Shown: in pieces, positions 1-64,000 of the stretch
How the letters are laid out: each line of letters opens with the position of its first letter
How positions within the stretch are numbered: position 1 is the first letter of the stretch
Assembly: GCA_951406725.2 (NCBI GenBank)
Contig: OX597814.1
Location: 100,750,001-100,814,000 of the forward strand
Direction: 5' to 3'
Origin: Octopus vulgaris
Lineage: Eukaryota
Length of the DNA stretch: 64,000 bases
Made by a program: the position numbers and the translations under genes
Notes under the pieces: model-generated
What the model was told of the DNA's origin: nothing
Database searches by the model: none
The model's input: only the letters and a program-made list of their open reading frames with translations

Positions 1-512
1 GGCAAAATTCACCGCAGAGAATTATTTTCTGCAGAATTATTTCCGGAATTTTGGCGCGCCAAATCGAAGACTCTTGAAATATAACCCCAAATGTGATTGG
101 TAGAATTATATACATTTTCAATCTCATGCGGACGTTTTGTGTATAGTTCTGCAAATTATATTTTGCTACGACGATCAAACTGACGAGTTGCGGACATCTG
201 CGTAACTAATTATATAAGTGGTGACAACGAAAGCGGGTTTGTGGTTAATCTGTATATTTTGTATCGTTTCATTTGTCTTGCTCGCTTACCTTCTGGCGTT
301 TGCTAAATTTTCTTGAGAACATTCCTTTCTTAGTGGTAAGACCATACGGGGTCGATATCTAGCATAATGGATGCCCACTTAGTGGTCATCCCTCTTATAT
401 GTATATAATATAATTTTTCTGAATCTTCAGAATTTTCTATATGCTAGATCACTGGTTTTAAATTGATATCAATCAAATTAATATTCAATTTTTCACCCTT
501 ATTATTTTAAAC
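1..512 (+). mobile_element. Diverged HHR-bearing Penelope-pLTR/retrozyme-like element, relative of the 536-bp unit at 54.6-57.0 kb
   Basis: CAAA-CTGACGA-GTTG...CAAC-GAAA...TTTG at 176-241. The 3' part (cccacttagtggtcatccctcttatat ... attaatattcaatttttcacccttatta) aligns by eye with the 536-bp unit (gccacatagtgaccactctcttatat ... attagtatctaattctctcacccttatta). It ends at a (TA)n tract. Confidence 0.6.
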
Positions 513-520
513 TTAAATCT

Positions 521-551
<31 letters not shown>

Positions 552-553
552 TA

Positions 554-615
<62 letters not shown>

Positions 616-629
616 AACGCTCACGCATA

Positions 630-790
630 TATAAAGGGAAATTTTACGAAAATAAACAAAAGGCAAAGGCAGGTGGTGTACAAATAAACAGATGTATTAG
701 TATAGCGCTTAGGAATAGAAAAAGTCTTTTACGTTTCGAGCCTACGCTCTTCTACAGAAAGATACACAGAAAAAAACAAGGAGAGAATCT
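630..790 (-). mobile_element. Short Penelope-like pLTR fragment with minimal hammerhead (725-762)
   Basis: Minus strand reads TCTTT-CTGTAGA-A-GAGC-GTAG-GCTC-GAA-ACGT-A-AAAGA. Related copies lie at 12450-12570, 21270-21390 and 24360-24570. Confidence 0.7.
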
Positions 791-794
791 TTAT

Positions 795-960
795 ATACAT
801 ACATACATACATACATACATACATACATACATACATACATACATACATACATACATACATACATACATACATGCATACATACATACATATATGCATACAT
901 ACATACATACATACATACATACATACATACATACATTCATACATACATACATACATACAT
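795..960. repeat. (TACA)n microsatellite
   Basis: Direct tandem repeat; source of the spurious MYVC ORFs. Confidence 0.95.
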
Positions 961-2449
961 ATATGATATGTGTGCTCGTGTGTGTGCATGCATGTGTGTG
1001 TGTGTGTGTGTATTACTTTTCGGGTTTTTTTCTTTTTCTAAGAGTTCTGTGGTAAAATGTTTAGACCGTCTGAAAAAAATGCACTGAGGTATTTGTTTCG
1101 GCTCTTTTCATTCAAATTTCAATCTTGTTGCTGTCGACACTTTCTTGTATTCATTCTGTCTCGCTAAAACATTGTCGAAGCCAAGTGTTATGAATGACGG
1201 TTCAGAATTTTGCCTAATTGCAAGTGCTAATAGCATTGACTAATCTCCTCCATTGAAAAATGCTGATCTTGTATCTAACCATTGTTAGTGTTAATTTCCT
1301 AGAAGGCAATGAACTGGGAGATTGATAAGAGCAATTTCTTCTAACTCGTTACGTACTGAGTTCAAATTCCGCCAATGTTAACTACGCCTTTCATCATTTA
1401 GTTGTGAGGTTCTGTAGTTGCCTTGTTCTACGAATATACCACCAGAGAGAGACAAAATTTCCAGATCATTTAGTTATTAAACATAAACCTTATACGCTTT
1501 TACATTTCTAATGTTGATTTTTCATTAAATCCCTTTAGAAAAGCATTATCATCCTTGTGACTTACTTTACTCCTGCGATTTCACATGAACGATTGTGGCG
1601 ATTGTAATTTAAAATGGCATTTCGTTACGCGTCTTTTAATGATGGATTCGATTTCTTCTTAGCTCAGTTTGCAAATGTTGCTTTTACTGATACCAAGAAA
1701 ATAAGTATGATTATAATAATAGTATAGGTGATATATTAGTGTACACACGCAAAACTTGTGGAATTGTGTCTATTTTGAAAATAAGCGTCATCATCGGTAG
1801 TGAAAAGACTGCAAGAGCATGAAAAAAAAAAACGTTTACGACAGTTCCTCCGTCTCGTTACTTACTGTTTTCAAATTTCATGGTGGTCGACATTGGTTTT
1901 CCTCTGCACAGGTTCGATAAAACAATTACCTGGTGAGCACTGAGATCGATGTAATCGCGTGACGCGCTACCCCTAAAATTGCTTGTCTTACGCCAAAATT
2001 TGAAACAGAAAAAAAATGCCTTTGAGCATTTGCATCGATGACTTACGTTGTTTGTTTAAATCTTGCTCATGTCGACTTCATTTCCCTCTTTGTGGGGTTA
2101 ATAAAAGAATGTAGCTGTTAAACACTATGTTGATGGTGTCGGTCAATTACCTTCATTCAAAAAAATCTGGCCTTGTACCTAAGTAAAAAAAAATTATGAA
2201 TAGATGCTTCCGTTGTAGCTCTAAGACACCAACTGCAATGAACTTGTAGGACGATCCTGTTGTAATATTATTCTTTTACTCTTTTATTATTTTAGTCGTA
2301 GAAATCGAACCCAGGACTTATTCTTTGTAAGCTCAGTGCTTATTCTATCGGTCTCTTTTTTCGAACCGCTAAGTTGTCAAGTGACGATGGATGGTGGGGG
2401 AGGGGTCAATCACAGACACAAAGATACACGCATAAATAGATATATATTT

Positions 2450-2652
2450 CTTTACTATCCACAAGGGGCTAAACACAGAGGGGACAAACAAGGACAGACA
2501 AACGGATTATGTCGATTATATCGACCCCAGTGCGTAACTGGTGCTTAATTTATCGACCCTGAAAAGATGAAAGGCAAAGTCGACCTCGGCGGAATTTGAA
2601 CTCAGAAGGTAACGGCAGACGAAATACGGCTACGCATTTCACCCGGCGTGCT
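2450..2652 (-). mobile_element. tRNA-derived SINE, family B (octopus-type; GACTTTGCCTTTCATCC...AGTACCAG core)
   Basis: Reverse complement of the family seen at 14291, 58257 and 63243; B-box-like GAGTTCAAATTCC. Confidence 0.8.
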
Positions 2653-2667
2653 ATATATTTATATATA

Positions 2668-2953
2668 TCACGTGCCCGACCAGGCTATCAGATGTTGCTA
2701 CACACTGCTGGTCACAATGCGCTTCACATTGTTTTAGCCTTAAAATGCCGCCACCCCGCTGGATATGCGAGCAGGCCAACAGAAGAAAAAGTGAGAGAAA
2801 GTTGCGGCGAAAGAGTACAGCAGGGATCGGCACCACGCCCTGCCAGAGCCTCGTGGAGCTTTAGGTGTTTTCGCTCAATAAACACAGCGCCCGGCCTGGG
2901 AATCGAAACCGCGATCCTACGACCGCGAGTCCGCTGCCCTAAACACTGGGCCT
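2668..2953 (-). mobile_element. tRNA-derived SINE, family C (octopus OR-like)
   Basis: Minus-strand head GGCCCAGTGTTTAGGGCAGCGGACTCGCGGTCGTAGGATCGCGGTTTCGATTCCCAG with A/B boxes. Fragments recur at 43625-43798 and 60700-60818. Confidence 0.75.
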
Positions 2954-2996
2954 TTGTTCCATCACATTTATATATATATTTATGTATGTATATATA

Positions 2997-3162
2997 TACG
3001 ACGGGATTCTTTCAGTTTCCGTCTACCAAATCTACTCACAAAGCTTTGGTCGGCCCGAGGCTCTAGTAGAAGACACTTGCCCAAGTTAACACGCAGTGGG
3101 ACTAAACCCGCAATCATGTGGTTAGGAAGCCAGTTTCTTACCACACACCCACTCCTGCGTCT
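2997..3162 (-). mobile_element. tRNA-derived SINE, family A, 5' half
   Basis: Reverse complement of the head at 35666 and 43225 (GGCGCAGGAGTGGCTGTGTGGTAAG...TTGGGCAAGTGTCTTC). Confidence 0.8.
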
Positions 3163-3588
3163 GTTGTTAACTGTTATTCAAGGTCATCGACGTCTATCCT
3201 CTTGTGTTTTCTATATAGTAAGTTTATACCCCAAATGTTTTCTAATTACGTTTGATAAATTCTGATCCCCGCCCCCATTTTATCCATATTACAGGAAATA
3301 TACATACTTAAAAATAAGTTGTAGACTGCAATCAAGGTTTTGTTTTCAGGCCTTCATTTCTGATAATTATTACGTTAATATAAGCCGCAGTTTACACACA
3401 CACACACACATTCTCTTTCTCTCTCCTCCTTTCTCTCCCCCTCTCTCTTTCTCTCTCTCTCTCTCTCCCCCTCTGTCTCTCTTTCTCTCTCACACACACG
3501 CACACACACTGAAAAATAAGGTTGGTGTGCGCTAGACATATGCATCTATATTATAATACAGAAATCCACTTTGGGACATGTATTAAAC

Positions 3589-3874
3589 CAGTGGTTCTCA
3601 AAGTGGAGGATACTGCCCCCTACTGGGGAGGCGGTTTCAAAGATCCAGGGCATGTTGGAGAAAAGTGGGGCCGATAACGTGGTGGCCAAAAGAGAGTGAT
3701 GGAAGCAAAGAAAAACAAAATAATGGGTTAATTAGGTTATATTTTACTTGTGAAACATTTTTAAAAATTTGAAGTTGAAAGTTTATGTTTTGTGGTGGTA
3801 AATGGGGGAAGGCCGCTAGGATCCTGGCCTGAGTAACGAGGAGGCGGCAACCCGATAAAGTTTGGGAATCACGG
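3589..3874. mobile_element. hAT (Charlie-like) MITE
   Basis: TIRs CAGTGGTTCTCAAA (3589) and TTTGGGAATCACGG (ends 3874). Flanked by a near-identical 8-bp TSD, TATTAAAC / TAGTAAAC. Confidence 0.8.
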
Positions 3875-4452
3875 TAGTAAACGATAACAACGTTTAAATC
3901 TAACATGTATAGTGTAATTAATGATAGAATGTGAACCACAGTTGCCGAAAGGACAAAACAAATGGTGAAAATCTTTCATTAGTGGGTTGTTATATGTAAA
4001 ATCATAACAGTTTTACAAAATCCCGCTTTGATTTTACAAGAAATCTCGATCGTTGACCCTACTCACTCACACACATGCAGACACACAGACAGAGGATCAT
4101 ACATACAGTTATATATCTTTTATTTCCCCTGTTACTTCAGCCATTGACCTGTGACTGTGCTGGGATACCACCTTGAAGTATTTAGTAGAACATATCGACC
4201 CCAGAACTTATTTTGATATCTGGCAGTTATTCTGCCTGTCTCTTTTGTCGGACACCTAGGTCACAGAAATCTCAACAAAGCAGCAACATTTTTCAAGGGA
4301 TTGGAAATTGCGTGGACAGACACAATCACAAATATGCTCATATAGTGTGAGTCTGAATGTTTGTCCGATATTAGACGGCAGGTTGTACAAACTAGTACAG
4401 CTATGCTATTATCGTAAGCATGAAACTCATAGTAGCTCTATTTTAAATCCAC

Positions 4453-4500
<48 letters not shown>

Positions 4501-4505
<5 letters not shown>

Positions 4506-4695
4506 ATAAAAACGGTAAGATAACAAAAGAAAGAAAGAGACCTCGATATTATGTAAATAGAGGAAATTATCTGTAAATGTAATATGTGACAATTATTCGG
4601 TAGCCAAGATAAAACTCCGAGTGAATTTCCACCTCGGCATCCGAAACTCGGAGTTTTATCTTGGCTACCGAATAATTGTCACATATTACATTTAC

Positions 4696-4700
<5 letters not shown>
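4501..4700. repeat. Perfect 55-bp inverted repeat (4568-4622 / 4646-4700) in a pLTR-like insert between (TA)n tracts
   Basis: Arms are exact reverse complements with a 23-bp spacer. Contains GAA-ACTC-G-GAGT-T, resembling an HHR 3' half. Confidence 0.85.
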
Positions 4701-4744
<44 letters not shown>

Positions 4745-4750
4745 TATTTA

Positions 4751-4864
4751 TATTTAGCTGAAGTAACACAGTGACTCAAGGCCCGACAGTTTCGTGCACT
4801 GACATTTAATTGCCAACGCATGAAACTCTCTGACCTCGAGTCACTCTGTTACTTCTGCTAAATA
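4751..4864. repeat. Imperfect inverted repeat, pLTR-like
   Basis: tatttagctgaagtaacacagtgactc...ttcgtgc versus gcatgaaa...gagtcactctgttacttctgctaaata. Confidence 0.7.
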
Positions 4865-5535
4865 TTAATAGAAATATACATATTTTTCCTTTTGCATCAA
4901 CATTGCATACATACATAGATATATACTTACATGTATGTATGCATGTATGTATGTATTCGACGGGCTGTCATTTTACCAAATTCATCACAAGACATTGTTC
5001 TGTACCAACTATAGTGGAAGACACTCACCCTAAGTGCCACGTAGTGAAACTGAACTAGAAACCTTGTATTTTGAAAGCAAACCTTTCAACCACACAGCCT
5101 AAATTCTCGACAGTGACATTTTATGTTATTCATTAATCTATATGCCGTATGATTAAATGTATAATTGCATTTGGCTGCTTCTCGCCAATCTAACTCCACT
5201 GTACACGGCAGAATGCTTATAATTTGTGTACATTTAAACAATCCGATATGTCTTTCGTCTACACCGCAAATAATATGTCAAAACGTTGAAATGTGTATAT
5301 TTATGCGTGGTATATTAATTCATATATGATGTAGTGTAATGTTTACAAAGTAATTCACTAGAGTTACGCATAGATTACATTTTAACAAATCATCATTTAA
5401 AATAAACCAAGCAATCAGTGACATAGTATCTTAAAGTATAAAAGAGAGACTATATGTAAGTTAACAGACTGTGCATATTTAGATGTAAACTATTAGCTTC
5501 ACGATATTTTATTTCCTGCATTCTCTCTCGTCCGC

Positions 5536-5586
<51 letters not shown>

Positions 5587-6081
5587 CCTCTCTCATGTTC
5601 TTTCTTTTTTTTTAACATTATTTATATTTGAAATATTGCTCATTCGTTTAACATCAGTTTATGCATTTATTAATTCTGTAAGATTCATATTTACTTCCCA
5701 CTCATCCGATTTTGTTAACCATTACATTATAGGTCATCTGCATCTATGACGCTTTTTTCATTCGATGCTCCTGTAGCAAATCATGATCGCCAACACCACT
5801 GCCACCACCACTATCAAACCACCACCACCACCACTATCAAACCACCACCACCATCATCATCGTCGTCGTCATTATAATTGTTGTTAGTGGTTTCAAATTT
5901 TGGTACAAAGCCAGCAATTTCGGGGAAGGGGCACAAGTTGATAGCATCGACGCCAGTATTCAACTGATACTTATTTTTAACGACTTTCCCTTTTCAGGGT
6001 CGATAAAGTAAGTAGCTGGGATTGATGTAATCGACATACCCACTCCCTCGAAATTGCTGGCCTTGTGCCAAAATTTTAAAG

Positions 6082-6082
<1 letters not shown>

Positions 6083-6144
<62 letters not shown>

Positions 6145-6173
6145 CATTATTATTATTATCATTATTATTATTA

Positions 6174-6264
<91 letters not shown>

Positions 6265-6272
6265 CATTATTA

Positions 6273-6322
<50 letters not shown>

Positions 6323-6364
6323 TTTATTATCATCGTCATCATCATCATCATTATTATTATTATT
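6083..6364. repeat. (TTA)n/(TCA)n trinucleotide microsatellite
   Basis: Direct repeat following a SINE-B tail; source of the poly-L and poly-I ORFs. Confidence 0.95.
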
Positions 6365-6393
6365 ACAGTTCTATATTTAAGAGATGAAGAATT

Positions 6394-6632
6394 ATGTACC
6401 TTATTTACATTATTTACAATTGACAGATATTTGTCATCGTGTTGTTTGTTGTTAACACAACGTTTCGGCTGATATACCCTCCAGCCTTCATCAGGTTTCT
6501 TGGGGAACCCAAGTTCGAAATTTCTCCAAGACACCTGATGGCGGCTGGAGGATATATCAGCCAAAACGTTGTATTAACAACAAACAAGATACGGATAAAT
6601 ATCCGTCAATTGTAAATAATGTAAATAATGTA
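6394..6632. mobile_element. Divergent inverted pair of HHR-bearing pLTR fragments
   Basis: Arms of about 110 bp. Minus-strand HHR at 6454-6499 (CTGATGA-A-GGCTG...CAGCC-GAA-ACGT-T-GTGTT) and a mutated plus-strand copy at 6530-6575. Confidence 0.8.
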
Positions 6633-7199
6633 TTATTATTATTACTATTATTAGTATTAAGCTAGCGCATGCTACTTTAAAATAAGTACCAGCTGAGCAC
6701 TGGGGTCTATGTAATTGAAATATCTTCTGCCCCGAAATTGTTGGCCTTGTGCCAAAACTTGAAAGCAACATCATTATTATCATCATTATCATCATCGTTA
6801 TCATCATCACCCCATCATCATCATCATCATTATGGAAGCAGTGAGTGGACAGAACCGTTAAAGGTCTGGAAATATACTTTGTGCTATTGTTCCAGCTCTT
6901 TAATTTCTGAGTTCAGATCCCGCTACAATCAAATTTTCTGTTCATCCCCTCGAGGTCAATAAAATAAAGAACTAGTCAAATGTTGCATTGTTGTAATCGA
7001 CTTAACCCTTCCCTTGTAAGTGCTAGCATTGTATCAGAATTGAAAATAATAATAATCGTTGTTGTCTTTTTCCGTCGAGCCGAACGTGTTTTGGAAACTT
7101 CGTGAGGTTTTCTCTCTTTTGCTATTTAGATATTTATTTTGTTGATTTTATTAGTCTACTTACTGTCTTAGTAGACCGAACCATAAGGTACTGATCAAT

Positions 7200-10020
7200 C
7201 GCTTCTATTACTCTTCCTACAGAGCAAAATATGTAAAGAAAGTTGTTTTCGAAATATATGATGGGAAGTCAAATATTATCCTCACTTTCGCATATCTTTA
7301 TTATTGAGTGTGAATACTCATATCAAGCTGGACTCTGAATATGGGGTGTATGGAAAGTCTCATAAGCTCTGAAGCATCCGAGATGTTTTCCACCCAAAAA
7401 CATTTTCCACCCGAACCCAGAAGTACTCCAACGCCCCACAAAGAATTGAATACTGAATTACTTGGGACAGAGAATGATCCAATTGAAAATTCCAAGCATA
7501 CGACTAGAACTAAAGCTCTGAAATATATGGTCTTGGCAAACCTAGCAAGCTGATAGAAATTTAATGTATAGAATTGTTGGGATATGGTTGTAGATTTTGT
7601 TTCAGATGAAACTTGAGACGCTAGACTATTCATAATAACTGACTGGACGCAGAAGATAATTTAGTGGTCCTAGCTAAAACAGTAGCGAATGGGATGTCTA
7701 ACGACTTGAAGCTATTTATCCCATGACAGCAAGTTTTCTTAAGACGTTTGGAGGTTTTTCCTGGGAACGTCCCTTCTAGTGGGAGAAAAATCCCGAATTT
7801 GGACTCATGTTTGCATTGTTTGGCACTAACTACTAAGATAAGGAGGGGTGCAAAAGCATCTCAAACTTGCTCTGGCGTTTCTAGCACTATGTCAGAGAAC
7901 AAATGGCATTAGATCACAACCACAGAATATTCTGTAAGCCAGTAGTTAAAGATGGGATAGGTTGTCCTCATTTAATATCATTGACTACACTGGCCGCAAA
8001 TTTGTTGCGATATTTGCGATCGAATGTCAATGTCCCAGTTACTGGAGACTGAATGCATTGGTTTCAAAGAACTGTTTGGAAAATTAATTAAGCAACAATT
8101 GGCGGGGTAAATCTTCAACAACAATGTTGTGTTTGGATCAGAAAAGTGCTATTAGGAAAGAAGCGACAAATTTTAGTAAGGTTGTACCGCAATAGAAAAA
8201 TAGGATAGAGGGTAATTAATGAGAAAGAAGCGCTTAAGAAAGAAGGTGCAGCGGCGAGATAGGTACGGGACGTATGCATCAACGTGAAGGAGGGAATCTG
8301 TGGTCAGATCCAAGCCATAAGCTTTGCTGATGCAAGGGGATGAAAACGGTTCGTGGGCCTCAGCAGTAGAACGAAATATTTGCAACATAGAAACAATTCA
8401 GTTTTTGGCTGATCAAAATTTGATGAGGAGAGAAAATACCAGAGGTCTTACACTAGACTTTGCTCATTGGATGACGTCGTGAGACAAGAGAGACACATGC
8501 TCAACCATAAGCTTTAGTGCTAGATACGACTCTTCTGACATCGACACATTAGCCATTCAGTACCAGTAGGTCATGGTGATGACCAGCAACAACACGTGCT
8601 GGCGTAATGACCGCACGGACCTTCACGTCTTGAGGATCCACGGACTTAAACTCCATTTTGAGAGCTGAAATGAGGTTCGCATGACTATTAGTGCAAAACA
8701 AAAACGCAGTTATTAATATTATGATAAATAAAAGAGGCTTGAGCTCCTTTCTACACAGACAAATGGAAAATATGGTAAAATAATGGAAGTTGTTTCAGGC
8801 AACACTTTTGGCATCAACATTAGGCAACTGAAGTGAAAACTATAGCTGCTCCACTGTTTAAGTATCACCGTTAGTTGTAGCCCTAAGCTTAACCGTTAGG
8901 TAAAACAGTCACAAACGAAATCGCTTTAACTTTAGAAACTCTAGCCAAAGGAGCAAGCAAACTAGGGCCCGAAGAAGCCAGATATTCTCCTATTCACGTG
9001 CAGGTCTATCGAGAGTCTGAACAATAATTCCATCCCATTGTTTTGCAGAAGGATAGAGGCAAGGGGAATGATAGAAAACCATCGAAGATAGTAAGAAGAA
9101 ACACCAAGAAGAAAGAACAAAATAAATGAGATCTGCCAAGAAATATGTCAAGTAGGATATTGGATATCTCTAATAAAAAAAATGAGGCCGTCCCTGGAGT
9201 GCATTAAATTCACGGTTAACTGAAATGGGATTTGAGAGCTGTGTGATATAGAAACTAAATGATCGAACAGAATGCTGTGTTGCTTGAAGAGATAATATAG
9301 GATAAGTACATCACGCCCAAAGAGAACAGGCGTTTCTTGAAAACAACACCAACAAACAGTCTATTGGCAACAAATGGAACTCGACCTAGCAACGAGGGTT
9401 ATTTAACAGTTCATCTAAAATAGAATCTTTTCAAGGGTTAATTAGAAAAGTCCAGAATAAGAAAGATTCTGAACGTTCCGTTCCGCAAGGTATTGTGAGA
9501 CTTGAATCGCCTCCTGAGCCTATTTGGATGGCGGTTTTTAATCTGTTTGTGAACGAATGCGTATTTGCGTTCTGTCCTGCGTATTATTCTTCGAATATTC
9601 TCTAAACAAAACACATCGGACAATGAAGTAGGTAGATGGCGTCGTCCCCCCACCAGACTACTTGTCTGGGATTCTATGCCAGGTACCAAATGGTGTACAA
9701 TAGTAAAAGGAGCAAGCTCAATGATGGGGCTACCCCGCGGAAACGACTCATTTGCTCGTTGATGCCCAACCATTGTCTGGTGGTACAGATTTTTCCGCTT
9801 GACTGCAATAACCTTCAAGCTGTTGACCTAGGACTCCCCCGCCTAATCGGTTATCGAGTCTCCTGCTGCCGACGTCTTCACCAAAACCTTGGGACAGGAA
9901 TCTAAGGGGTTGCTAGCACGTGCTCAACGTGCCACCCCAGTCTATGGCTCGAAGGGGCGACTTACTCACCCTTTTGCAGTCTGTCACTGATGCGGGTGCC
10001 GTATCTTACCGCGACTGAGT
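7200..10020 (-). mobile_element. Heavily decayed non-LTR retrotransposon (L1/Tx1-like)
   Basis: Higher-complexity block without microsatellites. Minus-strand remnants resemble the APE endonuclease SDH motif (about 8300-8315) and RT segments (ATNLRPV near 7990, GFFSH*KGRSQ near 7760-7800). Boundaries are approximate. Confidence 0.4.
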
Positions 10021-12296
10021 TTTCAACTTATTTTAGTATTTTACTCTACAGCCTCACCTTCGTTACATCTTTATATGGTTTGCAGCCCCATTTACACATC
10101 ATGTTTTTTTAATTGTTATTTTTAGGACCTTGTGGCCATTAAAGAAATAACAACACCGTCATCTTCATCGTCATCATATCAATGTCGTCGTCGTAATCGT
10201 CGTTGATTTCGACATTGTCGTCGTTGTCATCCTCATCACCATTACCATTTTCGTCATCATCAACATCTTTATCAACATTTTATATTTTCATATTATTATT
10301 TTTTTTATTGTTGCCATTAAAGTTATTTCATTGTTTATAGCTTTCCTTTCTATTTTGTATGTTTTTTTTTACAGTTCTTATTTATTCAGAACGAAGGAAA
10401 GAATGGAAGAAAGAAAAAGACAATAGACGAAGAGAGAAAGAAAAACAGGATGAAACAAAGAAAAGAGAAACTTCAACCCCTACTTGAATATAAAATTGAA
10501 ATCAATAGTTATATTGAACCCCGCGCATATCCCGATTTTAATTATTATGGTAATGTAATTGCCAATCAATAATCTAATTAGCCAAACAAAAAAACGAAAT
10601 AAAGACAAAATAAAATAAAAGAAGCTTCAATAAAAATGAATTAATAAAAATAAAAAAATTAAACTATAAACAACACCATTACAGAAAAACCCTCCAAGAT
10701 ATGAGTTTTGCGTTGTTCTTCTGTTTGTTTATTTTTTCGTCTCTCTTTTCACCAATAAAGAAATCATATAACAAAACAAAGGTTGATAATTGGTTGAAGT
10801 ATTAAAAGAATCTGCTCTTTTCTTTCAGAATTTTTTTTCGTTTCTTGATGTTATTGTTTTCTTCACAGTTCTCTTCTGCTGCCGCTTCCACAATTAAGTG
10901 CAATAGCTGAAGCAGCATTGAACTATCTAACGCAGTATCTGCTAAAGAACTCTATGAGAAATAAAATCAGAGTTATTAAAGTGTTATCTTTGAAAGAGTG
11001 TTTGAAATAATAGTGGAAGCAGTCAACGCCGTTTATTAAAGAACGTAAGTCACGGCTTACTTACACTCAACGTTCTTTTAGGTACAGGAGAAATAAATAT
11101 ACTGAAGGAAATATACATATCTAACAGACACTGGGCAGAATAAATTTGAAGGGCAGAAAAAGACGGTTGTTCTTCACTGGTAATTTATTTTATTGACTCC
11201 CAAAATGACGAAGGGTAAAGTTGACATCTATAGCATTTAAACTCAGAACATAAAATGCTTGAAAATATATCGCATAGAATCTTTTCTCTGATGTTCTTGT
11301 GTTTTCGCCCATCCAATGTCCTTGTGCTGCAATACATGATGTTTTCTTCATCGGAACTATGCCTCAAACTATGGGGACGAGTTGTTAGTTGATTACTTGG
11401 GAATGTTATAATGGATGGCTACTTTGATCAAACCTACAAGGTTAAAAAGCAATGTTGTCCCTAAAATTCATGATAATTTTCTGGAATCAGGTAGCATGTT
11501 CGTATCGTTGTTTGCAAAAGCTGTACTCTGCCAAGAATTGAGGAATTCTACTAATGGTATTTGCTTTATATTTCTCAGCTCACACGAAACAGTATTCTTA
11601 AATAGAACGGAGAGGAATTTTCTCCTGCTAATAAGTCAGACGCGAGCTCCTCTTTACATACGTTTTTCTTTCTTATTTGTACATATTTGTCAAGTTTTAA
11701 TAACTCTGGTCTATATTACTGTTTTATACACACACACAGACAAATGCACACATATAATAGGTGATATAATTGTTGGTTCGTTTGTTGATTTCTCCAATCA
11801 CACATTACTTCATATGTAGTATAACAGAGATGAAAAGATAGTTGACATGAGACGTTAATATCGATAGAACAGAGAAATAGAGAAGTAGTAGCAGGGAGGG
11901 TGGTAAAGATGATAAAAGTTATGTAGTAGTTGGGCAACAAATATATGCGACATACTTACACATACAGTCTTACATACACTCAATTTTCTTTTCATAAACA
12001 TGGGGTCGAAGAAATCAGCACTGGGATCGATGTAATCGACTAGCACCTTTCCCCAATAAAATTTTCAAGGCCTTGTGCCTAGCGTAGAAATAACCTTTAC
12101 TATCGTTGTTTAATCTCCGTGTTTCCCTCCCGAAGGCCTTCTAGCGATGATTAACCCATCATTTTATACATCAGACAGACAGAAATGTAATTACACACTG
12201 CAGACAGTTTAAAATGGGGTATAAACTTGATAAGCAGTTGGTAGGAAGATGTAAAGAAGCAGTAGGGTTACATAAACATATAGGTTTGAACACGTG

Positions 12297-12408
<112 letters not shown>

Positions 12409-12449
12409 TATATGTGTGTGTGTGTGTGGAGAGAGAGAGTTGAAATTTA

Positions 12450-12620
12450 CAGAAAAGCAAAAGACGAAGACAGGTGTTTGAACAACAAGCAGGTATATTA
12501 GCTTGATGCTCGGGAGAGTGAAAAAGTCTTTTACGTTTCGAGCTTACGCTCTTCAACAAAAAGGATATATGTAACTGCCGTTGGTTTGTTCGTTGGTTGA
12601 TTTCTCCAGTCACACTTTAT
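12450..12620 (-). mobile_element. pLTR fragment with minimal hammerhead (12527-12564)
   Basis: Minus strand CCTTT-TTGTTGA-A-GAGC-GTAA-GCTC-GAA-ACGT-A-AAAGA; same family as 630-790. Confidence 0.65.
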
Positions 12621-13160
12621 ATCGAATAGGGAGAGGAGGGAGATAGATGCAGAAAGTGTTAACATAAGAGGGGCAGGATGAGTGCACATATTCAGCTTTG
12701 TGGCAGGTAATGAATACAGGAACACTATACATGCAGTGAGAGAGAAAGAATCACAGAGACAGAGAAAGAGAAAAGTGAGGCAGAAGAAGAATAAGATGTA
12801 GAGGTGGAGAGGATGAAGGGGTGAGGAAAAGTGACGGAAGTGGAAGAAGACGTCATCGAGAGTATTTGACTATAATTGAAAAATGCTATGCAATATTTAA
12901 TTTTTTTGTCATGAATATTTTCCTCATATGTTTTTCAAGTAATCTGTTTTTGATTTTTCATTAATTATTTGGGTACTGGCTAACTTACAGGTAATAATTC
13001 TAAATGAATATATATCACTACAATTGCTACAATAACATTTAAAATACTTTCGCTACCATGAGATACAACAGGAAATATGGCATGCACAAATTAATAATAA
13101 TTCGACTTTTATCAAATTACACACGTTGGTTATATTACGGGTAACACTCTAATATATAAG

Positions 13161-13191
<31 letters not shown>

Positions 13192-13204
13192 ACTAATAAT
13201 GATT

Positions 13205-13400
13205 TCAATTTTTGGCACAAGGCCAGCTATTTGTGGAAGGGAGTGAATCGACTACATCGATCCCAGTGTTCAACTGGTTCTTAATTTTTCGACCCCGAAA
13301 AGATAAAAGGCAACGACCTCGGCCTAATTTGAACTCGGAACGTAAAGACGGACCGCTAAGCAATTTTACCGGTACGCTAACGATTCTGCCTGCTTGCCGC
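13205..13400 (-). mobile_element. SINE family B copy
   Basis: Similar to other family-B copies, including the tail ggccttgtgccaaaa. Confidence 0.7.
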
Positions 13401-14290
13401 TTTTGTAGTACATATAATAAAAACAAGATTAAAAGAAAAGGGAAGATGAAAACAAAAGCAAAACAAACAAATAAATACAGAGAAAAAATTTTTTAAATAA
13501 CAAAAATATAAAAAAAAAATTTTAAAAAGTGAATTGAAAAACAAAGGAGAAAGGAAATAAAGACTGAAATTCAGAAAGACGTTAAGAAATTTTAAAAGTG
13601 GTGGGTGTTAAATGCTGCTTACATTAGAAAACCAATACGTTAGGTGTGAGAAATTGGGCAGCAATCTCATTAGAGAGCTAACGATAATAACACTTCAAGA
13701 GAGATTGATTTCTGAATAGTTGGATATATCTAACATTACTTTGTCAGGGAGTTTGCTGAGTCGTAGTTGTCATAGCGGCGGTTTAGTTGTGGTGGAGGTT
13801 ATGGGTTGTTGTTACCTGGTTGTTTGTGTGTTTGTTAATGTGTGGATGGTGGTGATTTGTTTATACTGTTTATCTATTTATTTTGTATTAGTGAAGTTTG
13901 CAATCATAATGGCAATGTCGAAAGCAGTAGCAGTGGTACTGGTGATGCTGGTGGGGAAGACGGAGATGGCGATGCCAGCGGCGGTGTTTTCTTTATTTAC
14001 TATTGCCAGACTTGGTATCGGGTTTATGTTGATAGAAGTGGTGGCACGGTAATAGCTGCCTTAGTAACAGTGAATGTGGCAAAGATGGTGTTAGTTATAT
14101 CGCTGTGTTTTGTTTAGCTCAAAGTCAACCATTAAATCATATTTACTTTAACTCAGGTGAAATGAACATCAAATATTTTTGAAAAGACGGCGGGGGTGAT
14201 TTGTGCGTGATTTGGCTTCTATCTCTAGCGGACGGAGTAAATAAGCTCCCCCGTTGACTCATTGTTATATTATTATTGTTGTTGTTAAGT

Positions 14291-14910
14291 TGGCGACCTC
14301 GTTAGCACGCCGGGAAAATGCTTAGCGGTATTTCGTCTGCCGTTACGTTCTGAGTTCAAATTCCGCCGAGGTTGACTTTGCCTTTCATCCTTTCGAGGTC
14401 AATTAAATAAGTACCAGTTACGCACAGGGGTCGATGTAATCGACTTAATCCGATTATCTGTCCTTGTTTGTTCTCTCTGTGTTTAGCCCCTTGTGGATAG
14501 TAAAGAAATAGGTATTTCATCTGCTGCTACGTTCTGAGTTCAAATTCCACCGAGGTCGACTTTGCCTTTCATCCTTTCAGGTTCGATAAATTAAGTACGA
14601 GTTGCGTAATATAGTCGATCTAATCGACTGGCCACCTCCCCCAAAATTTCGGGCCTTGTGCCTGAGTAGAACAGAAAAGAAAAGCTTACTATTTTTGTTA
14701 AGGCGGCGAACTCTTTAGCATGCCGGGCAAAATGCTTAGCGGTATTTCCTCTGCTGCTACCTTCTGAGTTCAAATTGCGCCGACCTCGACTTTTCCTTTC
14801 ATCCTTTTGGGGTCAAAGAAATAAGCACCAGTTACGCACTGGGATCGATGTAATCGACTAGCACCCTTCCCAAATAAAATTTTCAAGACCTTGTGCCTAG
14901 CATAGAAATA
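14291..14910 (+). mobile_element. Cluster of three tandem SINE family B units
   Basis: Repeated GTTCTGAGTTCAAATTCC...GACTTTGCCTTTCATCCTTT...AAGTACCAG blocks at about 14347, 14531 and 14761. Confidence 0.85.
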
Positions 14911-15819
14911 ATCATTACTATCATTGTTTAGTCTCCGTGTTTTCGTTCCGAAAGCCTTCTAGCGATGATTAACCCATCATTTTATACATCGGCGATTACA
15001 TTGTCCAATGTATATTTATGGCCCAAGAGTGAGCGAGATTTGGTTACTAATCCTAGCAGGTTTTTCTTCATTTTAAATAATCCTTATTGGCTCATGTGAG
15101 GTATTTGTTTCTGTACTCAGTTGCGGTACATACTGTTGGTGGTAGTGCTTATGTTGTTTATGTTTGTATTTATATTTCATTTCCTAATATTTTTGGTGGA
15201 GTTTTTGGGTGGTGTTTTTATGAGTATGTGTAAATGTACGCATGTGCATGTGCGTATGCATATATACATGGATGTGTGCATATATGTGCATATATGCTAT
15301 GGGTTGAGGTACATGATTATGCGAGCCCATATAATAGTGCATATACACACGTATATATTTGTGTGCATGCGTGAGTAAATCAATATACACGTATTTTTTC
15401 TCTCTCTGAGTCCTCAGCCCCCACTATCACATTAGCCAGTACAATAAACACCTCTGTCAATTTTTAGAAACGTGACCATTATATCTTATTCTTCTCTTTT
15501 TTCTGATGTTTACTACTCACTTTAGTAACCCCCTTGTACCATTTTCTGTACCCTTACCTCCACCTTAGTGCCTTTCAAACATATTACCCCCACCTCCCGC
15601 TCCTCACACGTATTCATTCTTTACTTTCTTATCTCTTCCTATCCCTCCCTACTCCTCTCCCATCCCCTCAATATCTTCACCACCAACTAACACTCCATTT
15701 TTCATTTTCTCTTCCTCTTCCTTTCTTCTTTCTTCACCTATTACTTTTGACCATTCTCCTCATTTTAACATGCATATCTTTTCTCTCCTATCTATCTACT
15801 TACTACTACCACATCATTC

Positions 15820-16210
15820 TCAAAATTTCATTCACAACACAAGCCCCTTTGAATGAACGGCACATGGAATCTACGTCTCCACACTTTCCACTTGTAATGA
15901 CAAAATATGAACTCATCGGAATTAACGTACCATGGATAAGAAGCACCACGTTCTTTTGATAATGGAATCACAACTATAACATTCTACATGTATTTTTATT
16001 TTTACTTTTATTTTCTTACTTCCCTTTATACTTCTTCTTTCCATTCTTTTCCAAAATAGCTCCTTATATTGAACTCTATGTAGCCATCTCACATCGTATC
16101 TGATAAAGGGATATCCCTAATATCACAGAAACAGCTGTAAGAGTAACTTTCTCTTTATAAATGTCTTGAAAATTCCACACAGCCTTAGCTTTGTTGTCTC
16201 ATTTTATTTA
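15820..16210 (+). mobile_element. Decayed 3' end of a Penelope-like element: putative GIY-YIG C-terminus plus pLTR with HHR
   Basis: Peptide ...ERHMES...TKYELIGINVPW resembles the PLE GIY-YIG end (RE...T..P.G.N). It is followed by CTGATAA-AGGGATAT...ATATC..GAA-ACAGCTGT-A at 16100-16139. Confidence 0.5.
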
Positions 16211-16347
16211 ACACACACACACACATATGTATATAATAACTATTATCAGCTTTGAAGTCGGGATAAATATTTATATATATATATATATACATATATACGT
16301 GTTTGTGTGATGCAGTGGGATAAAGAAAACAGGGAAAAGTTTTAAAT

Positions 16348-16412
16348 TCACCTACGGGAGTCGAACCATGTATCGACTGTAAAACGTATGGCTGTACACA
16401 ACACTACACCAA
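16348..16412 (-). mobile_element. tRNA-like SINE head
   Basis: Minus strand TGGTGTAGTTG (A box) ... GGTTCGACTCC (B box); no intact cloverleaf. Confidence 0.4.
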
Positions 16413-16500
16413 AATCTTGTAATAGTTTACCCGTTTAATATAAAAGATTTAGGCCGAGTGGTAAAAATTACAAATACCGGCGATATTTGTATATATACAT

Positions 16501-16589
<89 letters not shown>

Positions 16590-17487
16590 GTGTACGTGTA
16601 TGCCCACATATGTATGCATCAATAAATATATGTAAAGAGAGAGGGAGAGATACAGACATAGATAGATGCATGCATATATACATAAATGCATCCATTCATA
16701 AATACATAGACACATACATACATGCGCACATACTTAGACACCTACATGCCAACAAATTTACAAAATATGTAATAACTAGAAATATTAGGATTTTTCGAAG
16801 CATGGGGAAAAGAAACTGGTGCGGATTCTCCAAATTCATCCTATTAGCGGTAGAGAAGATTTCTAAATGATTCCAAAGGTTCTCCACGACAGCTTCTTTC
16901 GATGAATAAATGCTCGCATTTAAGTGTGAGCATCGACAGCGCAACCAACAAACCAACTCAACCACATTTTTACAAACAATGCGAACTCAACACAGAAACT
17001 TTTGTCGCTTAGATAGCTACCGGCTTCAACTCTCTGAAGAAAAACTCAAAATAAATCTTATGGGGAAAAAAATCCATCCATCTATCCATCCATCCATCCA
17101 TCCATATCCATCTATCCATCCATTCATCCATCCATCCATACATACATACATACATACATGCATGAATAGGTGTGGACAGAAATCCGTACAATATAAACCC
17201 GAAAGTCATTGAACTTCCAGATCCGTCCTTGTAACCCTAATATAAAACCTTGCACCACAGGGCTTTTGCAGTTCAAAAGCCCCGTTGATTCAAGGTTTTA
17301 TAAATATAGACTAGTTAACCTACCATGTATTCCGAAGTTCACTGAATTATGTATGCATACAAGTGAGTTTCACGCCATAAACACACAACACCACAACACA
17401 CTAAGCCACACACACACCACACACACACCACACTACACCACACAACACACCACACTACACCACACACACACACATACATATATACAT

Positions 17488-18029
17488 TTAGTTAGTTAGT
17501 TAGTTAGTTAATTTGGCTCAAAAGCAAATAGCAAGGCCATGTAGGGGGGCATGGAGTTAAGTACAGGGTGGTGTTCATGTAAAGAGTTCAGGCCACTTGA
17601 GGTCAAGGGAGGCTTTGAACAAAGCGGTCGTCGGCATCTTCACCATCTCGTCTGGCAGCTTGTTCCAGGGATCCGCAACCCGGACGGAGAAAGCTCCTCT
17701 CCTTCGATTGAGATGAAATCGTCGCAAGTAGAGCTTTTCGGAATGACACCGCAGCCGACGCTCTGGAGTAGGAGTGAAGAACAGCTCTTACGAGAGGTTA
17801 CACTTTCCGCTTATGATGTTGTGGGCGAGAATGAGATCACCACGGCGGCGGCGTTTTTCAAGAGAATAAAGGTCGAGCGTCCTCAGCCTTTCTTCATAGG
17901 ACAAATTTTTGAGACCATGAACCATGCGGGTAGCCAGCTTCTGGACTCTTTCGAGATGCTGTATGTCTTTGAGGAGATAAGGAGAAGAGGCTTGAATCCC
18001 GTACTCCAATATGGTCTCACCAGCGTGAC
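17488..18029 (-). mobile_element. 3' end of a CR1-group LINE (ORF2 C-terminus, 3' UTR, (TAAC)n tail)
   Basis: TLVRP/ILEYG...LERVQKLATRMVHGLKNLSYEERLRTLDLYSLEKRRRRGDLI...FSVRVADPWNKLP...FKASLD are typical CR1 C-terminal motifs; ends in a (TAAC)n tail. Confidence 0.9.
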
Positions 18030-18159
18030 ATTTATACATACATACCTACATACATTGCACATATACGTACATACATTCATACATACATACATACATACAT
18101 ACATACATACATACATACATACATACATACATACATACATAGAAAAATAGCATTTTTGA

Positions 18160-18262
18160 TGCTTAAATTCCAATGAAGACGCCTTGAATCTAGGTTAGAA
18201 ACCGGCTCTTTCCTATTTCTCTATTGGCCAGAAGTCTTGAAATAAAACTGAACAATAACATA
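18160..18262 (+). mobile_element. Degenerate HHR-like pLTR tail
   Basis: CCAATGA-AGAC-GCCTTGA-A-TCTAGGT-TA-GAA-ACCGG(C)T-C: near-palindromic helix III, core mutated. Confidence 0.4.
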
Positions 18263-20116
18263 AAAAAAAATGATTTTTTTGTATGAACGTCTTTCCGAAC
18301 ACCAAATGAATATAATTCTATTTCCTTTCAGCAGTTCATTTTCACTGCTATCCTTGAATTTACACACTAAAAGCAAGTACATATAAATATATTAGACATA
18401 TCCTCGCCTTGTGACAAAACGGGACATTGTCCATCAACTTCTCAACCGAGCAAGTATTAAAATGTGAACGCAAAAGACAAAATAATTAAAGTCTTAACAT
18501 GTGCTATAAATAAAATTTTGAAGTTAAACACTCACTTGAACACATAGGCACAACACAAACTTGTAGGTAATTACTCACGTAGATTTGCACACAACATACA
18601 AGCAAATAAACGAAATAGAATACCAATTCCTACGTTTATATGGATACATATACATATATATATATATATGTATACATAGAAACAAACACATACGTGCATA
18701 TACACATGTGTACGTACGTACATATGTATGTATTACCAACGACACAAATCGTACACCTGTATCCAGATGTCAAATTTATGTAGGTAATTTCATGCGTTCC
18801 TCTTTATCTCTGGCTTTTCAACCTCCCTCTCTCATAGTTATAAGAGAACTAAATCCATCGTATCAAATTCGTTTAGCTCAGCTTCATTTATCGCCTTAAT
18901 CCCATAATTCTGCTTTCCTCCTTTTCCTATTCTAAACATATAGGTCTTAAGGTTTTACATTTTATTAACTGCTTTGCTACATTACCCTCACTTATATTCA
19001 ATTTCAAGAGGAAAAACCTTTTCTTCACTCTTCCCACCATACATATTTTCATGTCATTTTTGTCTGTCGTCGGTCTTTCTAGGTACACACACTAACATAT
19101 GTACAAGCTTACACACGCACTATACATACACAAACACACATGTACACACACATTCATAAATACATAAGCGCACATGCATTGCACCACACACTTTTCGGCT
19201 TCTCCTAAGCAACTATTGCCTGTTTGTTTTATGATTTAATGCTTAAATGTGATACGCTGTAATATTAGTTGTTAGCTTTTCTCATTCGTAATGGATATTT
19301 AATTACTTAATTTACGTGAATTTTTTTTAATATTGCATATGGCTACAATACTCGTAAAATACATCGAGAATATCTTTATACGGAATGCCTCCAAAAATTT
19401 TTTTAACAAACCTGGAGAAGTTTATAATATATAAAATATATTAATATATAAAATAACTAATACATAAGGTTTGAACTGAAAATCAGTCTAGCACACATAT
19501 TTAAATAAAAAGCCTAGCTTGTCTTTTTCGTGGACATCATTATGTTTATATGCAATAAATGCCCGTAAGAATATACGCACATGTATTCACATCTTCACCA
19601 GGAACCCTAACGAGATAGCTTTTCCAAAGATACTTGTTTATATACAGGATGGGCAACGTTTTAAATGCATATTTTCCACATCCAAAATATGCTACAATTT
19701 TGGTTCCATATTCTAAATCATGGAAATGTGATTCAAACCGAGAATATTTGCTAAATTTATTCAGGAAGGTAATCCTATGTAGGAAATAATTATATTTTTG
19801 TGAGATTTTCTGAATTAAATTTGTTTACATGGTTCCTGTAAAGTCACATGTAAAGCACTTTATATGTCCGATTGATATCTACAGTATATTAACAATGCCT
19901 AAAAACCTTCGAGCTTTCATACACGGTAGGTATGGCTCCATGTCATAAAGTATTTCTTCGAACAAGTATCTTTCAAATGGTTCTGTTTATGATGTGATGC
20001 ATTTATCGCCCAGAAACAGAAACGTAATACCGTTCAGACCTATATAAAAGTGTGTGTGAATACATACGTATAAGACAATATAAGTATTACATGTGTATGT
20101 ATCTGTGTATATATGC

Positions 20117-20760
<644 letters not shown>

Positions 20761-21439
20761 AATTGTACAAAAGTAAGGATAAAACCATTACAATTATAAT
20801 AAAGGGTGCTGATATGCAACACCAACCTACTAGTGATAAAAGCTAAGTGGCGCTAAAACGTACATCTTGCACTCCGTTAGCACAGGTTGTAAATGACATT
20901 ATAATTATATCTTTATAATCATATATTAGTATTAATTGTTACCTAAATGGTTTTTATTACATGCAGGCCACTTTATAAAATCTTTATAATGATATTTTAT
21001 ACTTAATTACGTATAAATATATATTATCTACTCCGATCCATTTATATTCACTGTGTTATTATTTTGGTCGTAAATGTACGTGGTTGAAGTGAATACATTA
21101 GATTTGACTTGTATATACATATGAATATATGTATATATAAGTATGCATATGTATTATTCATATGGATGTGTACAGATATATGCATTTATGTACTGAGGAG
21201 TATATTATAATGAAGACGGCAGAGGGATTTTACTTATCTAAGCTAGAAATCGATCTATAATTAACCCTGTCTTCTGTTCCGGAAGAAGAGCTTTGCTCGA
21301 AGCGTAAAACTACCTTTCGTTCCTTCCCTGAGCGTCTACTAATACTTTGCATGTACCACATTCCTGCGTTGTTATTTTTTCTTGTGTTTATCTTCGAGGT
21401 TTGGGGGCTAGGAGATTAATTGTATATATATATATATAT

Positions 21440-21650
21440 CATGGCTATATATGTTTAAATCGAATTAATATTAACTTTTAATATTATCGCTTTTAATATT
21501 ATCGATTTAAATATATCGTCACGAAATGCGCATAGTCGATTTAATGCTTATTGAATCTAGTGATTTTTGGAATAACACTTATTATAATATATTTAAATTT
21601 TTTCTATATGATTTATTATAGTTAATATCTTTCACTATTAATTGAATTAC
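21440..21650 (+). mobile_element. 5'-truncated pLTR fragment with HHR 3' half
   Basis: A long helix-II-like hairpin is followed by GAA-ATGCGCAT-A-GTC (21523-21537). Homologous to the minus strand of 29262-29450. Confidence 0.5.
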
Positions 21651-22114
21651 TGTTTGTGAGTTTGCAGGGTAGCACCTACATTGTTAGAAATAAGAGTTAA
21701 AACCCTTAGAGTTATAAAGAAGAAAATATCTATGCATGTCTCTGCGGCTCCATGGGTTTTAACTCCTATTTCTAGCAGTGTAGGTGCTACTCAGTACTTT
21801 CGGTCATTATATATATATATGCACATACTGAGTGTATCGTTACTATGTGTATCTTATTCGTTTGATTCCCTTTACTTTGAAAATTTTATATACAACCGCT
21901 TGTTCTCGATGTATTTGAGGCAAAATAACAAAAATCCAAACACGCACACACCTACGTATGTATGTGGCCTACATTTTATTATAGATACGCAACTTGCTGT
22001 TTCCTGGGAGAACCACATCAATGAGAGTAACAAGAGTAAAAGAAAAGAAATATACCGAGCTAGAGTCAAAGCAATGGGTAGTCAGTTTCTCTTTGGAGTT
22101 TGTCGAAAAGAGTG

Positions 22115-22320
22115 GCTTACTGGTTAGGGATTCGAACTCATGATCATAAGATTATGGGCGACGTGTTGTGTTCTTGAGTAAAACATTTCATTTCACGTGG
22201 TTCCAACCCACACAGCCTACAAAAATAAGTGACTCTGCGACCCATCCAGGTGGGGAGCATATACGCCATTTTAACCGGGAAGCCGGCCCTATGAGTCTAT
22301 ATGGCTCAAGAAGGAAATTT
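22115..22320 (+). mobile_element. Decayed SINE with V-domain-like tail
   Basis: ctgcgacccatccaggtgggga...aaccgggaagccggccctatgag, shared with 22870-23160. Confidence 0.55.
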
Positions 22321-22334
22321 ACTCACTCTCTTCG

Positions 22335-22630
22335 GAGTTTATAGTATGGCATCGCGAGGGCCAGTGTGAAGATGACCATCACATTGGCTGTAGAAGTAGC
22401 AGGAGTTGCCTGGAAATGGCTAACGATCAAGAAGACGAGCCCTGGAAGGGGTAGTGCTAACAGAGGTAATGCTAACTGGACACAAGCTGGGTCTTGTTCA
22501 CTCTCGGCTGGATCGTGTTCACTCTCAGCTGGGTCGCCTGGGTGAAGGTGTCTGATGTATATAGACTCGACACATTTAATGAACCCAAGAAGCAGCAGTT
22601 ATGATGTCTCCAGTTGTATTACAGGATGTA
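22335..22630 (+). mobile_element. 3' end of a Hero/NeSL-like (restriction-like endonuclease) non-LTR retrotransposon
   Basis: Peptide GIARASVKMTITLAVEVAGVAWKWLTIKK resembles the Hero C-terminus (AERASRWLWIKR). The 3' UTR gggtcgcctgggtgaaggtgtctgatg...tgatgtctcc resembles Hero 3' UTRs (recalled, not searched). Confidence 0.5.
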
Positions 22631-22869
22631 GAAAAACATAAGCCATAACAATATAAATACGAACACAAAGTACAGGTGATGTACAATGAACCAATAATAT
22701 GCGATAGATTGGAGGGAAAGAATTGCATCGAAATATGAACAAAGAACAACGTCAGAATCCCGTAAGCAATTTCAAGAAAGTAATCGGACGGTCAAGAACT
22801 ATTGTTTCATTTGAAAAGTGTTAAGAAATGCACCTAAGATTATTTGATATCCTATTATATTTGACGGTT

Positions 22870-23160
22870 GAGACACATGTCCTAGTGGTTAGAGCAGCGG
22901 TCGAGTGATCGCGGATTCGAATCACAGACCAGGCGATGTGTGTATTTATGAGCCAAACACCTAAACTTCACGCGGCTCCGGCAGAAGGTAATGGCGAACT
23001 TCTGCTGACTCTTTCGCCACAATTTCTCTCACCCTTGCCTCCTGTATCTTACAGCTCACCTGCAACGGATCGGCGTCCAGTCTAGGTGGGGAACCTATAC
23101 GCAAAGGAAACCGGGAAACCGGCCCCTATGAGCCAGGCGTGGCTCGAGAAGGAACAAAAA
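22870..23160 (+). mobile_element. tRNA-derived SINE with V-domain-like 3' part
   Basis: A box (TCCTAGTGGTTAG), B box (GGATTCGAATC), and tail gaaaccgggaaaccggcccctatgagcc. Confidence 0.7.
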
Positions 23161-24107
23161 AAAACAATTATATTCGAAAATGAATAGGTTGCTCTTTTTG
23201 TTTTCTTTAGTCAAAATCATCAGTTTTCGTCAGTATTTAAATCTTAAACAATGAAGCAAAATTATGAACATACAAAAATTTATGGAAAAAATTAAAGGTC
23301 GGAAAATTTATTACACATATAACATTTTAGGTATTCGGTTAGTTACAGTTGTAGTTTAGTGCTGACACTCTGAAAATATTGTCTCCAATAAAATACGTTA
23401 CAATGTACAAGGAACAAGTGCTAAGAGGGTAGCACAAAGTGGATATTACTGTAAATAGTTTTTACGCATGCACTCTTATTAAGCATATATTGACTTCAAT
23501 GATTGAATAGATGACTCAGATGATACCAGTTGTCACGTGTTATACATGTGTTTATGCGTGTGAATCTGTTTCCTCTACACAGAAGTACGAATGAGTAGAG
23601 AAATGTATGGAATCATCAGATTCCATGTATATTGACACGTTTACGTACAGACGCACATACATGGAAAACAGAAACAAAGAACTAAACAGTCTCACACACA
23701 TAGAAATAAACAATTCCACGCACACAAACACACATATTCACACAAACACACATACGCACACACACACGCACACACATATCAACATGCAAACACATCATAA
23801 GAAATCTAATGCTAATTTCAAAAATGTCAGATTACTATCTATAAAAAAAAACCCTTTACATCATATTTGTTTAAACATTATTAAATCCTATTATTGATGG
23901 TTGCCTTTAATTTTACGTGAAATGGGGAGAAAATGAGCATATTATGAAAGAAATCAAAGTCACAAGAAACATTTGCAAATACATTTGCTTAAAATATGGG
24001 AGTTTAATTAGAAATGTATGGCGCCAATTATTACCTTTGAAGTTTAATATTGACTATGGTTCGTCCTGGAAACTTACGCACACATACACATACACGCACA
24101 CGCATGC

Positions 24108-24154
<47 letters not shown>

Positions 24155-24359
24155 AATATGCTATATATGTGTATAGAAATGCATATTTATATACAAATAA
24201 TTAGATATGTGTACATCAATATATGTACACGAATATATATGTGTGTGTGTATGAATATGTATATGTATCTTTAGACTCACACACACATATATACACATAT
24301 ACACACACACACATATATATATACAGGTGTATGTAAATGTGTGTGCGCGTGTATATAAA

Positions 24360-24569
24360 TATGTTGATTCGTTAGCTACTGCACGCATTTTTTTTTTTTT
24401 CTCTCCTTCTTTCTGTGTTTTTCTCTCTCTGTGTATCTTTCTGTTGAAGAGCGTAGGCTCGAAACGTTAAAGACTTGTTTTATTTATATTTCCTGAGCGC
24501 CATACTAATACAATTGTTCGTTTGTTTTCCACCTGCCTTCGTCTTTTGTTTATTTTCATAAAGCTTCCC

Positions 24570-24570
<1 letters not shown>
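24360..24570 (+). mobile_element. pLTR fragment with minimal hammerhead (24436-24473)
   Basis: TCTTT-CTGTTGA-A-GAGC-GTAG-GCTC-GAA-ACGT-T-AAAGA; ends at (TA)n. Confidence 0.75.
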
Positions 24571-24630
<60 letters not shown>

Positions 24631-25160
24631 CACACACATACAATAAAGAGAGTGGATATGAGTTTTGACATTTATTTATGACATTCTTACACGTCTTTCA
24701 ATAATGAAACTGCAAAGAAGTATTACCTAACAGTGGTATAACATCAAATGATCGGATGTTTTATTACAAAGGAAAAATTAGCCTTGAGGTATTTCTACAG
24801 GTACACCTTTCAGTATAATCCGATTCTGTAGAGAAATGGCTGCTAAAATAGTGAATCACAATTTGTTACACGTTGCTGTTACTACACCGTTGATCCCTGT
24901 AATTAAGCAAGCTGGGTTGGAATAGCCACAGATAAACCATCTAGCCAAAAAAAGAAGCAAGCTTTCGGTATGTTAATCGAGTAGTCGCATCCTCATCGTG
25001 TATTTAGCTATGCTACGCTCAAAAGCTACATTTATAAGTAGCTGCCAGTGTCCATCCTTGCATACAGAGCTGCATCTCGAGTTAACCATGCAGCATCTGT
25101 TTCCGATACTCGTCGTACATTTTGGCAGGACTTCTTGTAAAGAGTACTTCCCTAATAACA

Positions 25161-25485
25161 ACTGGCACTCCTTCGGTTACAATGGTGAAGCTTTCAGTTG
25201 ATTCGATCAGTGGGAGAGCTTGCTCGTGCAATTAACGTGAAAGTGGCTGAACTCTCCACAGATACGTGTTCGCTCCACGTAGTCCCCAGGAAGAATCAGC
25301 ATGATATAAAGTGTGACAAAGCTGGCTCTTTGAATTACTTGTAGAATTCATATTTGCCAGCTGTGTGGACAGAAGCAATATGAAATAAAGCGTCTCGCTC
25401 AAGGACACAACGTACTGCTGGGAATCGATCTGACGACCTTACGATCGTGAACCGAATAACCCTAATCACTAAGCCACGCGCCTTA
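25161..25485 (-). mobile_element. tRNA-derived CORE-like SINE
   Basis: Minus-strand head GGCGCGTGGCTTAGTGATTAGG...GATCGATTCCC, then a CORE-like TGTGTCCTTGAGCGAGACGCTTTA. Confidence 0.7.
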
Positions 25486-26029
25486 ACCATTACCAGAAAC
25501 AGTCGCTTACAAAGAGTAACTGTACTGTAGAATAGGAATTGCCCCCATTGAGCTATCACAGCATCCTGAGACTGTAAACCAAATCGAATTCTTGCAACAT
25601 AGAACATTATTGCATACTGTGTATTTAAATTAACAACCAAAAACATGCTTAATTCATGGTATTAATTTAAAGAAACACAGCCATTTTGCTTTTTGAACAG
25701 GGGATCCTAAGTCTAAACAATGCTTTACGGCAAAACCTAGTTTCTATACTTCAAAACAACCAGCAGGATTTCTTTTTGAAAACAACTGCGCGTATGGATG
25801 TATCGACGGAATACAGTTTAAAGTTACTTATTAAATAAAACTGTACGTGGGTCTTGATAGAAAAGCATGCAAAATGTTGTCTTTTTTGTTTTGTTTGTTG
25901 CTTTAAAGCAAAATTATTAATTGTAGCAAAATTACATGCTGAATGTGACTGAGAATTGATAATTTCAAGCATCTCTGAGCAACTTCATAAAAACTTGCAT
26001 ATCATTTACCACCTTTCGGTTGAACTGCA

Positions 26030-27085
26030 GCAGTTTCTATGGTAGAAAGAAACCACTTCCTCTCATTGCACAATAGCTACTTGACATTCCACCACCTGAT
26101 GTTTCGGAGGAAAGTGAATTGTCATCTGATAGTAATGATGATAATGATGAGCGCATTACATAGCAAAACATTGAGAGTGATACAGGGGAGCGGAAAACAC
26201 AAACAAATACGCTATTCAATGCAACCTGATACTCCACGCAGTTTGACATGAGCTGGAACAATATTGTGGAATTCTTTACGAGATCATTCTCGTGATGATG
26301 ACAAGTACAAGAACGTACTGGTGCAAAGGGTTTTAGTATAACTCCAATTACCAGTGTAATGACTGTTAACCGTTTCGAAAACATTAACAGAATTTAACAT
26401 GCAATGATAATCTGACTTATCCTCAAATTGTACAGATAGATTGTACAAAGTTAATCTGATTGCCGATTCATTAAAAGAGCAGCTTGCAGAAATTAACCCA
26501 TATGAAAGAGTATGCATTGAGAAGCAAATGCTTCCTTTCAAAAGTAAATCTTGAATCAAGCAATATAACTAAGAAACGCCAAAGAAGTGGATGTATAAGT
26601 TGTATGTGTTTTCAGGAACAGATGGACTTATCCACAATTTTGAATTCCACACTGGTGAATTTGGAACATGCCCAAGTACACCAGAAATATTCTGGGGATT
26701 TTACCACAAAATATACAATGAACAAATGACACAAACTATATTTTGCCTATTTATATATAGGCGTTGATCTCTCAAGGACCTTAAATAAACAGGGTATGGC
26801 ATGTGTTCATACAGTGCGCGCTAATCGTTTACTTGATTGTAAGTTGTCATCGGATGCAGCATTACAGAAAAAGGGCCGAGGTATCTGTAGAAGTATGGAC
26901 GACCAAGTTTGATGGTATGGAGCGACGTTCGGTAAAATGGTTTGATAGCTGTGATGTTACTCTGTTGTCAGCATATGAAACAGTGAATCCAAACCATGAA
27001 ATCTGCAGATTTGAGTGAAAAGAATTGTGTCGCATAACCATTCCATGCTTTTCAAATGTTAATACATACAACAAATTTGTGACAA
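26030..27085 (+). pseudogene. Decayed piggyBac (PGBD-type) transposase
   Basis: Frame-shifted motifs MTVNRFE, RLYKV, EKQMLPFKSKS*IKQY..KWMYKLYVFSGTDGLIHNFEFHTG, TVRANRL, VKWFDSCDVTLLS and TYNKF match piggyBac DDD-domain blocks. Confidence 0.85.
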
Positions 27086-28910
27086 CTAATGACTCTCATT
27101 GGATAATAAATATTGTAATATTATTACATAATTACTGTTTATTTAGTCAGTGAAAACTAAAGTAGCGATAACTTTCTCACGTTTGACATTAAGTTAAATA
27201 CGTCTAACCACTGTTTATTACATTTCCGAGTGATGTCCTCGGCAAGGTCGTACTATAATGTATCTGTAGCTATACAGATGCTTCGGTCGCATCTAATAGT
27301 TCAAATACTTCGATCAAATCCCTTCTTGCCATTGGTCAGTTGGAACAGGGCTACACTGAGGGAAATAAGGAATAGCAACCGAATAAGTACGCATTGTTGG
27401 AAATCGAACCTTTCACCAAATAATTAACCGTAAGTGTCATAGCACCTACCTGTCTATATTGACACATTGTTATTCTTTTATATACGGTAAATAAATTGAT
27501 ATCTTATCATATAAGATAAGCAATTGATACCCTATATAATATTCCTATTCTCTCTAAACAACAGCAGCTGGGTTTTTCTTATTCTAATCCCAAATGGAAA
27601 TGAATTATTGCTATTGGCCAAATCTCTATATTACCGGCTTTTCGCGAAGGATTTCTGAAAAACCACCAACCACTTATCATTCCGTTCTCTCCCCCACTCC
27701 ATCTACTGTAGTGATTGGCATTACAGTATGATTTGCTACAAGACACCATCGTATCGATGTTTGGAAGAAGAAAAGGAGTGGTCACCGGAGAGAATGAAAG
27801 AAAAGAAAAATAAATATAACAGGAAGAAATCAATGGAAAGAGGAAAGGCGGGAAAAAAAGAAAACGAAAGCGAAGATAGACTAAGCGGATGATGTTTTGA
27901 AAGATATATTCGACATCCAGTCATTTGTCTGCCAACAAATGGCTAAAGCAAAGCAAGCATTGAGTTTAATGATGGTGAAATAAAAATAAAGTAGTGTCCG
28001 AAGAAAACATAAATAAACAATACGTTCATTGATGAATGATCATAAATAAGGACAGAATTTGTTACAACGTCGTCGTCTATTCCAAATATAATGACATTCA
28101 GTGCAAGTAGAAATATCGGCGAAAAACTGGCGTAGCTTTTGCTGTTAATTAATCTTCTCAGACAACTGTATACTTTAGTGTGTGTTTGTATGGGTCAGAG
28201 AATACGTACACTTCTAGAATTCAACCCTTACGTATCATTATAAATATTGATATGGATATATACATACATATATTCTTATTTATTATATAGTCATGAAAGG
28301 CGGAAAGCTGCCACAATCGTTAGCACGCCGCACAAGTTGCTTATTGGTATTTCGTCCGTCTTTATGTTCTGAGCTCAAATTCTGCCGAAGTGGACTTTGC
28401 CTTTCATGAACTCGAAAAAATTGGAGCATTTGAGCACAATTATCCATGCAATCGAATTCCCACTACATGTATACAGAATTCTACTCTTCGTTCCTATTGT
28501 AGAATGCATTATATAGATTTCAATGCGTGTTAATGATTTCAGCTTATTGAACGGTGGTGTGAGAGATTAGCAAACTTCAAAAATACAGTCCTCTATACAT
28601 AGGTCTAAGTATCTAACTAGTTCATATATATGCCACAGAAGAGGCACACACATACACACACATATACACAATTATATAAAATATGCATAAAATTGTAGAA
28701 ATACACACATACACCCATATGTATATATGCTGGTTTCACATTTTTGCACAAGATTGTGTGTAAGCTCTTTCGCTGTTTAAAGTTTCAGTCACGCGTGTTT
28801 TGATTTAATATGTATTTGGAAAGTTGTTTTTTGTAGTATAACCGAATCAATTATCTCTTGCAAAGTTTTTTATGCATGTGTGTGTATGTGTGTGTGTGCG
28901 TGTGTGTATG

Positions 28911-28980
<70 letters not shown>

Positions 28981-29020
28981 TTTATAATAAGATTAGATCG
29001 TATACGAGTGGGTATATATT

Positions 29021-29257
<237 letters not shown>

Positions 29258-29481
29258 CATAGATTAGAGAAAAACCATTATTATGCAATTCAAACAATGA
29301 TAGACATAAACCGAATCATAAATAAAAGATAAAATATATTTCAAAACATATAACTAGATCACAAAAAGTACAAAAATGAATAAACATTATATAATAAGTA
29401 AAACGACTACGTACATTTCATGGCTATAATTTAAATTCGAATATTAGGGAGTAATTATACTCCTTTCCATAATATTATTAT

Positions 29482-29520
<39 letters not shown>

Positions 29521-29523
<3 letters not shown>

Positions 29524-29658
29524 GACGGGCTTCTTTCAGTTTGGACGATGCGAAGCTATAGTTGAAGACGCTTGCCTAGTGTACTATGCAGTGAGATTAA
29601 ACACGGAACCATGTGGTTGGGAAGCAAGTTTATTGCTACACAGCCACGCCTGCGCCTT
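29521..29658 (-). mobile_element. SINE family A head, decayed
   Basis: acgacgggcttctttcagttt ... cacagccacgcctgcgcc. Confidence 0.7.
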
Positions 29659-29670
29659 TATATATATATA

Positions 29671-29890
29671 TTTAACAGCATTATCGAGATTCTGAGCGAA
29701 ACGCAGAATGTCCTCGACTCGCTTACTGAGAACGACTTCCGGGCCAAATTCCAAAAGTGGTAGGATCGCTGGGATCAGTGTATTGCTGAGTGAGGTGACT
29801 ATTTTGAAGGAAATGGTGTTAAAACTTATGTAAATAAGGTATTTTTTTACTACACACAACTAGTCCGGGAAACTTTTGATACCATCACGC
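29671..29890 (+). mobile_element. Mariner transposase C-terminal relic with 3' TIR
   Basis: FNSIIEI...DFRAKFQKW*DRWDQCIAE*GDYFEG is a typical mariner C-terminus, followed by TIR-like gtccgggaaacttttgatacc. Confidence 0.8.
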
Positions 29891-30041
29891 ATGTGAATTA
29901 AGAAGCGTCTAATATATGTAAATCGAAAAACGTAAAATGCTGGATTTGGTCCCCAAGCATTGCAAATGGACTACGTAACAATATTGATTTCAATTCGCTG
30001 CGGTGCATTCAGACTCATAAACGTGTGCATGCATTAACTGA

Positions 30042-30071
<30 letters not shown>

Positions 30072-30076
<5 letters not shown>

Positions 30077-30446
30077 ATATAAACGGCAGTTTGTCTGTGC
30101 GTGTTTCTGTGTTGTTTTCTCGTACCTCACTCTGACCACGGCTTTCAACCGATTCTGATGAAACTTGACACACACATAGCCCAATGTCATAATTCAAAAC
30201 TAACGCAGCGAAAATTTTGAAAAGTTTCCCAGTTCTGAAAAAAATCGATAAATTCGACATGGGGTCGAGAATTAGAAACCCAAACCACAGACCGTCTAGG
30301 GGACGCAACTCTACCTTTTTTAACTCTCAAAAAAAATTTACCATCATTTGTTTTCCATTTTTTTGCTATTTTTTGGCTATAACTCTCTAAAAATGCTTTA
30401 TAGTTATTTCCCTACAAACCTGAGCAACGCCGGGCGATACTGCTAG
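30072..30446 (+). mobile_element. Non-autonomous Helitron
   Basis: 5' TC, 3' hairpin cctgagcaacgccggg followed by CTAG; inserted between A and T in (TA)n with no TSD. Confidence 0.8.
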
Positions 30447-30478
<32 letters not shown>

Positions 30479-30546
30479 TACATATGCACACTCACACAGA
30501 CATACACAAACACACACATACACGTACACACACACACACACACACG

Positions 30547-30578
<32 letters not shown>

Positions 30579-32658
30579 CATATATAATTAAATATAATAT
30601 ATGATATAGTTAATGCATCACTATATGCTTTGACACATTAAAGTTTCGGTACGGTATACGGTATTAGAATGTATTGTAACAAGAAATTGTTTAATTATAT
30701 TGTATATATATATGTAAGTAGAAAATAATCCTGGTGGTAGATGAATAACCCAACAATGATTACAAATGATTTCTAACTTAAGTAGATGGATTTTTACTTT
30801 CAGAAATGTGATATCATGACATTTATTAAATGTTTAAATAGCTGAAATGAGTTATTGGTAATACGACTATTGTTAATAAGAAACTAATTTTATGGTCTAA
30901 TAATCCCCTCTTCTGCGATGTGAGTAAAGATGGCTAGAAGGGAATTGAGTTGCTCACCTATAATACACCTACGAGTATTCATCTACTCATACAGGAATTA
31001 CTATTTGCCATTACAGTAGAAAAGGTATTGGGCACCTCTTCGTGTGAGCATCTTACAGTTTTCTGGACCTGCTAGAAATTATAATTTTCATATTTCTTTC
31101 AAACTAAAGCCTATTGTTCTAAGAAAAGAATTTTTTAAAAAACATCAAAAATATCATGGACAGCATACAGAAACGCCTAAGACCAGGGACATATTACACT
31201 GTAACTGAACGTTAACAATAACGTGAGATTGCAAAGCAATGGGATATGACAACTCCGCTTTTGAACTAGTATTCTTATACCCTAATGACTAAGCAATATT
31301 TTGGATTGAAGCGAAAAATAACAGATACATTCATTCAAATGTATGTTTTGTTACAGGATATTTTTCTCCAAACCAGATAATTAACAACAAGGGTTTGTTT
31401 TACCATTCAATATTAACAACAATTTCTGACACGAGAACAAAAAAAGGAAGTATAAACAAACGAAAGGGTCTTATGAAAATGGAGGTGGTACTTTAGTTTG
31501 AAAGCTTTGTAATCTAATATTATATAAAATATATTGAAAAGCTTTATATTTCCATGCAAAGAATATTAAGTGGAGGAGAAATGTTATACAAAAGTACTGA
31601 AATCAATATACAAATATATACACAGGCATTTGAAAGATCCCCACGCCGAAGCTAAAGACTTTACAGGAAAGTACTTAGAATAATTAATTTGAGTGGTGGA
31701 GTTTCAGAGGTAAATGGAAAAGGAGGAAGGCAATAAATTATTTTGAAGTTCATCTGGCTATGCTGACAAAACATCATCATTTCTTAATTTACTAAGAGTT
31801 TAGAAATGAAGAAATGCAAAATTTTGTTGTTTTTTTTTTTTTTCTTATGCATATCTCTAACAACGTAAACGAATCAAGTAAAGTAATACTAAAAAACAAA
31901 ATAAAACCAGTAAACAGCTTAGTTTTGCCGATGATCTTCGCTGAGACGACAAAAGAAATAGCAGCAGTGGCGATATCTGTTGTTTCCATGAAACAGAGTT
32001 ACAGCAAAGATCGAAGGCAGACCTTATTTGGGTGACAATATGTTTTATTCATTCCTGACAAGATAAAGGCAAATAGTAATATACTTGGCCATTATAGAAA
32101 GCGTAAAAAACAAAGGAAAATGAGCAATGAAAGTAAAGGAAATTATTACGCATTCACTCGTCCATCGATTCCTCAAGAAATGAAAGTGCTTTTTAGATGT
32201 GTCTTTCACAACTTCTAGCTGAAAAGTTCGCTCTTTAATGTTGTCATCCTGGAGTGTGGTGTAAGCTAATTGGGGATACCGACTAGAACGGTGTTCATTG
32301 CTCAACAGTGGTCACATGCAGAACTACAGATATAGCTACTTCCACATTAATAAACTCTAACTACTTCAGTAATGATTATAATGTATCAGCCTTCAAACGT
32401 ATATCGAGTGAGCGATGTCAACGAATCGAGAGCATACACCTGTAGTTGAAGAAATAGCCATTCAGATGATTTGGAGAACATCACGCCACATTTGATGAGG
32501 CTCTACAACTTACACGTGATTCAGAAAACAGAAAGTGTTTTGATATGTGTGAGGTAAAAAAACAAATATGTCCACAAGTACGTACGCACGCACAAACACA
32601 CATACACACATACACACATATATATAAATATATATATACTTACATATATATATATACT

Positions 32659-32714
<56 letters not shown>

Positions 32715-33149
32715 CATATAAATTACTATATAAATAAGGACAAAATCGTTATTTTAAACAATGATCAAATCAAGTGACAGCATGGAAAGAAAAACCTTAT
32801 AGGTAATAATTATTATTAAAATAAAGGTATCTAAAAGATAACACCATGCTTGAAATAGCAGTCAAGACCTGTCTCTAAAAAACTACATCAAGTATTTAAT
32901 ACAGCAGAAGGTGAAAAGACAAATAAATAAATAAACTAGTAGAAATTGGATAATTCCAGACTCTGGGTTTCTGGATCTGTATAAGATACATTGTCTTCGT
33001 CAATGAAATATTCCAAGAATTGTACATAATTGATATATATACACACAAACATACGAATACTCAGGTATATGCACGCGTGTATACATATATATGCACGTAC
33101 CCATCCAGACACTGGTGATATCTCTTAGATACACTTACTTATAGTTTTA

Positions 33150-33193
<44 letters not shown>

Positions 33194-34168
33194 AGAGAGA
33201 GAGAAAGAAAAAGAAAGAGAGTGGGAAGGTGAGTGAGAGCGAGGTGAGCAGGACAAAAACTCCAGACCTCACCCAGAAGTTATAATGGAACTTGTTACTG
33301 GCAAACTCAGAAGGATTCTAAAGTTATCCTTCGACAAATTTATTTTCAATCCAGCAGGCTTTTCAGTTCACTGATGTACTCCCAGGAAATGGTTTCAGTA
33401 AAAAAGTCATATGTAAAGAGTATTCCCTAGAAAATAGTTGAAACTGGAAAGGAAATATAATTTAGTCTGTTCCACCCCTAGTACATACTAAGCAGCATCA
33501 ATACGTATCTTTTGTTACTGTCAAGTAAATACACACCTCAACGTCAGAGACCTAATGTCTTTAAGAGAATGAAGTTATGGTTGGCTATAGCTCTTTTGGT
33601 AAGTAATTACTCAATGAAAAGATACATCCAAGAATGATAGAATGTCGAAGCAAAAAGTATTTGTCCCTTTAAAAATCCGATATCAAATTTCATGGAATAC
33701 CACTTTATGATTTTTAAACTTCTAACGCTGAAACAAAATTATTAATGTATTCAACAGTTCTTGTAACAGTACACATTTCTTTAAAGTTTGTTGGTTTGTA
33801 CCACAACAAACGAAAGTCTTTAAACTTGAACGGTAACTAGAGATTACGTTTATATATTTGTTGTACAAGATTTTTTATGTGAAAGAAGAAAGCAAAGGAC
33901 CACTGATGCGGTCACAGGAGTGTGACGAAAGAACTTGGGCCGAAATAAGATTAAGATTACTGTAAAAAAATAAATAACACTGAAGCAAAGTAACACCAAA
34001 TATATAGTGCGTGTGTTTTTATTGGCTAAACTGGCAAAATGACCATTCCGAAATGCAAAAAAGGTAACTAGAGATTTATCAATTTAATATATTCCTTCTC
34101 AAACGATTGTGACGCAAACACAAAATACATATTCGTACTTTCTTTTCACGACATATACATACATATAA

Positions 34169-34230
<62 letters not shown>

Positions 34231-34236
<6 letters not shown>

Positions 34237-34427
34237 TATATAGAAGGAGCTTCTACAGGACTAGTACTGTTTCATTCAAGAGAAATCTTCAGGAGCTTCC
34301 TGAAGATTTCTCTTGAATGAAACAGTACTAGTCCTGTAGAAGCTCCTTCTATATAATAAATTAATTTTACTCTGCTATGTATTGAGTACCTTACTTACTG
34401 TGGTTAACCCCGAATCAACCCGGGACC

Positions 34428-34430
<3 letters not shown>
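34231..34430. mobile_element. Perfect palindromic pLTR pair (64-bp arms, 3-bp spacer) plus tail
   Basis: 34231-34294 is the exact reverse complement of 34298-34361. Flanked by (TA)n; second family copy at 60153-60450. Confidence 0.9.
34291..34347 (+). ncRNA. Type I hammerhead ribozyme (predicted)
   Basis: AGGAGCTTC-CTGAAGA-T-TTC-TCTT-GAA-T-GAA-ACAG-TACTAGTC-CTGT-A-GAAGCTCCT: 9-bp helix I, intact core, GUA site after 34338. Confidence 0.75.
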
Positions 34431-34472
<42 letters not shown>

Positions 34473-34491
34473 TCGCACACGCATACATACT

Positions 34492-34544
<53 letters not shown>

Positions 34545-35665
34545 TGTTTACTTCAGTCTTCACTTCAAGTGTATACGTGTAGGCGTCCGTGCGAGTATGT
34601 CTGAAATAAATTTCGCTATGTAACCAGAAAAGAAGAAGGAAAACTGAAAACAGAATAACTTCCAAAAGAATATCTGGACATAAGAAATAAATAAGAAAAT
34701 TTGCCGGATAACAATCTTCGTATATTTAGCTTCTCGGTTTTACATTAAGTCTAAACAAATCTAGTTTAGTATCTAGAAGATCGCAATTTGATATAACCGT
34801 AGACGAAGCTATAATTCAGGCAAGTTTTTCGCAGACAACTACAGTAGCGAGAAGTGAACTGCAAACATTAGTTCGCTTATGATGACAGTCACATAAGAGT
34901 GAGCTGACGTTTGATGTATGATTTCCATTCTTTTGCAAGCTATCGCTATAGTAAATGTGTTTTTCCCTCAAACATTTATGGCGCTCGTTTCTGAAAAGAT
35001 TTATATCATGATACCTCTACCGATTGTTGTAGGTAGTAGGTAACACTCTGAGCGTATATCCACACGTACGACTATAAACTCACAGTCACATACACATACG
35101 CACACATATATATATATATAGACTTATAATGACACGACAAAAATAAAAACATACACTGGCACTTATTTATGCATATGCACATTAAGACACACATACATAA
35201 CATATACGTTCACCTGTGTAGTAAAACAGAGCCTAAGTGAGACATATGACTATATATACGAGATTTCGCCTCATCATTTTCCTCTTTTGCCACATTATCG
35301 GACACTGCCTGAGGAACATACTAAAGTGAAAAGATGATCGTTCATTTAGGCTGCTTACAAATAACGAAACAAAACAGGATACATTTTCAGAACATCGTTG
35401 TTATATTGAAATAAACATAGACTTATTGACAAATTCTTATAACTAGACATAAAATATCTTATGTGTGAATGGACGCCTGCGCTTATACACACACACACAC
35501 ACACAACCACACACACACACACACACTCATATACGCATGCACGTACACACATCAAATATAGGAAATGAAACCGATATTCAAAATTTGTATTGATTATATC
35601 AGCTTATCTGTCATTGCAGCCACTTTTTATCCGAACATATAAATATGTATAATATATAATATAAA

Positions 35666-35838
35666 GGCGCAGGAGTGGCTGTGTGGTAAGTAGCTTGCTT
35701 ACTAAACACATGGTTCCGGGTTCAGTCCCACTGCGTGGCACCTTGGACAAGTGTCTTCTTCTATAGTACTATAGCCTCGGGCCGACCAAGGCCTTGTGAG
35801 TGGATTTGGTAGACGGAAACTGAAAAAAGCCCGTCGCA

Positions 35839-35937
<99 letters not shown>

Positions 35938-36130
35938 TTGTGTGTCTGTGTTTGTCTTGTCTCCCCAACATCGCTGGTGTATTTACGTCCCCTGGTGTAT
36001 TTAAGTGACCGATAGAATAAGTACTAGGCTTACAAAGAATAAGTCCTGGGGTCGATTTTGCTCGACTAAAGGCGGTGCTCCAGCATGGCGACAGTCAAAT
36101 GACTGAAACAAGTAAAAGAGTAAAAGAGTA
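35666..36130 (+). mobile_element. SINE family A, full length
   Basis: tRNA-like head (TGGCTGTGTGGTAAG; GGTTCAGTCCC), CORE-like CCTTGGACAAGTGTCTTC, internal (TA)(TG) tract and (GTAAAAGA) tail. Confidence 0.9.
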
Positions 36131-37321
36131 AAAAGAGAGTATATGAAAAGGATTGTACAAAATGCAGATGGATTAGAGCTTATAGAAATTCTTTGCTTTG
36201 CTACTAGTAAGAGAACAAGGAAGTATATATTATGATATTGTACGAGCCCCGACATTCTGACACCTGCAAATGGCCATTTGATTCCTGTCACCAAAATGTA
36301 TACATTCGGCAGTAGATCCCAACATTCGGCTATTAGCGTATACAATAAAGCGGCAGGTGAACTGGAAATTATCTCAGTTGACAGGATACAAGCTTTCAAA
36401 AGTTACGTGCACGAAATTCTTCCTGTTATTTCTTTTCCATAAAAAGTAAAGAATCATATATTTAACAAAAATCTCCATTTAGGGTATTCTTCCCAAATGC
36501 AGTTAAAAAAACAAATAGAAAGAAAATAAACAAAAATTAAGAGAAGCTTTTTCAATAGAATGCTTTACGTTATATAATTGCCCATATTGTTTTTTTTATA
36601 CCTTCGTATTTTATATCTGAAATATGTTCTCATATTGTTTCTTATTTTAAAATACATATTCCATATATTCCTCGAAAGTGCGACGTACAGATATAAAATT
36701 TATTTTTCATTGACATCATATAGCTGCATAATATCTCATACAGGATATTTCGTCATTGACTGACAGTTACTCTAACTGGAATGTTTCTGTTAATTCATAA
36801 AAGATGCGATAAAATGCTTGGAGTTAATCTGAAATTCTAGAAACATGTCGGAATAATAGGTTTTTGGACAAACTGATTAAAATTTTTGAGTTAAAATATT
36901 ATTACGCCGTATGGTCATATTTATTTACTCCCTTCCATTGGCATATTTCTTATATCAGTTGAATCTACCTTCAGATCCACATGAAACTTATTAATTATAC
37001 AGCAAACGGCTTTCTTTCAAATTATTATTTGTTTAGACAGAGTATGTAACGTTGAATTCTAAATTAACTAAAAAAGCTGGGTAACTATCAATGGAGAAGT
37101 AGCCTTAAAAAAATAAACGTAAATGATGTATAAAAAAATATCCCTGTAACTTACTGAAAAATTCGGTGTTAAACATGTAAAATCTCTTTAAAAATTAAAA
37201 TTTATCTTATATAGTGGCGTTTTCAAACTTCTTTTTTATACACACACACACACACATACGCACTCACGCACACACACGCACAAAACACACACACACACAC
37301 ACATACATACATATATATATA

Positions 37322-37440
37322 TATTGAGATAAAAGTCGTCAGAGTTTGAGAAAAAATTCTTTTTATTTCTTCATTATTATTAATAGCGCTTTCGTTCCTT
37401 TCTCGGACTTGTCAAATAAAATTTTGTGAATCTAAAAACA
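37322..37440 (-). mobile_element. pLTR fragment with degenerate hammerhead (37381-37420)
   Basis: Minus strand TTGACAA-GTCC-GAGAAA-GGAAC-GAA-AGCGCT-A; palindromic helix III. Confidence 0.5.
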
Positions 37441-37569
37441 CCTTGTTCATTTATATAAAACAGATGTTTTTGCGGGGATTTTATTTAGAAGAGAACATTG
37501 TTTTTTGTTTTTGTGGGTGAGTTTCCATGAGAATGGAGATGGATAGATAGAAATATAGGTAGATAGATG

Positions 37570-37648
<79 letters not shown>

Positions 37649-38527
37649 GTATGGATGGATGGATGGATAGATAGACAGATAGATAGTCAGACAGATAGAT
37701 AGTCAGACAGATAGACAGACAGGTGGAGGGAGAGAGAAAGTGTATCCCCCTTCCTATTCACCATTCATCCATTTATTTATGTATTTATTTATTTATTTTG
37801 TACTTTACCATTGTATTGGAATGGACCTCTTCAAAAAAAAAATTAGGTGTGGTTTGGTCATCACTAAAAGTCTTTTTATTTTCTTCCTCTCTTCCCATTT
37901 CTTTCCTCTTCCAAACATTCAATTTTGGAGGAAATTTTTTTATGAAACGTAGCTCTGCATGAAAATCCTTAGTATAATATTTGCAAATTAAAAATTTAAA
38001 AATAAATAAATAAAATAAAATTAAAAAATATATAAATACACACACATATATTTACGTAAAGCTAGAACAAAAAGATATTTTCCAAAATTCTGACATTTTT
38101 TTCTCAGTATTCAATTTCTGTACATAACACCTAACACTGTATACATAACTCCTTGGATGTACAAGACGCCAGAATGAATGGTACACAACCAAATTCGCAG
38201 TCGAGAAACAACAAAAAAACAGAACTTCTCACAGAAATATCTAATAAGTTAAATTTACTTATTTCAAGATTGGATATCTTCACGAATGCAGATAAAAATC
38301 TAAATAATATCATTACAGAAGGTGCTCTAACAACAGAGACGAACAACAAGATAGTAGCAAGAACAAACTCACTTGAAACCACATCTCTGGAACTACAATA
38401 ACAAAACTCCTTAATCATCGGAAACATGCATATTGGAAAAGCATTCGATGCAACAATATAGCAAACACCTACAAAAATTGGCGAAGCAAAGAAAGCGCAA
38501 TCCTGCCCAGAAAATTCTTTCTGTTAA

Positions 38528-38629
<102 letters not shown>

Positions 38630-38640
38630 TATATTCTTTT

Positions 38641-38915
38641 ATTCTTTTACTCCCATCAGTCATTTGACTGCGGCCACGGTCCGCCTTTATTGGAAAAATC
38701 GACCCCAGGACTTATTCTTTGTAAGTCTAGTACATATTCTATCGCCGTTTTTAGCCAAACACCTAAGTTACGAGGACGAAAACACATCAACATCGGTTGT
38801 CAAGCGATGTTGCTGTGTCAAACACAGTCACACAAATACATACGAATATACATATATATATATGTACGACGGGCTTCTTTCAGTTTCTGTCTACTGAATT
38901 CACTCGCAAGGTTTT
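38641..38915 (-). mobile_element. SINE family A, partial
   Basis: gtcatttgactgcggcc...gaccccaggacttattctttgtaag...acgacgggcttctttcagttt. Confidence 0.8.
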
Positions 38916-39057
38916 GATCAGCACATATATACATACATACATACATACATACACTCACATACATGTCTATCAGAATTACTTAATACACTTTTGAAGTATA
39001 AAGGTGAATATTTTAAAAATATATTTTTATATGTTATAAAATCATATACATATACAA

Positions 39058-39130
<73 letters not shown>

Positions 39131-39429
39131 CATACATACATACATACATACATACATACATACATACATACATACATACATACATAGCTTGATATTAATT
39201 TACCTATATATTAATATCTCTAACTGCAAATAGAATGAGGCTCAAAAGTCGTTGGATCATTTTTCACAATAATAACTTATATATAATAAATTTTTTTGCT
39301 TGTTTGTTTCACGTTAGAAAATTAGAAAATTATCATAATGAAATTCTCGATAGAGTAACAAGTGAAAGTAATTAAATTTTATCTAGAAAAATCAGCGAAC
39401 AGTTGCGTTAATCCCAACGCTTACATTTG

Positions 39430-39720
39430 CCATTTTCATGTCAGACAACCATCATTCAAACAAGCTATATTCAATTTATTCTAGCATTTGAGCAACAAGG
39501 AGTTGTAGTTGATTCGCCACATGTGAGAAAGCCACATTCAGGAATATTTCAGGGCAACATTCAGCGTGTACAGCAGAGCATTGAAGAAGAGCATCTAACA
39601 TTACCCCGACGGTGGTCCCAGCAGCTGAGCAAATCTTGAAATTCTCTGCAGAGGATCTATAGGATGTTGAATTTCTTCCCATATAAAGTGCAGCTGATTT
39701 AGGAACTGAAGCTAGCAGTA
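39430..39720 (+). mobile_element. Tc1/mariner transposase N-terminal (HTH) relic
   Basis: FEQQGVVVD...NIQRVQQSIEE...RRWSQQLSKS*NSLQRI...FFPYKVQLI*ELK matches DUF4817-type Tc1/mariner HTH regions. Confidence 0.7.
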
Positions 39721-40019
39721 TATCGGGTACGATTAGTGTATGCTGCCCAGATAAATAAACTTTAAATTCAACTGGCTCTCATGCTCACCTGATTTAATGA
39801 CTCCAGACATTCTCCTGTGTTAATATCTGGAAGAGTGTGTAAACCGTAACAGTCTGCGGAACATTGGGCACTTTAAGGTGAGAGAAAAAGTCGTAAGAAT
39901 AAACCAGCATGGAAAGTGGTATCGTCACACATGTTGATACACAGGTCACGCAGATTTAGGTTCTGGGAATGTAATTCATCCTGGGTCAATGTACCCAGTA
40001 AGTTTTTCGTTCAGTTTTG

Positions 40020-40785
40020 AGTGCTGATAGCTTAAGACTTGGAATTTTCCAGCATTAAACTGCATATTATTCTTCTCAGCTTATCTGTAAATTGCATCCA
40101 ACTCCTGCTGTAGGCATGCAACATCGCTAGGGTTTTGTGTATTTTCGACGAGATTTTCGTTTCGTCTGTGTAGCTAGCAAGCGTGACTACCCGAGCAGCT
40201 GAGGGCATATCTGAGAGGGACACTATGAAAAGCAGTGGTCCCAAGACAGTGCCCTGTGGAACACCACTCACTATTTGAGGTGGCTTCATTGCCTGACTTA
40301 TATCTTTCAGAAAGTCATGTAACCACTCTCCAAGTTTTCCGCCTATGCCAAAATCACTATCTTTGTGGCATATCATATAATGATCAACTTTATCAAAATC
40401 TTTTGCAAAGTCAAGGTATATTACGTCCACATTTGAGTTGTCGAGTAACTACTTCAACACCCAGTCATAGTACTGTAGGGGCTGTGTCAGGCAAATCCTA
40501 CCTGCTCGAAAACCAAGCTGGATATCACTCAGCAAGTCATTTTTTTTTAATGAAAGCGATTAGTTTCCTTCTGACTAATCGTTCCATGACTTTGCTGATG
40601 TGTGAAGTCAGACAGATAGATTTATAACATTTGGCATCTGCTCTGTGTCCTCCTTTATGTATTGGACATATTGCCTTCTTTAGTATTCTTGGCAGCTTGC
40701 CATTTGCAAAAGAGCTCTGGAAGAGAATCTGTACTGGTTTTGCCAGGGCACGTTTGCAGGATTTGAGGAAGATTGCAGGGAAAGC
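40020..40785 (-). mobile_element. CR1-group LINE reverse transcriptase fragment
   Basis: PIHKGG...YKSICLTS..SKVMER; DVIYLDFAKDFDKVDH; SGVPQGTVLGPLLF; YTDETKI (decayed YADD). Confidence 0.9.
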
Positions 40786-41278
40786 AAATTAAACCATCTT
40801 AAAAATAAATATCCTGCCTAAGGGACAGAATTATTATAGGATTATTATATTTCTTCATTTTATTTCAAAATACGGTAGGGCTCTCTTCTGTAAGTATGCC
40901 ATATGTGTAATATAACGACACAGATAATAACGTGTGTGGGGTGGTATAACTGTAATAAGCTCCATTACTTCATATTGCTATAAGTATTACTTGATAAGTA
41001 TTATTTTGTATTCGTTTTATAGTTATATCTGTAGAACAGTTTTTCGCTGCCTACCTTCACAATAGAAAACGTAGAAGATCACTTTCGTTTTGTTCCCTGC
41101 ATACCTTCAGAATAGATACCGTAATTTAGATTTCACGACAAAATTTTTCCTTTGTTTCACGTATTCCACATCAGAATTTAGCTGTCATTTTCCAATCTCA
41201 CTTCAGCATACTTGTACAGCTTTTCATTTGAAAATACCCATTTTCCTTAAACATAGGAAGAAAGAAATTCAGTAGTGA

Positions 41279-41400
41279 AATGATTTCAGACAAATTTTGC
41301 CAGTGATTCCCAGGGGAACAAAGGCGGATGAATTGAAAGCACGCTTGAAATCTTCAATTTTATGGAAACATATCAAAGAGTTAAAGCTTTTTGCAAATAT
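41279..41400 (+). mobile_element. Helitron PIF1-like helicase fragment
   Basis: DFRQILPVIPRGTKADELKARLKSSILWKHIKELKL, the conserved Helitron helicase block. Confidence 0.85.
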
Positions 41401-42667
41401 TGTGGCTTTCTTACAATATGTTTATGCTAACCAAGATGTGTGCGTGCGTGTGTGTGTGTATGTGTGTGTGTTTGTGTGTGTGTGTGCTTGTGTCTATGTC
41501 TGTGTGTTTGTGCAGAGAGAGAAAGACACTAGAGGGAGGGACAGGGAGAGAGAAGGTGAATTTAGAAAGTTATATGTATAGATATACAGAAATAAATATT
41601 CAAGGATTACATCTGAGATTAACACTAAAAATAAAAGTGAATATGCGTAGGAGTAGAGAAAACTAGATTTCATAAGAATAACTAATTACCCCACCCACGC
41701 ACACATGTGGTTGTATGTACATCTACATATATGCATAAACGTATATGTATATGCATACATATATATACATATATAAGTGTGTGTGTGTGCTTTTGAGTAT
41801 GTGTGTATGTGTGCATTAGTATAGGCTTACATGTATGTATGTACGTATGAATGCATGTGTGTATAGGTGTGTATTTATAGGTATATTTATAATTCTACAC
41901 GCATATCTATGTATGTAAACATGTTTGTAGAAGTGTGTGTGTGTCCGCGTGTGTGTGTATTCGAATCGTTCGTCTAAATATTTAAGTATTAACAGTTTTT
42001 ATTTTCCTTATACATGCAGTAAGACTTATAAATGGGCGAATGTCTGAAGAATGAATACAATGAACGACTGAAGTTTCCCTTTGTAATAGTAGATGTAGAT
42101 TCGTTTGCATAGAGCGACGTGGTATTGCATACAATGGGGGAAGACAACAACTTCACACTTAGCTATTAAATTCTACCCAAGCAGTTTACTAGAATGGTGA
42201 TGACGAGAGGGGGAAAACAGTTTTGCATGGAGAAGCAGTACGTGTCAAGTTTCACAGCTCATTAGTTAGACTTATGCCGAAGCGTCGGCGATTTGACGTT
42301 TATCGCCAGCTTATGACTAAAGAGAAAAACGAAACATATTCGTTTCTTTTCAAAAGCGAACTAAATAGATGCGTCTCCACTACGGAAATGCTTGAAATAC
42401 GAAACAGTAAAACTTGTAATTTATAAGAGCTAAATAATGGCATAAATCGGAAAAATTGTGTGATGCTAGCGCCAACGTTCTGACAGAAACATGCCAAAGC
42501 AATAGAAAGTAAATAAAGAAATATTGTAGATGGGTGTAAAGAGATAACGAAAGAAACGAGTAAACAATAGCCGTGAGTGTTGGCGGTGGCTGGAAGGAGA
42601 TGGACGGTTGAAAAGAATGGAAAATCACTAATAGATATGTTGGTACAGACACACACAAACACGCACA

Positions 42668-42723
<56 letters not shown>

Positions 42724-43184
42724 GTGAGACTCCAATATAGATAAGTACATGTGTGTGTGTGTGTGACAGAGAGAGAGAGAGAGAGATAACGATACGCATT
42801 GTATTACGTATTGTTATTTTCATATGCAGCTTAAGTAATTTTGCTGTACCCACATGCACTCAAGACACGAACACACATTCACTCACACATTCACGCATAT
42901 TCACATATATTTCGTGTGTGTGGGTAGGTGTGGGGTGCATGACTGTGTTTACGTGTGTGTTTCTAAATAATAAAATTACCATCAAAATAGCTGTTTTAGT
43001 TAAATGTATGTATAAATGTTTGTCATATATACAATAGGTATGTTTGACAGAAATAGAGTTTCGCTGGACAGGAATAATCCGTTCATACATCATTATTATA
43101 AATCAGTACGGCATATTGTATATATTTGCACATACACGCACGCATATGTATATGTATGCATATATATGCATATATACACACACG

Positions 43185-43222
<38 letters not shown>

Positions 43223-43224
43223 AA

Positions 43225-43580
43225 GGCGCAGGAGTGGCTGTGTGGTAAATAGCTTGTTTACCAACCACATGGTTCCGGGTTCAGTCCCACTGTGTGGCAC
43301 CTTGGGCAAGTGTCTTCTACTATAGCCTCGGGCCGACCAAAGCCTTGTGAGTGGATTTGGTAGACGGAAATTGTGTGTGTTTGTGTGTCTGTGTTTGTCC
43401 CCCTAGCATTGCTTGACAACTGATGCTGGTGTGTTTATGTCCCCGTTACTTAGCGGTTCGGCAAAAGAGACAGATAGAATAAGTACTGGGCTTACAAAAG
43501 AATACGTCCCGGGGTCGAGTTGCTCGATTAAAGGCGGTGCTCCAGCATGGCCGCAGTCAAATGACCGAAACAAGTAAAAA
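43225..43580 (+). mobile_element. SINE family A, full length
   Basis: Same head, core and tail as 35666. Confidence 0.9.
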
Positions 43581-43624
43581 ATAGAGAGTAAGAGTATATA
43601 TATATATATATACATATATATATC

Positions 43625-43797
43625 ACCGAGATCACCGTGACCGACCAGACTATCAGATGTTGCTACACATCGCTGGAATGTTTTAGCCTTCAAATGACGC
43701 CACCCTGCTGGCTAAGCAAGTAGGCCCACAGGAGAAAGAGTGAGAGAAAGTTGTGCCAAAAGAGCACAGAAGGGATCGCCACCACCCCCTGCCGGGG

Positions 43798-43798
<1 letters not shown>
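43625..43798 (-). mobile_element. SINE family C, 3' part
   Basis: Homologous to 2668-2845. Confidence 0.75.
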
Positions 43799-43896
<98 letters not shown>

Positions 43897-43984
43897 ATGT
43901 ATGTGTATATATGTATATATAATATATATTTGTGTGTGTGTATTTGTATATCTGAATATGTATTACATACGTATATATATATAT

Positions 43985-44330
43985 ATCAAAATAAACATCA
44001 AGAATATCCACAGGTAATGCAGTACGATTGTTTCATGCGACTCCATTTAATTGAACAATGCAATCATTTCATTACATCAATTTAAAATCGCCATCTGCAC
44101 AAAGTGCAAATTAGTATAATTTTACCTAAAATCTCCAAGAGGTTAAGGAGATACACAAAGAACATGTTGTACCAACAACATCATAGTTGTTCAATTAAAT
44201 GGAGTCCCATGAAACGATCGTACTGTATTAGCTCTGGATATCCTGCTTGCTTATTTTGATGTTAATCACCTTATTTTGAAATTGCATGGATAATACCGTA
44301 CTAAATTCTGGTGCCCCAACTTAAGTACCA
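43985..44330. mobile_element. Inverted pLTR pair with HHR 3' half
   Basis: Arms at 43985-44058 and 44187-44260; GAA-ACGATCGT-A at 44211-44222. Confidence 0.7.
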
Positions 44331-44341
44331 CAGTCATCTGA

Positions 44342-44395
<54 letters not shown>

Positions 44396-44407
44396 GTATA
44401 TATATAT

Positions 44408-44461
<54 letters not shown>

Positions 44462-44538
44462 TTTGCATACATAATATATAGATACATGCATACATACATA
44501 TATATGTATGTGTGTATGTATGTATGTACGTATGTATG

Positions 44539-44572
<34 letters not shown>

Positions 44573-44629
44573 TGTATGTATGTATGTATGTATGTATTAT
44601 GTATGTATGTATATATATATATATATATG

Positions 44630-44870
44630 CACAGAGTTGTCGAAAAGTCACCCGACAATATTTCAAAATTCCATAAATACTTAATATTCAATTTTATTTA
44701 TTCATTCCATTCCAATTATGAATATTTAATCATTCAATGCTGTTAGTTGAAATAACCGTCTTTTTTTCAACATTTGTCCATTCATTAGCGAAGTCTCATA
44801 TAAAATAATTTTTTGTTGTAATCTTGGGGTTAAATGGTTTTGATATAATGTCAGGTAACCTTTGTCAAAC
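44630..44870 (-). mobile_element. Mariner 3' relic with TIR
   Basis: Minus strand MDKC*KKDGYFN* resembles a mariner C-terminus; TIR-like acagagttgtcgaaaagtcacccgaca. Confidence 0.5.
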
Positions 44871-44881
44871 CCTCTAAGTAT

Positions 44882-44928
<47 letters not shown>

Positions 44929-45033
44929 TATGTATATATATATATACATATACATACATGAATACATGCATATATATAAATATATATATATACACACATA
45001 TATATATGCATATATATATATACCTATATGTGC

Positions 45034-45072
<39 letters not shown>

Positions 45073-45178
45073 CATATATGTTGTTTCTGTGCTTATATAT
45101 ATATATATATATGTATGTATATATGTTTGTACGCATGCATACATGCACACACGCACACATATATAGAGACAGACAGAC

Positions 45179-45268
<90 letters not shown>

Positions 45269-45693
45269 GGCGAGAGAGAAGGAGGGATAGTGAGCGATAT
45301 TCTGCTCCCTAGATTTTAGAGCTTCCCGTACAATACCAACCACCTTTGTAACTTGTGATGCAGACGGGCGCTTGCTAACCTTTCATTTCTGCTTCTTTTC
45401 TCCTCTCCTACGGGGCTTATATCCTCCCTCACGTTGCCTTTTGCCCTTATTCTTCCTTCTCTCTTCTTTTAACCTTTACATCCCTGGCAGTATATATGAA
45501 CTGCTTTTGCCAAAATTCTATTAATGAATGTAGCCGGGCTTATCGTAATTTCTTTGTGTAACTGTTTTACTGGTTGCATACCCAGTACTTGTTGCTCTTT
45601 CCATCAGTAAATTGCGAACATTACGATTACTATGTAGATCCGAACTTTCTGAAACAGCGGTCGAGTTAAGATATCATTTCTCTTCTTCCTATT

Positions 45694-45900
45694 TCGGCGA
45701 GGTGGCAGAATCGTTAGCACGCCTGACAAAATGCTTAGCGGTATTTCGCACGTCGCTACGTTCTGTGTTCGAATACTGCTGAGGTTGACTTTGCTTTTCA
45801 TCCTTTCGTGGATGATAAATTAAGTACCAGTTAAACACTGGGGCCGATGTAATCGACTATCCCCCTCCTCCAAAATTCAAACATTCTGCTGTAGTAGAAA
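45694..45900 (+). mobile_element. SINE family B
   Basis: cggcgaggtggcagaatcgttagcacg...gactttgcttttcatcctttcg. Confidence 0.85.
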
Positions 45901-47009
45901 GGATTATTAATGTTCTTAATGTTCTGTATTCTTTATGGCCTGTGTAATATGTTCGTGTATATATATATATGTGTGTGTGTGTGTGCGTGTGTGCGTGTGT
46001 GTGTATGTGTGTGTGTGTATGTATATTGAATATATATAAATAATATACATATATGCATGTATACATACATATATGTACATACATACACATTTATGTATAT
46101 AGGTGCGCATATATGGGTACAGGACGTCATAAAACGTAAACAACATGAAATACGAAAGTAAAGTTGGGTATGCAAAGAAAGAGAGAAACAAATTGTAAAC
46201 AAGACTAGTAACATAAAAAAAACGACCCTTCCTGTGAACAACGAAATCTTCAAATGGTGATGAATTTGTAAATCTGTGGAGAGCTGAATTTTATAGTCTT
46301 ATATTTTTGGATGATTCCCGCCTCATCTCGACTTGAACTCTCGTTCGTGGGGAAGACAGAATTCAGCTTTATTTTTTGCCCTACATGGATCAGTAATGAA
46401 GTCAATAACAACATATTTCTTTCTTTTTTTTATTGGTGAATAATCAATCAATTAAAATCTCTTTCCGAAGCAAATTTTCGTAGATAAAACATGTCTATAG
46501 CTTTAATGTCCTTTTCAACGGTATTAATATTTCATTATTGCGAAACTTTTACTGTATACAAGTAGTGAAATGTTAAACATTTATCATCTGTGTAACAATA
46601 CCAATACCGGAAACAGGATAGAGTTGGTTCCGTAGTAACCAGTGTTCCTGTGAGGTCTCAAGTATCAACGGAAAGTCGTCAGATTGTCATCACGGTCAGC
46701 TGATTCCAAATTGATCGGAAATAGAGATGTTAGTGATAATGTTGATGGCAAACACCACCAGGTTGATGGAGCTAAAGATGAATCCTAGACCACGCACAAC
46801 AACACATAGCTTTATTGATAATGATGATGATGATGAGCAGGAGGAGAAAGAAAATTCGGGAGGAGGAAGAGGAAGACGATGACGAAGGTAGTGGTGGAGG
46901 GATAATGGTGAGGATGATGATGGTGGTGATTATGTTGATGATGGCACTGCTGCTGTTGATGATGATGATGATGATACGATGGAGTTATTTATAATAAATA
47001 TTGCTTTCT

Positions 47010-47445
47010 AATTTTGGCACAAGGGTTAATTTCGGGTTAGAAATAAGTCGATTACATTGACATCAGTGCTCAAATGGTGTTTATTTGTCGACCCCGGAAG
47101 GATGAAAGGTAGGCTGACCTCTGCGGAATTTGAACTCAGAAAGTAAAAACCGGAAGAAATGGCTGCTAAGCATATTACACAGCATGCTAACAATTCTGCC
47201 AGCTCACCGCCTTAATAAATGTAATAATATTGGTAGCAAATTTTAGCACAAGGCCAGCAATTTCATGGGAGAGGCTAAGTCGATTACATCGATACTAGTG
47301 CTGAAGTGGTACTTATTTCATCTACCTCGAAAGGATAAAAGGGTAAAGTCGACTCCGGCGGAATTTGAACTCAGAAAGTAAGACGGGCGAAATGCTGCGA
47401 AGCATTTTGTCTGACGTGCTAACGATTCTGCCAGCTCGCCGCCTT
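47010..47445 (-). mobile_element. Two tandem SINE family B copies
   Basis: Both end on the plus strand in ttctgccagctc(a/g)ccgcctt. Confidence 0.85.
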
Positions 47446-47461
47446 ACAGAAAAAGTAATAA

Positions 47462-47834
47462 TAACGCCAGCACTGAGAGAGTGCAAACCTCCGCCAAGGC
47501 AACACCAACGTCCTCTCAACGATTAGCCGGATATGATTTTTAAAATGAGAATATCTGAAATAAACTTGACTGCTCCCACAAAACGAGAATACTAAAAATG
47601 AACCCGAGCACTCTCAAACATTAAGCAAAAAATAACTGGAAAAATAATCCAGAAACTTTGTCCGGTACCGGAGCGGTCAAAAAATCTAATCAGTTCGTGC
47701 CAGTCACGAGACCAAATGAAGCCCGAAAGTTTCATCCGAATCCATCCAGCGGTTCTTGAGATATCTTGTCCATGAACGAGCAAACAAACACGACTGAAAC
47801 AATAGCTCTGCCTTCGCTAAACCGGAGGAAATAA
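47462..47834. mobile_element. Helentron-associated (HINE/DINE-like) non-autonomous element
   Basis: Subterminal acctccgccaaggc, terminal stem-loop ctctgccttcgctaaaccggagg, internal gtttcatccgaatccatccagcggttcttgagatat motif. Confidence 0.6.
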
Positions 47835-48181
47835 TGTTACTGATGAATTCAGCGGAGAAGCACTACAATTATTACCAACAACATTATCAACACTACCGCT
47901 ATCTCCACCGACAATACCAGCCCCACGACCACGGCCGTGACCGCCACCACCAACTCTATTATCATCATGAACATCATCATTGTCATCATCAGCACTACAA
48001 CCATACGAACAACAACACTGCCACCACTATACACCTCCACAACCGTTACCATCATCGTCAGTATCATTATCATTATCAAGGTCATCGTCGTTGTCTTCAT
48101 CATCAGCATCATCATCATCCACATATACACACACATATATATATATATGTTATAATGTATCATATATGTGTTTATTATATA

Positions 48182-48985
48182 CTAGCAGTAATACCCGTCG
48201 TTGATTGGGTAATTAGCTAGAAAATGGGTAATGCATATAGAGAAGCTAGAAAAATGGCTGTATCACACACAAGAATAGCTTCTTAAATCCGGGTGACTGC
48301 GATGGCCATGGAAAGGCTACAGGTCAAGTGAAACATCATTGCTCATTTAGAAAAAGCATTGCACATCGTTTGGTTCGTGTTCGTTTTATGACGGTCTTTT
48401 TTTAGTAGACATTTTTTTTATTAGGTATATCAGAAACTAATAGTGAAATGAAATAACAAAGGCCGTGTCCTTTCAGTGTTAGTGCTGAAATTCCGACGCT
48501 ATATTACAGGAATGGAAGGCAAGGCAACAGTAAGTAATAGTCCAATGAAATTACAAATTCTGTGCCCTGTCAATCAGATTAAGTTTGCTCGTCCTGTATG
48601 TGTGTACTATACATTAGAAAAAAACATGTAATAATTGAAGTAGCAAACAATGGATTTCATATACGAATTTTTGTTTGTTCTTCAAGTAGCAATCCAGCAA
48701 CTTTTATTGCTTGGCCCCGACTTTTACTAATGCTCATGGCAAAAGAAAGTGGGATAGGAAATTGCAAGGGATTAAAGTTGATTGTGACATTAGATAGTAT
48801 AACTAGTGTGCGAGGAACGAAGATGGTGTCACGTTTACCACAACCAGTGAGAATATTTGTCTCAGTGCAGTTCGTCGTAGGTTTGTGCACAATTAGTGTT
48901 GTCACCTTTCAACTATTTACTTTCACTTTATAGGACAAACAAACACATAAACAGATAGAATCTGTCTTTGATATATATATATATA
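48182..48985 (-). mobile_element. Internally deleted Helitron with helicase C-terminal remnant
   Basis: ORF 48657-48905, ILTGCGK..IFVPR...LQFPIPLSFAMSISKSRGQ (PIF1 motif AMSINKSQGQ). The minus-strand 3' end has a hairpin followed by CTAG at about 48182-48210. Confidence 0.85.
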
Positions 48986-49046
48986 TAGGTTTATAAATAG
49001 ATACGTTCAGATCAGCGCGCGTGCACATACGTGGAAATGTTGGACT

Positions 49047-49093
<47 letters not shown>

Positions 49094-49131
49094 ATGTATG
49101 TATATACGTATATATAGGTATATGTATATAC

Positions 49132-49197
<66 letters not shown>

Positions 49198-49228
49198 ATG
49201 TGATAGATAGATAGATAGATAGACAGGC

Positions 49229-49298
<70 letters not shown>

Positions 49299-49938
49299 AC
49301 GCACACACATATATAACGCAGTACGACAATAATTATTCGATATATACGCATAAAGATCTTTCTTTTGCTTCCCATATATTTCCCATTCCCATTCTTGCAA
49401 CCAGCGCATACACATGTTTGTACTTATTTTCTGTGACTTAGTTATTTGTTTTGATTTATCCTTTTCATACCTATTGGCTTCCATTTAATCTCTTGATTTT
49501 TCAAATCTAATGTCAACGATTAGTTTGGAAGGTGGCGAGAAATAATGCATTAACTGTTATTAGAATGCTGGAAGAAAAATAAATGAAACAAAACAAAACA
49601 TATTTTTGATACACAGGTGTTGAAATAAATAACATTACCAGGAAGACAATTCAATACATCTGAAGACGAATTAGAAATTAACTGGAAGCTATTTAAACAG
49701 ATATTGCATTACACTAGTTGGCACATCGAGCAAATGTGTATAAGAAAAGAGGAAAGATATATGATTAAGCTTAGTCACAAGATGTCACGTTTATAATGGT
49801 TCTTAAGACACTAATGTATAGGTGTGTATGTGTGTGCTTAATATAAAACGCACGCAATAATCTGTTCATGTGCGTTATATATAAATGCATATACGTTTTA
49901 ATACATATACGCAGATACATATATATTTGAATTCATTC

Positions 49939-50031
<93 letters not shown>

Positions 50032-51482
50032 GACAGAGAGAGACAGAGAGAGACAGAGAGAGAGACAGACAGACAGACAGAGACAGAGACAAAGACAAAG
50101 AGGGTAGAGAGAGGAGGAGAGACAGACAGAGGTAGACAGGTAGAGAGACATAGAGACACAGTGAGAGATAAAGAAGTGTTTCTGTGTGGGCATATATTGA
50201 CAAACGAAATAATGAAGCACTCAGACTGGATTCATATTCGTTGGGGAACGTTTGGAGACTTCGTACACTGTTGCCAACGCATAAGAGCAATAATTTAAAT
50301 AATACACAAATAGGCCAAGTCTCATAGGCGCAGACATTTCAAATATTCCGAAACGTAGGACGAGAAAGTATAGCTGGCTAGATTGCGATAATGCATGACT
50401 GCGCAAACCTCTGTCCATGGAATGCTATTTGATTCTCGCTATCTTTTACCTGAATAAGCCTTACACACTAAGCGTCTGAGAGCTATTCAGTGGAAACATC
50501 CTTCAATAATAATTCTTATCTCCGTTAAATGATATTAGTGATGGTTTTAATATTTGAAATGTTTGTGTTCGATACGACCATTGACTGAAATATGTATGAG
50601 CTTAAATGCTGAGTTTCCATGGGATTGGGAAAATTTATGATTGATCATTTAGCTTCGTAAAAAATTGAAATAATTTCTCTCCTGCTCTTAATGTAAATGA
50701 TAGCAACTCTTATCACTAATGACCTTTGAAAGTGTTCCTAATGTATCTCTGTACTCTTCTCTCATGTAGCCCATGGGATTACAGAGATATCTGGCATATG
50801 CACACGTTGGAACATCATGAGCATGTGGGTTGGCTGATTGAGAGGCTTCGCTAGATATAAGATGCTTGTAGACCTCGGATGACTTTGTTTCCAGTGTGTC
50901 ATTCGGTCATCAACATTATCCACGCAGCAATAGCTTATATCCACAGCACGTGCGCAAAAATGATGAATTTGTATTTTTGTCGGAAGTATTATATTTCGTG
51001 ATAATGAAAAAGGCAAAGAGCTTCTGAAAAACACGGTGTTGTAGAGTGGCTGATAAATGATATACATAAGGAATACCGCATATTCCTAGAGTATGTAATA
51101 CATTTATATATAGAGAATAAGGTAAAAATTTTAGGAAGAAAACGAAATAAGGTGAGACAGTGAAGAAAGACAAATATACACACATATTTCTACCTATATA
51201 CGTACACATATATGTACATAAATGTATTCGCACACACACACACACACACACAAACACACATACACACATATATATATGTAGTCGTCAATAGCTACGTTTT
51301 TACATATTCATTCATTAGTAGAAACAGAAAGAGATGAATTAAAGGCGAAATGGAAAAGGAACGAAAATATAATAAATGGAAACGAACGTGAAGATTGTAG
51401 GTTGTATGGTTGAACGAATGTTTTTAAGTCAAATATGTGCACTTGACAGCCATAAAGACACACACACTCACACATTTGTATG

Positions 51483-51525
<43 letters not shown>

Positions 51526-52025
51526 CATCATTTTCAGTTGATAGCATACTTTATATACCAGTACGTAGACATATTTTATATATGCACAAACACACACATA
51601 TATGTCTGAGCTTAGACATAAATATACACGTATATGTATATAAGGATGTATACACGCGCGCGCGCACACGCATACACAATCTCATACGTATGCATACATA
51701 CACGCACGCGCACACAAAAACAGAGAAAAAGACAGAAAGGGAGAAGGCAAACAGAGAAACAAACAAACGCACCAATCGGTTAGCGAGCCGTAGTCAGTTA
51801 GACAAGCAGATATTCTCATAAGACAGATAGTTAGGCCTAGAAATATTCGATGAAATGAAGATAAGTTATAAAAGCAGTCAGAGCAATATGAATTCAATTA
51901 GCGTTTGGTTTAAAGCAATGTAGAGAGTGAGAAAATAGTTTTCTCACAAAATTCTTTCAAGGTTTTATCTTTTGTGTTAGGTTATTGTTTTCAATTTTTA
52001 TACAGATACACACATGCATACATAC

Positions 52026-52061
<36 letters not shown>

Positions 52062-52307
52062 TCATATGTGTGTATATATATACATATATATGTGTGTGTG
52101 TGTGTATGTGTGTGTGAGGGTGTGTGGGTGTATTTGTATTTGTTTGCTCTATTTTTTCTCCTTTCTTTCGTTTTCTTTAAAGCTGGTTGTTTTGATTTAG
52201 ATTTTATAAATTCCTCTCTTGGCATTTGATGATATTCTGTTGAATTTAGTGCGAATACGTATAAATGTGTAAACATGCATATATATATATATATGTATAT
52301 ATAAATA

Positions 52308-52409
<102 letters not shown>

Positions 52410-52584
52410 AGCTTAGAGAAGAAGAAGAAACAAAACGAAACCGAAACGAATCGAATCGAATCGACGCGAGGGCACTCAGTCATACAATAGTGTAATAAAT
52501 AAAAAAAATAAAATACATGCATACATACAAACATATATGTACGTACCTACATCTACATGTATATACACATGCATATATAGATAT

Positions 52585-52830
52585 ATATATACGTTTGTAC
52601 AGGACACCACAAATAGACGTAGAACTCAACGAGAAACGAAAAAGTAAAACCAACATGGAACGGACCATTTTTTTAACAGCGAAAAAACAGAGTACAAGAC
52701 AACTACACAAGGAAAAATCCCCTTCATCAGCTGTCCCTAGTTCAACTCCAATGTGTTTCGAAGGTGAGGACAGAACACGTCTCGCCGAACTAATCCTTCC
52801 TGCGAAAGAATTAAATATGTATATAATTAA
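52585..52830 (-). mobile_element. Short interspersed repeat with permuted hammerhead-like motifs
   Basis: Minus strand has CCTTC-GAAACAC upstream of CTGATGA-AGGGG. A related tail lies at about 46115-46232. Confidence 0.4.
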
Positions 52831-52876
52831 AAATGTATATAAATATCCATTCAAATAGACACACGTGCATACTCTA

Positions 52877-52927
<51 letters not shown>

Positions 52928-54895
52928 CACATATATACACACATATATATATATACACATATATATATACATGCATCTCTATATATACATATATATACAC
53001 ACACATTATACACTCATACATACATACACACACACGCACACACACACACATACATTGTTTGATGTCAGCTAGCCGAACTAAGTAGACTGGTAATTTTTCT
53101 TTTTTAATAGTTTAGCTGATCTCAAATACAAAAAAAGTTCATATTTTTCATCCGATGAAATAGTGTACTCTTACGTTATCTTCTATGCCACGATCCATGC
53201 GCTGGGAAGCAGGGCTTTTCATTTCAATTTTCAATGGTGTTTTGTTTCTCTGCACAAGCAGTTATAAGTGTTCAAATATCCTTGACATGAAACAGTTTTG
53301 AATTCATAACAAAGCTGTTGACTGATTGTAATACTTCTGACGTTCAGAATCTTATACATTTTTAAGACTTGTATTTACTTAAACACTGTTTAAAATCTCC
53401 AAGTATGTTCAAACTTGCTGACAGATACATGTGTATAGTACTCAGAAATTAAATGTCGGATCGTGTCGTTAGTGTCGGTGAAATCTGTTTGACATGACTA
53501 GTATTACTTATTTTTGTGTAACACAGGCATAACTAGTATTACTCATTTTTTGTAGCTCAGATGCAGCACGAATTTTGTCAGTGAACCGGTTGCGGTCTGA
53601 AAGCGAGGGAAATATTTTGACAAATTAAATTTAAATGTTGAAGTGAATCTAATAGATTTTGTGTGTTTCTTAAATGACTTATGACCACCTTCCACGCTGC
53701 AGTTGTTTTCGTTCCAGCACGCAATCTCAGATCAGGTCACTTGCTATGCAAGTACATCTACAAGTTTATTTTAATGATTATTACAAATAATAATAAAATA
53801 TAAAATAAAATAGTAGCACCAGCATTATTCTCGATTTCAGGCTACATGCAACATGTCTAATTATATATTAATTGGATATCAAGAAGTTGTTCGTTTAATT
53901 CGGAATTAATTCGAAGGCAAAGTGAGGCGGATCTAGAGAGATGCAAAATATATAGATTTAGTTTACAAACACAAACACATACACACACACACACCCACAC
54001 ACACACACACCCATGTATGCGCTTGTGAGTCTGTGTGAGTCTGTGTGTTTACATGAGTGCGTAAGTGTATGTGTGTGTGTGTATGAGTGTGTACGTATGT
54101 ATTATACCATACTTTGAAACTGTGTGGACAGTGTTCTATAATGATAGACCGCTAGTGTATGCGTACTAAGAATTATAATTTAGTAAAAAAAATTAGATTA
54201 TATATCTTAGGTTAGTGAATATGGTATGTATACATACAAGCCCGTGATTCGTGTGTTTTATGAGTTGTATTTTAGACTGATACCAAATTCCGCGGTTGTT
54301 CTTTTTACGGATTCAAATTTTGGCTAAGATATTGCATATACAAGGGATTCTAGTTTAGGAAGCATAATTGCATGTTCAGTGTGTGTGAGTGTGTGTTTAT
54401 GTATATACATATGCGCGTTCATGTAACTTTGTGTGGACGCTTAAAACTATTACCATCCACATTCTTTTGATATGCGCAAGTAAAGTTTGAAACAACACGC
54501 TCTACCTTTAAACGAGAAGAGCAAGATTTTTCTTTTAATTTCAGATATCATTCTTCTAGTTCTAGGGATGACTGTACTATATATATATGACTGTAAATAT
54601 ATATATATATATATATAAATAATTAATTAATAAGGGTGAGAGAATTAGATACTAATTTAATAGTATATCTATTCAACACCAAGTGGCCTAGTGCTCCGAG
54701 AAACCTGGATTATTATAATATTTTATAACATATTATAATATTTTTACAAAATAAATATAAGAGAGTGGTCACTATGTGGCTCACTCCAGCACCAGTTAAT
54801 CCAAAAGGTTTCAACCACGAAAATACATGTTTCCCATGAAAGTCAGTACGATTGTTAGCTCACACGGACAGGGCAAATAAAAAATAACAAAAATA

Positions 54896-54992
54896 CAGAT
54901 TATTTTGGGACAATTGTTTCGCTATTAATGAATTAAATGTAATTTTACTTACAAAAAAAATCCATTTGTAGCTCGTCAGCCAGAACTATCTG
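54896..54992 (-). ncRNA. Type I hammerhead ribozyme (predicted)
   Basis: Reverse complement of 56227-56323. Confidence 0.85.
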
Positions 54993-55431
54993 GATGAAAT
55001 CCACTCAATCACACGCCAGATTTTACCATAACGATAAATACGCGTGTGGTTCAATTGATTACATCCGACGTTATAATTCAAATGCCCCAACTAACAGCGC
55101 GGCAAACTTTCACGGAAAACAAATACAGCATTTAGAAATAAATGCAGCATAATTATAATTAATTAATAAGGGTGAGAGAATTAGATACTAATTTAATAGT
55201 ATATCTATTCAACACCAAGTGGCCTAGTGCTCCGAGAAACCTGGATTATTATAATATTTTATAACATATTATAATATTTTTACAAAATAAATATAAGAGA
55301 GTGGTCACTATGTGGCTCACTCCAGCACCAGTTAATCCAAAAGGTTTCAACCACGAAAATACATGTTTCCCATGAAAGTCAGTACGATTGTTAGCTCACA
55401 CGGACAGGGCAAATAAAAAATAACAAAAATA

Positions 55432-55527
55432 CAGATTATTTTGGGACAATTGTTTCGCTATTAATGAATTAAATGTAATTTTACTTACAAAAAAATCCAT
55501 TTGTAGCTCGTCAGCCAGAACTATCTG
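55432..55527 (-). ncRNA. Type I hammerhead ribozyme (predicted)
   Basis: Reverse complement of 56227-56323, with one fewer U in loop II. Confidence 0.85.
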
Positions 55528-56226
55528 GATGAAATCCACTCAATCACACGCCAGATTTTACCATAACGATAAATACGCGTGTGGTTCAATTGATTACATC
55601 CGACGTTATAATTCAAATGCCCCAACTAACAGCGCGGCAAACTTTCACGGAAAACAAATACAGCATTTAGAAATAAATGCAGCATAATTATAATTAATTA
55701 ATAAGGGTGAGAGAATTAGATACTAATTTAATAGTATATCTATTCAACACCAAGTGGCCTAGTGCTCCGAGAAACCTGGATTATTATAATATTTTATAAC
55801 ATATTATAATATTTTTACAAAATAAATATAAGAGAGTGGTCACTATGTGGCTCACTCCAGCACCAGTTAATCCAAAAGGTTTCAACCACGAAAATACATG
55901 TTTCCCATGAGTGACCACTCTCTTATATTTATTTTGTAAAAATATTATAATATGTTATAAAATATTATAATAATCCAGGTTTCTCGGAGCACTAGGCCAC
56001 TTGGTGTTGAATAGATATACTATTAAATTAGTATCTAATTCTCTCACCCTTATTAATTAATTATAATTATGCTGCATTTATTTCTAAATGCTGTATTTGT
56101 TTTCCGTGAAAGTTTGCCGCGCTGTTAGTTGGGGCATTTGAATTATAACGTCGGATGTAATCAATTGAACCACACGCGTATTTATCGTTATGGTAAAATC
56201 TGGCGTGTGATTGAGTGGATTTCATC

Positions 56227-56323
56227 CAGATAGTTCTGGCTGACGAGCTACAAATGGATTTTTTTTGTAAGTAAAATTACATTTAATTCATTAATAGCGA
56301 AACAATTGTCCCAAAATAATCTG
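56227..56323 (+). ncRNA. Type I hammerhead ribozyme (predicted)
   Basis: CAGATAGTTCTGG-CTGACGA-GCTA-[AT-rich loop]-TAGC-GAA-ACAATTGT-C-CCAAAATAATCTG: canonical core, GUC site after 56310. Confidence 0.85.
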
Positions 56324-56762
56324 TATTTTTGTTATTTTTTATTTGCCCTGTCCGTGTGAGCTAACAATCGTACTGACTTTCATGGGAAACATGTATTTTC
56401 GTGGTTGAAACCTTTTGGATTAACTGGTGCTGGAGTGAGCCACATAGTGACCACTCTCTTATATTTATTTTGTAAAAATATTATAATATGTTATAAAATA
56501 TTATAATAATCCAGGTTTCTCGGAGCACTAGGCCACTTGGTGTTGAATAGATATACTATTAAATTAGTATCTAATTCTCTCACCCTTATTAATTAATTAT
56601 AATTATGCTGCATTTATTTCTAAATGCTGTATTTGTTTTCCGTGAAAGTTTGCCGCGCTGTTAGTTGGGGCATTTGAATTATAACGTCGGATGTAATCAA
56701 TTGAACCACACGCGTATTTATCGTTATGGTAAAATCTGGCGTGTGATTGAGTGGATTTCATC

Positions 56763-56859
56763 CAGATAGTTCTGGCTGACGAGCTACAAATGGATTTTTT
56801 TTGTAAGTAAAATTACATTTAATTCATTAATAGCGAAACAATTGTCCCAAAATAATCTG
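56763..56859 (+). ncRNA. Type I hammerhead ribozyme (predicted)
   Basis: Identical copy 536 bp downstream; GUC site after 56846. Confidence 0.85.
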
Positions 56860-56995
56860 TATTTTTGTTATTTTTTATTTGCCCTGTCCGTGTGAGCTAA
56901 CAATCGTACTGACTTTCATGGGAAACATGTATTTTCGTGGTTGAAACCTTTTGGATTAACTGGTGCTGGAGTGAGCCACATAGTGACCACTCTCT

Positions 56996-57064
<69 letters not shown>

Positions 57065-57210
57065 TACATACATACATACATACATACATACATACATACA
57101 TACATACATACATACATAATATGCATACATATAAACATATATACCTATAACTACATGCACGCGCATATATGTATACATATGTATACATACACACTCACAC
57201 ACACTCACAC

Positions 57211-57291
<81 letters not shown>

Positions 57292-58256
57292 TTTATATTT
57301 ATATTTATGTTTATGTTTATATATTTATAAATATACATATATACATACATACCTAATTACATACATATATGGAAAATATTGCGCATATGCATGTGTTTTA
57401 TGCGCATAATTTATGATGGTGTGCTTTAAAATGCTTGTAGTCTATGTGACTGGATTTTTATATGTATCTGTGCGTATATCTATGTGTGCTCGCGCACGCG
57501 CGCCTGTGTGTACACAAGTGCGTAACTTTCACTTAAGAAATCTGGAATGCTTAAAGAACAAAATAATATACATATAACCATTAATAATATCAAGATTAAG
57601 ATAAGTGGTTCAACTTTCTAACTTTCTTATTATCTCAATGTATACTGCAAGAAAAAGACAAAAAAGGAAATTAGAAACACTTTCATATGTTCTCTAAGGA
57701 CCAAAGCTGGTAGTAAATACCTAATCTATTAAAAAAATTACAGTCATTTATTTTCTCTATACATTTTATATTTATTGACGGGTAATTTTTTCTTAAATAT
57801 GTTACTTCTTAATAAAAATCGAACGGATAATCAGTTTGCAATCCCTCTTTATATTAATAGTCCCAAGAGGCAGAAGACAATGAATTGGTTAAGTGTTGCT
57901 TATAAAACCGTTTCTTCTACATGTTTTGATTCGAAAATCTGATAGCTAAACTCATTTGCATCGCATTTTTTTCTCAAGTATTCTGTTTTTATGTATCTGT
58001 GCCTTTTGATTATAGTATACTTTCCTTTTTCATATCACATTTATTCGTCTTTATTTATCACACAGTTTTCTCGTGTTTCTCTTTCTGCACATTTCTCTCT
58101 CCCTCTTTCTCTCTCTCTCACCGATTTTCTCTTCTGTTCTTTCTCTTTCAGTCTTTGTGTGATCCTGATTCACGCGCGCATGAAAACACGTATACATAGA
58201 GTTATACTACATGCTTACACACATATCAAGATTGTTAGTTATATAGATAGATTATA

Positions 58257-58486
58257 AAGCGGCGAGCTGGCAGAAACGTTAGCGCGCCGGGCGAAATGCT
58301 TAGCGGTATTTCATCTGTCGTTAGTTCTGAGTTCAAATTCCACCGGGATCAACTCTGCCTTTCATCCTTTCGTGGTCGATAAATAAAGTACCAGTTTCGC
58401 ACTGGGGTCGATGTAATCGACTTAATCCGTTTGTCTGTCCTTGTTTGTCCCCTCTGTGTTTAGCCCCTTGTGGGTAGTAAAGAAAT
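58257..58486 (+). mobile_element. SINE family B, full length
   Basis: gcggcgagctggcagaaacgttagc...gccccttgtgggtagtaaagaaat. Confidence 0.9.
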
Positions 58487-59602
58487 GTAGATAGATAAGA
58501 TAGACAGATAAATAGATAGATAGATAGAAAGATGGATAGATAATGTGTTTCCGGGTTTGTACATTTTCCGAGTATTTATGTGTCGTTTCGGTTCTATCTA
58601 CTAGCTTGTTAGAAATATATGCTTCAATAACGGAGTGTATAAAGCGATATATGAATAATATCATAATATATCTATGTGTGTTCAATATGTAACTCTGTAA
58701 ATCGTTTTTATTTATTCATTTCCTTCTTTCTTTGTTTCTTTAATTATTTTACTCCCGTTTTCAATTTTGTGTAAATTTATGTGGTTACATGTTTATGTTC
58801 TGTATCTAACACTGCTCGAGACTTCTAAATACAAGCCTCAAATTTCTTTGAAAATAATACATCATTTAACAAATCAGTGAATCCAATTTGATATCCACCA
58901 TTGATCAAAATGGCCGAACTCTCAAAATGTTTTTAGTTCAACAAAGTATAAAGAGAAATAAATTTGTTACATGAGATCATTTATGTTTCATCTATGATGA
59001 AAGCCTGTCCGAGTGATGGCTGTGTAATTTTAATTAAATTTGTTGATTTGAAGAACATTGTCGAATAATTTGTAACCGTTTTTAGAGCTCTAGTTAATTT
59101 TCTTTTACTACATCAAGTTACACGTGTAATTGTAAGTCTTTCAGTCATTTACTACATAGTTGTGCGCTTGGTAAACAAGAAAATACATACAGAGAAATCA
59201 AAATGAAAAACAGAAAAACTTATTGACTCGTAAAATGAAAGAGAGGACAAGAAATAATTAGATAGGTGGCTAGTTAAAGAGTGAATACATACATAAATAT
59301 GAATGAGTGAGAGAGTGAGAGAGAAAGTATGTGTGTGTGTGTGTGAGTGTGTGTGTATGTATTTGTGAAAACATATCAGGATAGTGTCACACAAAGAAAA
59401 ATAACCAGTGACGCAGAAGTGATAGACAGAGAGACTGTCAGCGTTAAATACGTACACGTAGAACATGATGTGACTATCCATTTGTTATCAAACTAACTGC
59501 TCTCTTCTACAGTTAGGCATTAAACAAAACGTACGTATATTGATGTGGTCGCGCGAGTGTGTGGGTCTGTAAATGCAATGCTTATATATGTATATATATT
59601 CG

Positions 59603-59876
59603 TTTACTCTTTTACTTGTTTCAGTCATTTGACTGTGGCCATTCTGGAGCACCGCCTTTAGTCGAACGAATCGACCCCAGGACTTATGTTTTGTAAGCCT
59701 AATACTTATTCTATCGGTTTCTTAGGCTGAACCGCTAGTTTAAGAGAACGTAAACACACCTGCATCGGTTGTCAAGCGATGGTGTAGAGACGAACACAGA
59801 CACACAAACACATACATACATACATAAATATATACATACATACATACATACATACATACATACATACATACATACA

Positions 59877-59929
<53 letters not shown>

Positions 59930-60074
59930 CGGGTTTCTGTCAGTTTCCGATTACCAAATCCACTCACAAGGCTTTGATCGGCCTGAGGCTATAGCAGAAG
60001 GTGCCACGCAGTGGGACTGAACCCAGAACCATATGATTGGGAAGCAACCTTCATACTGCATAGCCACTCCTGCG
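59603..60074 (-). mobile_element. SINE family A, full length
   Basis: Reverse complement of the 35666-type element. Confidence 0.9.
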
Positions 60075-60092
60075 ACTATACATATGTATATA

Positions 60093-60152
<60 letters not shown>

Positions 60153-60158
<6 letters not shown>

Positions 60159-60450
60159 TCCCGGTTGATTCGGGGTTAACCACAGTAAGTAAGGTACTCA
60201 ATACATAGCAGATAAATTAATTTATTATATAGAAGGAGTTCTAGGACTAGTACTGTTTCATTCAAGAAATTTCAGGAAGCATTTAACAAGAATTGTATTA
60301 GCATTTATACATTTAAGATGGGGACTTTTTGATGCCTACCCCAAAAGTCCCCCACCCACTCCTCTAAATGTATATATTCTTGTTAAATAGCTTCTGAAGA
60401 TTTCTCTTGAATGAACAGTACTAGTCCTGTAGAACTTTCATATAATAAAT
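60153..60450. mobile_element. Second palindromic pLTR pair of the 34231 family
   Basis: Same tail and HHR sequences with longer arms (ggggactttt/aaaagtcccc at the centre); flanked by (TA)n. Confidence 0.85.
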
Positions 60451-60451
60451 A

Positions 60452-60523
<72 letters not shown>

Positions 60524-60832
60524 TATATATACATACATACATACGTACACACACATTCATACATATACAAACATACATACATAGTTATACCATATTATAT
60601 GACAGCTGCACGGAATACTCTTATTCCCAACATGCAATTGCTATGTATCAAGAGATTTCTGTATGTAGTACTCAATACTTGTTGCAAAGAATATTAACTT
60701 CACAGGTCGGGGTTCACCAGCTCCCCCTGCCGGAGTATCATGGAGCTTTAGATGTTTTCGCTCAATAAACTCTTACAACCTACGACTGCGAGCCGCTGCC
60801 CTGACCGCTGGGGCCATAGCACCTCCACTATG

Positions 60833-60907
<75 letters not shown>

Positions 60908-61390
60908 GTATGTATACATATATACACATATATGCATACATATATATAAATATATATATTAATTTATTTATTTATACGCACCCGTGCACTCACTCATATA
61001 CATATGTTTAGTATGTATTATGCATGTGTATGATCTGTTGAGATATTAGCGAACAGGGTGTAGTTCATTTTCAGATTATTTAACTCCAAATATGATGAAT
61101 AAGATTATAGGGTAGTGCCACATCCGGATGTGCAAAACAAAGGTTTATAAAGAAATCTAGAATTTGATCAGAAGTTACTGAGATAAAAAGTAAATTAAAA
61201 GTAAATATTGTACTTGTGGCATAGTGCCTGATACCATAATTTGAAATAATAAAAACAATATCAATTCTGTCCTCAACATTTGCAATATGAAACGAAAATA
61301 GATGTTAGACAAGCCTTTAAAATATGCTTTGTTTAATCCTACTTACATCGCGAGTAATTTTTAAGTTATCATGACTAGTTTGAACCAAAT

Positions 61391-61448
<58 letters not shown>

Positions 61449-61829
61449 CATCTCTATGCATATGTGCATACATATACATACACATGCATACATACAAGCA
61501 TACATACAAACATATAGACACTCACATAGATACGCACACACAAGCGTATATGACAATTCAAAATGGAAGATGGAAACGATTAGCGGAATAAGAACGAAAT
61601 ACAATGAAACGTAAAAATGAGAAGCCCAGTTTGAAGTTAGATAAATTGAAATTCCATGTTATTGCATCTCTAGATGCGCGAGTAATAGAGGGAATATCAC
61701 TGAGGTAATGGACAGACAAGGACTAGACATGAAGGGCAACTTACAAGTAGAATGGAAAATTGCAGATAGAAAAAATACATTAAAGGAATATAAGTTTGTA
61801 TTAATGTATATAATCCTTTCCAATATAGC

Positions 61830-62138
61830 CACAAGGCCTGGAATTTTGGGTGAGTGGAGCAGGTGATTTGATCAACCGCAGTATGCAACTGGTACTTAAT
61901 TTATCGACCCCGAAAGGATGAAAGGCAAAGTAGAGCTCGACGGAATTTGAACTCAGAAAGTAGCGACGGGCGAAATACCTATTTCTTTACTACCCACACA
62001 GAGAGGACAAACAAGGACAGACAAACGGATCGAGTCGATTATATCGACCCCAGTGCGTAACTGGTATTTATTCAATCGATCCCGAAAGGATGAAAGGCAA
62101 AGTCGACCTCGGTGGAATTTGAACTCAGAAAGTAGCGA
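61830..62138 (-). mobile_element. SINE family B dimer
   Basis: Two gaaaggatgaaaggcaaagt...ggaatttgaactcagaa blocks. Confidence 0.85.
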
Positions 62139-62559
62139 TTCCTAGACAGGGTGGTGCGTTGTGTTCTTGAGCTAAACACTTTATCTCGCTTTGCTCTGCG
62201 ATCACTTCGACACCTGATGCGTGGCACACAGTGCACTTATTCAGCCAACGTTGATTTAATGAAGAGAGTGAGCTAATGTGTGGCACGATCATTTGATCAC
62301 TGTAAACAAATCATTTGTGCAGGGTTATTGAGCAAAAGCTGAACGCTCATACGTTATATTATTGTAGTGTTAGTTCTTCTTTGTAGAAAGATGAGGATGC
62401 TTTCTCTTCTGAATTACCTACTCCTGTTAGTAGCTTGCATTCAATGACACGTACTCCCTCGACGTAATTTGATAACAGATTCAATGTAACACAAAGCGTT
62501 CATTTTAAATTAACAATATACCCAACGAAATTCTATACCATTTCCATCAACTCAATTTC

Positions 62560-63870
62560 ACCAAGATCAAAACCCTTCATTTTTCGTTGCTCATATCTAC
62601 TCAGCTAGCAAAAATGAGTACTATGGTGATGTAGAGACATGCGTGGCCAGCCAGTGATAAATGGTACCAACCTAAAAAAAAAACCGCTAGGAGTCATTTC
62701 TCGATTTAACGGCTATCTTTCTTGTCAGATCTTCCTATTCTTGTTGGAACTCGCTCTCAACGACGCACCATCAGCTGTACAATAGATTTTCATTATGTTT
62801 CCCACACTTTTCATTAATGACCTACTTGATGTTAGGCCTAACCTCACGTACGCATGTACATAATACACGTCTTGTAACTCTTCTTAACCTTTCACACACA
62901 TGTGTCATGCACATGTAATGTAGACATTTCACACCAGATTGCTCGACTTTCAAGAACAGGGACATTCACTAGTGATATGATGATATGACAGCCTTATTTT
63001 CTCCAGCAAGACTTAAACACTATTCCTGTACATATCAAGATAATTATTTCGCTTCACTCGTCTTACATACGAACAACACATAATTAGAACTGAACGAAGA
63101 GACAACATACTTTTCTCATTGCTCAAATCAAATTCGCATAGAGAATGTTGGTGAAAATGCAATGCAAGTAATATAACTCCTTTGCAGGACTAGAAAATGC
63201 TTTACCTTTGGCTATTTGCAAACTAGCATTAGAGTGTTTCTCAAGGCGGCGAGCTGGTAGCATCGTTAGCACGCCGAGCAAAACGCTTACAGTCATTTTG
63301 TTTGTTTTAACGTTCTTAGTTCAAATTCCGCTGAGGTCATCTTTGGCTTTCATCCTTCCGGTGTCGATAAATATAAGTATCACTTAAACACAGGGGTCAA
63401 TGTAATCGACTTAAGCCGACTGTGAATTATGTGCCAGAATTTGAAATCACTACTGCAGTGCCAAAATTCAAAATCAATATTACAGTGTTGCTCTTATATT
63501 TAGTTCTGTGTTGCATCTACCCACGCGAACATTCTTGACTTCGTGATAGCAGGTCGTTCGTATAATCGGCTGACATTTATTGACCAACGTACTGCAGCTA
63601 CTAGCGGAAAGATACTTCACTTCTTCTCTGTTTTTTTGTTATTGTAACTATAACTACTGACCCAATATGCTAAGCAACACCTTGGCATGTTCTTCAGGTG
63701 CACATGAGTTTCATTTCCTCCACACCATTCCTATGTTGTTCCTCTCAGAAACGCAGCACCAAAATCTTTTCAACCAGGAACCAGTCTCTTCTAGAAATTC
63801 TTCTATGTTTTCCGACAGGTATTGGTCTACTCAGTTAATTGCTAGTACACATTATTATTATCCTCCTCTC
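62560..63870 (+). mobile_element. Very old LINE (CR1/L2-like) relic interrupted by a SINE-B (63243-63450)
   Basis: LFINDLL remnant near 62810 and an RTSL.*NS-like remnant near 63780. The SINE is clear; the LINE call is weak. Confidence 0.35.
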
Positions 63871-64000
63871 TGGACCAACAAAAATAGAAACTAGGAATAA
63901 TAGACTTTCGTTGTGGCTTCTACAGAGAAAAACCTGTTACAACCGTCCGCAGCACTGTAATTATTTTATTCTTATCGCACTGTCTATAGTTAGTGAGATG

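Follow-up and report, generated by a model that had tools for sequence, protein, structure and literature searches.

Animal non-LTR retrozymes are dispersed multimers of tandem non-coding units, each carrying a type I hammerhead ribozyme, with a GC content below 50%, a predicted self-paired circular RNA and co-resident Penelope-like elements (PMC7229834; Li et al. 2026, bioRxiv 10.64898/2026.07.22.740005). The class is further marked by at least two consecutive hammerhead units, by target duplications above 4 bp where these occur, by the lack of a primer-binding site and polypurine tract, and by accumulation as circular RNA. Their units measure 170–400 nt or 150–450 bp in PMC7229834 (Cervera and de la Pena 2020) and 51–972 bp in Li et al. 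2026, a preprint that also reports that eight of nine retrozyme dimers did not cleave. Circles have already been proposed as templates for more-than-unit cDNA (PMC4209133, PMC7229834), and hammerhead pairs on opposite strands were noted in PMC4209133. The enzyme that moves animal retrozymes is stated to be an open question in PMC7761336, according to which the retrozyme sequence gives no clue.

Canonical EN+ Penelope-like elements of the Neptune/Nematis type (Craig et al. 2021, PMC8557442) target (TA)n and show an inverted 5'-truncated copy, a tail at one end only and a hammerhead shortly upstream of their ends; how they come to form tandem and inverted insertions that carry the tail on one side only is stated there to be open. 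In green anole Poseidon, studied in vitro (Frangieh et al. 2024, PMC11167929), two internal start sites bound the tail, targets are AT-rich, and both strands are cut and extended. Uncleaved RNA was the main substrate of the anole protein, the hammerhead was dispensable, and start sites were used with no preference by either strand. In Chlamys, MRC1 and other non-autonomous Penelope-like elements form multicopy head-to-tail insertions (PMC8557442).

The Octopus vulgaris locus described here and its family share with animal retrozymes the tandem non-coding hammerhead units, the dispersed multimers, the low GC content (33%), the predicted self-paired circle and the Penelope-like elements in the same genome. 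With EN+ Penelope-like elements they share the inverted 5'-truncated copy, the tail at one end, the (TA)n target and the hammerhead shortly upstream of the ends; with Poseidon, two sites that bound the tail and an AT-rich target; and with the Chlamys elements, multicopy head-to-tail insertions. The available sections of PMC7229834 and Li et al. 2026 describe no inverted arms, fixed end sites or arm haplotypes of the kind seen here. Compared with EN+ Penelope-like elements in PMC8557442, the family has no ORF, a tail of 130 nt instead of 30–40 nt, and up to 12.7 repeats per arm instead of partial tandems; compared with anole Poseidon, it shows strict pairing of one end of each kind, wider spacing of the two sites and multi-unit arms, read from the genome. 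Chlamys elements, as described in PMC8557442, differ in resembling their partner's 3' end in sequence and in belonging to a group without canonical hammerheads. The class, animal non-LTR retrozymes, is known and the locus is a new member of it. For Penelope-like elements or retrozymes, the literature already contains inverted copies, a tail on one side, a pair of internal start sites and the idea of a circle. What this family adds is its longer tail, its strictly paired ends, arms of several units that go back to a single template lineage, and an A>G bias, which make it a good test system. A literature search, with most subscription papers and Repbase/Dfam outside its scope, brought up nothing on this family, on a strict one-of-each rule for retrozyme ends, on retrozyme arms with a common haplotype, or on retrozyme edits copied into a genome, and the family may already be catalogued.

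Layout of the array

The window, i.e. the whole 64-kb stretch of DNA analysed, contains at locus L069 two back-to-back arms of a 536-nt unit. Unit positions are counted from the predicted cut site of the monomer at 56311–56846. The features are as follows.

54599–54618, no strand: left (TA)n target (from the sequence)
54619–55910, minus strand: left arm, 2.41 units, 1292 nt, 5' truncation at unit position 70, 3' end at unit position 290 (site B, with tail)
54896–54992, minus strand: type I hammerhead, core at 54979, predicted cut after 54909 (motif scan)
54909–55444, minus strand: second complete monomer, 100% identity
55432–55527, minus strand: type I hammerhead, one T shorter, core at 55514, predicted cut after 55445 (motif scan)
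55910–55910, no strand: head-to-head junction of both truncated 5' ends, 1-nt overlap
55910–57000, plus strand: right arm, 2.04 units, 1091 nt, 5' truncation at unit position 136, 3' end at unit position ~154 (site A, without tail)
56227–56323, plus strand: type I hammerhead, core at 56240, predicted cut after 56310 (motif scan, covariation)
56311–56846, plus strand: 536-nt monomer between two cut sites, reference for unit numbering
56359–56666, plus strand: long predicted stem, unit 49–81 with 324–356 (predicted fold)
56472–56601, plus strand: internal copy of the 130-nt tail (unit 162–291), between the two fixed end sites (arm-end mapping)
56763–56859, plus strand: type I hammerhead, core at 56776, predicted cut after 56846 (motif scan)
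57001–57058, no strand: right (TA)n target (from the sequence)

An earlier sequence-only reading had described two divergent blocks of 1292 and 1091 bp made of a nearly identical 536-bp unit, flanked on either side by (TA)n and devoid of ORFs of 60 aa or more. Coordinates and sizes proved exact, the TA runs lie where listed, and the copies in the arms differ by a single T, absent from the poly-T run of one left-arm unit. ATG ORFs of the array, also when read round the circle, reach 52 aa at most, and stop-to-stop stretches 87 aa. Unit GC content was 0.33. No LTR layout was apparent, and a window-wide search gave no match to a Penelope-like protein in the 64 kb. The same reading had considered the unit unusually large for an animal retrozyme; 536 nt is above 170–400 nt, yet it falls inside the 51–972 bp of Li et al. 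2026, and the point is dropped.

Hammerhead ribozymes and predicted folds

Scanning both strands of the entire window for the motif yielded four copies of the type I hammerhead. The sole other hit was a weak match at 17886 on the minus strand, which has a 2-bp helix I and was not taken as a hammerhead. Helix II forms a 52-nt extended stem-loop on a 4-bp base; helix III has 2 bp, capped by a palindromic AAUU loop. The earlier description of four canonical hammerheads thus holds for their number and type, whereas "canonical" is loose in view of the extended helix II and the 2-bp helix III. A short helix III with a palindromic loop is of the kind able to work as a dimer (PMC4209133). A search of Rfam, which had been proposed as a check, gave no hammerhead match, either at the gathering score or with E ≤ 10; its hairpin hits were produced by the array inversion and the TA run.

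The hammerhead fold is supported despite the Rfam miss because of covariation with a related, older family of this genome (40 of 3725 candidate regions scored; ~60–65% identity to the unit), which retains the hammerhead core and swaps helix I pairs. Across 25 distinct sequences, 92.1% of cells were paired and five of seven helix I pairs had changed on both sides; slid controls paired in 32–46% of cells, and the covariation score was equalled by 0/500 shuffles. Two weaker measures of the five used were equalled by 30/500 and 325/500 shuffles, i.e. they were not clearly above shuffles. One helix II base pair is G-C in the young family and U.U in the older one. Since helix I pairing is kept by compensatory changes between branches, the ribozyme fold is likely under selection.

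For the predicted 536-nt circle, the computed folding energy is −148.3 kcal/mol, with z = −6.6 relative to 60 dinucleotide shuffles. In the minimum-energy fold the hammerhead core is mispaired, and the active fold is predicted to cost +5.6 kcal/mol. According to the fold prediction, sites A and B are each located within the 3' side of a small AU-rich hairpin.

A dispersed family with two fixed 3' ends

A genome-wide search for further copies, suggested by the sequence-only reading, uncovered a dispersed family. The 20-nt hammerhead core had 820 exact matches in the 2.8-Gb genome (control, 0), and another unit 19-mer had 2175. A search with the unit gave 1136 candidate regions, of which 39 were scored. 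We studied 79 loci: the 39 best-scoring ones (including L069), 20 chromosome 1 clusters chosen by position, 11 loci chosen for rare variants and nine further chromosome 1 clusters. Locus L069 is one copy of this young, dispersed, non-coding hammerhead family. The flanks of 30 older relatives gave weak hits to Penelope-like proteins at three loci (28–33% identity).

The 3' ends of the arms lie at ~154–161 (site A) or 287–291 (site B), ~161 or ~291 nt past the cut site, and run into (TA)n; in later alignments site A is blurred to 171–179 by AT-rich run-on. The 5' ends are spread evenly over the unit. Fifty-two of the 79 loci were two-armed, all of them back to back and none convergent. One A end and one B end, with the 130-nt tail at one end only, were found at 46 of the 52, two ends alike at none, and an end elsewhere at the remaining six (one at an N gap, the rest seemingly rearranged or interrupted close to the end). 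L032, a related locus, adjoins an N gap. The 27 one-armed loci ended at A (10), at B (16) or elsewhere (1). In the chromosome 1 set picked by position, the end rule held at 13/13 two-armed loci, and L069 obeys it, with B on its left arm and A on its right. Both arms exceeded one unit at 20 of the 46 loci with paired ends.

Central junctions mostly showed an overlap of 0–5 nt or a filler of up to 22 nt. Target duplications of ~13–16 nt, marked by non-TA bases, were visible at 4/39 loci and are hidden by the (TA)n elsewhere, including at L069. In L1 twin priming, back-to-back arms likewise come from priming by both DNA ends, but each cDNA copies its own part of one linear RNA; the two arms here represent one and the same unit, often several times over.

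Intact Penelope-like families with the same layout

A GIY-YIG search of the genome gave 6136 candidates, of which 150 were scored. Two young intact families code for a reverse transcriptase with a C-terminal GIY-YIG domain (775 aa and 781 aa), and both carry a CX4CxxC linker, a Neptune/Nematis mark according to PMC8557442. By this linker they would be of the Neptune/Nematis type, the two clades not being told apart. All 76 scored copies of the 775-aa family were identical over 573 aa, and the 781-aa family has dozens of intact copies; the named eukaryotic relatives of the candidate enzyme are mostly from bivalve molluscs. Both families sit in (TA)n with back-to-back arms, two fixed ends and tails of ~35–45 nt. 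Among two-armed copies with both ends visible, one end of each kind was found in 5/5 for the 775-aa family and 3/3 for the 781-aa family (8/8 in total). At L044, an array lies in the TA tract directly after the 3' end of a 775-aa element.

BLAST of the unit against the Penelope-like loci L070–L139 showed no similarity, and local alignments of the unit with the end regions of the two young families were no better than shuffles (23/200 and 45/200). The sequence-only reading had proposed looking for copies attached to ORFs of this type. With 150 of 6136 candidates scored, this search yielded the same layout and target in two families and, for L070–L139 and the two end regions, no sequence link. 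The lack of pLTR similarity makes derivation from a pLTR less likely and leaves movement by such an enzyme unaffected. Li et al. 2026 tied retrozymes to pLTRs by sequence, whereas here we infer the partner enzyme from the shared insertion layout only.

The sequence-only reading had also taken the array for a non-autonomous ribozyme retroelement, probably mobilised by a Penelope-like enzyme, and this view gains from the dispersed copies, the lack of an ORF, the self-paired fold, the inverted arms with a tail, and the intact Penelope-like elements of the same layout. We regard Penelope-like mobilisation with priming from both DNA ends as highly probable.

Template of the arms

Substitutions per 100 nt amounted to 0.25 within an arm, 0.26 between the arms of a locus and 1.52 between loci (59 loci). 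The two arms were identical at 46 lineage-level sites in 38/40 loci, compared with 114/1546 cross-locus pairs (7%), and 40 haplotypes occurred among 70 fully covered loci. Haplotype and change tallies leave out a stray 70-nt arm at L039, the terminal 8–12 nt of arms and poly-T columns 484–495. Arm lengths fit an exponential distribution (p = 0.16), with a mean of 1298 nt, a maximum of 6810 nt and a range of 0.1–12.7 units. The cut site was crossed cleanly 260/260 times, with no base gained or lost, and 5' ends lay near it in 2/104 cases (2.3 expected). Clean crossings and the absence of a 5' end pile-up indicate that the template was continuous through the cut site. Within arrays, 93 variants were confined to a single unit, eight were partly spread and 14 fully spread. 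A new change that repeatedly reaches all units needs a step from one unit to many, and a circle would supply both this step and the continuity. A circular RNA template is thus the reading we lean towards, with some confidence.

Two observations qualify this picture. Variants present in only some of the units make the long arrays L050, L163, L174 and L180 mosaic; L174 also shows a four-unit repeat pattern, and L045 contains a single foreign unit. Such arrays require several templates or later DNA turnover and argue against a model of a single circle only. The variants 85G and 54G, first scored as private to one locus, are common to eight and four loci, respectively, and mark small subfamilies, which weakens the use of locus-private variants as proof of a single molecule. 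Shared haplotypes can therefore be inherited from a parent array, or stem from one dominant germ-cell source locus.

These observations also serve the best-surviving alternative, in which Penelope-like priming at both ends acts on an uncleaved linear multimer transcribed from a parent array. The hammerhead would then be carried along as a passenger, and the arrays would owe their uniformity and added length to later unequal crossing-over or gene conversion. Uncleaved RNA as the main substrate of the anole protein in vitro fits it, as do the mosaic and periodic arrays and the subfamily variants common to several loci, and clean crossings of the cut site suit a multimer equally well. However, 5' truncation only shortens, yet 40 haplotypes form arrays of their own of up to 12.7 units, which calls for a recurring one-to-many step. 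Partly spread variants are rare, unlike what slow DNA homogenisation would leave, and the compensatory helix I changes between branches ~60–65% identical suggest selection on the fold. We judge this alternative unlikely, though it deserves to be taken seriously.

Cut linear monomers might instead have served as templates, the reverse transcriptase, on reaching the 5' end of one monomer, jumping precisely onto the 3' end of that monomer or of a further one. Such jumps would yield mosaic arrays, and L045 contains one foreign unit with both switches inside a 79-nt window spanning the cut site. A second apparent switch at the cut site, at L169, was rejected as a local patch. Jumping would have had to leave all 260 junctions without an added or lost base and only 2/104 5' ends at the cut site, and most arrays hold one haplotype; this reading is improbable. 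A satellite that spreads as DNA, through extrachromosomal DNA circles and their rolling-circle reinsertion and without any reverse transcription, would also produce uniform dispersed tandem arrays, of random phase. The observed fixed 3' ends and random 5' ends, one of each per insertion, the (TA)n targets and layout shared with RT-encoding elements, and the strand bias of A>G at the array level make it very improbable. An assembly artefact of the array or inversion, to which the essentially 100% identity of the arms here and the gap at L032 might point, can practically be dismissed, since 52 loci on many chromosomes show the same geometry with different junctions and haplotypes, and target duplications are visible at 4/39 loci.

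A>G changes

A>G accounted for 25/85 array-wide changes and 7/112 single-unit changes (p = 2e-5). The A>G to T>C ratio was 25:12 (p = 0.002), or 24:13 under another root (p = 0.006). These counts come from a tree of 55 of the 79 loci, 24 being left out for low repeat cover, plus one piece of L169. A79G arose four times independently on the tree. Positions A57 and A62 lie in internal loops opposite C in the long predicted stem, which holds many array-wide A>G sites. An A facing C in an internal loop is a preferred context for editing.

Contigs of four sequencing runs, presumed to be RNA, cover the whole unit and the unit-to-unit joint; they are not diagnostic of circles, as a tandem template yields the same joint and the contigs show neither ends nor strand. 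Three of the four runs show A>G at unit positions 54, 57, 62, 66 and 85 and the fourth shows none, which is no more than a weak hint. In these runs 54G made up 17–48% of depth against 13/2175 genomic copies, and 85G 14–76% against 17 genomic copies.

A-to-I RNA editing is, by a narrow preference, our explanation for the A>G excess, and the array-wide changes hint at RNA edits written back to DNA. Alternatively, selection could favour A>G as a change that preserves pairing (A-U to G-U, A.C to G-C), or the excess may come from an error bias of the enzyme.

Discussion

We consider it probable that the array arose when a retrozyme was inserted into (TA)n by a Neptune-type Penelope-like reverse transcriptase-endonuclease, with both cut ends primed on what was probably one RNA circle. 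In such a cycle, the array would be transcribed and its hammerheads would excise the monomer, which a host ligase would circularise. The borrowed enzyme would nick both strands within (TA)n; one DNA end would then start reverse transcription at ~291 and the other at ~161, aided by a few nucleotides of AT pairing. Each cDNA would travel along the circle to a random extent, so that arms would measure 0.1–12.7 units, and the free ends would be joined centrally, either overlapping by 0–5 nt or through a short filler. A-to-I editing would probably have preceded this in some circles, resulting in G in every unit. Against this reading stand the missing sequence link to the Penelope-like loci compared, the tail of 130 nt versus ~35–45 nt in the two young families, the mosaic long arrays, the subfamily variants, the use of mainly uncleaved RNA by the anole protein in vitro, the eight of nine retrozyme dimers that did not cleave and the mispaired hammerhead core of the minimum-energy fold. 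The fullest form of this idea, in which two enzymes prime both break ends at fixed sites on one ribozyme-made circle and roll round it, with A-to-I edits copied into every unit and steering the germline evolution of the family, is put forward only tentatively.

The family gives a footprint for the two questions stated to be open in the literature, namely which enzyme moves animal retrozymes and how tandem and inverted insertions with a one-sided tail originate: it offers two named start sites, strict pairing of the ends and one template lineage per insertion. Two intact candidate enzymes reside in the same genome, one of them in dozens of identical copies, and the 536-nt RNA, the (TA)n target and the 775-aa protein together form a compact system for in vitro work. 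Should the editing signal prove right, the family would clearly exemplify how RNA edits turn into heritable DNA changes, and if the circle model is true, it would represent a natural route by which tandem DNA is written from circular RNA.

Young Penelope-like families

Two young Penelope-like families are candidate enzymes for the 536-nt retrozyme (L numbers denote loci cut from the same genome, with coordinates local to each):

L141:1275-5544, Penelope-like element of a very young family, 4270-bp unit with a 775-aa ORF
L111:1481-6172, second young Penelope-like family, 781-aa RT-endonuclease ORF

All 76 scored copies of the 775-aa family were identical over 573 aa, and on this sequence evidence the family is probably active. 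Its main ORF is followed by a second ORF of 223 codons, and its hammerhead core reads CCGAAGA as opposed to CUGANGA. In the 781-aa family, a 479-codon ORF lies upstream of the RT-endonuclease ORF, and in related copies TTGATAA forms the core of a hammerhead-like motif.

Older branch and irregular arrays of the 536-nt family

An older branch of the retrozyme family was represented by the following loci:

L062:7640-8135 and L200-L229, older branch of the 536-nt family

This branch comprised 3725 candidate regions in the genome, of which 40 were scored, with 83-95% identity to the L062 copy. Helix I showed compensatory changes, and the base of helix II was a U.U pair. The L062 copy stops at end site A (unit ~154-161), as in the young family. 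At L041, L042, L048 and L057, short repeats of the last few template letters precede the TA run at this site, a pattern that restarted or slipped priming would leave and that is reminiscent of telomerase-like stuttering.

In the 12.3-unit arm at L174:2419-9015, rare variants recurred with a four-unit period through two cycles, reflecting either a tetramer template or later duplication. The otherwise uniform array at L045:4492-5897 contained a single unit of a different haplotype, with both switches located within 79 nt spanning the predicted hammerhead cleavage point.

Sequence surrounding the insertion

40035-40448, minus strand, reverse transcriptase fragment (PF00078, E 4e-11)
47044-47463, 232-nt unit in 1.8 tandem copies
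54568-54608, direct duplication of 18-20 nt, immediately left of the retrozyme insertion

The reverse transcriptase fragment did not match the 781-aa Penelope-like protein. Of 25 window ORFs compared with Pfam, the remaining 24 had no match. The 232-nt unit is similar to interspersed repeat pieces near 58400 and is probably a SINE-like repeat. The direct duplication may be older than the insertion or a repair product.

Other hammerhead repeat families

Several further hammerhead repeat families were present in the flanks of the loci examined:

L078:1-570, hammerhead repeat
L043:2446-3074, hammerhead repeat
L108:2843-3820, hammerhead repeat
L031:6577-6669, hammerhead repeat
L053:3004, hammerhead repeat
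L112:1999, hammerhead repeat

The L078 repeat has back-to-back arms that reach (TA)n at one end and extend further at the other, and the L043 repeat has a period of 282 nt and includes an inverted copy. Because of these divergent arms and this inverted copy, the insertion layout of the 536-nt family is probably shared by more hammerhead families.

Follow-up and report, generated by a model that had tools for sequence, protein, structure and literature searches.

A 64,000-nucleotide stretch of the Octopus vulgaris genome (contig OX597814.1, positions 100,750,001 to 100,814,000), referred to here as the window, appears from its sequence to contain a real hammerhead ribozyme within a previously undescribed non-LTR retrozyme that carries the insertion hallmarks of Penelope-like elements (PLEs). 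The favored reading, to which we assign a probability of about 0.6, is that the locus is a recent insertion of a non-autonomous, PLE-derived non-LTR retrozyme with a 536-nt unit, whose hammerhead is competent as a monomer and for which pairing between copies is optional. The unit recurs at a constant period, has no ORF and has a conserved RNA fold; the locus holds four hammerheads and has an inverted-plus-tandem layout within (TA)n. No description of the 536-nt family was found in the literature searched, a partial collection without repeat databases.

The first hammerhead of the right-hand block (R1, 56227..56323, + strand) is formed by the core CTGACGA (56240-56246) and the segment GAAACAATTGTCCCA (56299-56313), in which G12, A13 and A14 (GAA, 56299-56301) are followed by the 8-mer palindrome ACAATTGT (56302-56309) and by C17 (56310), after which cleavage is predicted. 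The palindrome recurs 536 nt downstream (56838-56845) and, again 536 nt apart, in the minus-strand block (55446-55453 and 54910-54917), giving four type I hammerheads, two per strand, whose sole difference is one T in a T-run. R2 (56763..56859, +; core 56776, C17 at 56846) is an exact copy of R1, L1 (55432..55527, −; core 55514) has the loop 2 T-run shortened by one T, and L2 (54896..54992, −) has its core at 54979. The initial annotation of this DNA had described a palindromic 8-mer as helix III of a hammerhead, in copies 536 nt apart, and this much is confirmed from the sequence; the hammerhead is of type I and its helix III is weak. In every copy helix II pairs GCTA with TAGC (56247-56250/56295-56298 in R1) around a structured 44-nt loop 2; its 4 bp include G10.1-C11.1, and CTGACGA runs directly into G10.1 with no extra base after A9. 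Helix I consists of TGG/CCA and an interrupted extension (in R1 3 bp, a C.A mismatch, 3 bp, an A.A mismatch and 4-5 bp) and is paired at 5 of 6 positions, the C.A mismatch falling at the fourth pair. Given this mismatch and the atypically long loop 2, the contact between loops 1 and 2 may be missing. Loop 2 (56251-56294) starts with CAAAU and ends with A, a two-stem hairpin being inserted between them. As we read Figure S1 of PMC4209133 in its machine-extracted form, the Schistosoma loop 2 is CAAAUA, and the octopus loop may be a canonical loop carrying an insertion.

All four copies pass a hammerhead descriptor (CUGANGA, GAAA and UH core, helices I-III, open at helix I) with every core nucleotide intact. 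Together with two minimal motifs they make up the 6 descriptor matches in the window, whereas 100 block-wise shuffles yielded 0.06 on average and never more than 1, the core pattern having been widened to CTG[A/T]NGA only after the motif at 24441 had been noticed. The 8-mer ACAATTGT alone is not enriched: it occurs 5 times in the window, while shuffles average 3.31 and 27 of 100 reach 5; the fifth copy, at 24510, lies outside any hammerhead. No Rfam hammerhead family matched at the gathering threshold (whole window, 0 matches) or at E<=10 (local search), probably owing to the 44-nt loop 2, a structured form that Rfam models overlook. Rfam matches to microRNA-like fold-backs (E<=10) were set aside because the inverted repeat and microsatellites account for them. 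Prokaryotic genomes searched for the core with the start of helix II gave 71 loci, where chance alone would give about 69, and none of the 71 closes helix II, so that no relatives were found there.

Several other hammerhead-like sequences occur in the window. The two minimal motifs (24433-24475, + strand, and 725-765, − strand) are minimal hammerheads in the strict sense: the palindrome is the 4-nt ACGT, an A bulges out after position 9 and core position 6 is T rather than A (CTGTTGA, CTGTAGA). They (at 24441 and 757) are single copies of one repeat family, which has a weaker homologue at 12455-12563, and though single copies they should depend most on pairing. At 6409-6620 another minimal-hammerhead-like motif forms an inverted pair (83% identical), with CTGATGA, a bulged A, a 5-bp helix II, GAAA-CG-TT at 6494 (−) and a degenerate helix I. 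A further family with a CTGAAGA core (34223-34430 and 60154-60485), whose helix III may have 4 bp and an 8-nt loop, forms two head-to-head inverted insertions beside (TA)n with no tandem, and fails the descriptor. At 52690-52770 (−) CTGATGA-A-GGGG has its complementary CTTC-GAAA upstream rather than downstream, an arrangement of permuted half-cores. The window also contains a dispersed SINE-like family (1842-1975, 2440-2660, 14316-14874, 45740-45873, 58304-58492 and 61827-62137), which we take to resemble cephalopod SINEs.

The repeat unit (56065..56600, + strand) is 536 nt long (535 in one copy), has a GC content of 33% and lacks a long ORF, the longest stop-to-stop frame inside it being 87 aa; Tandem Repeats Finder, with a longest period of 500, missed it. 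Its RNA is strongly self-paired, with an MFE of -153.4 (z -7.8) on the ribozyme strand versus -119.6 (z -5.2) on the opposite strand. As a circular monomer the predicted MFE is -148.3 against -106.2 +/- 4.8 for shuffled sequences and -114.4 for the antisense circle (z -8.8, 67% paired, 0 of 60 shuffles as low). Of the unit's frames, three were scanned and gave no Pfam match. Among 149 of the 248 non-repetitive window ORFs (out of 438 frames >=55 aa) the Pfam scan found neither a GIY-YIG nor a PLE domain; its matches were one RVT_1 fragment (40035-40448) and two below the cut-off. The RVT_1 fragment (− strand, E 4e-11) is unlinked to the retrozyme element and, judged by its motifs, is presumably LINE-like. 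Within the window no autonomous partner was found, no ORF with reverse transcriptase and GIY-YIG lies between pseudo-LTRs, and a search for tRNA genes found none.

The window includes one diverged relative of the unit (1..520, + strand; clipped by the window edge), which aligns along it in the same order at 56% identity (282 of 502 positions, z 13.3), stops shortly past the same CACCCTTATTA motif, before (TA)n, and folds on the same strand as the unit (z -3.2 versus -1.2). On the thin basis of two sequences and a structure derived from one of them, 23 of 175 pairs are changed on both sides versus 11.2 +/- 2.3 in shuffled controls (0 of 500 as high) and 3-7 when the alignment is slid. The hairpin at 56153-56227 has compensatory changes in 8 of its 21 pairs and none broken; over the whole comparison 44 of 149 comparable pairs are broken. 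The fold is conserved across the unit, both upstream and downstream of the ribozyme. In the degenerate hammerhead of the relative (at 180) helix II is GTTG/CAAC, keeping 4 pairs with two compensatory changes, the helix III region (AGCGGGT) is non-palindromic and the motif fails the descriptor; this hammerhead has probably decayed and says little on selection. RNAalifold did not recover the hammerhead from the two-sequence alignment, in which MAFFT misaligns it. Loop 2 of the relative likewise has C first and A last.

The units are arranged in two blocks that meet head to head. The right block (55910..57000, +) spans 1,091 nt or 2.03 units and the left block (54619..55910, −, inverted) 1,292 nt or 2.41 units; each has its 5' end at the central junction, where the two share a single base (55910), and its 3' end in (TA)n, the left one directly after CACCCTTATTA. 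Together they form an inverted repeat (54755..57000) with arms of ~1,090 bp that differ by one 1-nt indel, separated by a 65-nt spacer (55845-55909). The flanking (TA)n consists of a target remnant on the left (54568..54618), with a short ATGACTGTA duplication, and the target on the right (56996..57098). A tandem with a 5'-inverted copy and a (TA)n bias is the insertion structure of PLEs: according to PMC8557442, PLEs in general form partial tandems with a 5'-truncated copy in inverted orientation and favor (TA)n, and so do Naiads, which have no canonical hammerheads. The initial annotation held that an obligate dimer explains the tandem organization, and that each block has exactly the two hammerheads such a dimer needs. 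The count is right, but it carries little significance, as two complete hammerheads are expected at random phase for a 536-nt period with P=0.88 in 1,091 nt and P=0.74 in 1,292 nt. The proposed explanation of the tandem is not supported either, since the layout is typical of PLEs, Naiads included, and since the release of a unit takes two cut sites whichever fold the ribozyme adopts, so that the tandem is explicable without a dimer. PMC4209133 proposes that tandems arise by more-than-unit reverse transcription of a circle, and bioRxiv 10.64898/2026.07.22.740005 states that two hammerheads are required to start the cycle. Because the locus is an inverted repeat, a transcript across both blocks would be double-stranded, and a working precursor would therefore have to start within or at one block; a read-through RNA would be a long hairpin, likely to be processed into small RNAs or to be edited.

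The reading that competes most seriously with a monomer-competent ribozyme is an obligate double hammerhead, in which helix III does not form at all in a monomer, cleavage is confined to tandem transcripts and monomeric circles escape being cut again. We regard it as unlikely, and much turns on the class of stem. The initial annotation had called helix III loop-less; in standard hammerhead numbering the sequence and the descriptor scan instead give, for R1 (56302..56309, +), two pairs (A15.1-U16.1 and C15.2-G16.2) closing a 4-nt AAUU loop. PMC4209133 assigns to canonical metazoan hammerheads a short helix III (1-2 bp) ending in a small loop that is palindromic, as is found here (2 bp and AAUU), and to minimal PLE motifs no such stem and loop. 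Likewise, PMC7229834 (Cervera and de la Pena) describes axolotl Amex1 as having one pair and a tetraloop, like the amphibian satellites, and HHR_Amex2 as having two pairs and a tetraloop, 'more stable... similar to invertebrate HHRs'. The comparison made by the initial annotation, with minimal PLE and newt hammerheads, thus has to be replaced by one with the invertebrate-like class. In the same source the Amex1 and Amex2 monomers cleave to 6% and 22% in an hour, respectively, both being far better as dimers, and coral and mussel retrozyme monomers cleave at ~0.8 and ~0.1 per min. Among reviews (PMC7761336/PMC6765202/PMC6155905), one by the same group reports efficient monomer cleavage in most invertebrate type I motifs tested, and another reports cleavage by single newt motifs given an internally looped extension of helix I, a feature predicted in the octopus hammerhead too. 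The octopus motif thus belongs to a class whose monomers range from slow to efficient, a placement that does not extend to the helix III sequences of the coral and mussel motifs. Amex2, with the same stem as the octopus motif, counts against a monomer-competent ribozyme through its low monomer yield and large gain as a dimer, and both axolotl motifs, together with the precedent in PMC4209133, are what known motifs offer in favor of an obligate dimer.

The palindromic loop itself also favors such a dimer. However, 4 of the 8 self-complementary positions of ACAATTGT are obligatory in any hammerhead core, and the chance of a self-complementary tetraloop is 7.5% at the local base composition. Moreover, AAUU forms the weakest duplex of the 16 possible AC-NNNN-GU palindromes (-6.4, the strongest being -14.9). 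The helix III of the relative, albeit degenerate, is not palindromic, and the presence of two hammerheads per block follows from block length.

Folding was modeled with ViennaRNA at the level of secondary structure only, with energies not scaled to hammerheads whose activity is known. Two tandem copies can form a nested, foldable double hammerhead, and in this respect the earlier proposal that two copies can pair stands, with a slight preference in the model. On the uncalibrated scale, an active monomer lies 5.7 kcal/mol above the free ensemble, a pair of them 11.5 and the dimer 9.2 (right block) or 8.4 (left block), so that at 37 C the pair of active monomers exceeds the dimer by 2.2-3.0 kcal/mol (3.2 at 20 C). 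Per site the gain is 1.1-1.5 kcal/mol (4.2-4.6 in the dimer versus 5.7 in the monomer), which in models of 1.1-1.3 kb is taken to be within method error, and a single active monomer remains cheaper than a dimer. In the unconstrained fold the local helices I and II dominate (P=0.94 and 0.99), the swapped helix I is at or below 0.001, the inter-copy helix III at or below 0.0006 and the local helix III at 0.002. The local helix III is rare because G5-A6-C7 pairs with G16.2-U16.1-C17, an inactive local mispair that forms the predicted ground state (P 0.94) and is kept in the circle. That a linear or circular monomer is predicted to spend 94% of its time in this mispair speaks for an obligate dimer, as does the requirement that the copied template held uncut hammerheads, which would be consistent with a silent circle.

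The route to the dimer weighs on the other side. The hammerhead is enclosed in a predicted rod (56098..56395, +; -96.5 kcal/mol) that includes the covarying hairpin 56153-56227, and a nested dimer would need a swap of partners by all 54 enclosing pairs, a partial tip-to-tip swap being outside the model. According to the model the local fold is in place ~60 nt beyond G12, ~400 nt before the next core is synthesized. The instability of the isolated monomer hairpin (+2.4 kcal/mol), by contrast, counts against the monomer. A hairpin of CCAGA/TCTGG (56226-56239), involving the 5' strand of helix I, rivals helix I early in synthesis, with P 0.82-0.89 at G12+15 and 0.02 later, and is a possible timing delay in the model. 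Nearest-neighbor models omit the magnesium-stabilized core, and a positive cost is expected for any hammerhead. The models thus permit an advantage for the dimer and do not demonstrate an obligate one; the per-site costs (5.7 kcal/mol in the monomer and 4.2-4.6 in the dimer), the weak palindrome duplex and the 54-pair swap all run against the term 'obligate' as it was originally applied to this motif.

Under the favored reading, that of a PLE-derived retrozyme with a monomer-competent hammerhead, transcription would begin inside or just ahead of one block, the transcript would be cut at two successive C17 residues to release a 536-nt RNA, and a host ligase would circularize it. A PLE reverse transcriptase, with each strand of a nicked (TA)n site serving as primer at AU-rich parts of the RNA, would then go round the template more than twice and leave two 5'-truncated tandem blocks head to head. 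The tandem would be a product of copying, useful since two cut sites delimit the unit. A single hammerhead would most likely cleave slowly, on leaving the mispaired ground state (G5-A6-C7 with G16.2-U16.1-C17), and a double hammerhead may raise cleavage several-fold, pairing being an optional gain rather than a requirement. Such an enhancement of cleavage by the dimer is plausible.

A second alternative, which we consider doubtful, is that neither the monomeric nor the dimeric hammerhead has more than slight activity unless host factors help, and that the element is copied from uncut multimeric RNA with the motif as a passenger. It would fit the position of both active folds above the free ensemble, the helix I mismatch and the competing CCAGA/UCUGG hairpin early in synthesis. 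Known motifs add to it: in bioRxiv 10.64898/2026.07.22.740005 cleavage was seen in only 1 of 9 dimers of Xenopus retrozymes tested, the other 8 being without it, and in PMC4209133 PLE motifs are weak even when dimeric. However, the positive costs are those expected for any hammerhead, the core nucleotides are intact in all four copies and the relative retains its four helix II pairs through two compensatory changes. Least probable, and very much so, is that the repeats are what remains of the pseudo-LTRs of an autonomous PLE after truncation, or arose by local duplication of the DNA or a fold-back in the assembly, in each case without a cycle of unit-length RNA. The near identity of the arms, the single young locus in the window and the local amplification by unequal crossover that bioRxiv 10.64898/2026.07.22.740005 allows would suit these origins, but the three unit-to-unit junctions share one period rather than independent truncation points, the flanks are unlike on the two sides, the CTGAAGA family has the head-to-head (TA)n layout at two places, and the fold is conserved over the unit on both sides of the ribozyme.

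Beyond the monomer-competent retrozyme that we favor, a more elaborate model can be put forward, very tentatively. In it the 536-nt RNA would act as a switch, locked by the mispair in the monomer or circle and freed by exchange of the 54-pair domain between tandem units, and the locus, whose 3' ends differ and whose arms each hold more than two rounds of copying, would directly document in the genome two priming events by a PLE enzyme on circular retrozyme RNA.

The idea that links a palindromic helix III, dimers and tandems was published in 2014 or earlier (PMC4209133), and the finding is therefore unsurprising. The locus is a modestly useful test case, being young and intact with ~1.1 kb per block, in which monomer and dimer cleavage, circle formation and PLE-driven mobilization are assayable.

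The minimal PLE hammerheads (Cervera and de la Pena 2014, PMC4209133) share with the octopus motif a palindromic 15-16 region, a PLE-type setting and the possibility of a dimer. They have a 4-nt palindrome with no helix III or loop 3, an extra base after A9 and a longer, simple helix II, and the octopus motif has none of these: it has four extra loop bases and no unpaired base between 9 and 10.1. Newt satellite 2 and axolotl HHR_Amex1 likewise have a tandem type I hammerhead unit and a palindromic loop 3, but Amex1, which is amphibian-satellite-like, has one pair with a tetraloop where the octopus motif has two. The closer match is to the invertebrate type I hammerheads and HHR_Amex2, with which the motif shares the helix III architecture, the 4-bp helix II (G10.1-C11.1), an extended helix I and the lack of an extra base after A9, and from which it differs in a helix I broken at the fourth pair and a long loop 2.

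At the level of the element, the EN+ Penelope-like elements (Craig et al. 2021, PMC8557442) have in common with the octopus locus partial tandems, an inverted 5'-truncated copy at the 5' end, a (TA)n target, no discernible TSD and a hammerhead near the 3' end. The octopus element differs in having no RT or GIY-YIG ORF, and its 3' ends differ by 136 nt rather than by a 30-40 bp tail. With the metazoan non-LTR retrozymes (Cervera and de la Pena 2020, PMC7229834; Li et al. 2026, bioRxiv 10.64898/2026.07.22.740005) it shares tandem non-coding type I hammerhead units with GC below 50% (0.33 here), at least two consecutive hammerheads (complete ones in both blocks), a self-paired predicted circle and no LTR, PBS or PPT seen. 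Its 536-nt unit is larger than the 170-400 nt of PMC7229834 and within the 51-972 bp of bioRxiv 10.64898/2026.07.22.740005. It departs from these retrozymes in its structured 44-nt loop 2 and its inverted head-to-head second block. bioRxiv 10.64898/2026.07.22.740005 argues for a PLE origin of such elements mainly from vertebrates, and to the proposal that animal retrozymes are non-autonomous PLE derivatives the octopus locus adds an example of the invertebrate type with PLE hallmarks.
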